Assembly (NCBI GenBank): GCA_946403755.1
Contig: CAMJBC010000006.1
Span: forward strand, 46,176-110,175
Length of the DNA stretch: 64,000 nucleotides
Source: an uncultured Mycoplasmatota bacterium
Lineage (GTDB): Bacteria; Bacillota_I; Bacilli_A; RF39; UBA660
Direction: 5' to 3'
This document shows positions 1 to 64,000 of this stretch, one piece after another. Under the pieces are notes generated by a model. It worked only from the letters and a program-made list of their open reading frames with translations. It was not told where the DNA came from and did no database searches. Made by a program: the position numbers and the translations under genes. How positions within the stretch are numbered: position 1 is the first letter of the stretch; each line of letters starts with the position of its first letter.

Positions 1-4
1 AAGA

Positions 5-1546
5 GTGGAGAGAAAAACTCTTGAAGAACAAAGAAAACAAGTAGAAGATGGTTTAACACCATTAGAGGATTATGATTATAAGAAAATTAATCCAAAAGAA
101 GCAACCCCAACTAGAGAAGCAACTGAAGCAGCTGAATATGGTTCAGTTGAAAAGTTAATGAATGATAATATAGCTGAATTAGAAAGAATTACTAAAAATT
201 TCAATACATATGAAGATTTAATGAGATTAAGTACTCCTGAATTAGAAAAATTATTAATTACTATGGATGCATTTAATGAAGGTTTTGATAAGGATGCTAA
301 AAAAATTGATGCATTTATTAAAAAACATCGTGATGATATTAGAGCATTAAATCTATCAACTCAATTTACTAATTTAACAAAAGCAGTTTATCTTACAAGA
401 ATGGCTATAGATGATGTTCAAGAAGTAAAAGAAAATACATTAGGCATTGCAAGGGATAGAGAAGACTATGCTAGAATGGCTAGAGATATGTACTTTGAAA
501 ATACATTACATCCTGAAGCAGCTAAATTAATTAGAACTAGATATATTTTAGGATTAGCTACTGATAAAGAGTTAGAAGATTATAATTATAATGCAAAAGA
601 TGCATTTAAAGTTCATCTAACTGCTCAAGAAAAGAAAGATAAAGCTGCTATAGCTGCAGGAAATGAAGCCCTTGAAGGTTCATATCAAAGAGATTTTAAA
701 AGATATTCAAAAAATGTAAAAAGATATGAGAAAAGAGGTAGAGAATTAACTGCTCATATTAAACAGGCACAAGAACTTACAACTGCAGTTAAATCTGGAA
801 AGATTACAAATTATATGAATTATCTAATTCATGAAAAAGGATCAATTCCAATAGGATTTAATTTATATAGTAACATGGATGATAAGAAAGCTGTTTTATA
901 TCAAAAAATGTTAGGTTACTTAGCAGTACCAGAACAAATTGATGAAGCTATTCTTCATGATATAGTTACTGAAGGAAAGAAAGCACCTGAAAAAGACAAA
1001 GACAAAGACAAAGATAAAAAACCAGAAGGTCCTGGAAAAGATAAAGAACCAGATGGCCCAGGTGGAGGATCAGGAGACGGAACAGATCCACATGACCCAG
1101 ATGATCCAGACAAAGACAAAAAACCAGATGGCCCAGACGGTCCAGGTGGAGGATCAGGAGATGGAACTGGAGATGGCTCAGGAGATGGAACAGATCCAGA
1201 AGATCCAGACAAAGATAAGAAACCAGATGGTCCAGATGGCCCAGGTGGAGGATCAGGAGACGGAACAGGAGATGGTTCAGGAACTGGAACAGATCCAGAA
1301 GATCCAGACAAGGATAAAGACAAAGACAAGGATAAAGGGAAAAAACCTAGAATTAAACCTGAAATAATAGGAAAAATACATAATGTTTCAACTGTTATTG
1401 CTAAAGCAACAGGATTAATATTCACAGGTTTAGTATTAACATACATCTTTGTTAATGGTGTAGCAATTGCAATTCCAGCATCATTAGGATTAACAGCTGC
1501 ACACTTAGTATCTGGTGGAGTATCATTAGCTACTAAAAAGAAATAA
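5..1546 (+). CDS. 3' part of a large hypothetical protein with Asp/Pro/Gly/Lys repeat stalk and C-terminal hydrophobic anchor (probably 5'-truncated by window edge)
   Basis: Frame is open from the window edge; helical body, PDGPGGGSGDG/DPEDPDKDK repeats, then two hydrophobic segments and KKK. Confidence 0.8.
   Translation: MERKTLEEQRKQVEDGLTPLEDYDYKKINPKEATPTREATEAAEYGSVEKLMNDNIAELERITKNFNTYEDLMRLSTPELEKLLITMDAFNEGFDKDAKKIDAFIKKHRDDIRALNLSTQFTNLTKAVYLTRMAIDDVQEVKENTLGIARDREDYARMARDMYFENTLHPEAAKLIRTRYILGLATDKELEDYNYNAKDAFKVHLTAQEKKDKAAIAAGNEALEGSYQRDFKRYSKNVKRYEKRGRELTAHIKQAQELTTAVKSGKITNYMNYLIHEKGSIPIGFNLYSNMDDKKAVLYQKMLGYLAVPEQIDEAILHDIVTEGKKAPEKDKDKDKDKKPEGPGKDKEPDGPGGGSGDGTDPHDPDDPDKDKKPDGPDGPGGGSGDGTGDGSGDGTDPEDPDKDKKPDGPDGPGGGSGDGTGDGSGTGTDPEDPDKDKDKDKDKGKKPRIKPEIIGKIHNVSTVIAKATGLIFTGLVLTYIFVNGVAIAIPASLGLTAAHLVSGGVSLATKKK
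990..1335 (+). repeat. Intragenic tandem repeats (two ~99-bp/33-aa units plus one shorter unit, flanked by DK runs)
   Basis: CCAGGTGGAGGATCAGGAGA occurs three times; unit KKPDGPDGPGGGSGDGTGDGSGxGTDPEDPDKD. Confidence 0.9.
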
Positions 1547-1552
1547 TAAAAT

Positions 1553-1584
1553 AAACTTATAGATTAATTTCTATAAGTTTTTTT
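1553..1584 (+). terminator. Rho-independent terminator
   Basis: AAACTTATAGA-loop-TCTATAAGTTT followed by T run, just after the stop. Confidence 0.8.
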
Positions 1585-1747
1585 ATTTTGTTTAAAATAT
1601 AAAATTATAATTAAAAATATGTTTAATAACATATTTTTTACTTAGAAATTTATTATTTTTATATTACATTTATTAAATAATAAATCTATTTTATCAATTT
1701 GAAATGGCTATTTTAAACATATATACTCACTATTATGGAGGGTAAGT

Positions 1748-2623
1748 ATGGAAAGAAGTATTAGAGTTAGAAATTTGAATAAAAAGATTGGTGGTAGATT
1801 GGTACTTAAAGATATTAATTTTGATGTATATGAAGGAGAAATAGTTGGTTTAGTAGGTAAAAATGGAGCAGGTAAATCCACATTATTAAAAATTATGACT
1901 GGTCTTTATTCTATGGATAGTGGTGATATATATTATTATGATTATAATTTAAATATTGAATTTGAAAGAGCTATGTCTATTGTTGGTACATTAATCGAAA
2001 CACCTGATTTATATAAAAATATAAGTGGTTCTAAGAATTTAGAAATATTTAAATCTATGTTTAAAAATATATCTGATGATACTGTTGAAGAAATAGTTAA
2101 AATAGTTGAAATGGAAAAGTATTTAGGACGTAAATTCAAAACATATTCTCTTGGTATGAAAGAAAGGTTAGGAATAGCTCAATCTCTCTTAAATAAGCCT
2201 AAAATACTTATTTTAGATGAACCTACTAATGGATTAGATCCAATAGGTGTCAAAAAGATATTTGATATATTAAAAGAAATGAAAGATACAACTATAATTA
2301 TATCTTCACATATGTTAAGTGAAATAGAAAGTATATGTGATAAAGTTATATTTATTAATAATGGTGAAATAGTAGATATTAAAAAAATAGATAAGAATGT
2401 TAAAAAGAAAAATATATTATTTGAAGTAGATGATTTTTCTAAAGCTAAATTATTATTAAAAGATTATTGTATTAATGAAGAATTAGAAGTATATGAATCT
2501 GATAATACTATTAGTAGATTAAATAGGGAATTAATATTTAATAATATAAATGTTTATAGAATATATGAAAAAGAAAATGTTATTGAAAAAGAATTCTTTG
2601 ATATGGTAAATAATAATGAATAA
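1748..2623 (+). CDS. ABC transporter ATP-binding protein (BcrA/lantibiotic-immunity-like exporter)
   Basis: Walker A GKNGAGKS, signature YSLGMKERL, Walker B LILDEPTNGLD, SSH switch. Confidence 0.92.
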   Translation: MERSIRVRNLNKKIGGRLVLKDINFDVYEGEIVGLVGKNGAGKSTLLKIMTGLYSMDSGDIYYYDYNLNIEFERAMSIVGTLIETPDLYKNISGSKNLEIFKSMFKNISDDTVEEIVKIVEMEKYLGRKFKTYSLGMKERLGIAQSLLNKPKILILDEPTNGLDPIGVKKIFDILKEMKDTTIIISSHMLSEIESICDKVIFINNGEIVDIKKIDKNVKKKNILFEVDDFSKAKLLLKDYCINEELEVYESDNTISRLNRELIFNNINVYRIYEKENVIEKEFFDMVNNNE

Positions 2624-3353
2624 ATTATATACAATATATGTAATATTTAAATTGTTAATAAATGAAATTAAGAAAGTAGGCATTATTAAAATATTAATAT
2701 CTTTAATAACATTTTTAATAGTTATTTTATTTATATATAAAACAAGAAAAGAAGATGTTCTATCTACATCTTATTCTTTAATACCTTTTATAGGAATATA
2801 TATGATTATATTTTATGGAGGAAGTATATCTTCTGAAATAGAAAATGGATCATTAAAATATTATTTAACTAAACCAATTAAAAGATGGAAAATATATTTA
2901 TCTAAATTACTAAGTATTTATTTATATTTGATTATGATTATATTTTACATATTATTTATATATTTAGTTATTATTGATAAGATAGATTATAGTTTTATAA
3001 TTAAATTTATTAAGTATTCAGTACCTTTATTTTTTATGGCAACATTTATATTATTTATATCAACTAGTATTAAAAATACTGCTGTATGTATTGGAATAGA
3101 TATATTTATATTAACTTTTTCTACTTTAATATCTCAGGTATTTTTTGGAATAGAATTTAATATTATAGAATATACTTTTTTACCATATTTGGATTTTAAT
3201 ATATTTAATGATATTAATGCTTTAAATGAAATGAATAATGAACTTGGTATACATCTTAGTATGAAAAGTGGAATTATTATTGATATTATTTACATGATAT
3301 TTTTCTATTATTTAGGTAATATTATATTTATAAATAAAGATGTAAAAAATTAG
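2616..3353 (+). CDS. ABC-2 type transporter permease
   Basis: Six-TM pattern, ISSEIENGSLKYYLTKPIKR motif, overlaps the ATPase stop. Confidence 0.85.
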   Translation: MNKLYTIYVIFKLLINEIKKVGIIKILISLITFLIVILFIYKTRKEDVLSTSYSLIPFIGIYMIIFYGGSISSEIENGSLKYYLTKPIKRWKIYLSKLLSIYLYLIMIIFYILFIYLVIIDKIDYSFIIKFIKYSVPLFFMATFILFISTSIKNTAVCIGIDIFILTFSTLISQVFFGIEFNIIEYTFLPYLDFNIFNDINALNEMNNELGIHLSMKSGIIIDIIYMIFFYYLGNIIFINKDVKN

Positions 3354-3428
3354 TAAATATAATATAATGTATTGTTTTTAAGGCGTTTTTTTGTTAATAT
3401 GATATTAAGAATAGGTTGGTGAAGTGTA

Positions 3429-3758
3429 ATGGCTACTAAAAAAAGTGGTAAAGCAGTGAAGAAAGCTCCTGCTAAAACAACAACAACTAAGAAGGTAGTA
3501 AGAAGAACTCCTGTAAAAAGAACTAGAAAGAGTACTATGCCTGGTGGATACTTAATGTATATTTTCTTAATAATTGCTGCATTAGCTGCAATTGTTGCAA
3601 TTGCTGGTATAGTTCTTGAATCACAAGTAGAACCTGCTGCAAATATGGAAAACTATGAAGGATTCTTCACATTTATTAAACAATGTAAAACTGCTGCTCT
3701 TGGAATTTTCGGAGTATTCTTAGTACTTGCTTGTTTTACAAGAATGAATAAAAACTAA
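3429..3758 (+). CDS. Small membrane protein with basic Lys/Thr/Arg-rich N-terminus and two TM helices
   Basis: ORF with GGTG RBS and its own terminator. Confidence 0.75.
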   Translation: MATKKSGKAVKKAPAKTTTTKKVVRRTPVKRTRKSTMPGGYLMYIFLIIAALAAIVAIAGIVLESQVEPAANMENYEGFFTFIKQCKTAALGIFGVFLVLACFTRMNKN

Positions 3759-3863
3759 TGACTGTAAAAAGTCATTTTTTTATTTTATTAAATAATATGT
3801 AAAATAGACAAAAAGTCTTGTATATATTTTTCTAATAATGATACAATGATTATGGTGATATAA

Positions 3864-4316
3864 ATGCAATATAAAGTAACAACATATTCTGAAGATGAAA
3901 CAATGGAATTAGCAGAGAACATAGAATCAGAAAAATTTCCAAATATGGTTATATGTCTTGAAGGAGATTTAGGTAGTGGAAAAACTGTATTTGCAAAAGC
4001 ATTTGCAAAATCACTAGGAATAAAAGATAATATTACTTCTCCAACATTTAACATTATTAAAGAATATGATGGAGCAGAAATGAGATTATTTCATATGGAT
4101 GTTTATCGTTTTGCTGATATTAAGCAAGATATAGGTATTCCTGAGTACTTTAATAAAAAAGGAGTATGTATTATTGAATGGGCTGATTTAATAGAGGATA
4201 TTCTGCCTAAAAATAGATTAGATATTAGAATTAAAATTGTTGATGAAAATACAAGACAATTTGTAATTACTCCTAGAGGAAATAAATACGAAGATTTATG
4301 CGAAAGAGTTTTATAA
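3864..4316 (+). CDS. tsaE: tRNA threonylcarbamoyladenosine biosynthesis ATPase TsaE
   Basis: GDLGSGKT, ITSPTF, HMDVYR, IIEWA motifs. Confidence 0.95.
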   Translation: MQYKVTTYSEDETMELAENIESEKFPNMVICLEGDLGSGKTVFAKAFAKSLGIKDNITSPTFNIIKEYDGAEMRLFHMDVYRFADIKQDIGIPEYFNKKGVCIIEWADLIEDILPKNRLDIRIKIVDENTRQFVITPRGNKYEDLCERVL

Positions 4317-4355
4317 CTCTTTTTTTTATGGTAAAATATACTTAGAATAAAATAG

Positions 4356-5900
4356 GTGAATGCTATGGATAATTTAGAAAGCATATTATTGAATATTAAA
4401 AATAAATTAGATAGATTATCTAAAGATTCTTTAATTATGTATTTATCTTTAGATTATTGTCCTAGTGATGTAATAAAAGAATATTATAATAAGAATGATA
4501 GTGATATTAAATTATGTATTTCTATGAATAAAAATACACCACAAGATATATTAAAAGAATTATATGAAGATAAAATAACTAAATATAATGTTATAGAAAA
4601 TGAAAATTGTCCTAGAGAAATATTAAATCTTTTAATTTCAACAAATGATAAATTAATTTATTCACATATGATGAATAATAAAAAATGTCCTAAAAAGCTT
4701 TTTAGAATGATTAAAGAAGTTAATTTAGCAAATGAAATATGTCCTAAAGATGTATTATTAAAATATTCATCTAATGCTGATAATTTAACTATGAAAGAAA
4801 TATCGGATATAGCTAGTAATGTTAATATGACTGATGAATTATTAAATATGATTTATAGAAGTAAATTGGGATATACAGCAAGATATTCTTTTGCTAAAAA
4901 TATTAATTGTAGTGAAGATATATTAGGTAAAATATATGAAAAGAATAATGCTTTTGATTTAAAATTAGAAATAATTAAAAATCCACATTGTCCACAAACA
5001 ATTATTATTAATGAATTAAGATCTAATAATATAGATGAGTATAGAGCTATAGCTAGTAATATTAATATACCTCAAGGTGTATTAGATAAATTATCTATGA
5101 TTGAAGATGAAGAATTATTATTTAATATAGCTTCCAATAAAAGAAATAAAAATATAGTTTTATTATCTAATAGTATATCTTCTAAAGTAAGAAAAGGTGT
5201 ACTAGAAAATGAATCTGTAACAATTGATATTATTCAAAGTATGATAAATGATATAGATGAAGATATTTCTATATGTGCATTATTTAAATATTATAATTAT
5301 GTTAAAAATAGTTTGGAAACTTTAGAAGATGATAATCTTGAAAATGAAAGAAGAGAGGAAAGAAAAGAAGAAAATAATAATTATGATTTAGAACTTGAAA
5401 GAATAAATGATGTAAATGATAAATTAAGAGAAGAACAAAATAAAGAAACAATGATTATGATAAAAGATTTACAACAAGTAATATCTCATATTAAAAATCC
5501 TGATGAAAACTTTACTATTAGAAGATTACATCATACTATTCCAATAAATGAAGATTTCTTATTTGATGTTAATCCAGATGGAAGTAAAGCTATTAAAAAA
5601 GAGTTTATTAGTATACTTAAATATTTTGATTTAAGTAATATAAGTTGTAATAATATGATAGCTACAGATATAGATTTTAGATTTACTAATTTAGATATAG
5701 ATCCTCAAAAAGTATTTAAGAAAGATTTAAGTTATTCTAGATTTGGAGATAATAATATACATAAATTTAGAAGTTTTAATGGAGTTAATATGACTGGATG
5801 CGATTTTAGTGAAACTAGATTATCTGTAGGAACTTCTGAAAAAGAAAATTCAGAAAGATTAAAAGAAGCAGCAAGTGAACAAGGTGCTGATGTTAAATAA
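4356..5900 (+). CDS. Hypothetical protein with LRV/HEAT-like repeats and C-terminal pentapeptide-repeat-like region
   Basis: Recurring IAxNxNxP-x-x-IL units; coiled coil; C-terminal FDLSNIS/DIDFRFT/FNGVNMTGCDFSET. Confidence 0.65.
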   Translation: MNAMDNLESILLNIKNKLDRLSKDSLIMYLSLDYCPSDVIKEYYNKNDSDIKLCISMNKNTPQDILKELYEDKITKYNVIENENCPREILNLLISTNDKLIYSHMMNNKKCPKKLFRMIKEVNLANEICPKDVLLKYSSNADNLTMKEISDIASNVNMTDELLNMIYRSKLGYTARYSFAKNINCSEDILGKIYEKNNAFDLKLEIIKNPHCPQTIIINELRSNNIDEYRAIASNINIPQGVLDKLSMIEDEELLFNIASNKRNKNIVLLSNSISSKVRKGVLENESVTIDIIQSMINDIDEDISICALFKYYNYVKNSLETLEDDNLENERREERKEENNNYDLELERINDVNDKLREEQNKETMIMIKDLQQVISHIKNPDENFTIRRLHHTIPINEDFLFDVNPDGSKAIKKEFISILKYFDLSNISCNNMIATDIDFRFTNLDIDPQKVFKKDLSYSRFGDNNIHKFRSFNGVNMTGCDFSETRLSVGTSEKENSERLKEAASEQGADVK

Positions 5901-5954
5901 TGTTTAAAATAAATATAAAATGTAGTAAAATATTTTTAGAATAAGGAGGGAAAT

Positions 5955-8300
5955 ATGAAAGTATTAAGTGATAAAGAATTAAATAATATGAATGCTTATT
6001 TTAGAGCACTTAATTATTTATCTTTAGGACAATTATATTTAAAAGATAATCCATTATTAAAAGAACCTTTAACATTAGAACATGTAAAACCAAATGTAGT
6101 AGGACACTGGGGTACAGCTCCTGGACAAAATTTTATTTACATGCATCTAAATAGAATAATTAAAAAACATAATTTAGATATGATTTATATATCTGGACCT
6201 GGACATGGTGGACAAGCAATGGTTGCTAATACATATTTAGAAGGTACATATACAGAAACATATCCTAATATTACAGAAGATGAAGAGGGGTTAAAGAAAC
6301 TATTTAAACAATTTAGTTTTCCAGGTGGTATTTCTTCACATGTAGCACCTGAAACACCAGGTAGTATAAATGAAGGAGGAGAACTTGGATATTCTCTTGC
6401 TCATGCTTTTGGAGCAGTACTTGATAATCCATCATTAATTGCTGCTTGTGTAGTAGGTGATGGAGAAGCAGAAACTGGTCCTTTAGCAGCTTCTTGGCAT
6501 TTAAATAAGATAATTAATCCACTTACTGATGGTATTGTACTTCCAATACTTCATTTAAATGGATATAAAATAGCAAACCCAACTATATTTGCTAGAATGC
6601 CAAAAGATGAATTAATTAAATTCTTTGAAGGTTGTGGATATACTCCTTATATGGTAGAAGCAACTTCTATAGATAAATTACAAGAATTAATGGCTAAAAC
6701 ATTAGATAAATGTATAGCTGATATAAAGGGTATCAAGAGTAAAAAACATTTAAATAAACGTGCTAAATACCCTATGATTATATTCAAAACACCTAAAGGA
6801 TGGACTGGACCAAAGAAAATAGATGGTAAGATGGTAGAGGGAAGCTTTAGATCACATCAAGTACCAGTTGTTGTAAATAAAGAACATCCTGAAAACTTAC
6901 CAATATTAGAAGCATGGTTAAAGAGTTATCATCCTGAAGAATTATTTGATGAAAATGGAACTATTAAGAAAGAATTAAAAGCTTTAGTACCAAAAGGAAA
7001 TCAAAGAATGGGTGCTAATCCACATGCTAATGGTGGAAAATTATTAAAAGAATTAAATGTTCCAGATTTTAGAGAATATGCAATAGATGTTCCAAGACCA
7101 GGATTTGTTGTTAAACAAGATATGATGGAACTTGGTAAATTTATTAGAGATATTATTACTTTAAATGAACATAATAAAAACTTTAGAATCTTTGGACCAG
7201 ATGAGGCATTATCAAATAGATTAAATCATATATTTGAATCAACATATAGACAATGGAATGGTATTACTTTACCAACTGATGAATATTTAAATAATTATGG
7301 TAGAGTAATTGATTCAGTATTATCTGAACACTTATGTGAAGGTATGTTAGAAGGATATTTATTAACTGGTAGACATGGTTTCTTCCATAGTTATGAAGCA
7401 TTTATTAGAGTAGTTGATTCAATGGCATCTCAACATGCTAAATGGTTAAAAGTATGTCAAGATTTACCTTGGAGAGCTGATATAGCATCATTAAACTATA
7501 TTTTAACTTCATATGCATGGCAACAAGATCATAATGGATTTACTCATCAAGACCCAGGATTTATTAATCACTTAGTAACTAAAAAGGCAGATATAACAAG
7601 AATATATCTACCATTTGATACAAATACATTAATTAGTTGTTTTGATCATTGTATTAGATCTAAAAATTATATAAATGTTATAATTGCATCTAAACATCCA
7701 AGATTACAATGGTTAACAATGGATGAGGCAATTAAACATTGCACTAAAGGTTTAGGAATATTAAAATTTGCTTCTAATGATGAAGGAAAAGAACCAGACT
7801 TAGTAATGGCTTGCGCTGGTGAAACTCCAACTATAGAAACTTTAGCAGCAGTTAAGATTTTAAATGAACATTTCCCTAAATTAAAAATAAGAGTAGTTAA
7901 TGTAGTTGATTTATTTAAATTACAAAGTAGTGATAACCATCCACATGGTTTAGAAAATGAAGAATTTGATGCATTATTTACTAAGAAAAAACCAGTAATA
8001 TTTGCATATCATGGATATCCTCATTTAATACATCAATTATCATATAAGAGAACAAATAAAAATATCCATGTTCATGGATATATAGAAGAGGGTACTATTA
8101 CTACAACATTTGATATGAAAGTCCAAAATAAACTTGATAGATATCATTTAGTAATAGATGCATTAAAATATTTACCACAATTAGGTGATAGATCTGCTTC
8201 ATTAATTGAATGGTGTAAAAACAAATTAGTTGAACATAAAGAATACATTCATGAATATGGCGAAGATATGCCTGAGATAAAAAATTGGAAATGGGAATAA
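5955..8300 (+). CDS. xfp: Xylulose-5-phosphate/fructose-6-phosphate phosphoketolase
   Basis: GHWGT, GPGHG, EGGELGY, TPP motif [23 protein letters not shown]. Confidence 0.97.
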
Positions 8301-8324
8301 AAAAGAGTGCTTAGCACTCTTTTT
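8300..8324. terminator. Bidirectional terminator between convergent genes
   Basis: AAAAAGAGTGC-TTA-GCACTCTTTTT. Confidence 0.85.
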
Positions 8325-8859
8325 AAATGTTATCAATTTCAGTAATTATATAATCATAATCACTCATATCAATAGTTTGACCACAATATGGACATAAACC
8401 ACTAGCATTGATATCTAAACTATGACCACAACTAGGACATCTTCTTACTTCATCTAAATCTTTAGCATCTAATCTTTTAGTAAATGTAATATGATGTTCT
8501 AATTCTATTCTATGATCATTAATACCTGATTTAAATTCACCATCTTCATCTATAAAGTAATCCATATATCTAGATACTAATAATACTTTAATATTAAGAT
8601 TATTATCTTCAACTGTATAATTTACTATATCAGTTGATTTAACATTCATTTCATCAAATAAACGTATTACTTTATCTTTTTCATAACTTTTAACTAATTC
8701 ATCAAAATGATTATATACATCTTCACTTAAATAATGTTTTACACTAGATAAATCATTTTCCATAATAGCAGATAATATCATTATAAATATATGATCTGCT
8801 TTTGTAAGAAATGTTGCTTCAGTAAAATCATCATCATATTTTCTTATTTCATCTGTCAT
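8323..8859 (-). CDS. Tim44-like domain protein with C-terminal zinc ribbon
   Basis: F-x-E-x-x-FL..A...F..I..A pattern; CPSCG...CPYCG. Confidence 0.8.
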   Translation of the reverse strand: MTDEIRKYDDDFTEATFLTKADHIFIMILSAIMENDLSSVKHYLSEDVYNHFDELVKSYEKDKVIRLFDEMNVKSTDIVNYTVEDNNLNIKVLLVSRYMDYFIDEDGEFKSGINDHRIELEHHITFTKRLDAKDLDEVRRCPSCGHSLDINASGLCPYCGQTIDMSDYDYIITEIDNI

Positions 8860-8861
8860 AA

Positions 8862-9746
8862 TTATCTCCTTATTTCTTTCTTAGATAATACCCAATCATG
8901 ATTTTCAAATACTATAGTACTATTACAATATTTACATACATTACTTGCAGTATCATCAAGAGGAGCACCACAAGATGGACAATTTTTAGATTTTTTATTA
9001 TTTTGAGCATGTAATGTACTAGTAAATGTTAAATCATAACTATTATTTAATTTAAATGATTTAGTTCCTCTAATAACTTTATCTTCTTTATCAACTACAT
9101 AATCAAAGAATGCAACTGTTAATGATACTTTTAATGAAATATGATATCCATCAACTTTCATATTAGTAATATCTATATTCTTTTTAACAAAATCTGACAT
9201 AACATTTTTTTGTTTTTTAGCTTTTAATGCAACCAATTGTGAATGGTATGTATTATATAATTCATCAGATAATAATTTTCTTAATGCATCATAATCAAAT
9301 TCACTCCATGCATTTTGTACAGCTATAAAATTATTATATGCTTGAGTTAAGAAAACTTCTTTATTGAAATTAGGAATATGTTTTTTAATTTCTTCTTCAT
9401 CAACAGATTTATTGAAGTTAGAATTACCTTGACTTCTCTCAGGTGTATTGTTATTACTTTGCGATAAACTAATTATTATTACAAGTGCTACGATGAATAT
9501 AAAAAATCCAAAAGCACTTATACCACCACCAGAACCTCCACTATAGTGACTACTTGAATCCCAATCATCATCATCCCAATCTGAACTCCAATCAGAGTCC
9601 CAGTCTGAATCCCAATCAGAATCCCATCCAGAGTCATAATCTGAGTCCCATCCTGAATCTGCTTTTACACTTATAAAGTTAAATGTAAAGAATCCTAATA
9701 GTAATACTAATATACTAATTGCTGCTATTTTCCTTTTCATATTCAT
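8862..9746 (-). CDS. Membrane Tim44-like domain protein with zinc ribbon and N-terminal (DSDW)n repeat
   Basis: Signal peptide, acidic Trp repeat, Gly linker, TM, VQNAWS, CPSCGAP...CKYC, WVLS. Confidence 0.82.
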   Translation of the reverse strand: MNMKRKIAAISILVLLLGFFTFNFISVKADSGWDSDYDSGWDSDWDSDWDSDWSSDWDDDDWDSSSHYSGGSGGGISAFGFFIFIVALVIIISLSQSNNNTPERSQGNSNFNKSVDEEEIKKHIPNFNKEVFLTQAYNNFIAVQNAWSEFDYDALRKLLSDELYNTYHSQLVALKAKKQKNVMSDFVKKNIDITNMKVDGYHISLKVSLTVAFFDYVVDKEDKVIRGTKSFKLNNSYDLTFTSTLHAQNNKKSKNCPSCGAPLDDTASNVCKYCNSTIVFENHDWVLSKKEIRR

Positions 9747-9836
9747 TCTCCTATTGTTACCATTATAAGTATAGCATATAGAATATATTTTTTAAATAAA
9801 ATATGTTATAATATTTTTAAGAAAGGGTAGGTATTT

Positions 9837-10094
9837 ATGGATACACATTTATTATATATACTAGCTATTGCTTTAATAGTAATCTGTCTTGCTAAGTTTG
9901 TATTTCATTTAAATGGTAAGAAATTAGTTGCTCTTATTGTTAACGCAATTATCGGTTTTGTGGTAATTTGGGTAATCAATTGGACTGGTCTAATTCATAT
10001 TCCATTAAACATTATTACTTCTCTTGTAGTTGGAATATTTGGATTACCTGGAGTAGTATTACTAGTATTATTAGTATTACTTAAAGTAATATAA
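9837..10094 (+). CDS. Pro-sigmaK processing inhibitor BofA family membrane protein
   Basis: NAIIG...IN...HIPLNIITSLVVGIFGLPG pattern, 85 aa, hydrophobic. Confidence 0.75.
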   Translation: MDTHLLYILAIALIVICLAKFVFHLNGKKLVALIVNAIIGFVVIWVINWTGLIHIPLNIITSLVVGIFGLPGVVLLVLLVLLKVI

Positions 10095-10131
10095 AAGATT
10101 CATCAAATGATGAATTTTTTAATTAGGGCTT

Positions 10132-10500
10132 ATGAAAGAAAAAATGAATCAAAAATTATATTCATTATCAAAATCTAAATTTAGAAGTAGTTTTCATTTA
10201 AGAAAATATATGATTGATTATATAAATGATAAAGGCATGGATAAAATTAAAGAACATGCATATGATTTTATAAGAAGTAAAATAGGGGATGCTAATCCAA
10301 AGAATGATGGAAAACAAACTCCTATGAAAAATCATCCAGTATTTATAGCCATGCATGCATGTGGGTGTTGTTGTAGAACATGTTTATATAAATGGCATAA
10401 TATTCCTAAGGGTAGAGTTCTTACTAATGATGAAATAGATTATTTAGTTAATTTGGTAATGAAATGGATAGAAATAGAATATAAAAGAGTCACTTTATAG
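10132..10500 (+). CDS. DUF4186 family protein
   Basis: SKFRSSFHL, NDGKQTPM..HPVFIAMHA..CCCR.CL.KWH. Confidence 0.9.
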   Translation: MKEKMNQKLYSLSKSKFRSSFHLRKYMIDYINDKGMDKIKEHAYDFIRSKIGDANPKNDGKQTPMKNHPVFIAMHACGCCCRTCLYKWHNIPKGRVLTNDEIDYLVNLVMKWIEIEYKRVTL

Positions 10501-11862
10501 TGACTCTTTATAATTTAATACTTCTTCAGCATCATCTAGATGTTGTTTTTCTTTACCAATTATTTGATAATTTTCATGACCTTTACCAAGTATCAATAAA
10601 ATATCATCTTTTTGCATTATATCAATAGCATGATGTATAGCTTTTTTTCTATCTAATATTACTTCATAATTATCTTTAGTTTTAACACCTTTTAAAATAT
10701 CATCCATTATTTTATTTGGATCTTCTGTTCTAGGATTATCATTAGTAAATATTGTATAGTCAGATAGAGTAGTTGCTATATTACCCATAATAGGTCTTTT
10801 TTTAGGATCTCTATCACCACCACATCCAATTATTGTAATAGTTCTATTTTTCTTAAGCTCATTATATGCTTTAATAACTTTTTCTTCAGCATCTGGTGTA
10901 TGAGCATAATCTATAACAGCAAATCCTTCTTTTACTTTATATACTTCACATCTACCTTTAGGTGCTTTTAATTCATTTGTATGTTTTATAATATCTTCTA
11001 TACTAAATCCACAATTATTAACAATAGATAACATAGTTAAGTAGTTATAAATATTAAACATATTTGTTAAAGGAATAACTACATCATATTCTTTATTATC
11101 ATATTTAAATTTAAGTTTAGTTTCAGCAGGATCTATTTCATAATTTAATATTTCATAATCTGCATTGTATCCAAATGATAATACTTTATGACCATCTTTT
11201 TTAAAATAGGTATGTTTTTCATCATCTTTATTAACTAAAATTACTGCATTATCTTTTAAATGATCTAATATCATTAATTTAGCATTTAAATAGTTTTCCA
11301 TAGTTTTATGATAATCTAAATGATCTTCTGTTAGATTAGTAAATCCAATTACATCATAATTAATACCAAATAATCTATCATATGATAATGCTTGTGATGA
11401 TACTTCCATAACTACATATTTACATCCTTTTTCATATGCCTCAGTTAACAATCTATAAACAATTAAAATATCTGGTGTAGTATTATTTAATTCAATAAAT
11501 TCATCTTTATGATAAAAACCAATTGTACCAATGTAAGCTGCATCAATACCAAGTGATAATAACATTTGATATATTAAATAACAACTTGTAGTTTTACCAT
11601 TAGTACCAGTTACTCCAATTATATGTAATTTATCTAAAATATTACCATATTCTTTTTTTAACAATTCTTTTTCATATTCTTCTGTATTATCTACTTTTAT
11701 ATATGGAATATCTATATCAAGATCTTTTTCACAAATTATTTCAGAAACTCCATTTTCTATAGCTTTATCTATATAATCATGTCCATCTACTGTAAGACCT
11801 TTAATAGCTATAAATGTTTGTCCCTTTTTAACTTTTCTAGAATCATTTTCATATTTAAACAT
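10495..11862 (-). CDS. murE: UDP-N-acetylmuramoyl-L-alanyl-D-glutamate--2,6-diaminopimelate ligase
   Basis: GVTGTNGKTT, MEVSS, DHLDYH, DYAHTPD, GCGGDRD, DNPR (meso-DAP specificity), GKGHE; ATG 11862 follows GGAG. Confidence 0.95.
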   Translation of the reverse strand: MFKYENDSRKVKKGQTFIAIKGLTVDGHDYIDKAIENGVSEIICEKDLDIDIPYIKVDNTEEYEKELLKKEYGNILDKLHIIGVTGTNGKTTSCYLIYQMLLSLGIDAAYIGTIGFYHKDEFIELNNTTPDILIVYRLLTEAYEKGCKYVVMEVSSQALSYDRLFGINYDVIGFTNLTEDHLDYHKTMENYLNAKLMILDHLKDNAVILVNKDDEKHTYFKKDGHKVLSFGYNADYEILNYEIDPAETKLKFKYDNKEYDVVIPLTNMFNIYNYLTMLSIVNNCGFSIEDIIKHTNELKAPKGRCEVYKVKEGFAVIDYAHTPDAEEKVIKAYNELKKNRTITIIGCGGDRDPKKRPIMGNIATTLSDYTIFTNDNPRTEDPNKIMDDILKGVKTKDNYEVILDRKKAIHHAIDIMQKDDILLILGKGHENYQIIGKEKQHLDDAEEVLNYKESL

Positions 11863-11966
11863 ATCAATCACTCCAATATAATTATATATTTAATAATTAT
11901 TAAAATCTATATATTTTTTCCACAACAATTCCACATTTATGTTATAATGTACTTAGGAGGAATATC

Positions 11967-12365
11967 ATGGATAAGAAAGAAAAAGCTAAAGGAGTAATTA
12001 AAGAATTTAAAGAGTTTATTTCTAGAGGAAATGTAATGGATATGGCAGTAGGTGTAATTGTTGGTGCTGCATTTGGAAAAATAGTAACAGCATTAGTAGA
12101 TTGCATTTTAATGCCAATTGTAGGTTTAGCTTTAGGTGGGCTTAACTTTTCTTCATTAAGATGGAATATTGCTGGTGACACTATTATTTATTATGGTGCT
12201 TTCATTCAAGCAGTAGTTGATTTCTTAATTGTAGCTGTATGTATATTCTTTGTAGTAAAAGCTATGAATAAATTTAAGAAAAAAGAAGAACCAAAAGAAG
12301 AAGCTCCAGCTAAATCTGATGAAGTTAAATTACTTGAAGAAATTAGAGATTTATTAAAGAAATAA
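11967..12365 (+). CDS. mscL: Large-conductance mechanosensitive channel
   Basis: EFKEFISRGNVMDMAVGVIVGAAFGKIV...LLEEIRDLL. Confidence 0.97.
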   Translation: MDKKEKAKGVIKEFKEFISRGNVMDMAVGVIVGAAFGKIVTALVDCILMPIVGLALGGLNFSSLRWNIAGDTIIYYGAFIQAVVDFLIVAVCIFFVVKAMNKFKKKEEPKEEAPAKSDEVKLLEEIRDLLKK

Positions 12366-12390
12366 AAAACACTTTTAAAAGTGTTTTTTT
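12365..12390. terminator. Bidirectional terminator
   Basis: AAAAACACTTT-TA-AAAGTGTTTTTTT between convergent stops. Confidence 0.8.
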
Positions 12391-12826
12391 ATATATTTTG
12401 AATTTTATCTAATGCTTCAATATATTTATTTTTAGTAAATCCCATATTAGGAGGACATTGTACACAATGTTCACCTAAATGACCAGGAAAATAAGCATCA
12501 TCTAATATTAAAAATTTATCTATTTCATGTTCATGTTCTTTTATATAATCTCTAACTTGTTCAACTCTACCTTTATTATTTATTTCAGTACAACCAAGTA
12601 TTTTAATATCTTTATCTATTCCAAAACTATAAAATAAATCTTTATATTTTGGATACTTTCTCCATGAACTACTAATAACTAAATCAAAGTCAAAATCTAA
12701 ACATAATTGATTTAAATATTTAATTGCTTGTTCATTAACAATGTTCTCTTTAAAGTTATCACTTGGTATACTTATAACACCATCATAATCTAAAAAAATA
12801 ACATTGTGTTTTTTACTAGTAGTCAT
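12389..12826 (-). CDS. HAD-superfamily protein (Swiss Army Knife RNA repair-like HAD type)
   Basis: IFLDYDGV, VISSSWR, FLILDD; ATG 12826 after AGGTG. Confidence 0.8.
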   Translation of the reverse strand: MTTSKKHNVIFLDYDGVISIPSDNFKENIVNEQAIKYLNQLCLDFDFDLVISSSWRKYPKYKDLFYSFGIDKDIKILGCTEINNKGRVEQVRDYIKEHEHEIDKFLILDDAYFPGHLGEHCVQCPPNMGFTKNKYIEALDKIQNI

Positions 12827-12915
12827 ATAATCACCTACAATCATTTTATCACAAAAAATATAAAAATATAATAATAAATTATGGTATAATATTAATATGT
12901 AAAGCGGAGGGTATT

Positions 12916-14871
12916 ATGGAAGAAAAACTACGTAGAATGGAAGAACTTGTTGAACTATTGAATGAGGCTGCTAGACAGTATTATCAATTTAGTTCTCCAA
13001 TCATGAGTGATTATGAATATGATAAGCTTTATGATGAGTTAGTTAACCTTGAAAAAGAAACTCAAACAACTCTTTCTAATAGTCCTACTATTAATGTAGA
13101 AACTGAAGTATCAGCAACATTAGAGAAAGTTGAACATCCAAGCCCAATGCTATCTCTTGCTAAAACTAAAAGTATAGATGATTTAAAATCATTTATTGGT
13201 GATAAAAAAGGATTATTATCTTGGAAATTAGATGGTCTTACAATAGTTCTTACATATAAAAAAGGTAAATTATTTAGTGGTGTAACTAGAGGTAATGGTA
13301 TTATTGGTGAAGTAGTAACAGAAAATGTTAAGAAATTTAAAAATATACCATTAGAAATTCCATTTAAAGGAGATCTTGTTGTAAGAGGAGAAGCTATTAT
13401 TAAATATTCTGATTTCAATAAAATGAATGATGATAATGTTAGTGATGGAGAATTACAATTTAAGAATCCTAGAAATCTATGTAGTGGAAGTGTTAGACAA
13501 TTAGATAGTAGTGTAACAGCAAAAAGAAATGTAAATATAATAATATTTGCTTTAATAGAAGCAGATACTAATATACCAAATTCTAAGAAAGAACAATTTG
13601 ATTGGTTAGATTCATTAGGATTTGAAACAGTTGAAAGAGTAGAAGTTACTTCTTCAACAATGGAAGAAGAAGTATTAAACTTCAAAGAAAAAATTAAAAC
13701 TTATGATATACCAAGTGATGGTTTAGTTCTTACATTTGATGATAGTGCTTATGGAGAAAGCTTAGGTAGTACAGCCAAGTATCCAAAACATTCAATAGCA
13801 TTCAAATGGAAAGATGAAACAGTTGAAACAACATTATTAAGTGTAGACTGGATGGCATCAAGAACTGGTTTAATAAACCCAGTGGCAGTATTTGAAAGTG
13901 TTGAAATAGAAGGAACTGTTGTTTCAAGAGCATCCCTCCACAATTTATCTATAATGGGTAATTTACATTTAGGTATAGGAGATACTATTGAAGTATTTAA
14001 AGCTAATATGATCATTCCACAAGTTGCTAATAACTTAACAATGAGTGATAATATTAAAATACCTGATAAATGTCCAGTATGTGGAGAACCAACAGTTATT
14101 GAAACAATAAATAAAGTTAAATACTTATATTGTAATAATGACTTTTGTCCAGCTAAATTAATTAAAAGATTAAGTTTATTTACTAGTAGAAATGCTATGA
14201 ATATAGATGGAATATCAGATCAAATATTATCTAGATTTATTAGTGAAGGAATACTTACTAGTTACAGAGATTTATATCATTTAGATGATTATAAAGATGA
14301 AATAGTTAATTATGATGGATTTGGTGAAAAATCATATCAAAATATGTTAGATAGTATTAATAAATCAAGAAAAGTTAAATTACCAAACTTCATATATGCA
14401 TTAGGTATTCCAGAAATAGGAGTATCAAGAGCTAAATTAATATGTAATAAATACAATAATGATTTTGATAAAGTTAGAAATCTTACTTTTGAAGAGTTAA
14501 GTGCTATTGATGGAGTAGGAGATGTAATAGCTAAGGAATGGATAAGATATTTTACAAATGAAGAATTTATTCATGAATTAGATGACTTGATAAAAGAATT
14601 AGATTTTGAAAAAGGTAATGATAAAGGAAATAAATTACAAGATTTAACATTTGTAATAACAGGATCTATAAATAATTTTAATAATAGAGATGAAATGATA
14701 GAATTTATTGAACAAAATGGTGGTAAAGTAGTATCAAGCATTTCTAGTAAAGTAAATTATTTAATAAATAATGATGTTAATTCAACATCTACTAAAAATA
14801 GAATGGCTAATGAGTTAAATATTAAAATAATCTCTGAAGAAGAGTTTATGAATATGGTAGGAGGAAAATAA
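12916..14871 (+). CDS. ligA: NAD-dependent DNA ligase
   Basis: KLDG adenylation motif, TRGNG, VRGE, NPRN, Cys zinc finger, HhH, BRCT. Confidence 0.97.
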   Translation: MEEKLRRMEELVELLNEAARQYYQFSSPIMSDYEYDKLYDELVNLEKETQTTLSNSPTINVETEVSATLEKVEHPSPMLSLAKTKSIDDLKSFIGDKKGLLSWKLDGLTIVLTYKKGKLFSGVTRGNGIIGEVVTENVKKFKNIPLEIPFKGDLVVRGEAIIKYSDFNKMNDDNVSDGELQFKNPRNLCSGSVRQLDSSVTAKRNVNIIIFALIEADTNIPNSKKEQFDWLDSLGFETVERVEVTSSTMEEEVLNFKEKIKTYDIPSDGLVLTFDDSAYGESLGSTAKYPKHSIAFKWKDETVETTLLSVDWMASRTGLINPVAVFESVEIEGTVVSRASLHNLSIMGNLHLGIGDTIEVFKANMIIPQVANNLTMSDNIKIPDKCPVCGEPTVIETINKVKYLYCNNDFCPAKLIKRLSLFTSRNAMNIDGISDQILSRFISEGILTSYRDLYHLDDYKDEIVNYDGFGEKSYQNMLDSINKSRKVKLPNFIYALGIPEIGVSRAKLICNKYNNDFDKVRNLTFEELSAIDGVGDVIAKEWIRYFTNEEFIHELDDLIKELDFEKGNDKGNKLQDLTFVITGSINNFNNRDEMIEFIEQNGGKVVSSISSKVNYLINNDVNSTSTKNRMANELNIKIISEEEFMNMVGGK

Positions 14872-14872
14872 A

Positions 14873-16441
14873 ATGTATAAAAATAACAAATTAGTAATAG
14901 GTAAAAATGGAGATCATGAACTATGTATTTTACCAAAAATGGCTAACAGACATGGTATTATAACAGGAGCTAGTGGTAGTGGTAAAACTACAACAGTTAA
15001 AGTTATAGCTGAATCATTTTCTAGCGCTGGTATTCCAGTATTATATGTTGATGTTAAAGGAGATTTAGCTAGTATATGTAAAGCAGGAGAACCTAATGAA
15101 AATGTTGATAAGAGAGTTGTTTCATTAAAATTAGAAGATTTCACATATCAATCATTTCCAGTAACTTTCTTTGATGTATTTAAGAAAATGGGTCATCCAA
15201 TTAGAACAACAGTTGAAAGTATTGGACCAAGATTATTATCAATATTACTTGGACTTTCTGATGCTCAAGAAGGAGTACTTGCAATAGTATTCCAAATTGC
15301 TAAAGATGAAGAAATGCATTTAATAGATCTTGGAGATTTAAAGAGTTTATTACTTTATGTAGGAGATAATAAAGATAAATATATAACTAAGTATGGAAAC
15401 ATTACTACTCAAACAGTTGGGGCAATTCAAAGAAATATTTTAATGCTTGAACAAGAGGGCGGAGTTGAATTCTTTGGTAAACCAGAATTACAATTATTTG
15501 ACTTAATGCAATTTGACTATAATGGTAAAGGCTTTGTAAATGTACTTGACGCTCAAGAACTATTTAAAAAGCCAACATTATATGCTGTATTCTTAGTATG
15601 GATGTTAAATAATTTATATGATAATTTACCAGAAGTAGGAGATTTAGAAAGACCTAAACTTGCATTATTCTTAGATGAAGCACATTTAATCTTTTCTGAA
15701 ATGTCACCTGCTGTTACTAAACAAATAGTACAAGTTGTAAAACTAATTCGTTCTAAAGGAGTAGGTGTATACTTTATTTCTCAATCACCAAGTGATGTAC
15801 CAGATGATATTCTTTCTCAACTTGGTAATAAAGTACAACATGTACTTAGAAGTTATACTCCAAGTGATGATAAAGCTATCAAAGCTGCTGCTAATTCATT
15901 TAGAACAAATCCTAAATTTAAAACAGAAGATGCTATTAGAGAATTAGCAACAGGAGAAGCTTTAATATCATTCTTAGATGAAAAAGGTGAACCAAGCATC
16001 GTTGAAAGAGCATGGATTTTACCTCCACAAAGTTTCATGGGGACTATTAGCGATGAATTAAGAGATTCATTAATTAAATCAAGTCGTATATATGGAAAAT
16101 ATGAAACTGAACAAAATGAAGTTTCTGCTACTGAAAAAGTAGATGAAGAAAATGCTAAGATAGCTGAAGAAAAGAAAAAAATTGAAGAAGAAAAGCAAGC
16201 TGCTATCAAAGCAAAAGAAGAAGAAAAACAAAGATTAGCTGCTGAAAAGCAAGCTGAAAAAGAAGCTAAAGAACAAGCTAGATTAGAAAAAGAGGCCCAA
16301 AAACAAAAAGAAAAAGAAGAAAAAGAAGCTGAAAAGAAGAGAAAACAAAATACTAAGATATTTAGACAACTTGGTAATAAAGTTGTTAATAAAGCAACAA
16401 CTAAAGCTGTTAATACACTATGGAAAGGTATATTTAAATAG
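14873..16441 (+). CDS. DUF853/YjgR HerA-like ATPase with charged C-terminal coiled coil
   Basis: ANRHGIITGASGSGKT, DVKGDL, LDEAHL, LIRSKGVGVYFISQ, QLGNKVQHVLR. Confidence 0.9.
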   Translation: MYKNNKLVIGKNGDHELCILPKMANRHGIITGASGSGKTTTVKVIAESFSSAGIPVLYVDVKGDLASICKAGEPNENVDKRVVSLKLEDFTYQSFPVTFFDVFKKMGHPIRTTVESIGPRLLSILLGLSDAQEGVLAIVFQIAKDEEMHLIDLGDLKSLLLYVGDNKDKYITKYGNITTQTVGAIQRNILMLEQEGGVEFFGKPELQLFDLMQFDYNGKGFVNVLDAQELFKKPTLYAVFLVWMLNNLYDNLPEVGDLERPKLALFLDEAHLIFSEMSPAVTKQIVQVVKLIRSKGVGVYFISQSPSDVPDDILSQLGNKVQHVLRSYTPSDDKAIKAAANSFRTNPKFKTEDAIRELATGEALISFLDEKGEPSIVERAWILPPQSFMGTISDELRDSLIKSSRIYGKYETEQNEVSATEKVDEENAKIAEEKKKIEEEKQAAIKAKEEEKQRLAAEKQAEKEAKEQARLEKEAQKQKEKEEKEAEKKRKQNTKIFRQLGNKVVNKATTKAVNTLWKGIFK

Positions 16442-16839
16442 TGAATAAAAGAAATAAAATTGTTTGTATTTCACTAGCAGTATTAGTATTATTAGTTATA
16501 GGTTTTAATTATTATAGAGATAATTTAAAACCTACAACGCTTCCTATAAGAGAATATAAACCTATACATGATAGAGACTTTGTAAATAATGAAGTTATTA
16601 TTACATTTTATGATGATGCTACAAATGAAGAAAAAGAAGATTTTTTTGATAGCATATCTGATCTAAGTTATTCTAGAAATTTATATGATAATACATATGT
16701 TTTAGAATTAAATCGTAGTTTTGAAACTCGTAGTGAAGTTATTATATATTGTGATCAATTAAATAAAAATAAATATATTAAATACTGTGAACCAAACAAT
16801 ATTATAAAATTAGATGATTGTAGTAAGGGGCCTTGCTAA
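16441..16839 (+). CDS. Membrane-anchored protein resembling a stand-alone subtilase prodomain
   Basis: N-terminal TM; FVNNEVIITF...YVLEL...IKYCEPNNII. Confidence 0.5.
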   Translation: MNKRNKIVCISLAVLVLLVIGFNYYRDNLKPTTLPIREYKPIHDRDFVNNEVIITFYDDATNEEKEDFFDSISDLSYSRNLYDNTYVLELNRSFETRSEVIIYCDQLNKNKYIKYCEPNNIIKLDDCSKGPC

Positions 16840-17024
16840 TGGACAGAGATATTAGATTATATAGAAAAGAATTAGCATTTAATAGAACTGATATTTTAGA
16901 GACAATTTATGATAAAGATAAAGAAGAACAAGAACAATTAGATGAATTACAAAAAAACTTAAGAAGAAAAATGCTAATTAGAAAATTTTTAAAAAAATTA
17001 AAAAACATTATTATTACAAAATAA
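16833..17024 (+). CDS. Small hypothetical protein
   Basis: ORF packed in apparent operon; ATG at 16839 is an alternative start. Confidence 0.55.
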   Translation: MLMDRDIRLYRKELAFNRTDILETIYDKDKEEQEQLDELQKNLRRKMLIRKFLKKLKNIIITK

Positions 17025-17034
17025 TGGAGGTTAT

Positions 17035-17367
17035 ATGAATAAAAAATTTAAAGATTTGGATGCATCTGATAATATTGAAACTATTGCTTCAACATTAAGA
17101 AGTGCTTTAGCAGAATATCAAGCTGAATATGAAAAAATGAAATCAGATGGAGTAATAGATGATGAAGAATTAAATAGAATTATTACAACTATGCAAGAAT
17201 TAGAATTTAAAGCTAGAACTCTAAAGACTAGTATGACTGCTCCAAATGAAATACAAATTATGGATGAAATAATTAATATTATTAATGCTGAACAAGTTAA
17301 AATGACTAATATTAAAAATAATCCAATGGAAGAAGTTAAAACAGAATCAGTTCAAATGGAGATGTAA
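17035..17367 (+). CDS. Hypothetical helical protein
   Basis: Strong GGAGG RBS. Confidence 0.75.
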   Translation: MNKKFKDLDASDNIETIASTLRSALAEYQAEYEKMKSDGVIDDEELNRIITTMQELEFKARTLKTSMTAPNEIQIMDEIINIINAEQVKMTNIKNNPMEEVKTESVQMEM

Positions 17368-17368
17368 T

Positions 17369-17584
17369 ATGGATAAGAAACCTTTTAGTTTATTAACAAT
17401 ATTTATTATTCTTATTGTACTTTTAATTATTGGTACTGGAATATATCTTTATTTAAGACCAAATAAATGTGAATCTTATGGTAAAGAATATATGGAACAT
17501 TATAAATATGAAAATGGTATTAAAACATTTTCTTGTTGTAAGAATGATGAAGAATGCATAGTTGTTTCTGAGGAAAGAAAATGA
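17369..17584 (+). CDS. Small membrane-anchored Cys-containing protein
   Basis: TM helix then four Cys; coupled to neighbours. Confidence 0.65.
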   Translation: MDKKPFSLLTIFIILIVLLIIGTGIYLYLRPNKCESYGKEYMEHYKYENGIKTFSCCKNDEECIVVSEERK

Positions 17585-18237
17585 AAAAGAAAATATTATT
17601 TCTTGTATTAATTCTTTGCTTGGTATTATATGGGTGTAAAAAAGAAGAAACATCTGATAACAAATTATTAGATAATGTTAAAGTAGAAGAGTTAGGTATT
17701 ATTAAAAGTGATCTTGGTGAAGAGTGTTTATTACTAAAAGCTACTAATAATAATTCTAATAATATTACAATCTTTTCAACTGTTAAATTATATGATTCAT
17801 CTAAAAAAGAATTAGCAAGTGAAACAGGATATATAAGTTTATATAATAAACAATCTGGATATTATATAGTAGAAATATCAAGTGAGAATAAATATGATTC
17901 ATATGAACTTCAAAATGATGCAGCTGGAAATATGTATGATAATTATAAAGATATTTATAATAATGTAAAATTAGAACAAACTGATTCTGATGATAAAGAA
18001 TTAATTAATTTTAAAATAGAGAATAAATCTAATAAAACTATTTCTGCTAAAGTATTAGGTCTATTCTATAAAAACAATAAAATCATTGCAGCTAGTATAG
18101 GTGAATGTGAAGATGTAGATAAAAATAATACATGTAATGATTCAATATATATACCTGTAGTTAGTGTAGATGATTATAGAATAATAGATTATGATAAGGT
18201 AGAAATATCATTAATGAATGTAAATTATTCAAATTAA
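17581..18237 (+). CDS. Lipoprotein with two FxLYD-like Ig-fold domains
   Basis: Lipobox LYGC; VKLYD and GLFYK repeats. Confidence 0.7.
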   Translation: MKKKILFLVLILCLVLYGCKKEETSDNKLLDNVKVEELGIIKSDLGEECLLLKATNNNSNNITIFSTVKLYDSSKKELASETGYISLYNKQSGYYIVEISSENKYDSYELQNDAAGNMYDNYKDIYNNVKLEQTDSDDKELINFKIENKSNKTISAKVLGLFYKNNKIIAASIGECEDVDKNNTCNDSIYIPVVSVDDYRIIDYDKVEISLMNVNYSN

Positions 18238-18244
18238 AAATGAA

Positions 18245-19141
18245 TTATTCAAAATAATTCATTTTTTTATTTTCTTCAATTAATATACCAGTTGTATAAC
18301 TAACATTAGGTATAAATTTAGATAATTCATTAATAGTAATTTTACTTTCAAAATATTTATTAATATTATTTATTATATTAGTAGCTTTTTTAATACTTTC
18401 TTCATATAAATCATTTATAGATTCTTTATATATAGCAGTTTTAATACAAGGATGATTCCATTTTTTTCTTCTAATATTTAAATATGATTCATTTCCCTTA
18501 ATATGATTAGATAAACAATATGATTTAGTTTTAAACACTTTATCAACAATTCTATAAATAAATAATTTAATACCTAATTTATCCTTAGAAGTAACACTAA
18601 ATAGTATTCTAGCATCTTTAATACTCTTTAAATAATATTTGGATGCATTTTTAATATTATATGTTTCTTCATATGCATAATCTATACATCTCATAAGATT
18701 TCTTGTAAATAATGGATGTATTATTATAGATTTAGATATATTTAAATCTTTATATAATTTATTAGTTTTCTTTTCATATAATAGAGCATCTATATTTCTT
18801 TCTACTTCTCTATGATCTGAAGATTTTAATCCACTTTTATAAAATATATATGGATGCATAGTACTATCTAAAACATAATGAGTTATTGTTCCATATAAAT
18901 AGGATAGGGTATTAATATTACTTAATTGTTTATTATCTTTTATATATTTAATTATATTTAATATATATTTTTGAGTATTTTTAATATGAAATGTATGCGC
19001 TAAAGATCTATATTTTTTATTTAAACTATAGTATAAATAATCATGGCTTTGAGCAAAGATATAATAATTGTTATTAACATTTAATTGTAATTTATCAACA
19101 ATATCTTTAGCAAAAAGATGATGTGTTACGATAGATGGCAT
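18245..19141 (-). CDS. Zinc-dependent phospholipase C family protein
   Basis: MPSIVTH, THYVLDSTMHPYI, HREVERNID; ATG after GAGGTG. Confidence 0.8.
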   Translation of the reverse strand: MPSIVTHHLFAKDIVDKLQLNVNNNYYIFAQSHDYLYYSLNKKYRSLAHTFHIKNTQKYILNIIKYIKDNKQLSNINTLSYLYGTITHYVLDSTMHPYIFYKSGLKSSDHREVERNIDALLYEKKTNKLYKDLNISKSIIIHPLFTRNLMRCIDYAYEETYNIKNASKYYLKSIKDARILFSVTSKDKLGIKLFIYRIVDKVFKTKSYCLSNHIKGNESYLNIRRKKWNHPCIKTAIYKESINDLYEESIKKATNIINNINKYFESKITINELSKFIPNVSYTTGILIEENKKMNYFE

Positions 19142-19186
19142 ATATTTCACCTCAATTTAATTATAACAAAAAAAGTAGTCTTTAGA

Positions 19187-21109
19187 CTACTTCATGTTTA
19201 ATAATAATTTATTAAAATCAATAACATTATCTCTAGGTACTGGTGGTTTTAATCCACTTAATGCTTTAACAGCAGTTTCTCTAGTATACTTAGATATTTT
19301 TTCTTCACCCATTAGTGCTTCTTTAATATCATCATATGTAACTTCAGTTCTATTATCAAGATCTGCAAGCGCATATGCATGTTTAATTACTCTTGATGCT
19401 ATTTGAATTCTACTAGATTTATTATTATAAACTAAATGTTCAGTAGTTTCTAATAACCACCTAATAATTATATCTCTTTTTTCTTCTGAAACTGATAGTT
19501 TAGCTTTAGCAAATTTATTATAACTTTCTATTAAATTATCAAGAATAGAATGCATAGTATCTAAATCTAATTCTGGTAATTTAATTTCTTCAAATATACT
19601 AATAAAACCAGGATTTTCTTCAGAATAATAATCATAATTTTGAGTAGATGTAGCACCAATAATTCTTATTGCTCCATTTCCAATATGTTGTTTTAATAAC
19701 TCAGCTACAGAGTTATCACTATTAGATGTTTTGCCAGCACCAATAGCTTGATGAATATCATCCATGAATACAACTACATTTTTATTAGTAAATGTTTCAT
19801 TAAGTATACGATTAATTTTTTCTTCTAAAGTACCAACATATTGAGTACCTGCTACTAAATCACCGCTACTAATTTTAATTATTCTAGTATCCTTTAATGA
19901 ATCTGGTACAAGACCTTTTTTAATTCTGTAAGCAAGACCTTCAACTAAAGTAGATTTACCACATCCATTTGGTCCAGTTATAATAACTGAAGCATCTCTT
20001 TCAGGGTATAGTAATTTAGTTTCAAGTGCTTTTAATTCTTTTTCTCTACCAACACAAGGATCTTTTAAATATGATTGTGCCGTTAAATCAATACCAATTT
20101 TATTTAAATATGGAGTATCAAAAACTCTATTATTTTCTTTTTTAACTTCAGGACTAACATCACTCATCTTTTTAGGAGCTTCCTTAGTACTAAATAATGA
20201 GCTAGTTTGAAAAGAAACATGAAACACATCACTTTCACTTTCAGGATCATAAAAACGTATTGTTATTTGATCTATTGTATCTGTATTATCAATTATTTTT
20301 TCTAAAATTTGTTCGGTTAAACCAGCACGTCCACCAATTTTAGATATTCTATATAATTTATTAGTCTTTATATTACTTGTTAATATATCACGAGAAGTAC
20401 TAGAATGTTTATATTTCCCATCAACAATAGCTTTTTTAAAATCAATACCATCTTTAAAACTAATAAATGATTCACTATTTTCAGTATTAGGATTTTTTAT
20501 AACAATAGAACAATTATCAAAATCTATAGTTTTATAATCAGATGGATTTTGGGGCTCTAATTCTTCATCTATATCAATAGAATACTTTTTCCAAAAATAT
20601 TCATGATCTAATTCATATATAGCTTTTTCTAAATCTTGTAATAAACTTTCTTGTAAATTAACACCTAACTTATCCATTAATTCATCTATTGGTTCATAAT
20701 AATATTCTAAAAAATAATCAAGTATTTGATGTGCTTGTAAATCAAATAGAGGAATATTAGTATCATTTAAATTATTATTATATTTAATACGATCAGCAAT
20801 AGCTGTAAACATACTAGATAATTTATTTTGTTTTAAATATGATGTTTCTTCAGCTTTAGAAAAAGATAGTTCTTTAAATGGAAAATTAAAACAACCAAGT
20901 ATTTTTTCTAAAGTAATACCATAGTTTTCAAATACTTTTCTAACTTTTTCATTATTTTTAATCGCAGATATTAAAAAAGATATACCCATATATTTTTCTA
21001 ATGGATTATCTTGATCATGTTGTATAAAAAAATCTAAATAAGAAAAAGCCTCATCTATGTATGTTTTTGTTTCATCATTTAAATTAATTAGTATTTCATC
21101 ATTGTTCAT
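19187..21109 (-). CDS. Clp/Hsp100-like single AAA+ module protein with long divergent N-terminus
   Basis: DPCVGREKE, GPNGCGKST, LVAGTQYVGTLEE, FMDDIH, IIGATS; ATG 21109 after GGGGG. Confidence 0.8.
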   Translation of the reverse strand: MNNDEILINLNDETKTYIDEAFSYLDFFIQHDQDNPLEKYMGISFLISAIKNNEKVRKVFENYGITLEKILGCFNFPFKELSFSKAEETSYLKQNKLSSMFTAIADRIKYNNNLNDTNIPLFDLQAHQILDYFLEYYYEPIDELMDKLGVNLQESLLQDLEKAIYELDHEYFWKKYSIDIDEELEPQNPSDYKTIDFDNCSIVIKNPNTENSESFISFKDGIDFKKAIVDGKYKHSSTSRDILTSNIKTNKLYRISKIGGRAGLTEQILEKIIDNTDTIDQITIRFYDPESESDVFHVSFQTSSLFSTKEAPKKMSDVSPEVKKENNRVFDTPYLNKIGIDLTAQSYLKDPCVGREKELKALETKLLYPERDASVIITGPNGCGKSTLVEGLAYRIKKGLVPDSLKDTRIIKISSGDLVAGTQYVGTLEEKINRILNETFTNKNVVVFMDDIHQAIGAGKTSNSDNSVAELLKQHIGNGAIRIIGATSTQNYDYYSEENPGFISIFEEIKLPELDLDTMHSILDNLIESYNKFAKAKLSVSEEKRDIIIRWLLETTEHLVYNNKSSRIQIASRVIKHAYALADLDNRTEVTYDDIKEALMGEEKISKYTRETAVKALSGLKPPVPRDNVIDFNKLLLNMK

Positions 21110-21196
21110 ACAAATGCCCCCAATATAAATATTTATATTAACAAAATGATGTATTAAAGTCAATTTTATTTATGATATAATTTTATTGGTGATAAC

Positions 21197-21760
21197 ATGA
21201 CTTTTAATGATATAAAAACTCCTAATGAACTACTTGAATTTATGAAAAATAATATAAAATATGGTTTTTTAGGTAAAAATGGAAAAAAGTATTATGACCA
21301 ATATTCAGAAGAATGGAACGATTGGAATAATGAATGTATAGTTCAAAGTGGAGAAGGAGTATTAAATTCAAATGTTGGTACATGTTGGGATCAAGTTGAA
21401 TTAGAAAGATTATGGTTTGAAAAAAATAATTATAATTTTAAAACTATATTTATGTGGTTTGAAGTAGGAAGAGAATGCAATTTACCAACACATACTTTTT
21501 TATTATTTGAACAAAATAATAAATGGTATTGGTTTGAAAATTCTTTTGAGATGTATAGAGGTATACATGAATATAATAGTTTAGAAGAAGCAATAGAGGA
21601 TGTTAAAAGTAAACAAATAGAATTCACATCAAAGAATTATAAAGATTTTAGTGAAGAAGATAAACAAACTTTAGTAAGTTATGAATATACAAAACCAACT
21701 CCAAATCTAGGAGTAGATGATTACTTAGCATTTGTTACTGGAAATAACTATATGCTATAA
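21197..21760 (+). CDS. Transglutaminase/papain-like fold protein
   Basis: GTCWDQVEL...THTFL...WYWFE (Cys-His-acid order). Confidence 0.65.
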   Translation: MTFNDIKTPNELLEFMKNNIKYGFLGKNGKKYYDQYSEEWNDWNNECIVQSGEGVLNSNVGTCWDQVELERLWFEKNNYNFKTIFMWFEVGRECNLPTHTFLLFEQNNKWYWFENSFEMYRGIHEYNSLEEAIEDVKSKQIEFTSKNYKDFSEEDKQTLVSYEYTKPTPNLGVDDYLAFVTGNNYML

Positions 21761-21778
21761 TATAAATATAATTGAGGT

Positions 21779-23527
21779 ATGCTTATGTATGATAAAAAAT
21801 TAGATGAAATAATTAGTAAAGATCCTTCAAAAAAATATCTAAAAGAAATAGTTGATAGAGGAATAATTGTAGTTTCTCCAAATACAGAGAAGTATTTAAA
21901 TGATCCTAATCAATTACCGCTTAAAGGATTCACTGGAAATAAAACAATAAGTAGACAATTTATTATAGATTTAATGTCTCATGATGATTCATTTGATAAA
22001 TTAAAACAATTATATGAAAATGATTTATTTGCAGTTGTTACAATGTTTGTGAGTGAAGAAGGAAATTTTAGATATCAATGTAATATTGATAGAATGTTAC
22101 TTGTTGATTTATTAAAGCAAATTGATATAAATGAAGTACCTCAAATAAGAGAACGATATAATCAAGTAATGGATTATGTATCATATGATAAGTATAAAGA
22201 GAAAACTCAAAATAACAATTATGAAATTGTAATAGATGGTAAAAGTTATGTAATTCCAGTTACATTAATTTATCAATTTATGGATACAAGTAATGAAGAA
22301 TTTAATAATATATTATCTAATGCAGGAGATATTAATGGTATTCCAATAGAACATTTTTTATATGCTGTTAGAAGATATTATGAAGATAATGAAGTTACAA
22401 AAAAATATTTTGTAAATGAAGAATTAAAAAATAGATTAAATGAAATAAAATCATCTAAAATAGTAGATGTTCAAATGATAAACGAGTACTTGAATATAGA
22501 TGATTTAATAATTGAAAAAATTAAAGTTGATAAAGAATTAGAAAATCATATTTTAAGTGATATATCACCTGATTTTAATGATTTAGAAAAAGCCTTATAT
22601 ATTTATATTAAACTGTGTAAAACTCTAACATATGATGAAGAATTTTATGCAATAAATCAAAAAGGTCCATTAGCAAAAAAACATAAAACTATAGATAATG
22701 TATCTAATATTTCACTTACAAATAATAAAGTTGTTTGTTATGAATTTGATGCATTATATTCATATTTTTTACATAAACTAGGTATTAATTATAAACGTTT
22801 TGTAGGGACAAGGAATGCTTATGGAGAAACTGGTGAACAAGAATTCTCTAATGATTTTAATTCATATAGTGAAGGACATACTTTCCTAAAATTTAGAAGT
22901 GGAAAGTATTTAGTAAAAGCAGATTCTGTTACTAAAATATTACAAGGTGATTTAATGCAAGCTAAATTAAATCAACCTTTAGAAGGACTCGTTTGTGAAA
23001 ATGTTAATGAAGAGTCAAGAAATGAGTTTACAGAAGCATTAAATAAAGTTTACACATATATAGCAAGTAGAGAAGCAAAAATAAGTCAAAATGAACCTGG
23101 TAAAAAAGAATCTTTTGATGATATAGTTTCTCAGTTTGTAAGTACAACTGATAAATTAAAACCAGTTGATATAAGAGAAAAAATAGAAATATTAATAAAT
23201 AAAGTTAATGCTACTAAAATGGTTGGTATTGATGCTTATTCATATTTATTACAATTAAAAAAGATTTTATTTACTGAACAAGAAATAAAAAAGAATTTTA
23301 GAGTTTCTATTATAAGAAATTCTAAAGAAGATTCTGCTGAAGCGTTAGCTATTATAACTACTAGACTTCCAAATGAAATGGGAAAAATGGTTGTAAATAG
23401 ATATATGTATAGACCAGGTGAAGGATTAGTACCAATTTCTGAAGAAGAATTACAAGCTAATTTTGATGATGATACGATGGGATATGTTGGAGATAACGCT
23501 CCGATCATACCTGGAATAAAAATGTAG
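21779..23527 (+). CDS. Hypothetical protein with transglutaminase-like domain
   Basis: LEKALYIYIKLCK, VVCYEF..Y...L..LGI, GHTF, KAD. Confidence 0.65.
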   Translation: MLMYDKKLDEIISKDPSKKYLKEIVDRGIIVVSPNTEKYLNDPNQLPLKGFTGNKTISRQFIIDLMSHDDSFDKLKQLYENDLFAVVTMFVSEEGNFRYQCNIDRMLLVDLLKQIDINEVPQIRERYNQVMDYVSYDKYKEKTQNNNYEIVIDGKSYVIPVTLIYQFMDTSNEEFNNILSNAGDINGIPIEHFLYAVRRYYEDNEVTKKYFVNEELKNRLNEIKSSKIVDVQMINEYLNIDDLIIEKIKVDKELENHILSDISPDFNDLEKALYIYIKLCKTLTYDEEFYAINQKGPLAKKHKTIDNVSNISLTNNKVVCYEFDALYSYFLHKLGINYKRFVGTRNAYGETGEQEFSNDFNSYSEGHTFLKFRSGKYLVKADSVTKILQGDLMQAKLNQPLEGLVCENVNEESRNEFTEALNKVYTYIASREAKISQNEPGKKESFDDIVSQFVSTTDKLKPVDIREKIEILINKVNATKMVGIDAYSYLLQLKKILFTEQEIKKNFRVSIIRNSKEDSAEALAIITTRLPNEMGKMVVNRYMYRPGEGLVPISEEELQANFDDDTMGYVGDNAPIIPGIKM

Positions 23528-23536
23528 AGGTGAAAT

Positions 23537-23761
23537 ATGTTAGATAAATTAATTGAAACAAATAATAACATAATTAATCAAACTAATGATGAAGATAAAA
23601 AGAAAAAACATCTATTAATTAAAAAGATGTTAGAAGATAAACAATGTTTTTTCAAAATGAATATAGAGACATCATATGCAGTTTTAAGAGAATTAAATAT
23701 TCCTGAAGAAGATTTAAAAAATGTATATTCAGAATTAATTGATTCATCAAATATAGTATAA
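23537..23761 (+). CDS. Small hypothetical protein
   Basis: GAGGTG RBS; terminator downstream. Confidence 0.7.
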   Translation: MLDKLIETNNNIINQTNDEDKKKKHLLIKKMLEDKQCFFKMNIETSYAVLRELNIPEEDLKNVYSELIDSSNIV

Positions 23762-23825
23762 GAAATGTTAAGCAGGTTGTAATATCTGCTTTTTGTATGC
23801 TAAAATTATTATAGGAGAGATATAT

Positions 23826-25247
23826 ATGGGATATAACGATATAAAAGATAGAATGGAATTTCCACTTTATACACCAGAAGGAATAAAGTGTTGTGTGGAC
23901 AGTTGTTTAAAGGAAGGTTTTTATAGATTAGAAGATGATGATAGGACAAAGACAAAAAAGAAAGGTCTTAACTTTGCACATAGTAAATCAATGATGTTAC
24001 CTAATCATAGATCTTTTATAAAAACTGAAACTATCACCTTAAAGGATTTGGAAAATTTCACCTTTGATATGATTAAATATTTAGCGTTGTCACTTTACAA
24101 TGAATTTTTAACTATTTCAAAAAACAGATATACTAAAATTAGTGATGTTGCGCCTGGTTTTATAGCAAAAAATCCGGAATTATCAGATTATTTAATATCA
24201 GATTTGCTAGATATTGCAAATATGAGTACTGAAGAAATAGGTAAGAGATATAAAAGTAATGATAAATCGAGCATATTTATAAAAAAAGCTTATGATAGCA
24301 TTAAAATACATACTGGTTTAATAAATGATTTTGGTTTTCCTGGTTTTATTGAACATGCATTTAATAATCCTCTTTATGAATTTGATATTGCTTCTGAAAC
24401 AGATGTTGGTCTTAATCCCAATGCAATGAGTAAAGCACTCAATTATAGTAAACGATTTTATTTCAATATGTCTAAAGATATTAATGGATTGAAATTTGTT
24501 GCAGCTTTATTTAAAAAATGTATAGATAAAAGGATACCATGTGATATAAAACCATTTTTTAGCGATGGAGATGATTTAGATGGTACAATAGTTTATGCTC
24601 ATAATGGAAATTTTGATAAAATGATTGATGCAGTGGAGGAAGTTATAGCTGAGCATCCAGATTTGCTTGTATCATTAGGGAGTCCAATTTTAACAGCAGC
24701 TTCTGTAAGGTCTAAAGATGGAAATGTATATTATTCTATTTGCCATGGTGGTGGTAATAAAGAATCTTTTAAACATGGGATTGGTGGTACTTACAATACT
24801 ATTGCAAATAAAATAATAAATACAACATATGCTTTAGCATGCATTCGACTTATATTTTATCGTTTTCCTGCATTTTCAAAACACCTTCTATCTATAAAGA
24901 GTGAATTTGGTGGTGAAATATACTCATATTTATACCATATGTCTGAATTATTAAAGAATCCAAGTGATTTAAAAATGGAAGATATAATTAAAATTACTAA
25001 ATTTTCCAATTCAGGTGCTATTAAAAGAGTTAGAATGGCTGTATCCGAAGAGGTTGAAAAAGATAGGAATAAATATAATGAATTAATTGGATTTTTTTCA
25101 AATTATTTACCAATTGTAACATCTGCTATTAATTTTTGTGATTTAGATCATCAAGATGTACCAATGCCTAAAGATGCGTCCTTTTTATCATTTGAACAAC
25201 ATCATTTTTCATCAGGTGTAGGAAAAGGCATTTTAAAGAATGACTAA
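23826..25247 (+). CDS. Hypothetical protein, possibly with a HopA1-like/lyase-like central domain
   Basis: AGGAG RBS before ATG 23826; RFYFN...K...DGTIVY pattern (weak). Confidence 0.6.
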   Translation: MGYNDIKDRMEFPLYTPEGIKCCVDSCLKEGFYRLEDDDRTKTKKKGLNFAHSKSMMLPNHRSFIKTETITLKDLENFTFDMIKYLALSLYNEFLTISKNRYTKISDVAPGFIAKNPELSDYLISDLLDIANMSTEEIGKRYKSNDKSSIFIKKAYDSIKIHTGLINDFGFPGFIEHAFNNPLYEFDIASETDVGLNPNAMSKALNYSKRFYFNMSKDINGLKFVAALFKKCIDKRIPCDIKPFFSDGDDLDGTIVYAHNGNFDKMIDAVEEVIAEHPDLLVSLGSPILTAASVRSKDGNVYYSICHGGGNKESFKHGIGGTYNTIANKIINTTYALACIRLIFYRFPAFSKHLLSIKSEFGGEIYSYLYHMSELLKNPSDLKMEDIIKITKFSNSGAIKRVRMAVSEEVEKDRNKYNELIGFFSNYLPIVTSAINFCDLDHQDVPMPKDASFLSFEQHHFSSGVGKGILKND

Positions 25248-25336
25248 ATAGTCATTCTTTTTTTTGCAAAAAAAAATCAATCCTTGGATTGATTTTATAT
25301 ATATCTAAACTTGAGTACTTTCAAGTAGATACCTTA

Positions 25337-25410
25337 TGGAGCAGATGATGGGAATCGAACCCACGTTAGCAGCTTGGAAGGCTGAAGTTCTACCATTAAA
25401 CTACATCTGC
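25337..25410 (-). tRNA. tRNA-Gly (anticodon TCC), CCA encoded
   Basis: Reverse complement GCAGATGTAGTTTAATGGTAGAACTTCAGCCTTCCAAGCTGCTAACGTGGGTTCGATTCCCATCATCTGCTCCA forms a cloverleaf. Confidence 0.97.
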
Positions 25411-25426
25411 ATGCCTTGTGAATATA

Positions 25427-25455
25427 ATTCTACTTCAAATAATATACTTTGTCAA
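25427..25455 (-). promoter_or_regulatory. SigA promoter of tRNA-Gly
   Basis: TTGACA-17 nt-TAGAAT on minus strand. Confidence 0.8.
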
Positions 25456-25590
25456 CAAAAAAGTTAGATTTTAAGCGTATTTGTCCTTTATAATAATTCA
25501 TAAATGTAGTATAATGAATATACAATAGAAATTGTTTATAGTTGATAAAAAAAAGAATTATTAGTATAATATTTAGAGCCAAGGGAAGGT

Positions 25591-26211
25591 GTGTCTATGA
25601 CAGCTAGAATAGTTGTTAAAAAGAAAAGCAAATTAAAAAAAGAATTATTAGATGATACTTCTGTTGAAGTAACTAAAGATTTAAATGAGTTAGAACCTAG
25701 TAGTGAGGTTAAAGAAGAGGTAGTTGTGAAAAAGAGAAGAAGAAAAAATAAAAGTAACAAATCAGAGAATATAGTATTAGCTGCTTTAATAGTTATTCTA
25801 TTAGCATGTTTTGTTGCGATAGGATTCTTATTTTATAAGTATTTCTATGCTGGTGCTAGTTCTAATAAATATGGTGATAGATTAGAAGGTATTGAAAACT
25901 ATAAATTATCAGACACTTTAAGTGATGATATTAAAGGACTTTATAGTGAAGAATCATCAATTAGTAAAGTAGTAGTAAATACTAAAGGAAAAATAATTTA
26001 TATTGATATTGATTTTTCTACATCTGTTAAAATTGAAACAGCCGAATCTTTAGCTACTAAGGCTTTAGAAAAAATAGGGGAAGAGAATCTAACTTTCTAT
26101 GATGTTCAATATATTTTGACATATAGTGGTGAAGAAGAAAATGAAAATTTCCCAATATTTGGAGCTAAGAAATCTACAAGTACTAAAGTAGTATGGAGTA
26201 AGGTGAAATAA
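25591..26211 (+). CDS. Single-pass membrane protein
   Basis: Charged N-terminus, TM, KYGDRL motif, extracellular domain. Confidence 0.75.
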   Translation: MSMTARIVVKKKSKLKKELLDDTSVEVTKDLNELEPSSEVKEEVVVKKRRRKNKSNKSENIVLAALIVILLACFVAIGFLFYKYFYAGASSNKYGDRLEGIENYKLSDTLSDDIKGLYSEESSISKVVVNTKGKIIYIDIDFSTSVKIETAESLATKALEKIGEENLTFYDVQYILTYSGEEENENFPIFGAKKSTSTKVVWSKVK

Positions 26212-26212
26212 T

Positions 26213-28225
26213 ATGAAAAAGAAATCTAGAAAGAGTGTCATAATTGCTTTTGCAATTATAGTCGTTCTTGTTTTAGGGTTCTTTGGAACCTTATATTACA
26301 TAACTAATACAGTAAATAATTTTTCTTATACTGAGAAAAAATGGATGAATGATAATTCTAAAAATACAATGGATGTTTATGTACAAACTCCATTACCAGT
26401 ATTTTCATTTAATGGGTCTGGTGTATATTATGATTATCTAAATGCATTAAAAGAAAACACTGGTCTTAATTTAAATATAGTTTCTACTGATTCAGCAAGT
26501 GTAAAATTAGTAAATAAAAATACTATTGCTTCTGAAGATGTATTAGTATTTAAAGATCATTTTGTTGTTTTAGGTGAAAAAGAAGATATTAATAAATTAA
26601 ATGATCTTAATTATAAAACAGTAGGTGTATTAAAAGAAGATATAGATACAGTTAAGTATTATTTAACTGAATATGAAAATGTTACATTAAAAGAATATGA
26701 TGATTTTGTAGCACTACAAAATGCTATGGAAGGTAAAACAATAGGATATGGTATTGTTCCATTATATAAATATATTAATGAAATAATAACTAATGATATT
26801 AATATTGTTTATCATATGGATGGTTTATATTCATATTATTGTTTAAGTTTTGAAAAAGCTAATAATAATTTAAAGAGTATATTTACTAAATTTTATTATA
26901 GATATGAAAAACAAATTAATACTAAAATAAATTCATATTTTTTAGATATTTATTATACTGCTAAGAAATATACTGAAATTGAAAAAGAATCAATTACTAA
27001 TGAAGATTTTATAGTAGGATATATTAATAATATTCCTTTTGAAGGTATGATTAGTAATAAATTTACTGGTCTTACTAATACATATTTATCTAAGTTTGCT
27101 GATATAACTGGAGTTACTTATAAATATATTGAATATAAAGATACTAAAGCATTATCACAAGCTTTATCTGATAGTAAAGTAGATATTATACTTAATTATT
27201 ATTCTTTGAGTAGTGATAATTATGAAAGTACTAGAACACTTGGAAATTCTGAGTATGTAGTACTTGCTCATGTAGATAATAATATTGTTATTAATTCTTT
27301 ATATACTTTAAAACATACTACAGTAGATATGTTAACTAATACTAATCTTAAATATAATATGGCTGATAAGAATTTATTTGAAATTAATAATTATGCTAGT
27401 ATTAAGTCATTATTAAAAAATATAAATGAAGATTCAATAATAATTATAGAAAAAGAAGTATATGATTATTATAAGAGTTCTAGTTTAAAGAATTATAGTA
27501 TTAGATATGTAGATAATATTAAATTAAATAATTCATTCTTACTTAAGAAGAAAAATAGTGCATTTAATCAATTATTTGACTTCTATTTAAGTACTTTAAG
27601 TAGTAATGAAGTTAAAAATGAAAGTGTTAATGACGTTATAGAGACACTTAAAAATAATAGAGTATTTAACTTTATAATTAGTAATTTAGTATACATTGTT
27701 ATAGGTGCTTTAGTATTAGTATTTATAATATATGGTATATTAAAGAAAGTTAATAGTATTAAGAAAACTAATAAAGAAAATAGATTATATTATTTTGATG
27801 CTATGACTAATTTGAAAAATAGAAATTTCTTAAATGATAATATGGAATTTTGGAATTCTGCTAAGGTTTATCCACAAACTATCATTGTAATAGATATTAA
27901 TAAATTAAAAGCTTTAAATGATAGAGATGGACATGAAGCAGGAGATAATCAAATTAAAGCAGTTGCTAGTGTTCTTATTAAAACTCAAAGAGATAATTCT
28001 GAGATAATGAGAACTGATGGTGATGAATTTATGGTTTATATGGTTGGATATGATGAAAAGAAAATAGGAACTTATATTCATAAATTAAATAGAGAACTAG
28101 CAGATGCATTACCAAATAAAGAATATGGTGTATCTATTGGATATGCTATGATATTAAGTGAACAAACTACAATTGAAGATGCAGTTAATGATTCACTAGC
28201 TATGATTCGTAAATCTAAGGAATAG
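26213..28225 (+). CDS. Membrane sensor with tandem substrate-binding-like domains and GGDEF domain (DGDEF variant)
   Basis: DAMTNLKNR, IDINKLKALNDRDGHEAGD, RTDGDEF, VSIG; two TMs. Confidence 0.88.
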   Translation: MKKKSRKSVIIAFAIIVVLVLGFFGTLYYITNTVNNFSYTEKKWMNDNSKNTMDVYVQTPLPVFSFNGSGVYYDYLNALKENTGLNLNIVSTDSASVKLVNKNTIASEDVLVFKDHFVVLGEKEDINKLNDLNYKTVGVLKEDIDTVKYYLTEYENVTLKEYDDFVALQNAMEGKTIGYGIVPLYKYINEIITNDINIVYHMDGLYSYYCLSFEKANNNLKSIFTKFYYRYEKQINTKINSYFLDIYYTAKKYTEIEKESITNEDFIVGYINNIPFEGMISNKFTGLTNTYLSKFADITGVTYKYIEYKDTKALSQALSDSKVDIILNYYSLSSDNYESTRTLGNSEYVVLAHVDNNIVINSLYTLKHTTVDMLTNTNLKYNMADKNLFEINNYASIKSLLKNINEDSIIIIEKEVYDYYKSSSLKNYSIRYVDNIKLNNSFLLKKKNSAFNQLFDFYLSTLSSNEVKNESVNDVIETLKNNRVFNFIISNLVYIVIGALVLVFIIYGILKKVNSIKKTNKENRLYYFDAMTNLKNRNFLNDNMEFWNSAKVYPQTIIVIDINKLKALNDRDGHEAGDNQIKAVASVLIKTQRDNSEIMRTDGDEFMVYMVGYDEKKIGTYIHKLNRELADALPNKEYGVSIGYAMILSEQTTIEDAVNDSLAMIRKSKE

Positions 28226-28227
28226 TT

Positions 28228-29088
28228 ATGAAGAGTAAGATAAAACGTATTTATGGTTATATGCTAACACAAGAATTAAGAGTATTGCCAGCAGATTTGG
28301 CATACTCTTTTACTCTTGCCATAATACCAATTTTATCTTTAGTATTATACTTCTTAACATCATTTAAATTACCATCTAGTTTAGTACAAAATTTTATTGA
28401 AACTAATGTACCAGTTAATTTAGCAGAATTATTAACACCATTATTTAATGCTTCATTAACACCAAGTTCATTATTTACAATTATTATTGGTATTATAGTA
28501 GCAGCAAATGGATGTAATGCTATTATTATTGCTAGTAATACAATTTATAATATGGAAAATGCTTCTATATTAAGAAGATTTATTAAATCATTAATAATTA
28601 TGATTATAGTAATAGTATTATTTGCATTTATTTTAATAGTTCCATTATTTGGTAGATCAATATCTAATTTGTTAATTAAATATATACCACTATTTGCTAA
28701 TCATAAAGATATTGTAAATATTATATATACTTTATTGCAATTACCTGTATCATTATTTATTATGTATTTTATTATTAAGCTTATATATGTTATAGCACCA
28801 GATGAAAGAATACTAAGTAAATATGTGAGAAAAGGTTCTATGTTTACTACAATATCTTGGTTGCTTGTTACAGTTTCTTTATCATATTATATTAATCATA
28901 TAGCTAGATATGATTTGGTATATGGAAACTTAGCAAATATAGTAATTTTGTTATTCTGGTTTTATATACTTGCATATATATTTGTAATAGGATTATGTAT
29001 TAATAAAGATAGTGTAGAGCACGCTATTGAAAAAACAAATAGTATTAAATTAGAAGAGATAAGAAAAAAAATTAAAGAGAATCAATAA
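28228..29088 (+). CDS. YihY/virulence factor BrkB family membrane protein
   Basis: PADLAYSFTLAIIP, Y..VYGNLA.IVILLFWFY. Confidence 0.88.
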   Translation: MKSKIKRIYGYMLTQELRVLPADLAYSFTLAIIPILSLVLYFLTSFKLPSSLVQNFIETNVPVNLAELLTPLFNASLTPSSLFTIIIGIIVAANGCNAIIIASNTIYNMENASILRRFIKSLIIMIIVIVLFAFILIVPLFGRSISNLLIKYIPLFANHKDIVNIIYTLLQLPVSLFIMYFIIKLIYVIAPDERILSKYVRKGSMFTTISWLLVTVSLSYYINHIARYDLVYGNLANIVILLFWFYILAYIFVIGLCINKDSVEHAIEKTNSIKLEEIRKKIKENQ

Positions 29089-29112
29089 AAAAAGATGCAT
29101 TTGCATCTTTTT
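29088..29112. terminator. Bidirectional terminator
   Basis: AAAAAGATGCA-TT-TGCATCTTTTT. Confidence 0.8.
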
Positions 29113-30604
29113 AATTTGTCATACTAAATATCATTGCTCCAATAAATACGCCTATAAATGCTACCATCATTATTATATAAATAAGAATAGATTTATTAGC
29201 AAAAGCAGCTTGTCTATTATTTTTTCTACCGATTGATAGAGTAGGACCTTTTTCTTCAATTTCTTGTCTTTCTTCCATTAATTCTGGAGTAGACATCATT
29301 AATGCTCTTAATTCATCATCAGTTAATGGTTCATTATTAGCATATTTCATGCATAGTTCATTATATTCTTCAGGAGTTAATGGTTTGTCTCCAACATCAG
29401 TATTTTGTTGTGTAGCATTATCATTAGCATAATTTTGGCCATCACTAATAATATCTGCATTTACATGATCTATTCTATCATCTGTATGAACTACATCATT
29501 ATAACCACCTATAGCATGAATAGTTCCTTCTTCATTATGTAGTATAGTTTGTTTATTTTGAACGTTTTCTTGTGTTTCTTCTCCAAGTTTTTCACTTGTA
29601 TCAACAAATTTAATCATACGTTGTTGATCATAATTTTTAACACTCATATCCATGTCTGTAGTAGGAGATAGTTTTTCTTCTGTAGCTATTTCGCATAATT
29701 CATGGAATAATTGTTCAGGATCTAATTGTTCATCAGGACCTAAACTACTAATTTTATCTCTATAATAATCAGATACTTTATTTGAATTATATGCTTGTAC
29801 TAAATGAAGTTTTCCATCATTATCTATATATTTAATATATTTCTTTTCATCTAAGTATATTATTTGAACACTACCACTTCTAGTAGTAACATCATCAAAT
29901 AATCTATTATCTACATCTTTATCTTCTTTAGCATCAGATGTTTTCTTTTGTTTTTCTAAGAATCTTTTAACGGCATTCTCATCACATTTTTTAGCTATTT
30001 CTTTTAATTTTTGTATCTTTAATAATTTTTGAGCTTTATCATCCCATGATTGAGATGGATCGTAAACTTCTTGAACTTTACCAGATAACTCAATTAAATC
30101 CTCTAAAGCATCAAAATCAATATCACCAATTATTGATTTTAATGAATTAATATCTAATAATTGATTAGCATTATCAGTAAATACTCTTGAGTCTAATGCA
30201 TCTCCATAAACTTCTTTTAATTGTCTAGCTAATTCAACAAATTCTTGTAATTCAGGTTTTTCATCTACATCAATATTAAAGATTAAATGTAATTCTTGTG
30301 TATAATACTCGATAAGACCATCTTCTAAATCTCTTCCATATACAAGTGTACTAGGGTTAACTCCATTTACTGATATTTCTTTAATACAAGTTACATCAAT
30401 AATTGAATCTAACATACGTCTTAATATATTACCTTGGAATGAATCTTTTTTCATACCATCAGCAAATTCATTACCAAGAACATATTGAGTATTGTTTAAT
30501 AGAGAAATCTTATCTTTAGGCATAAAAGAACCAAATCTAGTGATTAGGCATTGTTTTAATTGAGCTTCAAAGTTTTTTAGTTGAGTTAAATTTTCTCCTA
30601 ACAT
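29111..30604 (-). CDS. Hypothetical tail-anchored protein
   Basis: GGAGG RBS; acidic body; single C-terminal TM. Confidence 0.78.
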   Translation of the reverse strand: MLGENLTQLKNFEAQLKQCLITRFGSFMPKDKISLLNNTQYVLGNEFADGMKKDSFQGNILRRMLDSIIDVTCIKEISVNGVNPSTLVYGRDLEDGLIEYYTQELHLIFNIDVDEKPELQEFVELARQLKEVYGDALDSRVFTDNANQLLDINSLKSIIGDIDFDALEDLIELSGKVQEVYDPSQSWDDKAQKLLKIQKLKEIAKKCDENAVKRFLEKQKKTSDAKEDKDVDNRLFDDVTTRSGSVQIIYLDEKKYIKYIDNDGKLHLVQAYNSNKVSDYYRDKISSLGPDEQLDPEQLFHELCEIATEEKLSPTTDMDMSVKNYDQQRMIKFVDTSEKLGEETQENVQNKQTILHNEEGTIHAIGGYNDVVHTDDRIDHVNADIISDGQNYANDNATQQNTDVGDKPLTPEEYNELCMKYANNEPLTDDELRALMMSTPELMEERQEIEEKGPTLSIGRKNNRQAAFANKSILIYIIMMVAFIGVFIGAMIFSMTN

Positions 30605-30698
30605 AAGTCCTCCATTATTAATTAAATTATATAATATATAGATATTTTTTTCAATAATATGTTATAATAATAATACATTATTTAGGAGGTGTTTTATT

Positions 30699-31136
30699 AT
30701 GAAAGTAATATTCTTACAAGATGTTAAAAAACAAGCTAAGAAAGATGAAATAAAAGAAGTAAAAGATGGATATGCTAAATTCTTAATAGCTCAAAAAGTA
30801 GCAGTTCCTTATACTGAAAAAAGTCTTGATGTTTTAAACACTGAAATAAAAGCTAGAAATGATAAAGAAGAAGCTTTAATAAAAGAATGTAATAGTATTA
30901 AAAATGCTATTAAAGATAAGGTAATTACTTTTAAAGTTAAAACAGGAAATAATGATAAAGTTTTTGGAAATATTACATCTAAACAAATTAGTGAAGAAAT
31001 TGCTAAATTAGGATATAATATTGATAAAAAGAAAATTAATACGTTAGGAGATATTAATACACTTGGTTATCATGATGTAGAAATAACATTACATAAGAAA
31101 GTTGTATTTAAGATGAGTGTTAATTTAGTTAAATAG
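30699..31136 (+). CDS. rplI: 50S ribosomal protein L9
   Basis: MKVIFLQDVK...EVKDGYA.FLI; KVFGNIT; LHKKV. Confidence 0.96.
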   Translation: MKVIFLQDVKKQAKKDEIKEVKDGYAKFLIAQKVAVPYTEKSLDVLNTEIKARNDKEEALIKECNSIKNAIKDKVITFKVKTGNNDKVFGNITSKQISEEIAKLGYNIDKKKINTLGDINTLGYHDVEITLHKKVVFKMSVNLVK

Positions 31137-31144
31137 GAGGGTTT

Positions 31145-32488
31145 ATGGCAAGAAAAGAACCTCAAAATTTAGATGCTGAGATGTCTGTTTTAGGTTGTGG
31201 TTTTTTAGAAAAGACTGCTTTAGATAAAATAATGGATGAAATAACAGATGATATGTTTTATAGTGAAGCAAATAGACTAATCTATAAAGCTATGAAAGAA
31301 TTACATATTAATAATATTCCAGTTGATGCTGGTACTGTATGTAATGAGTTAGATAAATCTAAGAATTTAGCTAAAGTTGGTGGAGTAGAATATATAACAA
31401 ATATTATTGATTCTATTCCAAGTACTGCAAACTTAAATTATTACATAACTATTGTATATGAAAAGTATATTTTAAGAAGTTTAATAAATAGAGCAACTAA
31501 AATACAAGAAGATTGTTATGAAGAGGCAGATAGTGTAGTAAACATAGTTGAAAATGCTGAAAGAAATATACTTAGTGTATATAATGATAGATTAGGTAAA
31601 GACATTAGAAAAATACAAGATGTACTTCCTGATATGCAAAAATATATGGAAGCATTATCAGAATCAAAAGGAGAACTAACTGGAGTTAGAACTGGTTATT
31701 ATGATTTTGATAAAATGACAAATGGTCTACAACCAAAACAAGTTATTATTATAGCTGGTCGTCCTGGTTGTGGTAAATCTGCATTTGCTTTGAACATAGC
31801 TTTAAATGCAGCAATTCATGAACATAAATCAGTAGCATTCTTCTCACTTGAAATGGGTGTTGAAGAAATAATGAAAAGAGCTTTTGGTTGTGTAGGTAAA
31901 ATAGATGGTGAAGTATTAAAAACTGGTAAGTTTAAAAATACTGATTGGAAAAAATGGAATGAAGCCATGAGTGAATTATCTGACACTAAGTTCTATATTG
32001 ATGATACTGCTGGTATTAGTGTTAGTGAGATTAGAAGAAAATGTAGAAAATTAAAAAATAGTGAAGATGGTCTAGATATGATTGTAATTGACTATTTACA
32101 ATTATTAACTAGTTCAAATAAATACGCTGGACAAAGAGTTCAAGAAGTTAGTGAAATTAGTAGAGATATTAAAAAATTAGCTATGGAACTTGATGTACCA
32201 GTAATAGCATTAGCTCAACTATCTCGTAGTGTTGAACAAAGAAAAGGAGAAGATTCAAAACCAAAATTATCTGACTTAAGAGAATCAGGTTCTATTGAAC
32301 AAGATGCAGATATTGTGTTATTCTTACATAGTGATGAGTATGGTAAATATACTGCTAATTTAAATAGAAGAGTTGATCTTTTAGTTGCTAAACATAGATC
32401 TGGTTCAACAGGTAGTGTAGGGCTAATATTCAAAATGAACACTGGTTCATTTGATAATTTTATAAATAAGGAAGAGGAAAATGAATAA
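31145..32488 (+). CDS. dnaB: Replicative DNA helicase
   Basis: AGRPGCGKS, FFSLEM, IDYLQL, AQLSR, SDLRESGSIEQDAD; follows rplI. Confidence 0.97.
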   Translation: MARKEPQNLDAEMSVLGCGFLEKTALDKIMDEITDDMFYSEANRLIYKAMKELHINNIPVDAGTVCNELDKSKNLAKVGGVEYITNIIDSIPSTANLNYYITIVYEKYILRSLINRATKIQEDCYEEADSVVNIVENAERNILSVYNDRLGKDIRKIQDVLPDMQKYMEALSESKGELTGVRTGYYDFDKMTNGLQPKQVIIIAGRPGCGKSAFALNIALNAAIHEHKSVAFFSLEMGVEEIMKRAFGCVGKIDGEVLKTGKFKNTDWKKWNEAMSELSDTKFYIDDTAGISVSEIRRKCRKLKNSEDGLDMIVIDYLQLLTSSNKYAGQRVQEVSEISRDIKKLAMELDVPVIALAQLSRSVEQRKGEDSKPKLSDLRESGSIEQDADIVLFLHSDEYGKYTANLNRRVDLLVAKHRSGSTGSVGLIFKMNTGSFDNFINKEEENE

Positions 32489-33944
32489 AAATCAAAAATC
32501 ATATGGGTTAATATTTTTTGGTATTTTACTTTCAGCTTTTGTAATCTTTATATGTGTTATTTATAAACCAGCTGAAAGAAAAATAAATCATTATTACCAA
32601 GTATATCTAGGTGGAGAAAAGATTGGTCTTATTGCTTCTGCTGATAAATTATATGAAAAAATAAATGAAGAACAAAAAGAAATAAAGGAACAATATGGAG
32701 TAACTAAAGTATATTCTCCACAAAGTTTAGAAATACAAGAAGTATCTACATATAAAAATAATGTTAAAAGTGTAGATGAGGTTTATGATGAAATAAAAGA
32801 TTTAGACCCATTTACAATTGAGGGATATGAAGTAACAATAAAGTATTCTGATAATAGTAGAAAAAAATTATTCATTCTTAATAAAGAAGATTTAGATTCT
32901 GCTGTTAAGAACACTGTTCTTGCTTTTGTAGATGAAGATACTTATAACAAGTATTTAGAAGGTACTCAAGAAGAAGTAAAAGATGAAGGTACTGAAATTA
33001 CATCTATTTATTTTGATAGTGAAGTAACTATTAAAAAAGCACATATTTCAACTGAAGAACAAATATTTACTAATGATACAGATTTAAGTCAATATTTCTT
33101 ATTTGGAACAACTGATGTTAAAAAAACATATAAAGTTAAACCAAATGATACTATTGAAACAATTGCTTATAATAACCAAATGGGTGTATCAGATTTATTA
33201 GTTGCTAATCCAAATCTAGGTGGAGAAAATACTTTACTAGCAGCTGGACAAGAAATAAATGTATCTCCAGTTAATCCACTTTCAGATATAGTAGTTGAAT
33301 CATTCGATACCGAATATCAAACAGTTAAATATGATACTAAGATTGAATTTGATAAATCTATAGGTACTGCTGAAATGTATGTAAAACAACAAGGAGTAGA
33401 TGGACTTAGCCAAGTTACATATGCTTCTAAATCATTAAATGGTAATATCATAAGTACTGCCCAAGTTTCAGCAACAACTATAAAAGAACCAAGAGATAGA
33501 ATAGTAGTATATGGTTCTAAAAATGTTACATATTATGGTAATACAACATATTGGGCATGGCCTACAGTTAAACCATTTAGAATTACATCACACTTTGGAT
33601 ATAGAGTTCACCCAATTAGAAAAACTAGACACTTACACAATGGTGTAGATATTGCTGGTGTTTCATCTAAGAATATATTTGCTATTCAAGGTGGAACAGT
33701 TATTCAAGCACAACCAAGTGGATATAATGGTGGATGTGGTAAGAATGTTAAAATAGATCATGGAAATGGATATGTTTCATGGTACATGCATCTTTCTAAA
33801 GTAGGAGTTAAAAAAGGAGATCATGTGGAAAAAGGCCAAGTTATAGGTATTATGGGTAGAACTGGTTCAGCAACTGGTGTACACTTACACTTAACTGTTC
33901 ATAAAAATGGCGAATTAATAAATCCATTAACATTATATAAATGA
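32481..33944 (+). CDS. LysM-G5-M23 peptidoglycan endopeptidase
   Basis: LysM YKVKPNDTIETIA, G5 region, HNGVD and HLH zinc motifs. Confidence 0.92.
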   Translation: MNKNQKSYGLIFFGILLSAFVIFICVIYKPAERKINHYYQVYLGGEKIGLIASADKLYEKINEEQKEIKEQYGVTKVYSPQSLEIQEVSTYKNNVKSVDEVYDEIKDLDPFTIEGYEVTIKYSDNSRKKLFILNKEDLDSAVKNTVLAFVDEDTYNKYLEGTQEEVKDEGTEITSIYFDSEVTIKKAHISTEEQIFTNDTDLSQYFLFGTTDVKKTYKVKPNDTIETIAYNNQMGVSDLLVANPNLGGENTLLAAGQEINVSPVNPLSDIVVESFDTEYQTVKYDTKIEFDKSIGTAEMYVKQQGVDGLSQVTYASKSLNGNIISTAQVSATTIKEPRDRIVVYGSKNVTYYGNTTYWAWPTVKPFRITSHFGYRVHPIRKTRHLHNGVDIAGVSSKNIFAIQGGTVIQAQPSGYNGGCGKNVKIDHGNGYVSWYMHLSKVGVKKGDHVEKGQVIGIMGRTGSATGVHLHLTVHKNGELINPLTLYK

Positions 33945-34378
33945 TAAAAATAATATGTATTGGTAAAATCAAAGAACAATATTTAAATGATTTAATAAAT
34001 GATTACAAAACTAGGATAAGTAAATATCATAAAATAGAAATAATTGAATTAAAAGATTCAAATATGAAAGAAGAAAAGGATGAATTATTAAAAACTATCA
34101 ATCCTAAAGATTATAATATATGTATGGATATAGATGGAAAAGAATATTCATCAATAGAATTATCTAAATTAATAAATGATACTTTTACAGAAGGCTATGG
34201 AAATATATCATTTATAATAGGTGGATCTGATGGATTAGATGAATCTATTAAAAATATGTGTAATAAAAGATTATCTTTTTCTAAATTAACATTTCCTCAT
34301 GGATTATTTAGAGGAATTCTTTTAGAACAAATATATAGATCATTTAAAATTATAAATAATGAAAGCTATCATAAATGA
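33941..34378 (+). CDS. rlmH: 23S rRNA (pseudouridine1915-N3)-methyltransferase
   Basis: IGKIKE, FIIGGSDG, TFPH, LLEQIYR, YHK. Confidence 0.96.
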   Translation: MIKIICIGKIKEQYLNDLINDYKTRISKYHKIEIIELKDSNMKEEKDELLKTINPKDYNICMDIDGKEYSSIELSKLINDTFTEGYGNISFIIGGSDGLDESIKNMCNKRLSFSKLTFPHGLFRGILLEQIYRSFKIINNESYHK

Positions 34379-34415
34379 TAGCTTTTTTATGTTATAATTA
34401 ATAAGGGAGAAAAAT

Positions 34416-35075
34416 ATGATTGGAAATGACTGGGATGAAAAATTAGATGTAGTATGGAAAAGTGAAGGTTTTAAAAAATTCATGAGTGTTATTAAACATG
34501 AGTATGAAACTAAGACTTGTTATCCTGAATATAAGAATATTTTTAATGCTTTAAGATATACACCATATTCTAATGTTAAAATAGTTATTATAGGTCAAGA
34601 TCCATATCATGGAGAAGGTGAAGCACATGGTCTTTCTTTTAGTGTTCAAGATGGAGTAGCGTTACCACCAAGTTTACAAAATATCTACAAAGAGCTTTAC
34701 AATGATTTGGGTATTAAAAATACTAGAGGAGATCTTACTTCTTGGGCTAAAGAAGGAGTATTATTATTAAATAGCATTCTTAGTGTAGAAAAAGATAAAC
34801 CACTTTCTCATTCTAAATTAGGTTGGCAGTTATTAACAGATCATATTATTAAAATTCTTAATCAAAAAGAAGAACCAATAGTATTTATATTATGGGGTAG
34901 TTATGCCAGAAGTAAAAAAGAATTTATAACAAATAAAAAGCATTTAATAATAGAAAGTGTTCATCCAAGCCCACTTAGTGCATCAAGAGGTTTCTTTGGT
35001 AGTAAACCATTTTCAAAAGCAAATGCATTTTTAAAAAAGAATAATATTAAAGAAGTGGATTTTAGTATTAAATAG
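34416..35075 (+). CDS. ung: Uracil-DNA glycosylase
   Basis: GQDPYH, HGLSFS, PPSL, GVLLLN, HPSPLS. Confidence 0.97.
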   Translation: MIGNDWDEKLDVVWKSEGFKKFMSVIKHEYETKTCYPEYKNIFNALRYTPYSNVKIVIIGQDPYHGEGEAHGLSFSVQDGVALPPSLQNIYKELYNDLGIKNTRGDLTSWAKEGVLLLNSILSVEKDKPLSHSKLGWQLLTDHIIKILNQKEEPIVFILWGSYARSKKEFITNKKHLIIESVHPSPLSASRGFFGSKPFSKANAFLKKNNIKEVDFSIK

Positions 35076-35084
35076 AGGAGTTTT

Positions 35085-35480
35085 ATGAAAGATAGAATAT
35101 TAAAAGAGTTTGGTAAAAGTGGATTTATTAAAGATAATGATTTTAAAATAATTAATCTTACAGATACAGAATGTAGTTTAGAATATAAAGTAAAGGATAG
35201 TGGGCTTAATCCAATTGGAATAGTTCATGGTGGAATATTATTTGGTTTTTCTGATACTACTGCTGGAACATTAGCATGTATGACAGGAAAGTTTCCATTA
35301 ACTATTAATTCTAGTATTAGTTATTTAAATCAAGCTAAATGTGAAAAGTTAATATCTAAAGCAACTATATTAAAACAAGGTAATAATATAGGATATTATA
35401 AAGTAGATATTTTTGATGAAAAAAATACATTAATATGTACTTGTAATGTAACAATGTATATGAAAAAAGAAGTTATTTAA
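35085..35480 (+). CDS. PaaI family hotdog thioesterase
   Basis: NPIGIVHGG....SD motif. Confidence 0.9.
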   Translation: MKDRILKEFGKSGFIKDNDFKIINLTDTECSLEYKVKDSGLNPIGIVHGGILFGFSDTTAGTLACMTGKFPLTINSSISYLNQAKCEKLISKATILKQGNNIGYYKVDIFDEKNTLICTCNVTMYMKKEVI

Positions 35481-35489
35481 ACTTCTTTT

Positions 35490-36053
35490 TTATACTTCTA
35501 AATCATTATTGAAATCAGTTTCTAGTTCTTTTCCTTCAATTAAATTTTTAACTTTATATTTCTTACATTTAGATATTATATTATATGGAAATTTAGATAC
35601 TAAATTATTATATATAACTGTATAAGAATTATAATAAGTTCTAAGAGATATTAATGATAATTCATTTTCTTCATATTCATTTATTAATTCTCTAAATAAT
35701 TTAATTTCTCTAACTTTTTGTTTATCTTCTTTTATTTGAACTAGTTCTTTATAAGCTTTATTTAATAGTTTTTCATTCTTTAAAGATATATCTAAATCTT
35801 GTATTTCTTTTACATTATCAAATACTTTACTATCAGTTTTATATTTATCTTTAATAGCATCTATAAATCTATTAACAATGTCAAATTTATTATTAAATCT
35901 AGTTATATATTCTGACTCACTATCATTTAATTTTTTAAGTAGGTTTGATAGCTTTTCATTATAGTATTTATAGAATAAAATAATGAATGCTAGAATAATA
36001 ACAACTATTATTGATATAAGTGTAATTATGTATACTGTTTTCATATTTGTCAC
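35490..36053 (-). CDS. Divergent LemA family protein
   Basis: N-terminal TM; ENEL...R.YYN....YN.....FP.NIIS. Confidence 0.7.
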   Translation of the reverse strand: MTNMKTVYIITLISIIVVIILAFIILFYKYYNEKLSNLLKKLNDSESEYITRFNNKFDIVNRFIDAIKDKYKTDSKVFDNVKEIQDLDISLKNEKLLNKAYKELVQIKEDKQKVREIKLFRELINEYEENELSLISLRTYYNSYTVIYNNLVSKFPYNIISKCKKYKVKNLIEGKELETDFNNDLEV

Positions 36054-36117
36054 ATCCTAATAAACATTATAACAAAAAATATTTATTTTTAAAATATTTA
36101 TATTATAATTATATTAG

Positions 36118-36684
36118 GTGATAATAATGAAAATAAAAGTAGGTGTTTCAAATCATCATATACATGTTACTAGAGAAACATTAGATATTTTATTTGGTAA
36201 AGGATATGAATTACATAATAAAAGAGATTTAGTTCAAAAAGGACAATTTGCTGCTGAAGAAACAGTTACATTAGAATGCAATGGCAAACAATTAGAACAT
36301 ATTAGAATAATAGGCCCTTGTAGACCATATACTCAAGTTGAATTATTAGAAAGAGATAATGAATATTTTGGTATACATGCTCCAGTTAGAACTAGTGGAG
36401 ACTTAGAAGGTAGTGAAAATATGACTATTATAGGACCTAATGGAATAGTTTTTGCTAGAGAATCAACTATAGTAGCAGATAGACATATTCATATGAGTGC
36501 TGAGGATTTAATAACATTTAATCAAAAAGCTAAAAATAAAGTAGTAGTTAAATGTGAAAATGGGGTAGTAATGGATAATGTAGATATTAAATCTGATGAA
36601 ACATGTGTATTAGAATACCATATGAATAAAGATGAAGCAGAAGAACTTGGTATAGAAACTGGAATGGAGATAGAGATAATATAA
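36118..36684 (+). CDS. pduL: PduL-type phosphate acyltransferase (phosphotransacylase)
   Basis: GVSNHHIH, GQFAAEE, GPCR..TQVE, RTSGDL, VADRHIHM. Confidence 0.92.
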   Translation: MIIMKIKVGVSNHHIHVTRETLDILFGKGYELHNKRDLVQKGQFAAEETVTLECNGKQLEHIRIIGPCRPYTQVELLERDNEYFGIHAPVRTSGDLEGSENMTIIGPNGIVFARESTIVADRHIHMSAEDLITFNQKAKNKVVVKCENGVVMDNVDIKSDETCVLEYHMNKDEAEELGIETGMEIEII

Positions 36685-36748
36685 AGCAAAATTGACATTT
36701 TGCTTTTTAAATGATATAATTTATAGGCTTTCGTTGGGGGAGATAAAT

Positions 36749-37423
36749 ATGGAAAAACGTATAGAATTAGATAGAATACCAAGAAGTCTAAGGATGAAAA
36801 AAATAGGAAGTTCACCAAATGGAAATTTCTATTTAACAAGTAATAATAGAGTATTTAAAAAGTTTAAAGAAGGTAGTATTGATGAAATACTAATTGAATT
36901 ATTAATGGATTTAAGATATAAAGGTTTTTCTTTTCCAGAACAATTAGTAATAGTAAGAGATATACTAGCTGGATATACTAATAGACGTAGAAATGGTTTA
37001 TTATTAGAACAACCTAATTTAAGTGAAATTAGAATAATGGATTTTTTAAATGCTGAAAGAACTTTTGAAAAAGGATTAAGAGACTTTTCTTATGATACAA
37101 GATTAGAATTAGTTGAGCCAAGAATGTTTTATACAGATAATAAAAAACTTATTAATGCTAATAGTGATATGGTAAGAGAATTTAACCTTGCTATTACAGA
37201 TCCAGGTGCTGAAAACTTAAGAACATATGCTGCATCTATGGAAAAATTATTATTTGATGGAGAATATTACTCTAAAAAACTAAATGATTTAAAAAGAGGA
37301 TGTTTACAAGGTTATGTAGAACCATCAGTATTTATGAGTGAGGCACTTGATAGATTAGATCATTATGCTGAAATCAATACTTTAGAAGATTATAATGAAG
37401 GATTAGTTCTATTAAGAAAATAA
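36749..37423 (+). CDS. Hypothetical protein, protein-kinase-like fold with degenerate catalytic motifs
   Basis: KIGSSPNGNFY, RVFKKF, FSFPEQLV..LAGYT; ATG 36749 after GGGGGAG. Confidence 0.55.
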   Translation: MEKRIELDRIPRSLRMKKIGSSPNGNFYLTSNNRVFKKFKEGSIDEILIELLMDLRYKGFSFPEQLVIVRDILAGYTNRRRNGLLLEQPNLSEIRIMDFLNAERTFEKGLRDFSYDTRLELVEPRMFYTDNKKLINANSDMVREFNLAITDPGAENLRTYAASMEKLLFDGEYYSKKLNDLKRGCLQGYVEPSVFMSEALDRLDHYAEINTLEDYNEGLVLLRK

Positions 37424-37480
37424 AAATAGAATTAATTCTTTTTTTATGTTATAATTTTAATCTAGAAAGGTAACTAAAAT

Positions 37481-38059
37481 ATGCTAACAATAGGAATAGA
37501 TATAGATGATACAATAACAAATAGTACTAGAGTGGTAAAATATTTTATTAATAAATACTCTAAAGATAAAGAATTAATGAATAATGTAGAAGGAGTTATT
37601 AGAGGAAACTATGTTTCTGAAGGCACTAAAAACTTTTATAGAAAACATAGTGAATTAATAGGAAATAGAATAAAAGTTAAAAAACATGCTAGAGAAGTAA
37701 TACAAAAATTACATGATGATGGACATAAAATAATAATAGTTACTGCTAGAGATGATAACTATTATGAAGATGCATATAAATTTAGTTATGAATATTTAAA
37801 AAGAAATGGAATAGTGTTTGATAAGTTAATAACAGCACAACCATATAAAAAAGAAATATGTATAAAAGAGAAGATAGATATTATGATAGATGATGCTGTT
37901 GATACAGTAGATTCTATACATGAAGTAGGTATAAAATCTATATTATTTGACTCATCAATTAATAAAAATAAAAAAACAAAAGGAAAGCGTTTAAATAACT
38001 GGAATGATATATATAAATACATTCAAAAAAATAAAAAAGATTGTAAAAATTTTGAATAA
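37481..38059 (+). CDS. HAD-family 5'(3')-deoxyribonucleotidase-like protein
   Basis: IGIDIDDT, IVTAR, K, MIDD, NNW..I. Confidence 0.85.
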   Translation: MLTIGIDIDDTITNSTRVVKYFINKYSKDKELMNNVEGVIRGNYVSEGTKNFYRKHSELIGNRIKVKKHAREVIQKLHDDGHKIIIVTARDDNYYEDAYKFSYEYLKRNGIVFDKLITAQPYKKEICIKEKIDIMIDDAVDTVDSIHEVGIKSILFDSSINKNKKTKGKRLNNWNDIYKYIQKNKKDCKNFE

Positions 38060-38063
38060 TTAA

Positions 38064-38092
38064 TTGACAAAAAATATTAAATATTATACTAT
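38064..38092 (+). promoter_or_regulatory. SigA-type promoter with no downstream ORF
   Basis: TTGACA (38064)-17 nt-TACTAT (38087). Confidence 0.65.
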
Positions 38093-38097
38093 TAAAT

Positions 38098-38187
38098 TGA
38101 CATAGAAATATGTCATAGAACATTTATACGATTCATTGTGTAGGTGTTCGACCAAAACCCCCTGAGAGGCCTTCGGGCCTCATTTTT
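38098..38187 (+). ncRNA. Candidate small RNA with three hairpins and C-rich linker
   Basis: GAAA-tetraloop stem, 14-bp stem with four G-U pairs, AAAACCCCCU linker, cUUCGg stem plus U run. Confidence 0.65.
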
Positions 38188-38207
38188 ATTTGTTAAAAAA
38201 ACTGTAA

Positions 38208-38672
38208 TTATTCATTACAGTTTTTTGGTAGACGTTCTAATTTTTCTAGATTTTTAATTCTTTCTCTAACATATTTTATTTGTTCTGATGTTACAAAACT
38301 ATGACCATATTTTCTAGAAATACTATCAAATGATTCTAATATAGGCAATATACTATAAGAACTATGATATCTTGAGAATAAGTCTTCTATGTATATACTT
38401 ACCATTTCTTCATTTTCAGCTTTTTGTTGTTCTGGCGTTAGTACTTTGTATGAATTTCCATTGTTTACAAGAAATAATATTCTAGCGCCTTCTCTAAATA
38501 AATCAATTTCATCCTCATTAAAAAATCCAATTGGAAGTTGATCTCCATTTATATCTAATGTTGTCCCTGAATAAACTAAGTTTTGTTTTTTAAGAAAAAC
38601 ATAAAGATTAATTGGATCTTCTGAATTTACACTGTCACCAACCATTGGCTCAATTGTTTTTACAAATGCCAT
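38208..38672 (-). CDS. Hypothetical protein
   Basis: 154-aa ORF, own TGGTATAAT promoter, G8 tract at RBS position. Confidence 0.72.
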   Translation of the reverse strand: MAFVKTIEPMVGDSVNSEDPINLYVFLKKQNLVYSGTTLDINGDQLPIGFFNEDEIDLFREGARILFLVNNGNSYKVLTPEQQKAENEEMVSIYIEDLFSRYHSSYSILPILESFDSISRKYGHSFVTSEQIKYVRERIKNLEKLERLPKNCNE

Positions 38673-38770
38673 AAAAAATCCCCCCCCTTTTTAATAGCGG
38701 GTATATTATACCACAAAATGCATTTTTTTGCAAGTTTTGGTGTGTTATAATACTAATAGGGTGTGGTAAT

Positions 38771-39169
38771 ATAGCACATTATTCATATGATGATTCTGCT
38801 TTAATAAAAGGTTTAGATGAACTATTAATTAGTTTAGATTATAGTGTACTTGAACAAACAAGAACTAAAATGATAGAAGAAGGTTCTGATACAGAAATAA
38901 TAGATAAAGCTATTAAAGAAAAAAAGAGAAGAGATGGAATAAGAATGAGAGAACAAAAAATACAAGAAAAACGTGATAAACAATTTGCAAAGAATGTAAG
39001 AAATGCATCTTTTTTAGGATTACTTGGTGGTTTATTTGGACCTTCTCCAGATAAGAATGATATGATGCCTTGGGAAGAAGATGCTATGAAAAATGATGGT
39101 TATGAACCATATAATTTTGAAGAAGAAGAACTAGAAGAAGATGATTATTATTATGAAGATGATAAATAA
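38771..39169 (+). CDS. Hypothetical acidic-tail protein, possibly starting at non-canonical ATA 38771 (first ATG 38870)
   Basis: Frame is open 33 codons upstream of the ATG; promoter and GGTG RBS sit before the ATA. Confidence 0.6.
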   Translation: MAHYSYDDSALIKGLDELLISLDYSVLEQTRTKMIEEGSDTEIIDKAIKEKKRRDGIRMREQKIQEKRDKQFAKNVRNASFLGLLGGLFGPSPDKNDMMPWEEDAMKNDGYEPYNFEEEELEEDDYYYEDDK

Positions 39170-39192
39170 AAAAGAGATTTTTAAATCTCTTT

Positions 39193-40854
39193 TTATTTGT
39201 ATTTATTTTTAATTTCTTCTACAGTCATGTTTTCATATGCAGTAGGTTTAAAAATAATTTCAACTTTTTTATTTGATATAGTTATATCTTTAATAGAATC
39301 ATCATCTTTATAAGTTTCTCTAAATTCATTAAATTTATTTTGAGCTTCCTCGTTATTATTAAATCTATATAGATAAGATATAGAAGTAACAACATTACCA
39401 TCAGTTTCTATAACAAGTTTACTACCATCATCTCTTTTATATGATATATATTTATCAAGTTTTTCTTCTTTGACAGGCTTATTATCTCTTATCGGATTAT
39501 GATTATCATTATTGTTATTATTATCCTCTTGTTCATCTAATTCTTCTTTTACTTTTAAATCTTTTTGTTTAATTCTTTTCTTTGGGGTTCTTTCTATTTC
39601 TTTAACTGTTCCAAGAGCAGAACCTCTTTCAGCAAGATCATTATCCATATCTACCATTACTTGACCAACACTTTGTATTGCTTCTGTTTCTTCAACTAAT
39701 AAATCTGTTAAGTCTCCGACATAGTCATAATATTTATTTATATATTCATTAATGTTTAATAATAAACCAGGACCTCTATAATTATATAAACTACCACGAT
39801 TATTATTAGATAGAAAATTAGAATTCTTAATTTGTAATCTAATACCATTCATAGCTTGTAATACTAAATCCATATCAGAAGAAATAGCTTCAGCATTAGC
39901 AAGCTTACTTGGAAATTTAATTGATAAATCTTGTATATCTTTTAAATCACCAAAATCATTTACTGCTTCAACATCTTTAGCAGAAAGGGTATACCCATCA
40001 CTGCATAGTATATCTTTTACTGATATAGTTTGTAATTTACTAGGATCTATAATACTACTTATTTTAATTGTACTTAAATCAACTTTTTCATATTTTCCTG
40101 TTTTAGGATTATATTTATATACTGTATAATTAGGTTCTCTTTCAATATATTTATTTCCAATTGAATCTCTTAGACCTAGTACATATTCAGGTATTCTATT
40201 TACAAAACAATAATTACTGATACCCGCATGATTCCAATCATCAGTATTAATACTTAAAAGATTATATCCTAATTGTGCAAAAGGAACTATAAATTGATTG
40301 ACACCTCTAGCTCTATATGCACTATATTTAGCAGAAGGTGATATAAATAATATTGGTACATTATTTTCTTTTAATACATCATAGTTATCATATTTTAATA
40401 ACATGTTATATCCATCATTTATATCAATTGCAGTATGAGATGCTAATTCAGGATGAGCAGTCAAATAGTCAGCTGTTCTTCTTAATACTGTACCACCACT
40501 ACCACTATTACCAGAGGTAAATAGGCTGCTAATACTAAAATCATTAGCATTAAGAATATTAGTAGTTCTTTTTAAAATGTTACTTGGATCATCTCTATTA
40601 CTAGCTAAAATCATACAATAATCTGGTGGATTATTTCCTTCCATTTGTTTAATAATTCCACCAGTACTACCAGCAGTAAGACCACCATTACCAGGATAAT
40701 AAGCTACTAAGTTAATATTAGGACTAGCATTAGGATTAATATAAAGTTTATTTCCAGCTTTATCTACAGCACGAAAATAGCCATTATCTAAAACGGTTAC
40801 TTTACCAAAATTTTTTTCAAGATAAGTTTTTAATTCATTACTTGTATTTGCCAT
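39193..40854 (-). CDS. Hypothetical protein with alpha/beta-hydrolase-like N-terminal domain and helical C-terminal region
   Basis: YYPGNGG, GNSGSG elbow, INDG, WNHAG; ATG 40854 after AAAGGT. Confidence 0.6.
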   Translation of the reverse strand: MANTSNELKTYLEKNFGKVTVLDNGYFRAVDKAGNKLYINPNASPNINLVAYYPGNGGLTAGSTGGIIKQMEGNNPPDYCMILASNRDDPSNILKRTTNILNANDFSISSLFTSGNSGSGGTVLRRTADYLTAHPELASHTAIDINDGYNMLLKYDNYDVLKENNVPILFISPSAKYSAYRARGVNQFIVPFAQLGYNLLSINTDDWNHAGISNYCFVNRIPEYVLGLRDSIGNKYIEREPNYTVYKYNPKTGKYEKVDLSTIKISSIIDPSKLQTISVKDILCSDGYTLSAKDVEAVNDFGDLKDIQDLSIKFPSKLANAEAISSDMDLVLQAMNGIRLQIKNSNFLSNNNRGSLYNYRGPGLLLNINEYINKYYDYVGDLTDLLVEETEAIQSVGQVMVDMDNDLAERGSALGTVKEIERTPKKRIKQKDLKVKEELDEQEDNNNNNDNHNPIRDNKPVKEEKLDKYISYKRDDGSKLVIETDGNVVTSISYLYRFNNNEEAQNKFNEFRETYKDDDSIKDITISNKKVEIIFKPTAYENMTVEEIKNKYK

Positions 40855-40956
40855 AATTTGTACCTTTATTATGATAATATTATAACATAAAAATATTGAA
40901 ATAATTATTAAAAATTGATACAATTTATATATATAGAAAATAATGAGGTTTTTAGT

Positions 40957-43900
40957 ATGCATAAAAGAGTATTTAAAAAACTATTTTTAGTACTAATGAT
41001 AATAAGTTTATTATTATCAATTTTTAATGTTGGTAAAATATTAGCAGCAGAACCTACATTTAAATTATCTAATGTTAAGATAGAAGATAAGTCTAGTGGA
41101 GTAGAAACTTATATAGAAAGTTATACAGATAATAAATTAGTTACTGATACAACATTTCATAAATTAGATGATTATGTTAAATATAAATTAACTATTGAAA
41201 ATACATCTGATACTAAATATAAATTAGTACTAGTAGATGATAATAATTCAAATGATAATCTAACATATGAATATGATTACAATAAAGATGAAGAAATATT
41301 ACCAAGTAATTCAGTAGATGTTATTTTAACTATCACTTATAAAGATGGAATACAAGAAATTAATCAAAGAACTCAAGATCAAGAAGTTAAAATATCATTT
41401 ATAGTAGAAGATGAAGAAGGTAATACATACGAAGAAGAAATAACTAATAATCCTAAAACTAGTGATAATATTCTTATTTATATTATTTCAGCAATAGTAT
41501 CATTATTAGTGATATTAGCTATTGTATTTAGAAAGAAAATATCTAAGTTATTTGTATTATTAGTATTAATTATTCCAATGATAACTTATGCAGTTACACC
41601 AAGTTTAATAATAGTATTAAAAAATCAAACAAAGTTATTTGACAAAATGGTTGTATATACAAATGTAAATGGAGTAAATGAAACAGTATTAGTTGATTAT
41701 AATACTCCATATGAAAGACCAGAAAATCCACAAAAACCTGGTTATGATTTTGATAATTGGTATGTTGGTAATAAAGTATATAACTTTGATACACCACTTA
41801 CTGAAGATGTAGAATTAACTGCTAAGTTCAATTTAATAACTTATAACATTACATATGAATTAGATGGTGGCAATGTAAGTGGAAATCCAACAACTTATAA
41901 TGTAGAAACAGAAACATTTACATTAAATAATCCTACTAAAGATGGATATACATTTGTAGGATGGACTGGTTCAAATGGAAGCGAACCAAATGCCACTGTA
42001 ACAATAGAAAAAGGCAGTACAGAAGATAAAAATTATGTAGCTAACTTTGTAGCAAATGATGATACACCATATACAGTTAGACACAAATATAAAAGATTAG
42101 ATGGTACTTTTGATGTAGAAACAGAACATTTAGAAGGAAAAACTGATGATGTAGTAACACCAGCTATTAGACATAAATATGGATTTGTAGATCCAAGTAC
42201 AACACAAATTACAATAACAGCTGATGGAAATGCTTATGTTGAATATGAATATATAAGAGAACAATATGTATTAACTTTAGAAAATACTGAAGATATTAAT
42301 ACAACATTTACATCAGGATCATATGATTATGAAACTAAGATTACATTAACTGCTAAAGAAACAGAACATTATGATTTTGTAAAATGGTCTAATGATGAAA
42401 CAAATAATCCTTTAGTATTTAATATAACTGAAAATACTACAATTGGTCCAATATATCAAATAAAACAATATACAGTTTCATTTGATGAACAAGGTGGAAC
42501 AAGTGTAAATGATATAACAAAAGATTATAATTCTGAAATAGGTACATTACCAGAAACAACTAAAGATGGTTACTTATTTGATGGATGGTATACAAATGCA
42601 ACTGGTGGAGAAAAGATAACTAGTGATACTAAAATAATAGGAAATATAACATATTATGCACATTATACAAAGTCACTAGCATTAGCAACAATTTCACCAG
42701 AAAGTATAACTCTAACAAGAGGAGAAGGAACAACTATTACAGTAACAAATGTTGAAGAAGAATATGAATTTATTTCAGGTAACTCAAGTATTGTAACGGT
42801 TGATACTAATGGTAATGTTAGTTCACTTGCAAAAGGAACTACAACAATAACAGTTAGAGGAATAAGATCAACTATTGAAAAAACAATAAATGTGACAGTA
42901 AATCCAATAATGTATACAATAAATTATGATGCACAAGGTGGAACTAGTGTACAATCACAAGAAAAAGAAGAAAATGTTGCAATTGGAACTTTACCTAGTA
43001 CAACAAAAGATGATTATGTATTTGATGGTTGGTATACAAATGGAACTGGTGGAACTAAGATTGATGAAGATACTATAGTAGCTGGAGCAACAACATATTA
43101 TGCTCATTGGTTAAAATCAGTATCATTAGCAAATGTAACACCAGAAAGTATTACAATACGTAAAAAAGAAACAGCTAATATAACAGTAACAAATGTAGAA
43201 GAAGAATATACATTTACATCAAGTGATGAACAAGTAGCTACTGTTAATAGTAGTGGAGTAGTAACTGGTGCTTCTATAGGAACAACTACAATAGTAATAG
43301 AAGGAGTAAAATCTCATGCTACTAAAGAAGTTAATGTAACAGTAAATCCAATGATATGTACTGTAACATTTAATTCACTTGGTGGAGAAAGTATTGCTTC
43401 TAAGACTATAGAAGAAAATAATGTAGTTGGTACATTACCAATACCAGAAAAAGAAAATACTACATTTACAGGATGGTATACAGATACAAATTGGACTACA
43501 AGAATATATGCTGATACAGTAGTAACTGATGATGTAACATATTATGCTAGATATATAGAAGATAATATAAGTAAAGTATTCTTTATACCAGGATCTTGTA
43601 CATTTAATGGACATAAAACATTATCTCAAGTAGGAAATATTACTACTAATTCATCTAAAGGATGTATAAGTACAATTAACCCAAGTGGTAGTAACATTAA
43701 TTATTCAGATGTTAAATATATTGATACTCATATTGCATTATTTAGTAGTGATAACTATGGAAAAGATTTTGAATTAGGATTTACTATAGATGATTATGTA
43801 GCAGATAATACAGTTCATAATCAATCAACAATGGTAAACTCTAAATTAGAAAATGAAGCAGAAAACTATCCAGGATTTGTTGTTAGAAGAAAAGATGCCA

Positions 43901-45558
43901 ATAATGGTATCGAAGTAACAGAAAAATTTGGTAGTAGTACTGCAACTCAAAGAACACTAACTTATAAACCAGGAACTCAAATTAGAGTAGCTAGAATTGG
44001 TGGAAAAATGTACTATTCACAAGATGGTTCAAGTTGGAAATTACTACAAGATATAAATGATTATCCAGGTAGATTCAATCTAACTACTTGGTTTGGTGCT
44101 TTCTCTGATGAATCAGATATGACAAAAACTGGAGAAACTTCAAATGCTGATCGTTACTTTAAAGGAACACTTTCAAATATATATATAAAGATGACTGGTA
44201 TGGTAACACATGCAGTTACATTTGATGCTCATGGTGGAACACCATCATTTGGAAGTAAAAATGTTTTAGAAGGATCTGTAGTTGGAGAATTACCAACAGT
44301 AGAAAAACTAGGATTTATATTCTTGGGCTGGTTTACTGAAGCAGATGGTGGAACTCAAATAAATGAAAATACTGTAATCAATGGAACTGTTACTTTCCAT
44401 GCTCATTATATTGAATCTCATACAGTTACATTCAATGGTAATGGTGGAACACCATCATTTGCTACAAAAGAAGTAGGTCATGGACAAGCAGTTGGAGAAC
44501 TACCAACCGGAACATATGATGGATTTATATTAGATGGATGGTTTACAGATAATAGTTGGACAACACAAGTTAGTGAATCAACTGTTATAAATAATAATGA
44601 AACATTCATAGCTAAATGGAGACTTGCTAATGGAGTGGCTATGATAGGCGATGAAGAATATGGAAGTTTAGAAGCTGCAGTTGATGCTGTTCCAACTAAT
44701 GGAACTAAAACAACTATTAAAGTTCTTCAAGATATTACTTTAGCAGATAAAATAACAATACCATCTACTAAAAATATAGAATTAGATTTACAAAGTTATA
44801 CAATTGATATTTCAGCAAATCTAATGTTTGAAAATAACGGAACACTTCATATTAAAAATGGAACATTATTATCAAATGCTCCCGAACAAATTCCAAATAC
44901 TTCACCTGTTGCTCATGGAGTTGTAGTTTCTAATAAGAGAAATGCAACTTTAAATATTACTGGTGGTTTCTTACATTCAACATTAACTAATGTTATAGAA
45001 AACGCTGGTACAATAACAATGACTAATGGTAGATTAGAAGCAAATAGTAACTCTGCTGCTATTAATAATAACCAATATGGTGTATTAAATATATCAGGTG
45101 GTCAAATAATAGCTACAGGTACTACTAAAGGACAAGCTATATATAACGATAAAGGTACTACAACAATATCAGGTGATGTTTATATAGAAAATACATCACA
45201 ATCTAGTAGTGGTAGTGGTAGAGCAGCTGTTCATAATAATCAAGGAACAGTTACTATAAAAGGTGGAACAATTGTAAGTAAAAAGAATTCTGCTGTTAAA
45301 AATAATGCTACTATGATTATTGGTGATAATAGTAATCCGCTTGATATTACAACACCTTCATTCCAAGGAGATATATATGGTTTAGAACATGTTTCTGGTA
45401 AAACTACCACAGTATATGATGGTATATTTAAAGGAAAAACTGATAGTATTAATGATATTGGAAGTGTTATTCATAATGATAATGTAGATTTTAATACTTC
45501 AAATACAGAAACTATTGGTACTAATACTTATCATGTAGCTTATTTAGAAGAACAATAA
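40957..45558 (+). CDS. Large surface protein with InlB B-repeats, Big_2 Ig-like domains, lectin-like insert and C-terminal beta-helix
   Basis: Repeated V.FD..GG...LP...K.GY.F.GWYT units; SSDEQVATVNSSGVVTG; signal peptide; ATG 40957 after GAGG. Confidence 0.88.
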   Translation: MHKRVFKKLFLVLMIISLLLSIFNVGKILAAEPTFKLSNVKIEDKSSGVETYIESYTDNKLVTDTTFHKLDDYVKYKLTIENTSDTKYKLVLVDDNNSNDNLTYEYDYNKDEEILPSNSVDVILTITYKDGIQEINQRTQDQEVKISFIVEDEEGNTYEEEITNNPKTSDNILIYIISAIVSLLVILAIVFRKKISKLFVLLVLIIPMITYAVTPSLIIVLKNQTKLFDKMVVYTNVNGVNETVLVDYNTPYERPENPQKPGYDFDNWYVGNKVYNFDTPLTEDVELTAKFNLITYNITYELDGGNVSGNPTTYNVETETFTLNNPTKDGYTFVGWTGSNGSEPNATVTIEKGSTEDKNYVANFVANDDTPYTVRHKYKRLDGTFDVETEHLEGKTDDVVTPAIRHKYGFVDPSTTQITITADGNAYVEYEYIREQYVLTLENTEDINTTFTSGSYDYETKITLTAKETEHYDFVKWSNDETNNPLVFNITENTTIGPIYQIKQYTVSFDEQGGTSVNDITKDYNSEIGTLPETTKDGYLFDGWYTNATGGEKITSDTKIIGNITYYAHYTKSLALATISPESITLTRGEGTTITVTNVEEEYEFISGNSSIVTVDTNGNVSSLAKGTTTITVRGIRSTIEKTINVTVNPIMYTINYDAQGGTSVQSQEKEENVAIGTLPSTTKDDYVFDGWYTNGTGGTKIDEDTIVAGATTYYAHWLKSVSLANVTPESITIRKKETANITVTNVEEEYTFTSSDEQVATVNSSGVVTGASIGTTTIVIEGVKSHATKEVNVTVNPMICTVTFNSLGGESIASKTIEENNVVGTLPIPEKENTTFTGWYTDTNWTTRIYADTVVTDDVTYYARYIEDNISKVFFIPGSCTFNGHKTLSQVGNITTNSSKGCISTINPSGSNINYSDVKYIDTHIALFSSDNYGKDFELGFTIDDYVADNTVHNQSTMVNSKLENEAENYPGFVVRRKDANNGIEVTEKFGSSTATQRTLTYKPGTQIRVARIGGKMYYSQDGSSWKLLQDINDYPGRFNLTTWFGAFSDESDMTKTGETSNADRYFKGTLSNIYIKMTGMVTHAVTFDAHGGTPSFGSKNVLEGSVVGELPTVEKLGFIFLGWFTEADGGTQINENTVINGTVTFHAHYIESHTVTFNGNGGTPSFATKEVGHGQAVGELPTGTYDGFILDGWFTDNSWTTQVSESTVINNNETFIAKWRLANGVAMIGDEEYGSLEAAVDAVPTNGTKTTIKVLQDITLADKITIPSTKNIELDLQSYTIDISANLMFENNGTLHIKNGTLLSNAPEQIPNTSPVAHGVVVSNKRNATLNITGGFLHSTLTNVIENAGTITMTNGRLEANSNSAAINNNQYGVLNISGGQIIATGTTKGQAIYNDKGTTTISGDVYIENTSQSSSGSGRAAVHNNQGTVTIKGGTIVSKKNSAVKNNATMIIGDNSNPLDITTPSFQGDIYGLEHVSGKTTTVYDGIFKGKTDSINDIGSVIHNDNVDFNTSNTETIGTNTYHVAYLEEQ

Positions 45559-45643
45559 AAGGACAAGCAATTGTCCTTTTAATTTGACTTTTTATTGACT
45601 TCGTGTTATTATATAGGAACTTTTTAACAAGGGGTGATTTTGT

Positions 45644-46450
45644 ATGGAAAGGAAACAATATTTTAATCTTAATAATTTAAGGCAACATGATTCAAGAGCA
45701 ATTATAGATAAACAATGGTATCATTCTGAAGAAGAAGATCCTGAATTTAATAGATGTGAATCTCCAGAAGATAAAAGTAGAATAAGACATGAAGCTAAAT
45801 ATGTTTATAAACAATTACTTTCTAGTCCAGATAATAGATGTGTTAGAACTATTGATTCAGAAATCATAAGAGTTAATTATTATGCTGTTACTTTTGATTC
45901 AGTTAAAACTACACCTGATGGTAGAGTATTTAATGAAACAGCTGATGCTATAGATTATGATTTTGCATATAATCCATATTATTATAAAAAACTATCTAAA
46001 GAATTAAATAAGTTAGCTAGAAAAGATGACTTATATTTAAATGTTTCTTTAGATGAAAATAAAAAGGCAGAATCATATGTTATGACAGTTTCATCATTAA
46101 CTAGAGAACAATTTGAAAATATATATGGTATAACTTTAGAACAATTCTATGATGCAATAAATGAAAAAGTAGCGCCAGGTAGAACAAGAAAAGAAACTTT
46201 ATTTAGAAAAGCAATTGCTAGATTAAGAAAATCATATTATGAATTTATGATTGCTGATATTAATAGAGGATTTGATACATCAGATATAGAAATGGATGGA
46301 TATAGATCATATTTAAAAATTAGATATGATTTTAGAGATCTACCAAATCAAGAAGAAATATTACAAGAATTAGGTTTTGTTATTGACCCAGAACATTATT
46401 CATTAAGATTAGTTAATGCAAGAGGTCATCAACCAGTATATGATAAATAA
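45644..46450 (+). CDS. Hypothetical protein
   Basis: AAGGGGTG RBS, own promoter and terminator. Confidence 0.78.
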   Translation: MERKQYFNLNNLRQHDSRAIIDKQWYHSEEEDPEFNRCESPEDKSRIRHEAKYVYKQLLSSPDNRCVRTIDSEIIRVNYYAVTFDSVKTTPDGRVFNETADAIDYDFAYNPYYYKKLSKELNKLARKDDLYLNVSLDENKKAESYVMTVSSLTREQFENIYGITLEQFYDAINEKVAPGRTRKETLFRKAIARLRKSYYEFMIADINRGFDTSDIEMDGYRSYLKIRYDFRDLPNQEEILQELGFVIDPEHYSLRLVNARGHQPVYDK

Positions 46451-46496
46451 AAAAGAGGCTATAAAGCCTCTTTTTATGTTATAATAAATATGGTGA

Positions 46497-47768
46497 ATGA
46501 TAATGATTTTAGGAATATGTGATAGTGCAGAAATATTATCTACAATGAGAATTATTAAAATATGTATTCAAATTATTAAGATAGCTGTTCCAATTATATT
46601 GATGATTACAATAGCAATGTCATATACAAAAGCAATAGCTAGTAATGATGAAAATGCTGTTAAAAAAGCACATCAATCTATGATTAAAAAAATGATAGCT
46701 GCTGCAGTAATATTTTTAGTACCAACATTAGTAGGTATTACAGCTAAATTAACATATAATAATTTAGAATATATGAAATGTATAGCTTCTGCTAATCCAG
46801 AAGGAATAGATGATGCTAATTATGAAGAAGCAAAAACATTAATTTCTAAAGCTAGAAAATCATTATTAGAAACAGATTATGTAAAAGCAAAAGTAGCTGT
46901 ATATAAAGTACAAGATACAACTAAAAGAAATCAGTTATTAAGAGAGTTGTCTGAAGTAGCAAGATTAATTAATGAAAAGAATAAACCAACGACTCCAACT
47001 ACACCAACGACTCCAACTACACCAACAACTCCAACTACACCAACAACTCCTACAACACCTACGCAACCAACTGGAACATTGCTTGGTATTCAATCCTCAT
47101 TTAAAATTTATGCTGGTAGTGGTTCTGTTTCAAAATATGCATTTTATGTTCCAAAGAATGCTACTACAAATATGCCATTTATAATATTTATGCCAGCTAA
47201 TGAATATGGAATGAATGAATTAGTAAGAATATTTAATAATACTAAATTACAATTACCACAAGCATTTATGTTTATACCAACTATTAATTTTAGTGGTAAT
47301 TGGCAAAAAGATTTAGAAAGTCAAATAAATACATTAACTAAAAAATATTCGGTTAATATGAATAAAATATCTATAACAGGATTTAGTACTGGTGGATGGT
47401 ATATGTATTATTTTGTATCATCACATCAAAATATGATATCTGCTATATTCCCAATAAGTGTAGGACATAATTTTAATTCAAAAACAATTCAAGATAATTT
47501 AAGTTTTTATAAAAGAATTCCTATGAGAGGTTATGGAGAATCAATAGGTAAATATAAACCAGATGGAACACAATGTGGAGGTTATCCAGCTGGATGGATA
47601 GCATCAACTCAAATGAGTAGTTTATTTAAAGGCTTAGGTAGATCAAATGACTTCATTAATGTTGGACCAATATGTCATGATAAAATATTTAGCTATGTAT
47701 TTAATTTAGATGAAAATAAAGATAATAAAATAGACATATTAGAATGGGCAATATCTCAATCAAAATAG
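46497..47768 (+). CDS. Membrane protein: pilin-like two-TM N-terminus, (PTT)n linker, alpha/beta hydrolase domain
   Basis: IKIAVPIIL...KA......KK......KKMIAAAVIFLVP; ITGFSTGG elbow; CH near C-terminus. Confidence 0.72.
   Translation: MIMILGICDSAEILSTMRIIKICIQIIKIAVPIILMITIAMSYTKAIASNDENAVKKAHQSMIKKMIAAAVIFLVPTLVGITAKLTYNNLEYMKCIASANPEGIDDANYEEAKTLISKARKSLLETDYVKAKVAVYKVQDTTKRNQLLRELSEVARLINEKNKPTTPTTPTTPTTPTTPTTPTTPTTPTQPTGTLLGIQSSFKIYAGSGSVSKYAFYVPKNATTNMPFIIFMPANEYGMNELVRIFNNTKLQLPQAFMFIPTINFSGNWQKDLESQINTLTKKYSVNMNKISITGFSTGGWYMYYFVSSHQNMISAIFPISVGHNFNSKTIQDNLSFYKRIPMRGYGESIGKYKPDGTQCGGYPAGWIASTQMSSLFKGLGRSNDFINVGPICHDKIFSYVFNLDENKDNKIDILEWAISQSK
46986..47072 (+). repeat. 9-bp tandem repeat encoding (PTT)8-PTQ-PT
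   Basis: CCAACNACW units visible directly. Confidence 0.92.
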
Positions 47769-47775
47769 GTGGAGT

Positions 47776-48204
47776 ATGCAAACTGAAAGATTAATTATAA
47801 AACCAACAACTATTAATGATGTAGACTTATTATTAAAAATGGATAAACAGGAAATAACTCAAAAATATTTAGGGGGTGTAAAAGATAAAACTAGAGAAGA
47901 AAGAATAGAGTTTTTAAAAAAGAAAACTAACTCATATACTGTATATTTAAAGGATAATACACCAATTGGTTTTATAGGAATAAATAAAAATAATGAATTA
48001 GGATATATATTTGATTATGATTATTGTAATAAAGGATATTGTACAGAAGCATGTATGGAATTATTAAAAAGTTCAAATTGTAAAGAAGTATATGCTAATA
48101 CTAAAATAGATAATGATAGTTCTAAGAGAGTTTTAGAAAAATTAGGATTTGAAAGAATAAAAGAGGATAACAAATTTTTATATTATGAGGTGGTAAAAAA
48201 ATGA
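47776..48204 (+). CDS. GNAT N-acetyltransferase (RimJ/RimL-like)
   Basis: TERLII, ELGY, NKGYCTEA, N..S.RVLEKLGF. Confidence 0.9.
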   Translation: MQTERLIIKPTTINDVDLLLKMDKQEITQKYLGGVKDKTREERIEFLKKKTNSYTVYLKDNTPIGFIGINKNNELGYIFDYDYCNKGYCTEACMELLKSSNCKEVYANTKIDNDSSKRVLEKLGFERIKEDNKFLYYEVVKK

Positions 48205-48872
48205 ATAATAATGATTTAGTGACATTGAGTGTTAAAAAAGGAAATGACACTAATTATGGCAATTTTGATTTAACAGAGTGTATTAGGAATTTTTCCCTGC
48301 TAGATTTTATTAAAGAAGGAAGAGAAAATCCAGCAAAAGATTTTGGTGGATTCTTAGTATGTACTCCAAAGCAATATATTTTCGGATATAATGCTGGTTT
48401 TGGATATGGAGCACATTCATCATCATTTGCTAGAGCGTTTAAAGATATCAAAGGTGGAGGATCAATCACAACTACAAAAGAAGTAACCAATATAAGTACA
48501 ATGTGCGAAGAAAATTATCTTACCGCACGATTAGCATATGATTGTGAAGGCTATGATGCTTATGGTAGGCCTAAATTCAATGGATTTTTGCATTTTCAAA
48601 CACAATTTGCAAAATTAAGAATTAGCGAAAAAATGTTCAAATCATTTGAAAAATTTATAGAAGACTATAGAAAAGAAATAGAACTTGTTATTAAAAACTC
48701 AAATGGAGCATTTAAATTAAGGTATTATTCAAGAGCAGCCAAAAAAGTACTAGATACATATAGTTTAGATGAAGTAATTGAATATTTAAGAAGTCAAATT
48801 GATTATGATTATGATCCAGATAGTGAAGAACAAATAATTGGTATCAGTAATGGTCAACAAAGAGAACTTTAA
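48201..48872 (+). CDS. Hypothetical protein
   Basis: GAGGTGG RBS overlapping GNAT end; terminator 48875-48906. Confidence 0.75.
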   Translation: MNNNDLVTLSVKKGNDTNYGNFDLTECIRNFSLLDFIKEGRENPAKDFGGFLVCTPKQYIFGYNAGFGYGAHSSSFARAFKDIKGGGSITTTKEVTNISTMCEENYLTARLAYDCEGYDAYGRPKFNGFLHFQTQFAKLRISEKMFKSFEKFIEDYRKEIELVIKNSNGAFKLRYYSRAAKKVLDTYSLDEVIEYLRSQIDYDYDPDSEEQIIGISNGQQREL

Positions 48873-48917
48873 TTAAAAGATAAGATGGGTAATCTTATCT
48901 TTTTTTGCCTATTTTAC

Positions 48918-48945
48918 TTGACAAAAAAGGCTTTTTGAGTATAAT
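48918..48945 (+). promoter_or_regulatory. Consensus SigA promoter of the radical SAM operon
   Basis: TTGACA-16 nt-TATAAT. Confidence 0.8.
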
Positions 48946-48972
48946 AAGCAAAAAAGAAGGGTAGGCGCTAGT

Positions 48973-50322
48973 ATGATTAAAGTTGCAATTAATAATGAAA
49001 ATAAAATGTTTACAATTAACAGTAATAATAAGGTAGAGCCATTAAATAATTCTATAATTGAAAAAAATATAAAATTATCATTAATGGATAAATGCCTTAA
49101 ACCAAAATCTATGATTATGGTTAATAAGAATACAGGGGATATTATTTTTGAAACAAGTGAGTTATATCCTCAACACTTTTATCCACAAACTATTTTAGAT
49201 TATGCTAATGCAATAAAGGTAGGTATGAAAGGTAATTTAGATAATTTACCAATATTATCAATTAGTACCAAAGATTATCCTTATTGTGATTTTAGATGCA
49301 GAGAATGCTTAGCTGATCCAACTAGAATGTGGGCTATTAAAAATATAAATAAATGCGTTTTAGAATTAGAAGAATATAAAAAGATATTAAAAGAAATAGC
49401 ACGTTATTCAAGAGTAAGAGGATGTAATTCAGTTAGATTAGAAATATGTGGTGAAGGAAATCCAGATATGCATCCAGATAGATTAGAAATAATTAAATAT
49501 GCTAAAGAAGAATGTAATATGAGTGTTGTTTATATATCAACAGGAAGCAAAATGAGTGATGAATTATTAGATACACTTGCTAGATATGCATATTATGTAC
49601 GTATTAGTTTACCTGGTATTTCTGAAGATGCATATGAATATTATAGTAATCAAGCTAGTAAAGAAAAATTTACATATAATGACGCTATGAAATTATTAGA
49701 TAGATTATGTAAAAGAAGAAAAAAATATAAAAGAGAAGATGAATTAATGATTGGAGTTAGAACTTGTATAAGAAGTAAAAATGAAGGTCATTATGTAGAA
49801 CTATCTAAAACTTTAGGACAAATGGGAGTAGATAGTTTCCAAATGGTTAAAGTATTAACAGATCATATTGAAGATAAAAGAGACATTGAATTAAGTGAAA
49901 AAACACAACAAGATTTAGTAGAAATAAGTGCTCGTTATGAAGAATTAGGATTAAAACATATACAAACTCCAAAACTATTGGATAAGTTATATATTAATAG
50001 AGATTTTCTTATTAATAAAAAACCAACTAAATGTTTTTCATCAATAGTTAGTCCAATTCTATATGGTAATTCATTAATAGTTTGTATTCACTGGGATAAG
50101 ATAAGAGATAAAGAAGGATCTTATTATGGAATATTAACAGGTAAAGAAAATGAATTAGAAGAAATTATGCAAGGAGAAAGAGCTAAATTTATTAGATCTC
50201 AATATCCAACAAAATGTAGTGATTGTTGTTCATTAAATGATAACTTAATGTTAGAAGTTATAAGAAGTAATTTAGCATTATTTAATGATATGGATATTAT
50301 AGATTTTATGTTAGTTTATTAA
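48973..50322 (+). CDS. Radical SAM protein with C-terminal SPASM/twitch-like Cys cluster
   Basis: CDFRCREC (CxxxCxxC), ICGEGNP, ISTG, VRISL, KCF...VCIH...KCSDCC. Confidence 0.9.
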   Translation: MIKVAINNENKMFTINSNNKVEPLNNSIIEKNIKLSLMDKCLKPKSMIMVNKNTGDIIFETSELYPQHFYPQTILDYANAIKVGMKGNLDNLPILSISTKDYPYCDFRCRECLADPTRMWAIKNINKCVLELEEYKKILKEIARYSRVRGCNSVRLEICGEGNPDMHPDRLEIIKYAKEECNMSVVYISTGSKMSDELLDTLARYAYYVRISLPGISEDAYEYYSNQASKEKFTYNDAMKLLDRLCKRRKKYKREDELMIGVRTCIRSKNEGHYVELSKTLGQMGVDSFQMVKVLTDHIEDKRDIELSEKTQQDLVEISARYEELGLKHIQTPKLLDKLYINRDFLINKKPTKCFSSIVSPILYGNSLIVCIHWDKIRDKEGSYYGILTGKENELEEIMQGERAKFIRSQYPTKCSDCCSLNDNLMLEVIRSNLALFNDMDIIDFMLVY

Positions 50323-50341
50323 TTTAAAAGGAGGGGTTTAA

Positions 50342-51079
50342 ATGGAAAAGTTAGTAGAAAAAAACTTTCTAGGTCAAGATATGGAATTTTATGGTTGTAA
50401 AAGTTGTGCTATATCAAACCATGAAATAACAAACCTAGTTGGTGGATATATCTATGATGATGGTTTTGTTAATATAACAGCTGATCCAGAAGTTCCAATT
50501 AAAGGATTTATGGTTGTTGGTATAAAACCACATGTTTCAACTTTAACTAAATTACAACCTATGGAAAGATTCCAAATAATTGAAACAATAAATAAATTAG
50601 AAGAAATCATGCATTCATTAGGTTATGATCATGTATTAAAGTTTGAAGATGGTTTTTCAACTCATTGGAGAGAATGGGTAATACCAGCTAATGATAAAAT
50701 ATTTTATAATCCTAGAATATTTGAATCAGATGAAAAATCTAGAACTAAATGGATATTATATTATGAAAGATTTGCTATTGTTTTATTTCAAGCATTAGTA
50801 GAAGAAAATATTTCTAAAGAACAATATCACTTATTTATTAATAAATTATATGAAACAAAAGATGTAGATGAATTAGTAATGGTATTTAGAAGTATATGTG
50901 GTAATAATTTTGAAAAAGTATTAAGAAGATTACAAAGTGATAATATGAACTTTGGTAGGGGGAAAAATTTAAAAAACATTTCTAATTATGTTAAAAAATT
51001 TGCAACTGATGAAGAAAAAGAAGAAGTAGTTGAGTTTGCAGAGAAAGTTAAGAGGTTATTCCGTGAATATCATCAATAA
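50342..51079 (+). CDS. HIT-family-like protein with altered triad and internal insertion
   Basis: CKSC, GGYIY, DPEVPIKGFMVV..K.HV, THWREWVIP. Confidence 0.75.
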   Translation: MEKLVEKNFLGQDMEFYGCKSCAISNHEITNLVGGYIYDDGFVNITADPEVPIKGFMVVGIKPHVSTLTKLQPMERFQIIETINKLEEIMHSLGYDHVLKFEDGFSTHWREWVIPANDKIFYNPRIFESDEKSRTKWILYYERFAIVLFQALVEENISKEQYHLFINKLYETKDVDELVMVFRSICGNNFEKVLRRLQSDNMNFGRGKNLKNISNYVKKFATDEEKEEVVEFAEKVKRLFREYHQ

Positions 51080-53411
51080 AATAATTAAAAGTGTTGATCT
51101 TAGTAAGATACAAAGTCTTACAGGTGATATGTATGAATTAGCTTTATCTAGAATGGTATGTATAGAATTAGCTAAATATTATTATAGAGATGAGATTTTT
51201 TTCCTTTTCAAAGAGAATTTAGAAGATAGAGAAGAAATATATAATAGAGTTCCAAAAGGAACTAATAAAAATATTACATGTAATTCATTATGTATAATAT
51301 TAGAACAAATATTAAGAGATTATTATGGATTAAATGTTAAAATGAATTCTGTCTTTAGTGATAGATTTGCACATAAAGATGTAGTATTAACTACTAAAAG
51401 TGGTAAAAAATATATATTAAATCCTTTAATGGATTTAGTAGAATATAAAGTTGGTTTTGAAACAACTAATTTTGCATCTAAAAAAATGTCAGATTTTTAT
51501 AAAAGTAAAATACCTGATATAGACTATATTTCAAAAGAAGAATTACTACAAATAGATGAAACAATTGGATATACAACAAATGGTAAATATAAAAGTTTAG
51601 ATGATGTACATTGTGATAATATTGAAGATGCATTAAAAGTAATATTTGATGTAAGAGGATATTTAAATGGAATAGTAGATTTAAAAATATTTTCTTCATT
51701 AAAACTAAGTATAATTCTTGGTAGAAAAATAAAAATAAAAGATATCTATATAGATAAAAAAGATATTAAAGATGAAACATTAAAACAATTAGAATTTAGA
51801 AATAATGATAGATATAGAGGATTAATAATTGAAGAAAATGGTTTTGTATATCTATTTCCAATTAATAATACATTTGTTAAATATACAGAGGAAGAATGGA
51901 ATAAATTAGTAAGTGAAAATAATATTAATATTAATACTTATGCATATGTAGAAAATCTAAATAAATTAAAAGATTTAGGTATAGATAGAAATATAATACA
52001 TAATCGTAAATTTTTAGAAATATTTAGTTATTATGAAAGTCTATGTAAACAAGATGGTAAGAATATTTTAGATTATATAGATTATTCTAAAAAAATAATT
52101 AGAGTTAGATATAAATGTGATTTAATGTTTTATATAGAAGGTAATCATTTAGTAATGATAGATTATCAAGATAAACAAAAAAGTAAATATGTTTTTGAAG
52201 ATGAAAATAGAGTAAGAGAAGATAAAAAAACATTTACTGAATCATCAGATACATCATTAATAGATGAATATTTACAAAGAACAGATGTTCTTGGTATGTT
52301 TCATACTCAAGTAGAAAATTCAGATGTATTAGATTATGTTACTAAAGGTGAAGATGGATATTTATCAAGAAATTATTCACAATATTATTCATTCGAAACA
52401 TATAAAGATTTATTAGATAGAAGAGATAGAATAATAAATATATTATTAAGAAATAAAAATCTTAGTAATGATGAAAAATATATATTATTAGAAAATCTAT
52501 TAAATATTTCATCAAGACTTTATTATTTATCTTGTTTAAGTAATACTATAGAAAGACAAGATTATAAAATAAATCAAAACTATGATATGTTAGTAAATGA
52601 TATTACTAATTTTATATCATTTATTATGCAACTTGGAATACCATTTAATTTCAAAAAATATGAAGAAATGAAAAATAATTTTGATAGAGATATGGTATTA
52701 CATAAAAAAAGACAAATAGAATTAGATAATAAAACATATATAATTAGCTATATTAATAAATTATTAGAGTTAATTAAAGAACAAGGATTAGAAGATTACT
52801 TTGTTATTACTCCAGGATTTGGATCTATTTATCTAGGACCTTTTATTAGTTCACTAGAAGATAAAAAAAGTAGTATACTATTATATAGTAAGTACAAGAA
52901 AGCTTGTATTCCAGAGATAGAAGATAAACAAGATTTTGAAGAATTAATAGCTAATCCTTCTGGTATGGGTGATAAACCAATTATTCTATTAGATGATAAT
53001 ATGGGTACAGGTACTACTATGAAACATGTTAGAGATGAATTAACATCTAATGGACATAATGTATTACTATCTGGAGCTTATCAATATACATTTGATAGAT
53101 TACAAGAATATTCAATAAAAGATAGGGGACAAGGATTATTTGATCCATATGATCAAGACTTATTAACACCAGTTAATTATCCAAGACATCAAATTCTAGA
53201 AAAAGCTGTTAGCCAATTTGGTATATCTCCAGAAGATTATATAAGATATTTAAATTTATTTGGATATCATAGAAAACAATGTTCTGATTATAAACTTATG
53301 TTAGATGATGCTGATTATTTCTATCATAGATTTACAGGTAAAGATATAGATAGTGATGATCAATTAAAACCAACTAGTTTAAGTTTAATAAGAAAATTAA
53401 AAGGAGAATAA
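51063..53411 (+). CDS. Fusion protein: N-terminal transglutaminase/papain-like domain and C-terminal type I phosphoribosyltransferase domain
   Basis: ITCNSL...AHKD...LNPLMDL; PGFGS, LYS, IILLDDNMGTGTT PRPP loop; GTG 51063 after GAGG. Confidence 0.75.
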   Translation: MNIINKIIKSVDLSKIQSLTGDMYELALSRMVCIELAKYYYRDEIFFLFKENLEDREEIYNRVPKGTNKNITCNSLCIILEQILRDYYGLNVKMNSVFSDRFAHKDVVLTTKSGKKYILNPLMDLVEYKVGFETTNFASKKMSDFYKSKIPDIDYISKEELLQIDETIGYTTNGKYKSLDDVHCDNIEDALKVIFDVRGYLNGIVDLKIFSSLKLSIILGRKIKIKDIYIDKKDIKDETLKQLEFRNNDRYRGLIIEENGFVYLFPINNTFVKYTEEEWNKLVSENNININTYAYVENLNKLKDLGIDRNIIHNRKFLEIFSYYESLCKQDGKNILDYIDYSKKIIRVRYKCDLMFYIEGNHLVMIDYQDKQKSKYVFEDENRVREDKKTFTESSDTSLIDEYLQRTDVLGMFHTQVENSDVLDYVTKGEDGYLSRNYSQYYSFETYKDLLDRRDRIINILLRNKNLSNDEKYILLENLLNISSRLYYLSCLSNTIERQDYKINQNYDMLVNDITNFISFIMQLGIPFNFKKYEEMKNNFDRDMVLHKKRQIELDNKTYIISYINKLLELIKEQGLEDYFVITPGFGSIYLGPFISSLEDKKSSILLYSKYKKACIPEIEDKQDFEELIANPSGMGDKPIILLDDNMGTGTTMKHVRDELTSNGHNVLLSGAYQYTFDRLQEYSIKDRGQGLFDPYDQDLLTPVNYPRHQILEKAVSQFGISPEDYIRYLNLFGYHRKQCSDYKLMLDDADYFYHRFTGKDIDSDDQLKPTSLSLIRKLKGE

Positions 53412-53412
53412 T

Positions 53413-54012
53413 ATGGAACAAGAATTAAAAGAATTTATTAAATTTAAAAAGAATTATAAATTCAAACAATTAGATATTATAGAAAAAGATGGTAATTTAT
53501 ATTGTGAAGATACATTATTAAAAGATGAAAATGGATATGTAGGAGAAACAGATAAATGGGTAAATGTTGGTTTCTCATTAAGAGGTATGTATCCTAAACT
53601 ATTATCTAATTTATTTCCATATGAATTTACTTTTAAAAGCCATAAATTAAATTCAATAGAATGTTTCTTTCAAGGTATTAAATTTAAAGATAAAGATTTA
53701 CAAAAAAAATTATTTAAATATAGTGGTAAAGAGGCATTAGTATTACAAAAAGCTAGTAATTATAATTGGAAAGAAACAGGTATTATTTATTGGCAAGGAA
53801 AACCAATAAAAAGAGATTCTAAAGATTATGATAAACTAATAGATGAATTATATATAAGTGCTATACAAAATGAATTTTATAGAAATGCTATTAAAAACTG
53901 TAATTTACCTATAATACATGCAATGGGTGAAATAGATAAAAAAGATACAGTATTTACAAGATATGAATTTGAATTTATGTTAAATTGTTTACATGATTTT
54001 TTAAACAAATAA
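53413..54012 (+). CDS. NADAR-like protein (phage T4 gp30.3-like)
   Basis: LLSNLFPYEF...NSIECFFQGIKF...NWK....YWQG..I.R.S..Y. Confidence 0.7.
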   Translation: MEQELKEFIKFKKNYKFKQLDIIEKDGNLYCEDTLLKDENGYVGETDKWVNVGFSLRGMYPKLLSNLFPYEFTFKSHKLNSIECFFQGIKFKDKDLQKKLFKYSGKEALVLQKASNYNWKETGIIYWQGKPIKRDSKDYDKLIDELYISAIQNEFYRNAIKNCNLPIIHAMGEIDKKDTVFTRYEFEFMLNCLHDFLNK

Positions 54013-54018
54013 TATAAT

Positions 54019-54048
54019 AAAAAGTTAGGTAAAAAACCTAACTTTTTA
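54019..54048 (+). terminator. Terminator closing the radical SAM operon
   Basis: AAAAAGTTAGGT-AAAAA-ACCTAACTTTTT. Confidence 0.85.
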
Positions 54049-54107
54049 TTTGTCAAACATATTTACTAAAACCAAAATTAATGATATTATATTTATAGAT
54101 AATAGGA

Positions 54108-56837
54108 GTGTGTATTATGGCAAGAAAAAAAGAAGAAATGTATCCATGTTCTTATGACTTATTTATGAGGGCTTTAGAAGAATTAAAAGCACAAAGACCT
54201 GATAGTAAAGCAATAGAAGAACTATACTCTGTTTTAAGCATGATGGAAGACGATTGGGGAACTTTTGAAGAAAAAGAATTTATAGGAACTAAAAAACAAA
54301 TAAACAAGTATTTAAATGATAGTAAACCTCGTGCAAGAAAAGCATTCAGTAAATTAAGTAGAGAAGAACTTGTCACATTAGTAAATTATATTGAAAGAGA
54401 ATTTCAAAGAAGTTTTGATAGAAATAGAATAATAGATGAGTACATTGAAGAGTTAAGAAAGCATTGTAAAGAACCTAGTAAAACTAATGATTATGACTAT
54501 GATCACGGAATAGGTGATAGTTGGGGAGATGATGATTGGGGATTTACTAACCAAGATGGATTAGATTCAACATATGGTGATCCATTTGCACCATCTTCAA
54601 CATATGGAAATAGATCAAGAAGAAATAGACCAAGTATTTCAATATCAAACCCATTAGCAGGATTATCTGCTAATAGAAGACGTGAAAAATTGCCTTCATG
54701 TAGTTATAATAATTTTATGGAGGCTTTAGAAGAATTAAAAGCACAAAGACCTGATAGTAAAGCAATAGAAGAACTATTCTCTGTTTTAAGCATGAGGGAT
54801 GATAACGCTTGGGGACCTTCTAAAGAAAAAGAATTTATAGGAACTCAAAAACAAATAAACAAGTATTTAAATGATAGTAAACCTCGTGCAAGAAGAGCAT
54901 TCAGTAAATTAAGTAGAGAAGAACTTGGCGCATTAGTAAATTATATTGAAAGAGAATTTAAAAGAAGTTTTGATAGAAATCAAATAATAGATGAATATAT
55001 TGAAGAGTTAAGAAAACATTGTAAAGAACCTAGTAAAACTAATGATTATGATCACGGAATAGGTAATAGTTGGGGAGATGATGATTGGGGATTTACTAAC
55101 CAAGATGGATTAGATTCAACATATGATCCATTTGCACCATCTTCAACATATAGAAATAGTTCAAGAAGAAATAGACCAGGTATTTCAATGTCAAATCCAT
55201 TTGCTGCTAATAGAAGACGTGCAGAATTGCCTTTATGTACCTATAATCTTTTTATGGAAGCTTTAGAAGAATTAAAAAATCAAAGACCTGATAGTAAAGC
55301 AATAAGTAGTCTATATAATATTTTAAGTATGGAGTATAAAGATTTTACAGGAAGTAGAAATCAAATAAATAGTTTTATTAATCGTTGTACATCTGATGCA
55401 AGAAGACAATTTCATAAATTAAGTAGAGAAGAACTTGGAACATTAATTTATTCTATTGAAAGTAAATATAAAAGAAGATTTGATAAAGCAAAATTATTAA
55501 AAGAATATATTGAAGAGCTAAAGAAACATTGTAAAGAACTTACTGCAACTAATAATCATGGTTACAGAAGAAACAATAGTAGTGGAGATTACGATTATGA
55601 TCCTTTTGCACCAGATTCAACATATGAAGAAGAATCATATGATGCAGAGCAAACAAAAGTAACTCCTATAATTACTGGCAGAAGGCAACGTAGAAATTTG
55701 ATGCCATGTAACTATGATATATTTGAAGAAGCTGTAAAAGAATTAAAAGCACAAAGACCTGATAGTCCAGGAATATCTAATTTATATATCAGTTTAGGTG
55801 TTGAAGGAAGAGGACTTACAGGCAGCAGAAATCAAATTAATAGTTCAATTACTCGTATTATATCAAGTTTAAGAAGATCGTTAAATAAACTAAGTAGAGA
55901 AGAAATGGGAGCACTTGTTTCTATTCTTGAAAATAAGTATAACAAAAGACTTGATAAAGGCGTAATCATATATGATTTTGGTGATAGATTAAAAAAAGAA
56001 TATATTCAAAAAAGTATTAGTAGATCACATCCATCAGAAGAAGCACCAGCTTATGCTCATGGTTATTCATTAAGTACAGGAAGAAAATTTAAATCAGCTG
56101 GTCCAGCAGGTCAATTCATGGCTACAAGTAAAGAATATAATCCATATGCAGGTAAAGTAGCAAGACTATCAATACCAAAAGATTATAAATATAAATATTC
56201 ATATTATATGGTTCAGTCATATGGAGAAAGTGTTGTAAGATTTATTGATAGAACATTTAATAAACAAACATTGGAAAAATTTGATTCAGAATTAATAAAC
56301 ATAAGCCCATTTGATCCAAATTATATAACAGAGTCAAATAAATTAATCGAAGCAATTGTAGAAGATGCATTACTTTATGATACAGAAGAAGCTAAAAAGA
56401 AAATGATAGATGCTGTTAAAGATAATTATGGTTTAGAATTTTCTCCAAGTAAACTTCCAGAAGAAGTACTTAAGGAATTAATATCAGATGAATTAAGATT
56501 CTATCAACAAAAGATTATTGAGGAAAAATTAAACGGAATGGATACTACATTCTTAGGAACTTCAAAAAGAATATCAAAAGATATATGGCAAAATAGAATG
56601 GTACTCGAAGATTTACGTACATTTACATTACCTAATTATGCATTTACAGAAGAGGTTATAGATAATTATCCTATTGACATTGTAACTGCTAAAAAACAAT
56701 TACCAAGAGATTATGCAAGTAGATATTTAACTGGTGGATCTTTTGGAGAACAAACAGCACGAGTAATTATTACTAAAGGTTCAGATGGAACTTTTAGAGT
56801 ATCAAATGCATTTGGTAAAATTAAAATATTACAATAA
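54108..56837 (+). CDS. Hypothetical protein with four tandem ~180-aa repeats and unique C-terminal domain
   Basis: C.Y..F..A.EELK.QRPDS occurs four times; ATG 54117 is an alternative start. Confidence 0.85.
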   Translation: MCIMARKKEEMYPCSYDLFMRALEELKAQRPDSKAIEELYSVLSMMEDDWGTFEEKEFIGTKKQINKYLNDSKPRARKAFSKLSREELVTLVNYIEREFQRSFDRNRIIDEYIEELRKHCKEPSKTNDYDYDHGIGDSWGDDDWGFTNQDGLDSTYGDPFAPSSTYGNRSRRNRPSISISNPLAGLSANRRREKLPSCSYNNFMEALEELKAQRPDSKAIEELFSVLSMRDDNAWGPSKEKEFIGTQKQINKYLNDSKPRARRAFSKLSREELGALVNYIEREFKRSFDRNQIIDEYIEELRKHCKEPSKTNDYDHGIGNSWGDDDWGFTNQDGLDSTYDPFAPSSTYRNSSRRNRPGISMSNPFAANRRRAELPLCTYNLFMEALEELKNQRPDSKAISSLYNILSMEYKDFTGSRNQINSFINRCTSDARRQFHKLSREELGTLIYSIESKYKRRFDKAKLLKEYIEELKKHCKELTATNNHGYRRNNSSGDYDYDPFAPDSTYEEESYDAEQTKVTPIITGRRQRRNLMPCNYDIFEEAVKELKAQRPDSPGISNLYISLGVEGRGLTGSRNQINSSITRIISSLRRSLNKLSREEMGALVSILENKYNKRLDKGVIIYDFGDRLKKEYIQKSISRSHPSEEAPAYAHGYSLSTGRKFKSAGPAGQFMATSKEYNPYAGKVARLSIPKDYKYKYSYYMVQSYGESVVRFIDRTFNKQTLEKFDSELINISPFDPNYITESNKLIEAIVEDALLYDTEEAKKKMIDAVKDNYGLEFSPSKLPEEVLKELISDELRFYQQKIIEEKLNGMDTTFLGTSKRISKDIWQNRMVLEDLRTFTLPNYAFTEEVIDNYPIDIVTAKKQLPRDYASRYLTGGSFGEQTARVIITKGSDGTFRVSNAFGKIKILQ
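54140..56000 (+). repeat. Four intragenic repeats (~0.5 kb period), first two nearly identical at DNA level
   Basis: GAATTAAAAGCACAAAGACCTGATAGT and AAATTAAGTAGAGAAGAA recur; boundaries approximate. Confidence 0.9.
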
Positions 56838-56872
56838 TAAAAATAAAAGTTAAGATTAAATCTTAACTTTTT
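56829..56872 (+). repeat. 44-bp direct repeat copy 1 (last codons, stop and terminator)
   Basis: TTACAATAATAAAAATAAAAGTTAAGATTAAATCTTAACTTTTT, identical to 58545-58588. Confidence 0.92.
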
Positions 56873-56918
56873 ATTGACACTAAATTGGTAAATACGTGTT
56901 ATAATTTATATAAGGAGA

Positions 56919-57578
56919 GTGAACAATTTGAAGAAAAAAATATTAATAATTTTATTTGTTTTAGTTCTACTATGTGGTTGTGGTAAAACTGGAAGTGGAA
57001 GGAAAGTTACAGCTATAGATAGTGATATAGATTATATATCTATAAGAGACTATAAAATATATTTGACAGAAAATTTTGAAGATTATGTTTTACAATTTCA
57101 AGGTTTAGGTTGTAAATTTCAAGCACAAGATAGTAATATAAAAGATTCATTTGAAATAGACAATATTAAATCAAAAGATCATCCATTTTATACATTAACA
57201 GGAGGATATAGATTTGATATATCATGTCCAATAGCTGGAAATGTATCATCAGCTGATTTTGATGGATATTTAGAACAAACAAGTGCTAATTATACTGATA
57301 GAGTTATTAAAAGATGGCGTATTGATTCTTTACAAGAAGTAATAAAAGTTAAAACAAAAAATCATGGAACACTAATATTTGGTGATGATGATAATCATGA
57401 AACAATTGATAGTATAAGACAAAAGTATGGAGAACCTACAGAAGAAGAAAAAGATTATTATGGAAAAATAGAATCTATGAATTATAAAAGTGATAATAAT
57501 GATTTAGAATTCATAGTAATGAATAGTCTTACTTCAACAGGTGATGAAGTATATGGCTTCTATTTAGAAAGGAAATAA
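56919..57578 (+). CDS. Lipoprotein
   Basis: Lipobox LCGC; YGEP motif. Confidence 0.8.
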   Translation: MNNLKKKILIILFVLVLLCGCGKTGSGRKVTAIDSDIDYISIRDYKIYLTENFEDYVLQFQGLGCKFQAQDSNIKDSFEIDNIKSKDHPFYTLTGGYRFDISCPIAGNVSSADFDGYLEQTSANYTDRVIKRWRIDSLQEVIKVKTKNHGTLIFGDDDNHETIDSIRQKYGEPTEEEKDYYGKIESMNYKSDNNDLEFIVMNSLTSTGDEVYGFYLERK

Positions 57579-57581
57579 AAA

Positions 57582-58553
57582 ATGAAAAAGAAAATATCAC
57601 TAATAGTTTATTTATTATTTGCAGTATTAATAGTAGGTTTTTGTTCAGGATGTGCTTCAAAACAAAGTGATGGAGAAGGCAATACTGAAGTAGTAAAAGG
57701 AAGTAACATAATTCAAACATATGTATCTAGTAATTATATATTAATGCTTGATAAAAAAGGTGATTTATATCTATATGGAAAATATACTTATGGAATATCA
57801 AATCTAGAAGAACCAAAAGTAGTAGCAAGTGATGTAAAATACTTTGTACCAAGTGGTAGATTAATAATTGTTAAAAATGATGATTCAGCATATTATAGTG
57901 GATTAAATATTGATGGTTGGGGATCAGCTTCAGAATTTGAAAAAGTAACAGATAATGTAAAATCAATAACATCAAATACATTTTGTTTCTTTATAATTGA
58001 TAAAGATAATAACTATGTAGTAAGAGGGCCAATAAAAAATAGCAATTCTATGAAATATTGTGCATTACCAGATACATTTGATGCAAATTTCTCTAAAGTA
58101 GCTACTAATGTAAAAGGTATAGAAAGTAGTGATTTTTCAAATGGGTATGTTAATGAAAATAATGAATTATATGTATCTATTTATAATAAACCAGAATATA
58201 AAATGCTTTTATCTGATGTAAAGAAAGTATCAGGAACAATGGTATTAACTAATAGTAATAAACTATATTGGATAGATAATTTCTCAGCAGAAGTAGTTAA
58301 ATTATTAGATGAAAATGTTATAGAATTGTATGACATTGGTATTTATAAAAAAGCAGATAATACATTCCATTCAGGTGCATATTCTACAGAACCTATTAAA
58401 TATACAGATATAAAAATACCATATTATTATAATGGTAAAAAAACAGTATATTTAAGTACAAATAATAAATTAGTACTAGCAGGTGAAGTTGATAAATATG
58501 AATTAGATTTATCAGTTGAATCTATGAAAAAAGCATATGAATTTTTACAATAA
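57582..58553 (+). CDS. Lipoprotein with RCC1-like beta-propeller repeats
   Basis: Lipobox CSGC; LDKKGDLYLYG and KV..NVK.I repeats. Confidence 0.72.
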   Translation: MKKKISLIVYLLFAVLIVGFCSGCASKQSDGEGNTEVVKGSNIIQTYVSSNYILMLDKKGDLYLYGKYTYGISNLEEPKVVASDVKYFVPSGRLIIVKNDDSAYYSGLNIDGWGSASEFEKVTDNVKSITSNTFCFFIIDKDNNYVVRGPIKNSNSMKYCALPDTFDANFSKVATNVKGIESSDFSNGYVNENNELYVSIYNKPEYKMLLSDVKKVSGTMVLTNSNKLYWIDNFSAEVVKLLDENVIELYDIGIYKKADNTFHSGAYSTEPIKYTDIKIPYYYNGKKTVYLSTNNKLVLAGEVDKYELDLSVESMKKAYEFLQ

Positions 58554-58588
58554 TAAAAATAAAAGTTAAGATTAAATCTTAACTTTTT
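58545..58588 (+). repeat. 44-bp direct repeat copy 2
   Basis: Identical to 56829-56872. Confidence 0.92.
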
Positions 58589-58687
58589 TTATTTACATCA
58601 ATATAAAAGATTTTTTTTAAATAATAATTATGTTATAATAAAATTGATATACTATGGATTACTATAATGAAAGGAGATGATAAAAAT

Positions 58688-60418
58688 ATGAAAAAAACAT
58701 TTAAAATGATTTTTTGCATGTTTTTGTGTGTCTTTTCATTATTTATAAAAAATGATAAAGTATATGCTTATTTTTCAGATTCATATGTTGCATCTAATGG
58801 TTTTTCAGTTGCACCTACATATACTGATACTTTTATAACAAATTATAGTGATTCTAATGGAGTAATAACTGAACTTGGAAGAGAAACAAAAAAATATTTT
58901 GAAAATACAGTTGTTACTATTAATAGTCCAAGTAATGTTAATTTAACAGGATTAGAACTTGATTCAATTACAGTAAATGGAAGTGGATCATATAATATTG
59001 GTGATACATTTACTCAATTAGCAAGTAATATGACTATAGTATATACATATAAAGATATAAAATACTCCGTTACATATGGTGGAGAAACATCAAATTATAC
59101 TTATAGTAATACAAATTTAAATGTTAATTATAATAATGGTTATACTACAACAATAACTCCAGTAACAGGAAGAAATATTGATACTATTACAGTAACAATG
59201 GGTGGTGTTGATATTACATCATCAGCTGTTAATAATAACAGTGTTACAGTAAATAATGTAACTGGAGATATAGATATAAATGTAACCACTAAAGCTGTAA
59301 CATATACAATAACTTATTCTGGAAATAATTTCACACACTCTAATAATGCAACAACAGTTAATCATGGAGATTCATTTACTACAAATATATCAGCATCAGG
59401 AGTAAATCAAGTTACTGGTATTACAGTAACAATGGGTGGTGTTGATATTTCATCATCAGCAGTTAATAATAATAGTGTTACAATAAATAGTGTAACTGGA
59501 AATATTAGAATTACTGTTACAACTCAAACATGTTTAGTAGAAGGAACAAGAATAACTTTATATGATGGTTCTACTAAAAATATTGAAGATATTAGATATA
59601 ATGATTTATTAAAAGTATGGAATCACGATTTAGGACAATATGGTTATGAATATGCTGGATGGGTTGAACAACAAGGAACTGCAAATGGTTATACTAAGGT
59701 GACATTCTCAGATGGAACAATACTAAAGGTAGTAGGTGGACATAGTTTATTTAGTAAAAGATTAAATAAGTATGTTGATATTACATCAGGTGAATTAAGT
59801 ATTGGCGATGAAGTAGTAACGCTAAGTAATGGTATAGGATATGTAAGTATTACAAATATAGAAACAGTTAATGAAGAGGTTAAATACTATCATGTAATAT
59901 CTACAAGATACTTTAACTTAATTGCTAACAATATACTAACAACTTATGAAATATTTGATAATATTTCTAACTTTATGGATTTTGGTGAAAATCTAAAATG
60001 GCAAAATACTGAAATAGTAAGAAGTGATATGTATACATATGATGATTTTACTTATTTACCAAGATATATTTATAAAGCATTTAGATTAGAAGAAACAAAA
60101 TATTTAGTAAATAGTGGATTAGTTTCACCAGATGAGTTTACTTATCTATTCACTCAATATTTAACTGATGGAAATAAAATGTTAATGCCACCAACTAATA
60201 ATAATGAAACTAGATTATGGATGGTAACAACTAGTGATGATACAGATTTATCTAATACTACTCATCAATTAGAAGAAGGAACAATTTATACAGTACCAAC
60301 TCCTAATAATGAAGAAGGATTTGTTAATTGGTATAATTCAAGTGATAATAAGTATTATAATCCAGGTGATACAATTGAAGTTTACGGTGGAATGCATTTA
60401 ACTGCTGTATATGAATAA
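58688..60418 (+). CDS. Secreted protein with SipW-type signal, Ig-like repeats and Hint domain
   Basis: AYFSD after signal; two TITVTMGGVDI.SSAVNNNSVT repeats; CLVEGTRITLYDGSTKNIEDI...GGHSLF...LIANNILT. Confidence 0.85.
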   Translation: MKKTFKMIFCMFLCVFSLFIKNDKVYAYFSDSYVASNGFSVAPTYTDTFITNYSDSNGVITELGRETKKYFENTVVTINSPSNVNLTGLELDSITVNGSGSYNIGDTFTQLASNMTIVYTYKDIKYSVTYGGETSNYTYSNTNLNVNYNNGYTTTITPVTGRNIDTITVTMGGVDITSSAVNNNSVTVNNVTGDIDINVTTKAVTYTITYSGNNFTHSNNATTVNHGDSFTTNISASGVNQVTGITVTMGGVDISSSAVNNNSVTINSVTGNIRITVTTQTCLVEGTRITLYDGSTKNIEDIRYNDLLKVWNHDLGQYGYEYAGWVEQQGTANGYTKVTFSDGTILKVVGGHSLFSKRLNKYVDITSGELSIGDEVVTLSNGIGYVSITNIETVNEEVKYYHVISTRYFNLIANNILTTYEIFDNISNFMDFGENLKWQNTEIVRSDMYTYDDFTYLPRYIYKAFRLEETKYLVNSGLVSPDEFTYLFTQYLTDGNKMLMPPTNNNETRLWMVTTSDDTDLSNTTHQLEEGTIYTVPTPNNEEGFVNWYNSSDNKYYNPGDTIEVYGGMHLTAVYE

Positions 60419-60499
60419 AGCGTAATTTTACGCTTTATTTTTTTGTTGTAATAGATAAAATCAAAATGATATAATAAATACATATTAGGATGTGATTAT

Positions 60500-61618
60500 A
60501 TGAAAAAAATCAAATATATAATTCTAATTATTTTTTTATTAATATTATCGACTGTTTCAGGTATATATGCTTATCAAAGCTATGAAATTGCAATAGTTGA
60601 AAACAATATAGTATCAGGAGCAGTTAATATTGAATTAAAAGAATATCTTAAAGATAAAAATGATATAGAAGTAGAAATAGATTCATTAAATAAAAAAGTT
60701 TTACCTAGTGAAAGTATACCATTTATAGTTAAAGTATATAATAGAGGTATTAGTTCTTATTTAAGAATTAAATATGAATATAATAATGGAACATTTTATG
60801 ATAGTGATATTAATATGGATGAAACAAATTGGGTAAAAAAAGGAGATTATTACTATTATAAAAATATATTAGAAGAAAGTAGTTATGTAGAATTATTTAA
60901 TAAATATACAACTCCATCTGATATATTAGGAACTTATGATTTTATAATTACAGCAGAAGCTGTTCAAGCTGAATATTTTACTGTAGATTTTGAATCTAAT
61001 ACACCTTGGGGTGATTTTGTAGTAGAAGATGCTATTGATGATAATTATGATATATCTACAATAAGCGTTTCAAATAATACAATAGTAGATTATAAAGATG
61101 ATGGAGATAACTATTTAGAAATACCTCAAAACTTTATGCAAAAAATATATTTATTAAGACCTGGTGATAAAATATCAGACTATATAACAGTAAATAATAT
61201 ATCAGATAAACAAATAGAAATATTTATGAAAAATGTTAATTTATCACCACAATTAAATGAAAATTATAAATATTTAACTTTAAAAGTATATGATGAAAAA
61301 AATAATGTTGTTTATGATGGAAAAGTATTACAAGAAGCATTAACATCATTAGGTAGATATGAACCAGGATCTTCAAATAAGTTAACATTTGAAGTAGAAT
61401 TTTTAAAAGAAAATGAAAATATTACATCAATAAAAGATTATAAAATTGGTTGGAAATATTATTTAAGTGAAATAGAAGAAGAACCAAGCATTATAGATAT
61501 TATTAATCCTAAAACAGGTGATGGAATATTTATATGGGTTGCTATTTTTATAGCATCATTATGTATGCTAATAGTAACAATAAAAAGATTATATATATTG
61601 ATGAAAAAAGTTGATTAA
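60500..61618 (+). CDS. SipW-cognate (TasA/camelysin-like) protein with C-terminal NPKTG sorting signal
   Basis: IYAY..., GAVNIELKE, V.N.G..SYLR, YYYY, AEAVQ; NPKTGD-TM-basic tail. Confidence 0.78.
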   Translation: MKKIKYIILIIFLLILSTVSGIYAYQSYEIAIVENNIVSGAVNIELKEYLKDKNDIEVEIDSLNKKVLPSESIPFIVKVYNRGISSYLRIKYEYNNGTFYDSDINMDETNWVKKGDYYYYKNILEESSYVELFNKYTTPSDILGTYDFIITAEAVQAEYFTVDFESNTPWGDFVVEDAIDDNYDISTISVSNNTIVDYKDDGDNYLEIPQNFMQKIYLLRPGDKISDYITVNNISDKQIEIFMKNVNLSPQLNENYKYLTLKVYDEKNNVVYDGKVLQEALTSLGRYEPGSSNKLTFEVEFLKENENITSIKDYKIGWKYYLSEIEEEPSIIDIINPKTGDGIFIWVAIFIASLCMLIVTIKRLYILMKKVD

Positions 61619-61667
61619 ATTTAAATAATATAGTATTATTAATGTATAAGATATGGAGGATGATATA

Positions 61668-62333
61668 ATGAATAAGAAGAAAGTATTAATAGCTGCATTT
61701 GTTTTAGCTTTAGTATTATCAATTGGAGGAGTTTTAGCTTATTTCTCAGACTCAGATACTAAAACAAATACATTTACAGTAGGACAAGTAAGAATATCTC
61801 TTAATGAAACAGCTTGGGATACAACTGGTCAAACAGCCGCTGGATCAGTCTTACCAAATCAAATGATTGATAAGGATCCAACTATTAGTAATACTGGTAA
61901 TAATGCAGCATATGTATTTATTAAAGTATCAATTCCAAAAACAACAGTTATAGTAGAAGCAGATAATGGAACAGGTAGTACTAGTAGTTCTCAAGAATTA
62001 TTTACTTTAATTAATTCTTCAGATCAACCTGGGGTTAACTCTGGATGGCAATTAGTTAGTTCAGATACTACAGGTGCTAATACAAATGAATATATATATT
62101 CATATTCTACTGGTGGAACAATGACTTCACTTGCTAAAAATGCTTCAACTAATCCATTATTTAATAAAATTCAATTTGCTAATGCACAAGAAGGATGGGG
62201 AATTGAAGGACAACATTATGATGTAGTAGTAACTGGATATGCAATTCAAACAGAAAATTTAACTACTGGTAATGTTACTGGTAATACAGCAGTATGGAAT
62301 GTATTAAATGCTAATGCAATACATAAACAATAA
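61668..62333 (+). CDS. SipW-dependent TasA/camelysin-like filament subunit
   Basis: GGVLAYFSDSDTKTNTFTVGQV.I.L.E, KDPTI.NTG...AYVF, YAIQ; GGAGG RBS. Confidence 0.85.
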   Translation: MNKKKVLIAAFVLALVLSIGGVLAYFSDSDTKTNTFTVGQVRISLNETAWDTTGQTAAGSVLPNQMIDKDPTISNTGNNAAYVFIKVSIPKTTVIVEADNGTGSTSSSQELFTLINSSDQPGVNSGWQLVSSDTTGANTNEYIYSYSTGGTMTSLAKNASTNPLFNKIQFANAQEGWGIEGQHYDVVVTGYAIQTENLTTGNVTGNTAVWNVLNANAIHKQ

Positions 62334-62364
62334 TTAATTAAGATTTAGAAAGAAGACAAAGACT

Positions 62365-62904
62365 ATGAAAATAATTATTAATATAATAGCAAAAATAATA
62401 GATATTCTATTAACATTAATAATTGTAATTGGATTAGCCTTTGCTTTTTTATTTATAATTAAAATTGAACCATATGTAGTTTTATCAGGTTCAATGGAAC
62501 CAAATCTTCATGTTGGTAGTTTAAGTTTTATAAATAAGCATTATAAATATGAAGATGTTAAAAAAGATGATATTATAGCATTTAAAACAGATACAGGAGT
62601 ATTAGTAGCGCATAGAGTTTATAAAATAGAAAATAATGAGTTTGTAACAAAAGGTGATGCTAACGAACAAGAAGATGTATCAAATGTTACTAAACTAAAT
62701 TATATTGGTAAAAATATTTTTAATATACCAAAAGCAGGTTATGCAATTAGATGGATTCAAACAAAAAAAGGCAAAATTATATCAGGAACCTTAATAGTTT
62801 GTTTAATAGTATCTGCATTTTTCTTTAGTGATGATAATGATAAAAAGAAAAAAACAAAGCATAAAAAGAAAGAAGAATCATCAAACGATATAAAAGAGGA
62901 ATAA
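62365..62904 (+). CDS. sipW: Signal peptidase I, ER/SipW type (S26B)
   Basis: VLSGSMEP, HRV, TKGDAN..D; next to cognate substrates. Confidence 0.9.
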   Translation: MKIIINIIAKIIDILLTLIIVIGLAFAFLFIIKIEPYVVLSGSMEPNLHVGSLSFINKHYKYEDVKKDDIIAFKTDTGVLVAHRVYKIENNEFVTKGDANEQEDVSNVTKLNYIGKNIFNIPKAGYAIRWIQTKKGKIISGTLIVCLIVSAFFFSDDNDKKKKTKHKKKEESSNDIKEE

Positions 62905-62995
62905 AAAAATTAGTTGAAAAATAAAATGTAGGTAAACCTACATTTTTTAATTATAGTTTTATATGTTATAATATATTTAGTATAGGAGAATATTT

Positions 62996-64000
62996 ATGAA
63001 TAAAAAAGTTATTTTAATTGTAATTTCTATAATAGTTTTTGTTATTGCTGGATTAGCTTTAGCATTTCACATTCATAACAATAAAGGAGAAAATGAAAAA
63101 ATATATCATAATGTAGAATTTGAAATGGATGATGGAACATTAATTCAAAGTCTAAAAGTATTACATGGTAATAAAGTAAATAAACCAAATGATCCATACA
63201 AAGAAAACTATATATTTAAAGGCTGGTTTTATAATGGAGAAGAATATAATTTTGATTTACCAATTTCTAATGATTTAAAAATAGTGGCGACTTGGGAAAT
63301 TAATATAGAGGATACTAATGAAACAGAAGAAGTTAAAAAATACAAGGTAGTATTTGATAGTGATAATGGTTCACCAGTTTCTACTATAGAAGTAAACGAA
63401 GGAGAAAAAGTAAGTGCTCCAAAAAATCCAACAAAAAAAGATTATATTTTTGTAGAATGGCAATTAAATGGTAAAAAATATAATTTTGATACTCCTATAA
63501 CAAGCGATATAGAATTAAAGGCAAAATGGAATAATTCAACAAATAATGAAGAGATAATATATACAGTAACATTTAATAGTAATGGAGGTACTGAAGTACC
63601 TTCTCAGAAAGTTAAAAAAGGAGAAAAAGTAGTTGCTCCTCAAGACCCAACAAGAAAAGGTTTCAAATTTGGTGGATGGAAGTACAAAACAAAGAATTAT
63701 AATTTTGATGATCCAGTTACTTCGGATATCCAATTAGATGCTATATGGAATCCTGATACTTCTGAAAAAACATATTTAGTTTCATTTAATACAAATGGTG
63801 GAGGTACTATTAATTCTCAAACAGTTAAAGAAGGATCAACAGCAACAGAACCAAAAACACCTCCTAAAAAGGATGGATATATATTTGCTGAATGGCAATT
63901 AAATAGCCAAAAATATAATTTTAGTACGCCTGTTAATAGTGACATTGAATTATATGCAAAATGGTATAAGATTGATTATAGTATAAAATATAAAGGAGAA
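62996..64000 (+). CDS. Membrane-anchored InlB B-repeat protein (3'-truncated by window edge; missing from ORF track)
   Basis: AGGAG RBS; my translation MNKKVILIVISIIVFVIAG... then four units like YTVTFNSNGG...P.DPTRKGFKFGGW...YNFD.PVTSDI.L.A.W. Confidence 0.9.
   Translation, partial: MNKKVILIVISIIVFVIAGLALAFHIHNNKGENEKIYHNVEFEMDDGTLIQSLKVLHGNKVNKPNDPYKENYIFKGWFYNGEEYNFDLPISNDLKIVATWEINIEDTNETEEVKKYKVVFDSDNGSPVSTIEVNEGEKVSAPKNPTKKDYIFVEWQLNGKKYNFDTPITSDIELKAKWNNSTNNEEIIYTVTFNSNGGTEVPSQKVKKGEKVVAPQDPTRKGFKFGGWKYKTKNYNFDDPVTSDIQLDAIWNPDTSEKTYLVSFNTNGGGTINSQTVKEGSTATEPKTPPKKDGYIFAEWQLNSQKYNFSTPVNSDIELYAKWYKIDYSIKYKGE

Follow-up and report, generated by a model that had tools for sequence, protein, structure and literature searches.

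A SipW-type locus of an uncultured Mycoplasmatota bacterium encodes a putative TasA-like surface fibre and a Hint-tailed accessory protein

Introduction

The tapA-sipW-tasA operon of Bacillus subtilis, together with its CalY/BsaA relatives, is a described system in which a dedicated SipW-type peptidase adjoins its own substrates. According to the sections of PMC11821415 available to us, the first donor strand of such fibres comes from TapA and TafC, and TafF is the anchor. AbpX-type loci bear LPXTG anchors and tip proteins, as stated in the available text of a preprint (10.64898/2026.01.04.697558). In the same portions of these sources, archaeal tafi and AbpX-type loci comprise several components, a tip or initiator, a shaft and an anchor, which are joined by donor strands and accompanied by a dedicated SPase I; LPXTG anchors and sortases are found in the bacterial loci, and the structures of the tip proteins are varied.

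Here, we analyse a window of 64,000 nt, the whole stretch of DNA to which all coordinates refer, from an uncultured gut bacterium of the Mycoplasmatota (assembly GCA_946403755.1, contig CAMJBC010000006.1, forward-strand positions 46,176-110,175). A first-pass annotation had proposed a fibre of anchor, shaft and tip in this window, an overall interpretation that is supported by the present analysis. The tip-shaft-anchor layout, which had been regarded as unknown as a system, is already described in the available parts of PMC11821415 for tafi and of the preprint for AbpX loci. The novelty lies in the Hint cassette: no report of it on TasA-type fibres was found in the literature searched, and Hint or intein has 0 occurrences in the main text of the preprint (10.64898/2026.01.04.697558), as available. 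Within that literature, the Hint-tailed accessory protein would be an unreported addition to an otherwise known fibre type.

Results and discussion

A four-gene locus with similarities to tapA-sipW-tasA

According to the ORF list, the region 58688-62904 holds four consecutive ORFs, all on the + strand:

58688..60418, + strand: gene for the Hint-tailed accessory fibre protein (ORF, 576 aa from the ATG at 58688)
60500..61618, + strand: gene for the NPKTG-anchored TasA-like protein, 372 aa (ORF, hhalign, NPKTG motif)
61505-61519, + strand: NPKTG motif, within 60500..61618
61668..62333, + strand: gene for the camelysin/TasA-like subunit, 221 aa, the presumed shaft (TIGR04088, PF12389)
62365..62904, + strand: gene for a SipW-type (archaeal/ER-type) signal peptidase I, 179 aa (TIGR02228)

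These ORFs and their leaders bear out the earlier description of three neighbouring secreted proteins followed by sipW, and the set would encode, as judged from homology, a TasA-like surface fibre plus an accessory Hint-tailed protein. The gene order (Hint-tailed protein, NPKTG protein, camelysin/TasA-like subunit, SipW-type signal peptidase) is the same in the related loci L001-L003, and differs in L004 (NPKTG-TasA-SipW-Hint), where all four genes are still together. A relaxed motif, derived post hoc from the window's own three proteins, was found in 3 of the 1132 ORFs of at least 100 aa genome-wide, which are exactly the Hint, NPKTG and camelysin/TasA-like genes. The proposed check of the three proteins with TIGR04088 was successful for the 221/226-aa subunit only. 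The Hint and NPKTG proteins gave no match, even when their 60-aa N-termini were searched at E<=10; at E<=1, the model matched 0/18 relatives of the former and 0/23 of the latter.

The ORF of the shaft subunit is open from 61653 (226 aa), although the start at 61668, with GGAGG upstream, is favoured. Its N-terminus reads ...GGVLA followed by YFSDSDTKTNTFTVG, and its matches to TIGR04088 (E 2.3e-10) and PF12389 (E 1.5e-7) agree with the initial suggestion that one of the proteins resembles a major subunit. Among its 68 homologues, two bear the NCBI name "SipW-dependent-type signal peptide-containing protein" and two have JGI names that mention a SipW-like signal. The signal peptidase scored 92.7 bits with TIGR02228, above the cut-off of 51.85.

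The locus resembles the tapA-sipW-tasA operon in the adjoining peptidase, in a shaft subunit with a TIGR04088 leader and a camelysin/TasA domain, and in an accessory protein predicted to supply an N-terminal strand, the role given to TapA in the available sections of PMC11821415. However, the proteins are not orthologues of the B. subtilis set, since their NCBIfam scores fall below the cut-offs for SipW (NF046067 equivalog, 83.5 versus 190 bits), TasA (19.5 versus 450) and BsaA (36.6 versus 60). Moreover, the locus differs in having a sortase-anchored TasA-like protein as presumed base subunit and an accessory protein that ends in a Hint-plus-tail cassette. Compared with AbpX loci, its peptidase is of the short two-TM SipW type and there is no DUF5305 gene, whereas the genome's second cassette locus, on contig C12, and L007-L011 show an AbpX-like layout, with a polytopic SPase I fusion and DUF5305.

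The NPKTG protein starts with a leader ending in ...SGIYA followed by YQSYEIAIVENNIVSGAVNIEL, continues with a TasA-like domain (about residues 25-175) and a second domain, and ends in ...INPKTGDGIF, a hydrophobic stretch and the basic tail KRLYILMKKVD. Its alignment with the TasA-like family (hhalign 98%, E 1.6e-13, residues 2-180) shows, at the level of profile similarity, a full TasA-like domain homologous to the shaft subunit. The wall anchor seen in the first-pass annotation holds up: the NPxTG signal is conserved in 22/23 relatives, with N336, P337, T339, G340 and D341 invariant or nearly so, and the genome has 3 sortase genes.

A predicted donor strand at the N-terminus of the Hint-tailed protein

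The Hint-tailed protein is composed of the following parts:

58688..58768, + strand: signal peptide ending ...KVYA, residues 8-34 (conservation, hhalign to the TasA-like family)
58769..58819, + strand: predicted donor strand YFSDSYVASNGFSVAPT, residues 35-51 (interface in the complex model)
59039..59530, + strand: two tandem beta-rich repeats of ~80 aa, residues 125-208 and 209-288 (BLASTP)
59531..59956, + strand: Hint domain, residues 289-430 (PF14890 sub-threshold, relatives, PDB profile alignment to 6y75)
59957..60415, + strand: conserved post-Hint tail, residues 431-583, ~150 aa (conservation with the Hint clade)

Residue numbers are those of the 583-aa ORF, which is open from 58667, although the start at 58688 is favoured by a ribosome-binding site (AGGAG, 9 nt upstream). 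The protein has 835 homologues at E<=0.001. Its N-terminus reads ...KVYA followed by YFSDSYVASNGFSVAP, and the leader is presumably cleaved after Ala34, by analogy with TasA; among 18 relatives, A34 is nearly invariant and N44 invariant, with F/T-like residues after N44. The Hint family aligned with the TasA-like family over its first 73 columns only (hhalign probability 90.9%, E 1.1e-6), which shows, as far as profiles can, that the SipW-type leader and the AYFSD..N.F strand are the only parts in common with the shaft family; no TasA-like domain was detectable by profile comparison beyond them. The internal repeats claimed earlier were recovered by BLASTP of the two halves (54% identity, E 8e-23), and have no match in Pfam.

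The suggested check of strand donation by complex modelling, performed in three runs with the mature shaft subunit and residues 35-130 of the Hint protein plus 3 controls, gave scores of 0.80, 0.82 and 0.82, compared with 0.01 for the best control. The pass mark is one reached by 116/157 solved complexes and by 2/215 mismatched pairs. Contact agreement between runs was at least 93% and partner pLDDT at least 91. Residues 35-51 formed the interface, with residues 43-49 sitting between, and pairing with, shaft strands 58-62 and 181-187. Thus, in the model, the mature N-terminus of the Hint protein is predicted to insert as a strand into the shaft subunit, although this result may stem from solved TasA-type fibres that the model has memorised. 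Together with the hhalign result, it agrees with the annotation of a SipW-type leader and a donor strand in this protein.

These data point to a surface fibre that depends on SipW, belongs to the TasA superfamily and is assembled by donor-strand complementation, with the Hint protein at the groove end and undergoing N-terminal cleavage, a reading that we hold to be moderately probable. The signal peptidase (62365-62904) would remove the three leaders, cutting after the conserved Ala, and the 221-aa camelysin/TasA-like protein would polymerise into the shaft. Because of its own TasA-like domain, the 372-aa NPKTG protein would accept the last shaft strand, and it would become the base once one of the genome's sortases joined the NPKTG signal to the wall. 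For the Hint protein, in which profiles detected the leader and strand and no TasA-like domain, strand donation would be the only option. Its place in the fibre would therefore be the groove end, either as a nucleator like TapA/TafC or as a distal tip bearing two beta-rich repeat domains. We infer these tip, shaft and anchor roles, and the order of subunits, from the homologies described above.

Putative Hint chemistry and a conserved tail

The Hint piece of the window's protein matched PF14890 with E 6e-4 and 20 bits, under the gathering score of 35.8, and the protein remained below the Pfam gathering score for every Hint model. In its relatives the domain is clear (PF14890 in 17/18 family members, TIGR01445 in 14/18), so that the Hint assignment, sub-threshold in the window's protein, is well founded at family level. 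Cys289 in block A (CLVEGT) and His359 in block B are conserved in 132/132 sequences, down to identities of about 30%. The Thr that canonical Hint domains have in block B is rarely kept (V 74, A 17, I 16 and T 4 of 132). This substitution and the sub-threshold scores would fit a catalytically dead domain, kept as a structural or binding module only, but the universal retention of Cys1 and the block-B His at such low identity is hard to explain without catalysis, and we regard this possibility as very unlikely.

The Hint domain ends in ...ANNILTTYE and lacks the intein His-Asn; at these positions, the cassette family has T in 114/132 sequences, followed by D in 81, Y in 39 and N in 1. This absence leaves only N-terminal cleavage or transfer possible. 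The same limitation applies to B-type BIL domains and Hedgehog/Hog Hint modules, which belong to secreted proteins and have Cys1 and the block-B His but no C-terminal Asn or +1 nucleophile; Hog proteins carry, in addition, an extra region after the Hint domain. The cassette shares with these modules the secreted context, both residues and the missing C-terminal Asn and +1 nucleophile, but an undescribed tail of 150 aa follows its Hint domain, and it is terminal on fibre subunits with SipW-type, AbpX-type or type IV pilin N-termini. In contrast to Hedgehog/Hog proteins, no sterol or adduct is known for it.

Under the favoured fibre model, and as judged from the conserved residues, Cys289 and His359 would form a thioester at the bond between residues 288 and 289 via an N-to-S acyl shift. 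Since both the C-terminal His-Asn and a +1 nucleophile are missing, splicing could not follow; water or another nucleophile would resolve the thioester, and the cleavage would part the fibre-bound N-terminal portion from the Hint-plus-tail cassette. Self-cleavage, like any function of the tail, is deduced here from conservation. The tail, which has no Pfam or NCBIfam match, is kept to the very last residue in 12 loci, always accompanies Hint domains of the same clade as the window's and equals the Hint domain in its degree of conservation. In 166/172 proteins the same tail follows Hint, and at most 15 aa separate the end of the cassette from the C-terminus.

A Hedgehog-like reaction, in which the tail selects an amine or hydroxyl on the wall or a target surface that attacks the thioester, would covalently ligate the fibre-bound N-terminal fragment rather than release it. 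The obligate conserved region after a Hint domain without C-terminal Asn recalls the Hog layout, and class-2 cassette loci have no sortase-signal protein among their four genes. However, no binding fold is recognisable in the tail, the window already has a sortase-type anchor and plain hydrolysis accounts for the same residues, which makes ligation improbable, if somewhat less so than a dead domain.

For Hint to release a C-terminal domain, a C-terminal Asn is normally required, and here it is missing (N in 1/132). In polymorphic toxins, as described in the available part of PMC3482391, HINT directly precedes and releases a C-terminal toxin domain, and PT-HINT, like the cassette, is found close to the C-terminal end of long secreted proteins with repeats. 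By this analogy, the fibre-type N-terminus and repeats would serve for delivery, and Hint would free the 150-aa tail as an effector. Indeed, the best match of the Hint domain among solved structures, aligned over the whole domain, is a chain of 153 aa to which its depositors gave the name NAD(P)(+)--arginine ADP-ribosyltransferase (6y75/6tmm, E 1.4e-4); this chain ends in ...FFANGVLAH, whereas the cassette family has TT followed by Y or D there. Contrary to what that part of PMC3482391 describes for PT-HINT, the C-terminal region is constant rather than polymorphic, and no immunity-like neighbour or conserved small downstream gene accompanies it, as downstream genes vary among loci. An effector role is thus the least probable of the readings considered.

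Distribution, linkage to SipW and transcription signals

The survey of Hint and SipW co-occurrence revealed a SipW-type ORF on the stretch around the cassette in 22/30 non-window loci, mostly 0.1-3.5 kb away, compared with ~0.09 expected by chance per 20-kb stretch from the density of SipW-type genes (5 per 1.19 Mb in the window's genome; 47 in about 11 Mb over ten relatives). The homologues are therefore generally linked to sipW, and a second cassette gene of the genome, on contig C12, likewise lies in a SipW-type locus. The remaining 8/30 loci show no nearby SipW-type gene; the contig is limiting for two of them, and two encode type IV pilin N-termini. The cassette follows fibre-type N-termini in at least 138 of 172 proteins (94 class-2 "G[YF][AS]", 39 AY..N.F and 5 type IV pilin). 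Another 27/172 begin differently, some with a lipoprotein-type or an ordinary signal peptide, indicating that the cassette is not strictly fibre-bound. It was found in only 23/401 genomes of the same order and in neither of the 2 other genomes of the same genus.

The hairpin scan found 4 terminator-like sites versus 0.5 expected. The signals around the locus are:

about 60413..60450, + strand: terminator-like hairpin with 12-bp stem and T run, across the Hint-gene stop codon (hairpin scan)
60446..60475, + strand: promoter-like site TTGTAA-18-TATAAT with TG, upstream of the NPKTG gene (consensus match only)
62923..62946, + strand: terminator-like hairpin closing the unit 3' of sipW (hairpin scan)

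With its own terminator-like hairpin and the promoter-like site, the Hint gene might encode a free-standing secreted adhesin or surface protein that borrows the SipW-type peptidase for leader removal, the fibre consisting of shaft and NPKTG protein alone. The failure with TIGR04088, the lack of a detectable TasA-like domain past leader and strand, the ordinary and lipoprotein signals of some cassette proteins, and loci L006, L060, L067 and L070, without a SipW-type gene close by, are all compatible with this. On the other hand, the strand motif with its invariant N44 is retained in the mature N-terminus and is modelled within the shaft groove, the Hint gene remains with the other three despite the shuffled order in L004, and strand-only accessory proteins, TapA and TafC, belong to such fibres in the available sections of PMC11821415. 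On balance, we consider a free-standing adhesin unlikely, albeit the strongest competitor of the proposed fibre.

Besides the window, the terminator noted earlier downstream of the Hint gene occurs in L001, which keeps the hairpin, and in L002, where the stem sequence is different, but not in L003. The sequence TGATATAAT of the promoter-like site is also found in L001 and L002.

Gene content of the locus and proposed fibre

Four consecutive genes, all on the + strand, occupy 58.7-62.9 kb of the window, whose GC content is low (22-30%). The source genome comprises 1.19 Mb in 13 contigs with a completeness of 88.6%, and the closest related loci were found in MAGs of uncultured Tenericutes, Erysipelotrichaceae, Bacilli and Mollicutes. 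The genes are:

58688-60418, +, Hint protein gene; open reading frame open from 58667, AGGAG 9 nt upstream of 58688
60500-61618, +, NPKTG protein gene
61668-62333, +, TasA-like (shaft) gene; open reading frame open from 61653, GGAGG upstream of 61668
62365-62904, +, signal peptidase gene

The best explanation for this gene set, and one that we consider probable, is a SipW-dependent fibre of the TasA type. The 221-aa subunit would form the shaft, and the NPKTG protein would be a wall-anchored base with a groove that accepts the last strand. The Hint protein would be a strand-only partner at the end opposite the base, acting either as an initiator similar to TapA/TafC or as a tip. After export, the Hint domain would cut or transfer at residue 288 (numbered on the 583-aa open reading frame), parting the fibre-bound repeats from a cassette that consists of the Hint domain (residues 289-430) and the tail behind it (residues 431-583).

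Signal peptidase and its putative substrates

A dedicated signal peptidase I of the archaeal/ER type adjoins the substrate genes (TIGR02228, 92.7 bits; cut-off 51.85). It scored under the cut-off of the B. subtilis SipW equivalog (NF046067, 83.5 versus 190), and no protein of the locus reached an orthologue-level match to B. subtilis TasA (NF046066, 19.5 versus 450) or C. perfringens BsaA (TIGR04090, 36.6 versus 60). In all three substrates, the hydrophobic leader has Ala as its last residue; Y-(F/Q)-S comes next, and N-x-(F/I) stands 7-11 residues further on. A relaxed leader/strand motif, derived post hoc from these same three proteins, matched 3 of the 1132 genome ORFs of at least 100 aa, which were exactly the Hint, NPKTG and TasA-like genes. 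Genes for SipW-type signal peptidases numbered 3-8 in each of the source genome (5 genes) and ten relatives, an unusually high number of dedicated fibre peptidases for genomes of about 1 Mb.

The first-pass annotation had assigned a SipW-type signal to all three substrates. With TIGR04088, the check it had proposed, this held for the 221-aa protein (40.3 bits, cut-off 19), which also passed PF12389 (31.9 bits, cut-off 22.5), but not for the Hint and NPKTG proteins, whose N-termini gave no match at E<=10 and whose relatives matched in 0/18 and 0/23 cases, respectively, at E<=1. Despite this failure, both families were related to the TasA-like family by profile-profile comparison. The Hint family aligned only over the first 73 columns, corresponding to leader and strand (90.9%, E 1.1e-6), and the NPKTG family aligned over residues 2-180 (98%, E 1.6e-13). 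Among 68 retrieved homologues of the shaft subunit, two carry the NCBI name SipW-dependent-type signal peptide-containing protein, and JGI calls two others peptides with a SipW-like signal. Sequence searches against solved structures returned chance-level matches only for the shaft subunit and no match for the NPKTG family.

Because the profile alignment covers residues 2-180, the 372-aa NPKTG protein consists of a TasA-like domain, a second domain behind it and a sorting signal. The latter consists of NPKTG, a hydrophobic stretch and the C-terminal KRLYILMKKVD, and the combination of NPxTGD, hydrophobic stretch and basic tail was conserved in 22 of 23 relatives. Three sortase genes above the PF04203 cut-off were found in the source genome; motif, hydrophobic stretch, basic tail and a genomic sortase, the marks of a sortase substrate, are thus all present, in support of the wall anchor originally proposed for this protein. 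Anchor HMMs gave only weak matches in this family, TIGR01167 to 3 and NF033846 to 2 of the 23 members (E<=1).

Modelled strand docking of the Hint protein

Docking was modelled between the mature shaft (residues 25-221) and Hint protein residues 35-130, each with its own alignment. The best run scored 0.82 (runs 0.80, 0.82 and 0.82), and the best of three controls 0.01. Of 157 solved complexes, 116 pass the mark applied, compared with 2 of 215 mismatched pairs; these counts are only rough here because own alignments were supplied. The runs had at least 93% of their contacts in common, with a partner pLDDT of at least 91. The modelled interface comprises Hint protein residues 35-51 and 75-81, with residues 43-49 lying between shaft residues 58-62 and 181-187 in the geometry of a donated strand. 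This pass indicates likeness, not binding, and may partly reflect memory of the model, since TasA-type fibres have already been solved. That the Hint protein is instead a stand-alone adhesin merely using the same peptidase seems unlikely to us.

Architecture of the Hint protein

Behind leader and strand, the Hint protein carries approximately 75 residues, two tandem repeats of about 80 aa (54% identical, E 8e-23), a Hint domain starting at CLVEGT and a 150-aa tail. The repeat (residues 125-288) is also present in 3-8 copies in many proteins without signal peptides (P0092-P0120 and others), some of which have N-termini resembling phage tail-fibre proteins; these proteins explain part of the 3063 matches obtained at E<=0.001.

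The Hint domain of the window scored under the curated cut-offs (PF14890, E 6e-4, 20 bits versus a gathering threshold of 35.8; Hint_2, E 0.0096). Among family members, PF14890 was detected in 17/18 and PF01079 in 11/18 (E<=0.1), and TIGR01445 in 14/18 (E<=1). Among solved structures, the closest match by sequence is 6y75/6tmm (E 1.4e-4), a chain deposited as NAD(P)(+)--arginine ADP-ribosyltransferase, and the alignment covers the whole domain. The conserved tail matched no Pfam or NCBIfam family. ESM Atlas searches with the whole Hint protein and with residues 431-583 gave matches below 0.9 to a Flg_new cluster (0.84, 0.81), which are leads only. A likeness of the last 60 residues to Flg_new was not supported: Pfam gave none, and when two Flg_new repeats from the neighbouring protein were compared by local hhalign, E was 0.016 and the probability 2.8%.

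Active-site residues and remaining chemistry

The first cysteine of the Hint domain (C289) and the block-B histidine (H359) were invariant in all 132 aligned relatives, while the block-B Thr was mostly replaced by V, A or I. A dead, structural Hint domain is, in our estimation, very improbable. The register of the C-terminal block was set by the 6y75 alignment (...FFANGVLAH in the chain, ...IANNILTT in the family). At the position of the intein penultimate His, T was found in 114/132 relatives and H in 0/132; at that of the terminal Asn, D was present in 81, Y in 39 and N in 1; and the +1 position was occupied by G in 46 and E in 44 of the 132, outside the Cys/Ser/Thr of inteins. With His-Asn and the +1 nucleophile missing, these residues exclude splicing and Asn-driven C-terminal cleavage for the Hint protein of the window. 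The chemistry left would begin with an N-to-S acyl shift at the 288|289 bond and end in hydrolysis or transfer. Relatives with class-2 N-termini (G[YF][AS]) mostly have the above-mentioned Asp at the terminal-Asn site (alignment A2, built on the Hint protein), often followed by Gly, which might allow slow C-terminal cleavage in these proteins; in the protein of the window, the post-TT position reads Tyr-Glu.

Transfer could take the form of a Hedgehog-like ligation, in which the Hint thioester is passed to a chosen nucleophile. The match to Hog-type proteins is one of layout only, a Hint domain without Asn and an obligate tail, and we hold this reading to be quite unlikely. Just as speculative is its extension to a self-contained fibre ligation module, independent of sortase and used on TasA-, AbpX- and type IV pilin-type subunits, in which a wall or target nucleophile bound by the tail would attack the thioester and the C-terminus of the fragment would become covalently fixed. 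Were a specific acceptor to receive the thioester, the cassette would constitute a compact natural ligation tag.

Linkage to SipW and distribution of the cassette

All four genes were found together and in the same order in three related loci (L001-L003; tblastn with the window's proteins). The order is NPKTG-TasA-SipW-Hint in L004, and SipW adjoins the Hint gene at the contig start in L005. A cassette profile (alignment A4) matched 23 of 401 genomes of the order, in 19 of 145 genera, and none of the 2 other genomes of the same genus. Flanks were taken for each of the remaining 19 full-length matches, as well as for the second copy in the source genome itself. After removal of duplicates (L053=L004, L054=L007, L055=L012) and exclusion of short matches (L014-L017), the set comprised 30 non-window loci, the near-identical L008 and L009 counting as two.

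A SipW-type ORF was detected on the fetched stretch in 22 of these 30 loci (E<=1e-5) with a custom HMM, some of whose seeds came from the same loci; the window's SipW on its own had been enough to find 10 of the first 13. The background, 5 genes in the source genome and 47 in ten relatives (~11 Mb), amounts to about 0.09 per 20 kb. The survey of Hint and SipW co-occurrence originally suggested thereby found the two linked. The eight loci lacking such an ORF are L006, L012, L013, L060, L061, L064, L067 and L070, of which L061 and L064 are cut by contig ends and L012 and L013 have type IV pilin N-termini (TIGR02532). In the latter two (L012:2145-3806 and L013:7344-9017), the Hint-plus-tail cassette stands behind the pilin N-terminus KKGFTLIELLAV (TIGR02532, PF07963), with no SipW-type gene nearby.

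The N-terminus census retrieved 252 proteins, 172 of which carry the full cassette.

N-termini of the 172 proteins carrying the full cassette
Class 2, G[YF][AS]: 94
AY..N.F type: 39
Type IV pilin: 5
Other, hydrophobic (some AY-type by eye; some lipoprotein or ordinary signals): 19
Other, without hydrophobic start: 8
Truncated: 7

The cassette ends at most 15 aa from the C-terminus in 166 of the 172 proteins, and the tail is the same in these 166. This constancy, together with the missing terminal Asn and the lack of a conserved downstream or immunity-like neighbour gene among the loci, disfavours a toxin-like release of the tail, the least probable of the readings considered here. Unlike polymorphic toxins with PT-HINT, the window's cassette family has neither variable C-terminal domains nor an adjacent immunity gene.

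Most relatives are about 780 aa long, with N-termini of the form ...G(Y/F)A.Y...L.L.G, and belong to a four-gene set. Besides the Hint protein, this set encodes a small subunit sharing this N-terminus, a fusion of a SipW-type peptidase with a polytopic membrane domain, and a DUF5305 protein. A second, AbpX-like cassette locus of this kind lies outside the window in the source genome (L072, contig C12:11218-16442), with genes for a subunit of 191 aa, a 383-aa fusion of SipW-type peptidase and polytopic membrane domain, a 353-aa product placed by position alone, in the DUF5305 position of the relatives, and an 806-aa Hint protein 39% identical to that of the window over the cassette. PMC11821415 and the text of the AbpX preprint (10.64898/2026.01.04.697558) describe, for the TasA superfamily, an accessory set of a dedicated many-TM SPase I, DUF5305, tip proteins and anchors including LPXTG.

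Relation to described systems

TasA-type donor-strand fibres count among the main scaffolds of biofilms in bacteria and archaea, and the cataloguing of their accessory tip, initiator and anchor proteins has only begun. The first-pass annotation knew of no described system of this kind. The multi-part anchored layout is not new, since such fibre designs, LPXTG anchors included, are already in print or preprint (PMC11821415; text of 10.64898/2026.01.04.697558). No Hint cassette on TasA-type fibre subunits was found among the matches listed in literature searches combining SipW, TasA or donor strand with Hint or intein; those for bacterial intein-like sequences and pilin gave Neisseria toxins only. 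The words "Intein" and "Hint" occur 0 times each in the main text of the AbpX preprint. Uncultured Bacilli from gut and rumen, whose genomes measure about 1 Mb, repeatedly carry the cassette behind one of three kinds of fibre N-terminus, and the window contributes a canonical version of the locus, with TIGR04088 and an NPXTG anchor. If the proposed fibre is correct, the cassette would add a post-secretion chemical step, cleavage or transfer, to fibre assembly.

Transcription of the Hint gene

Two sites lie between the Hint and NPKTG genes:

60413-60440, +, terminator-like hairpin with a 12-bp stem and a T run, overlapping the Hint stop codon
60446-60475, +, promoter-like TTGTAA-18-TATAAT with TG, after the first hairpin

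A second hairpin after sipW closes the unit; terminator-like sites numbered 4 in the scan, where 0.5 would be expected. L001 keeps the first hairpin and TGATATAAT, and L002 (2534-2639, compared with window 60405-60499) keeps hairpin and promoter-like site with a different stem sequence and compensated changes. In L003, Hint and the next gene abut with no hairpin. The separate transcription initially read from the terminator is therefore likely in the window, but is not a fixed feature of this type of locus, given L003. Among the 19 sequencing runs containing part of the stretch, none was listed as RNA.

Neighbouring genes

Neither the pair of lipoprotein genes upstream (56919-58553) nor the gene for a Flg_new protein downstream (from 62996) was counted as part of the locus, since none of them accompanies the cluster in L001-L004. 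Surface proteins with Flg_new (Listeria-Bacteroides) repeats are encoded at 40915-45558 (+, 1547 aa) and, after sipW, at 62996-64000 (+, continuing to C6:110700; 509 aa). A 909-aa ORF at 54108-56837 (+), without a signal peptide or a credible Pfam or NCBIfam family, contains four internal repeats of about 110-190 aa (...C.Y..F..A.EELK.QRPDSKAI...KLSREE...). Upstream of it, a 199-aa protein encoded at 53413-54012 (+) carries a Phage_30_3 domain (PF08010, E 7.6e-28) in surroundings that otherwise look chromosomal.
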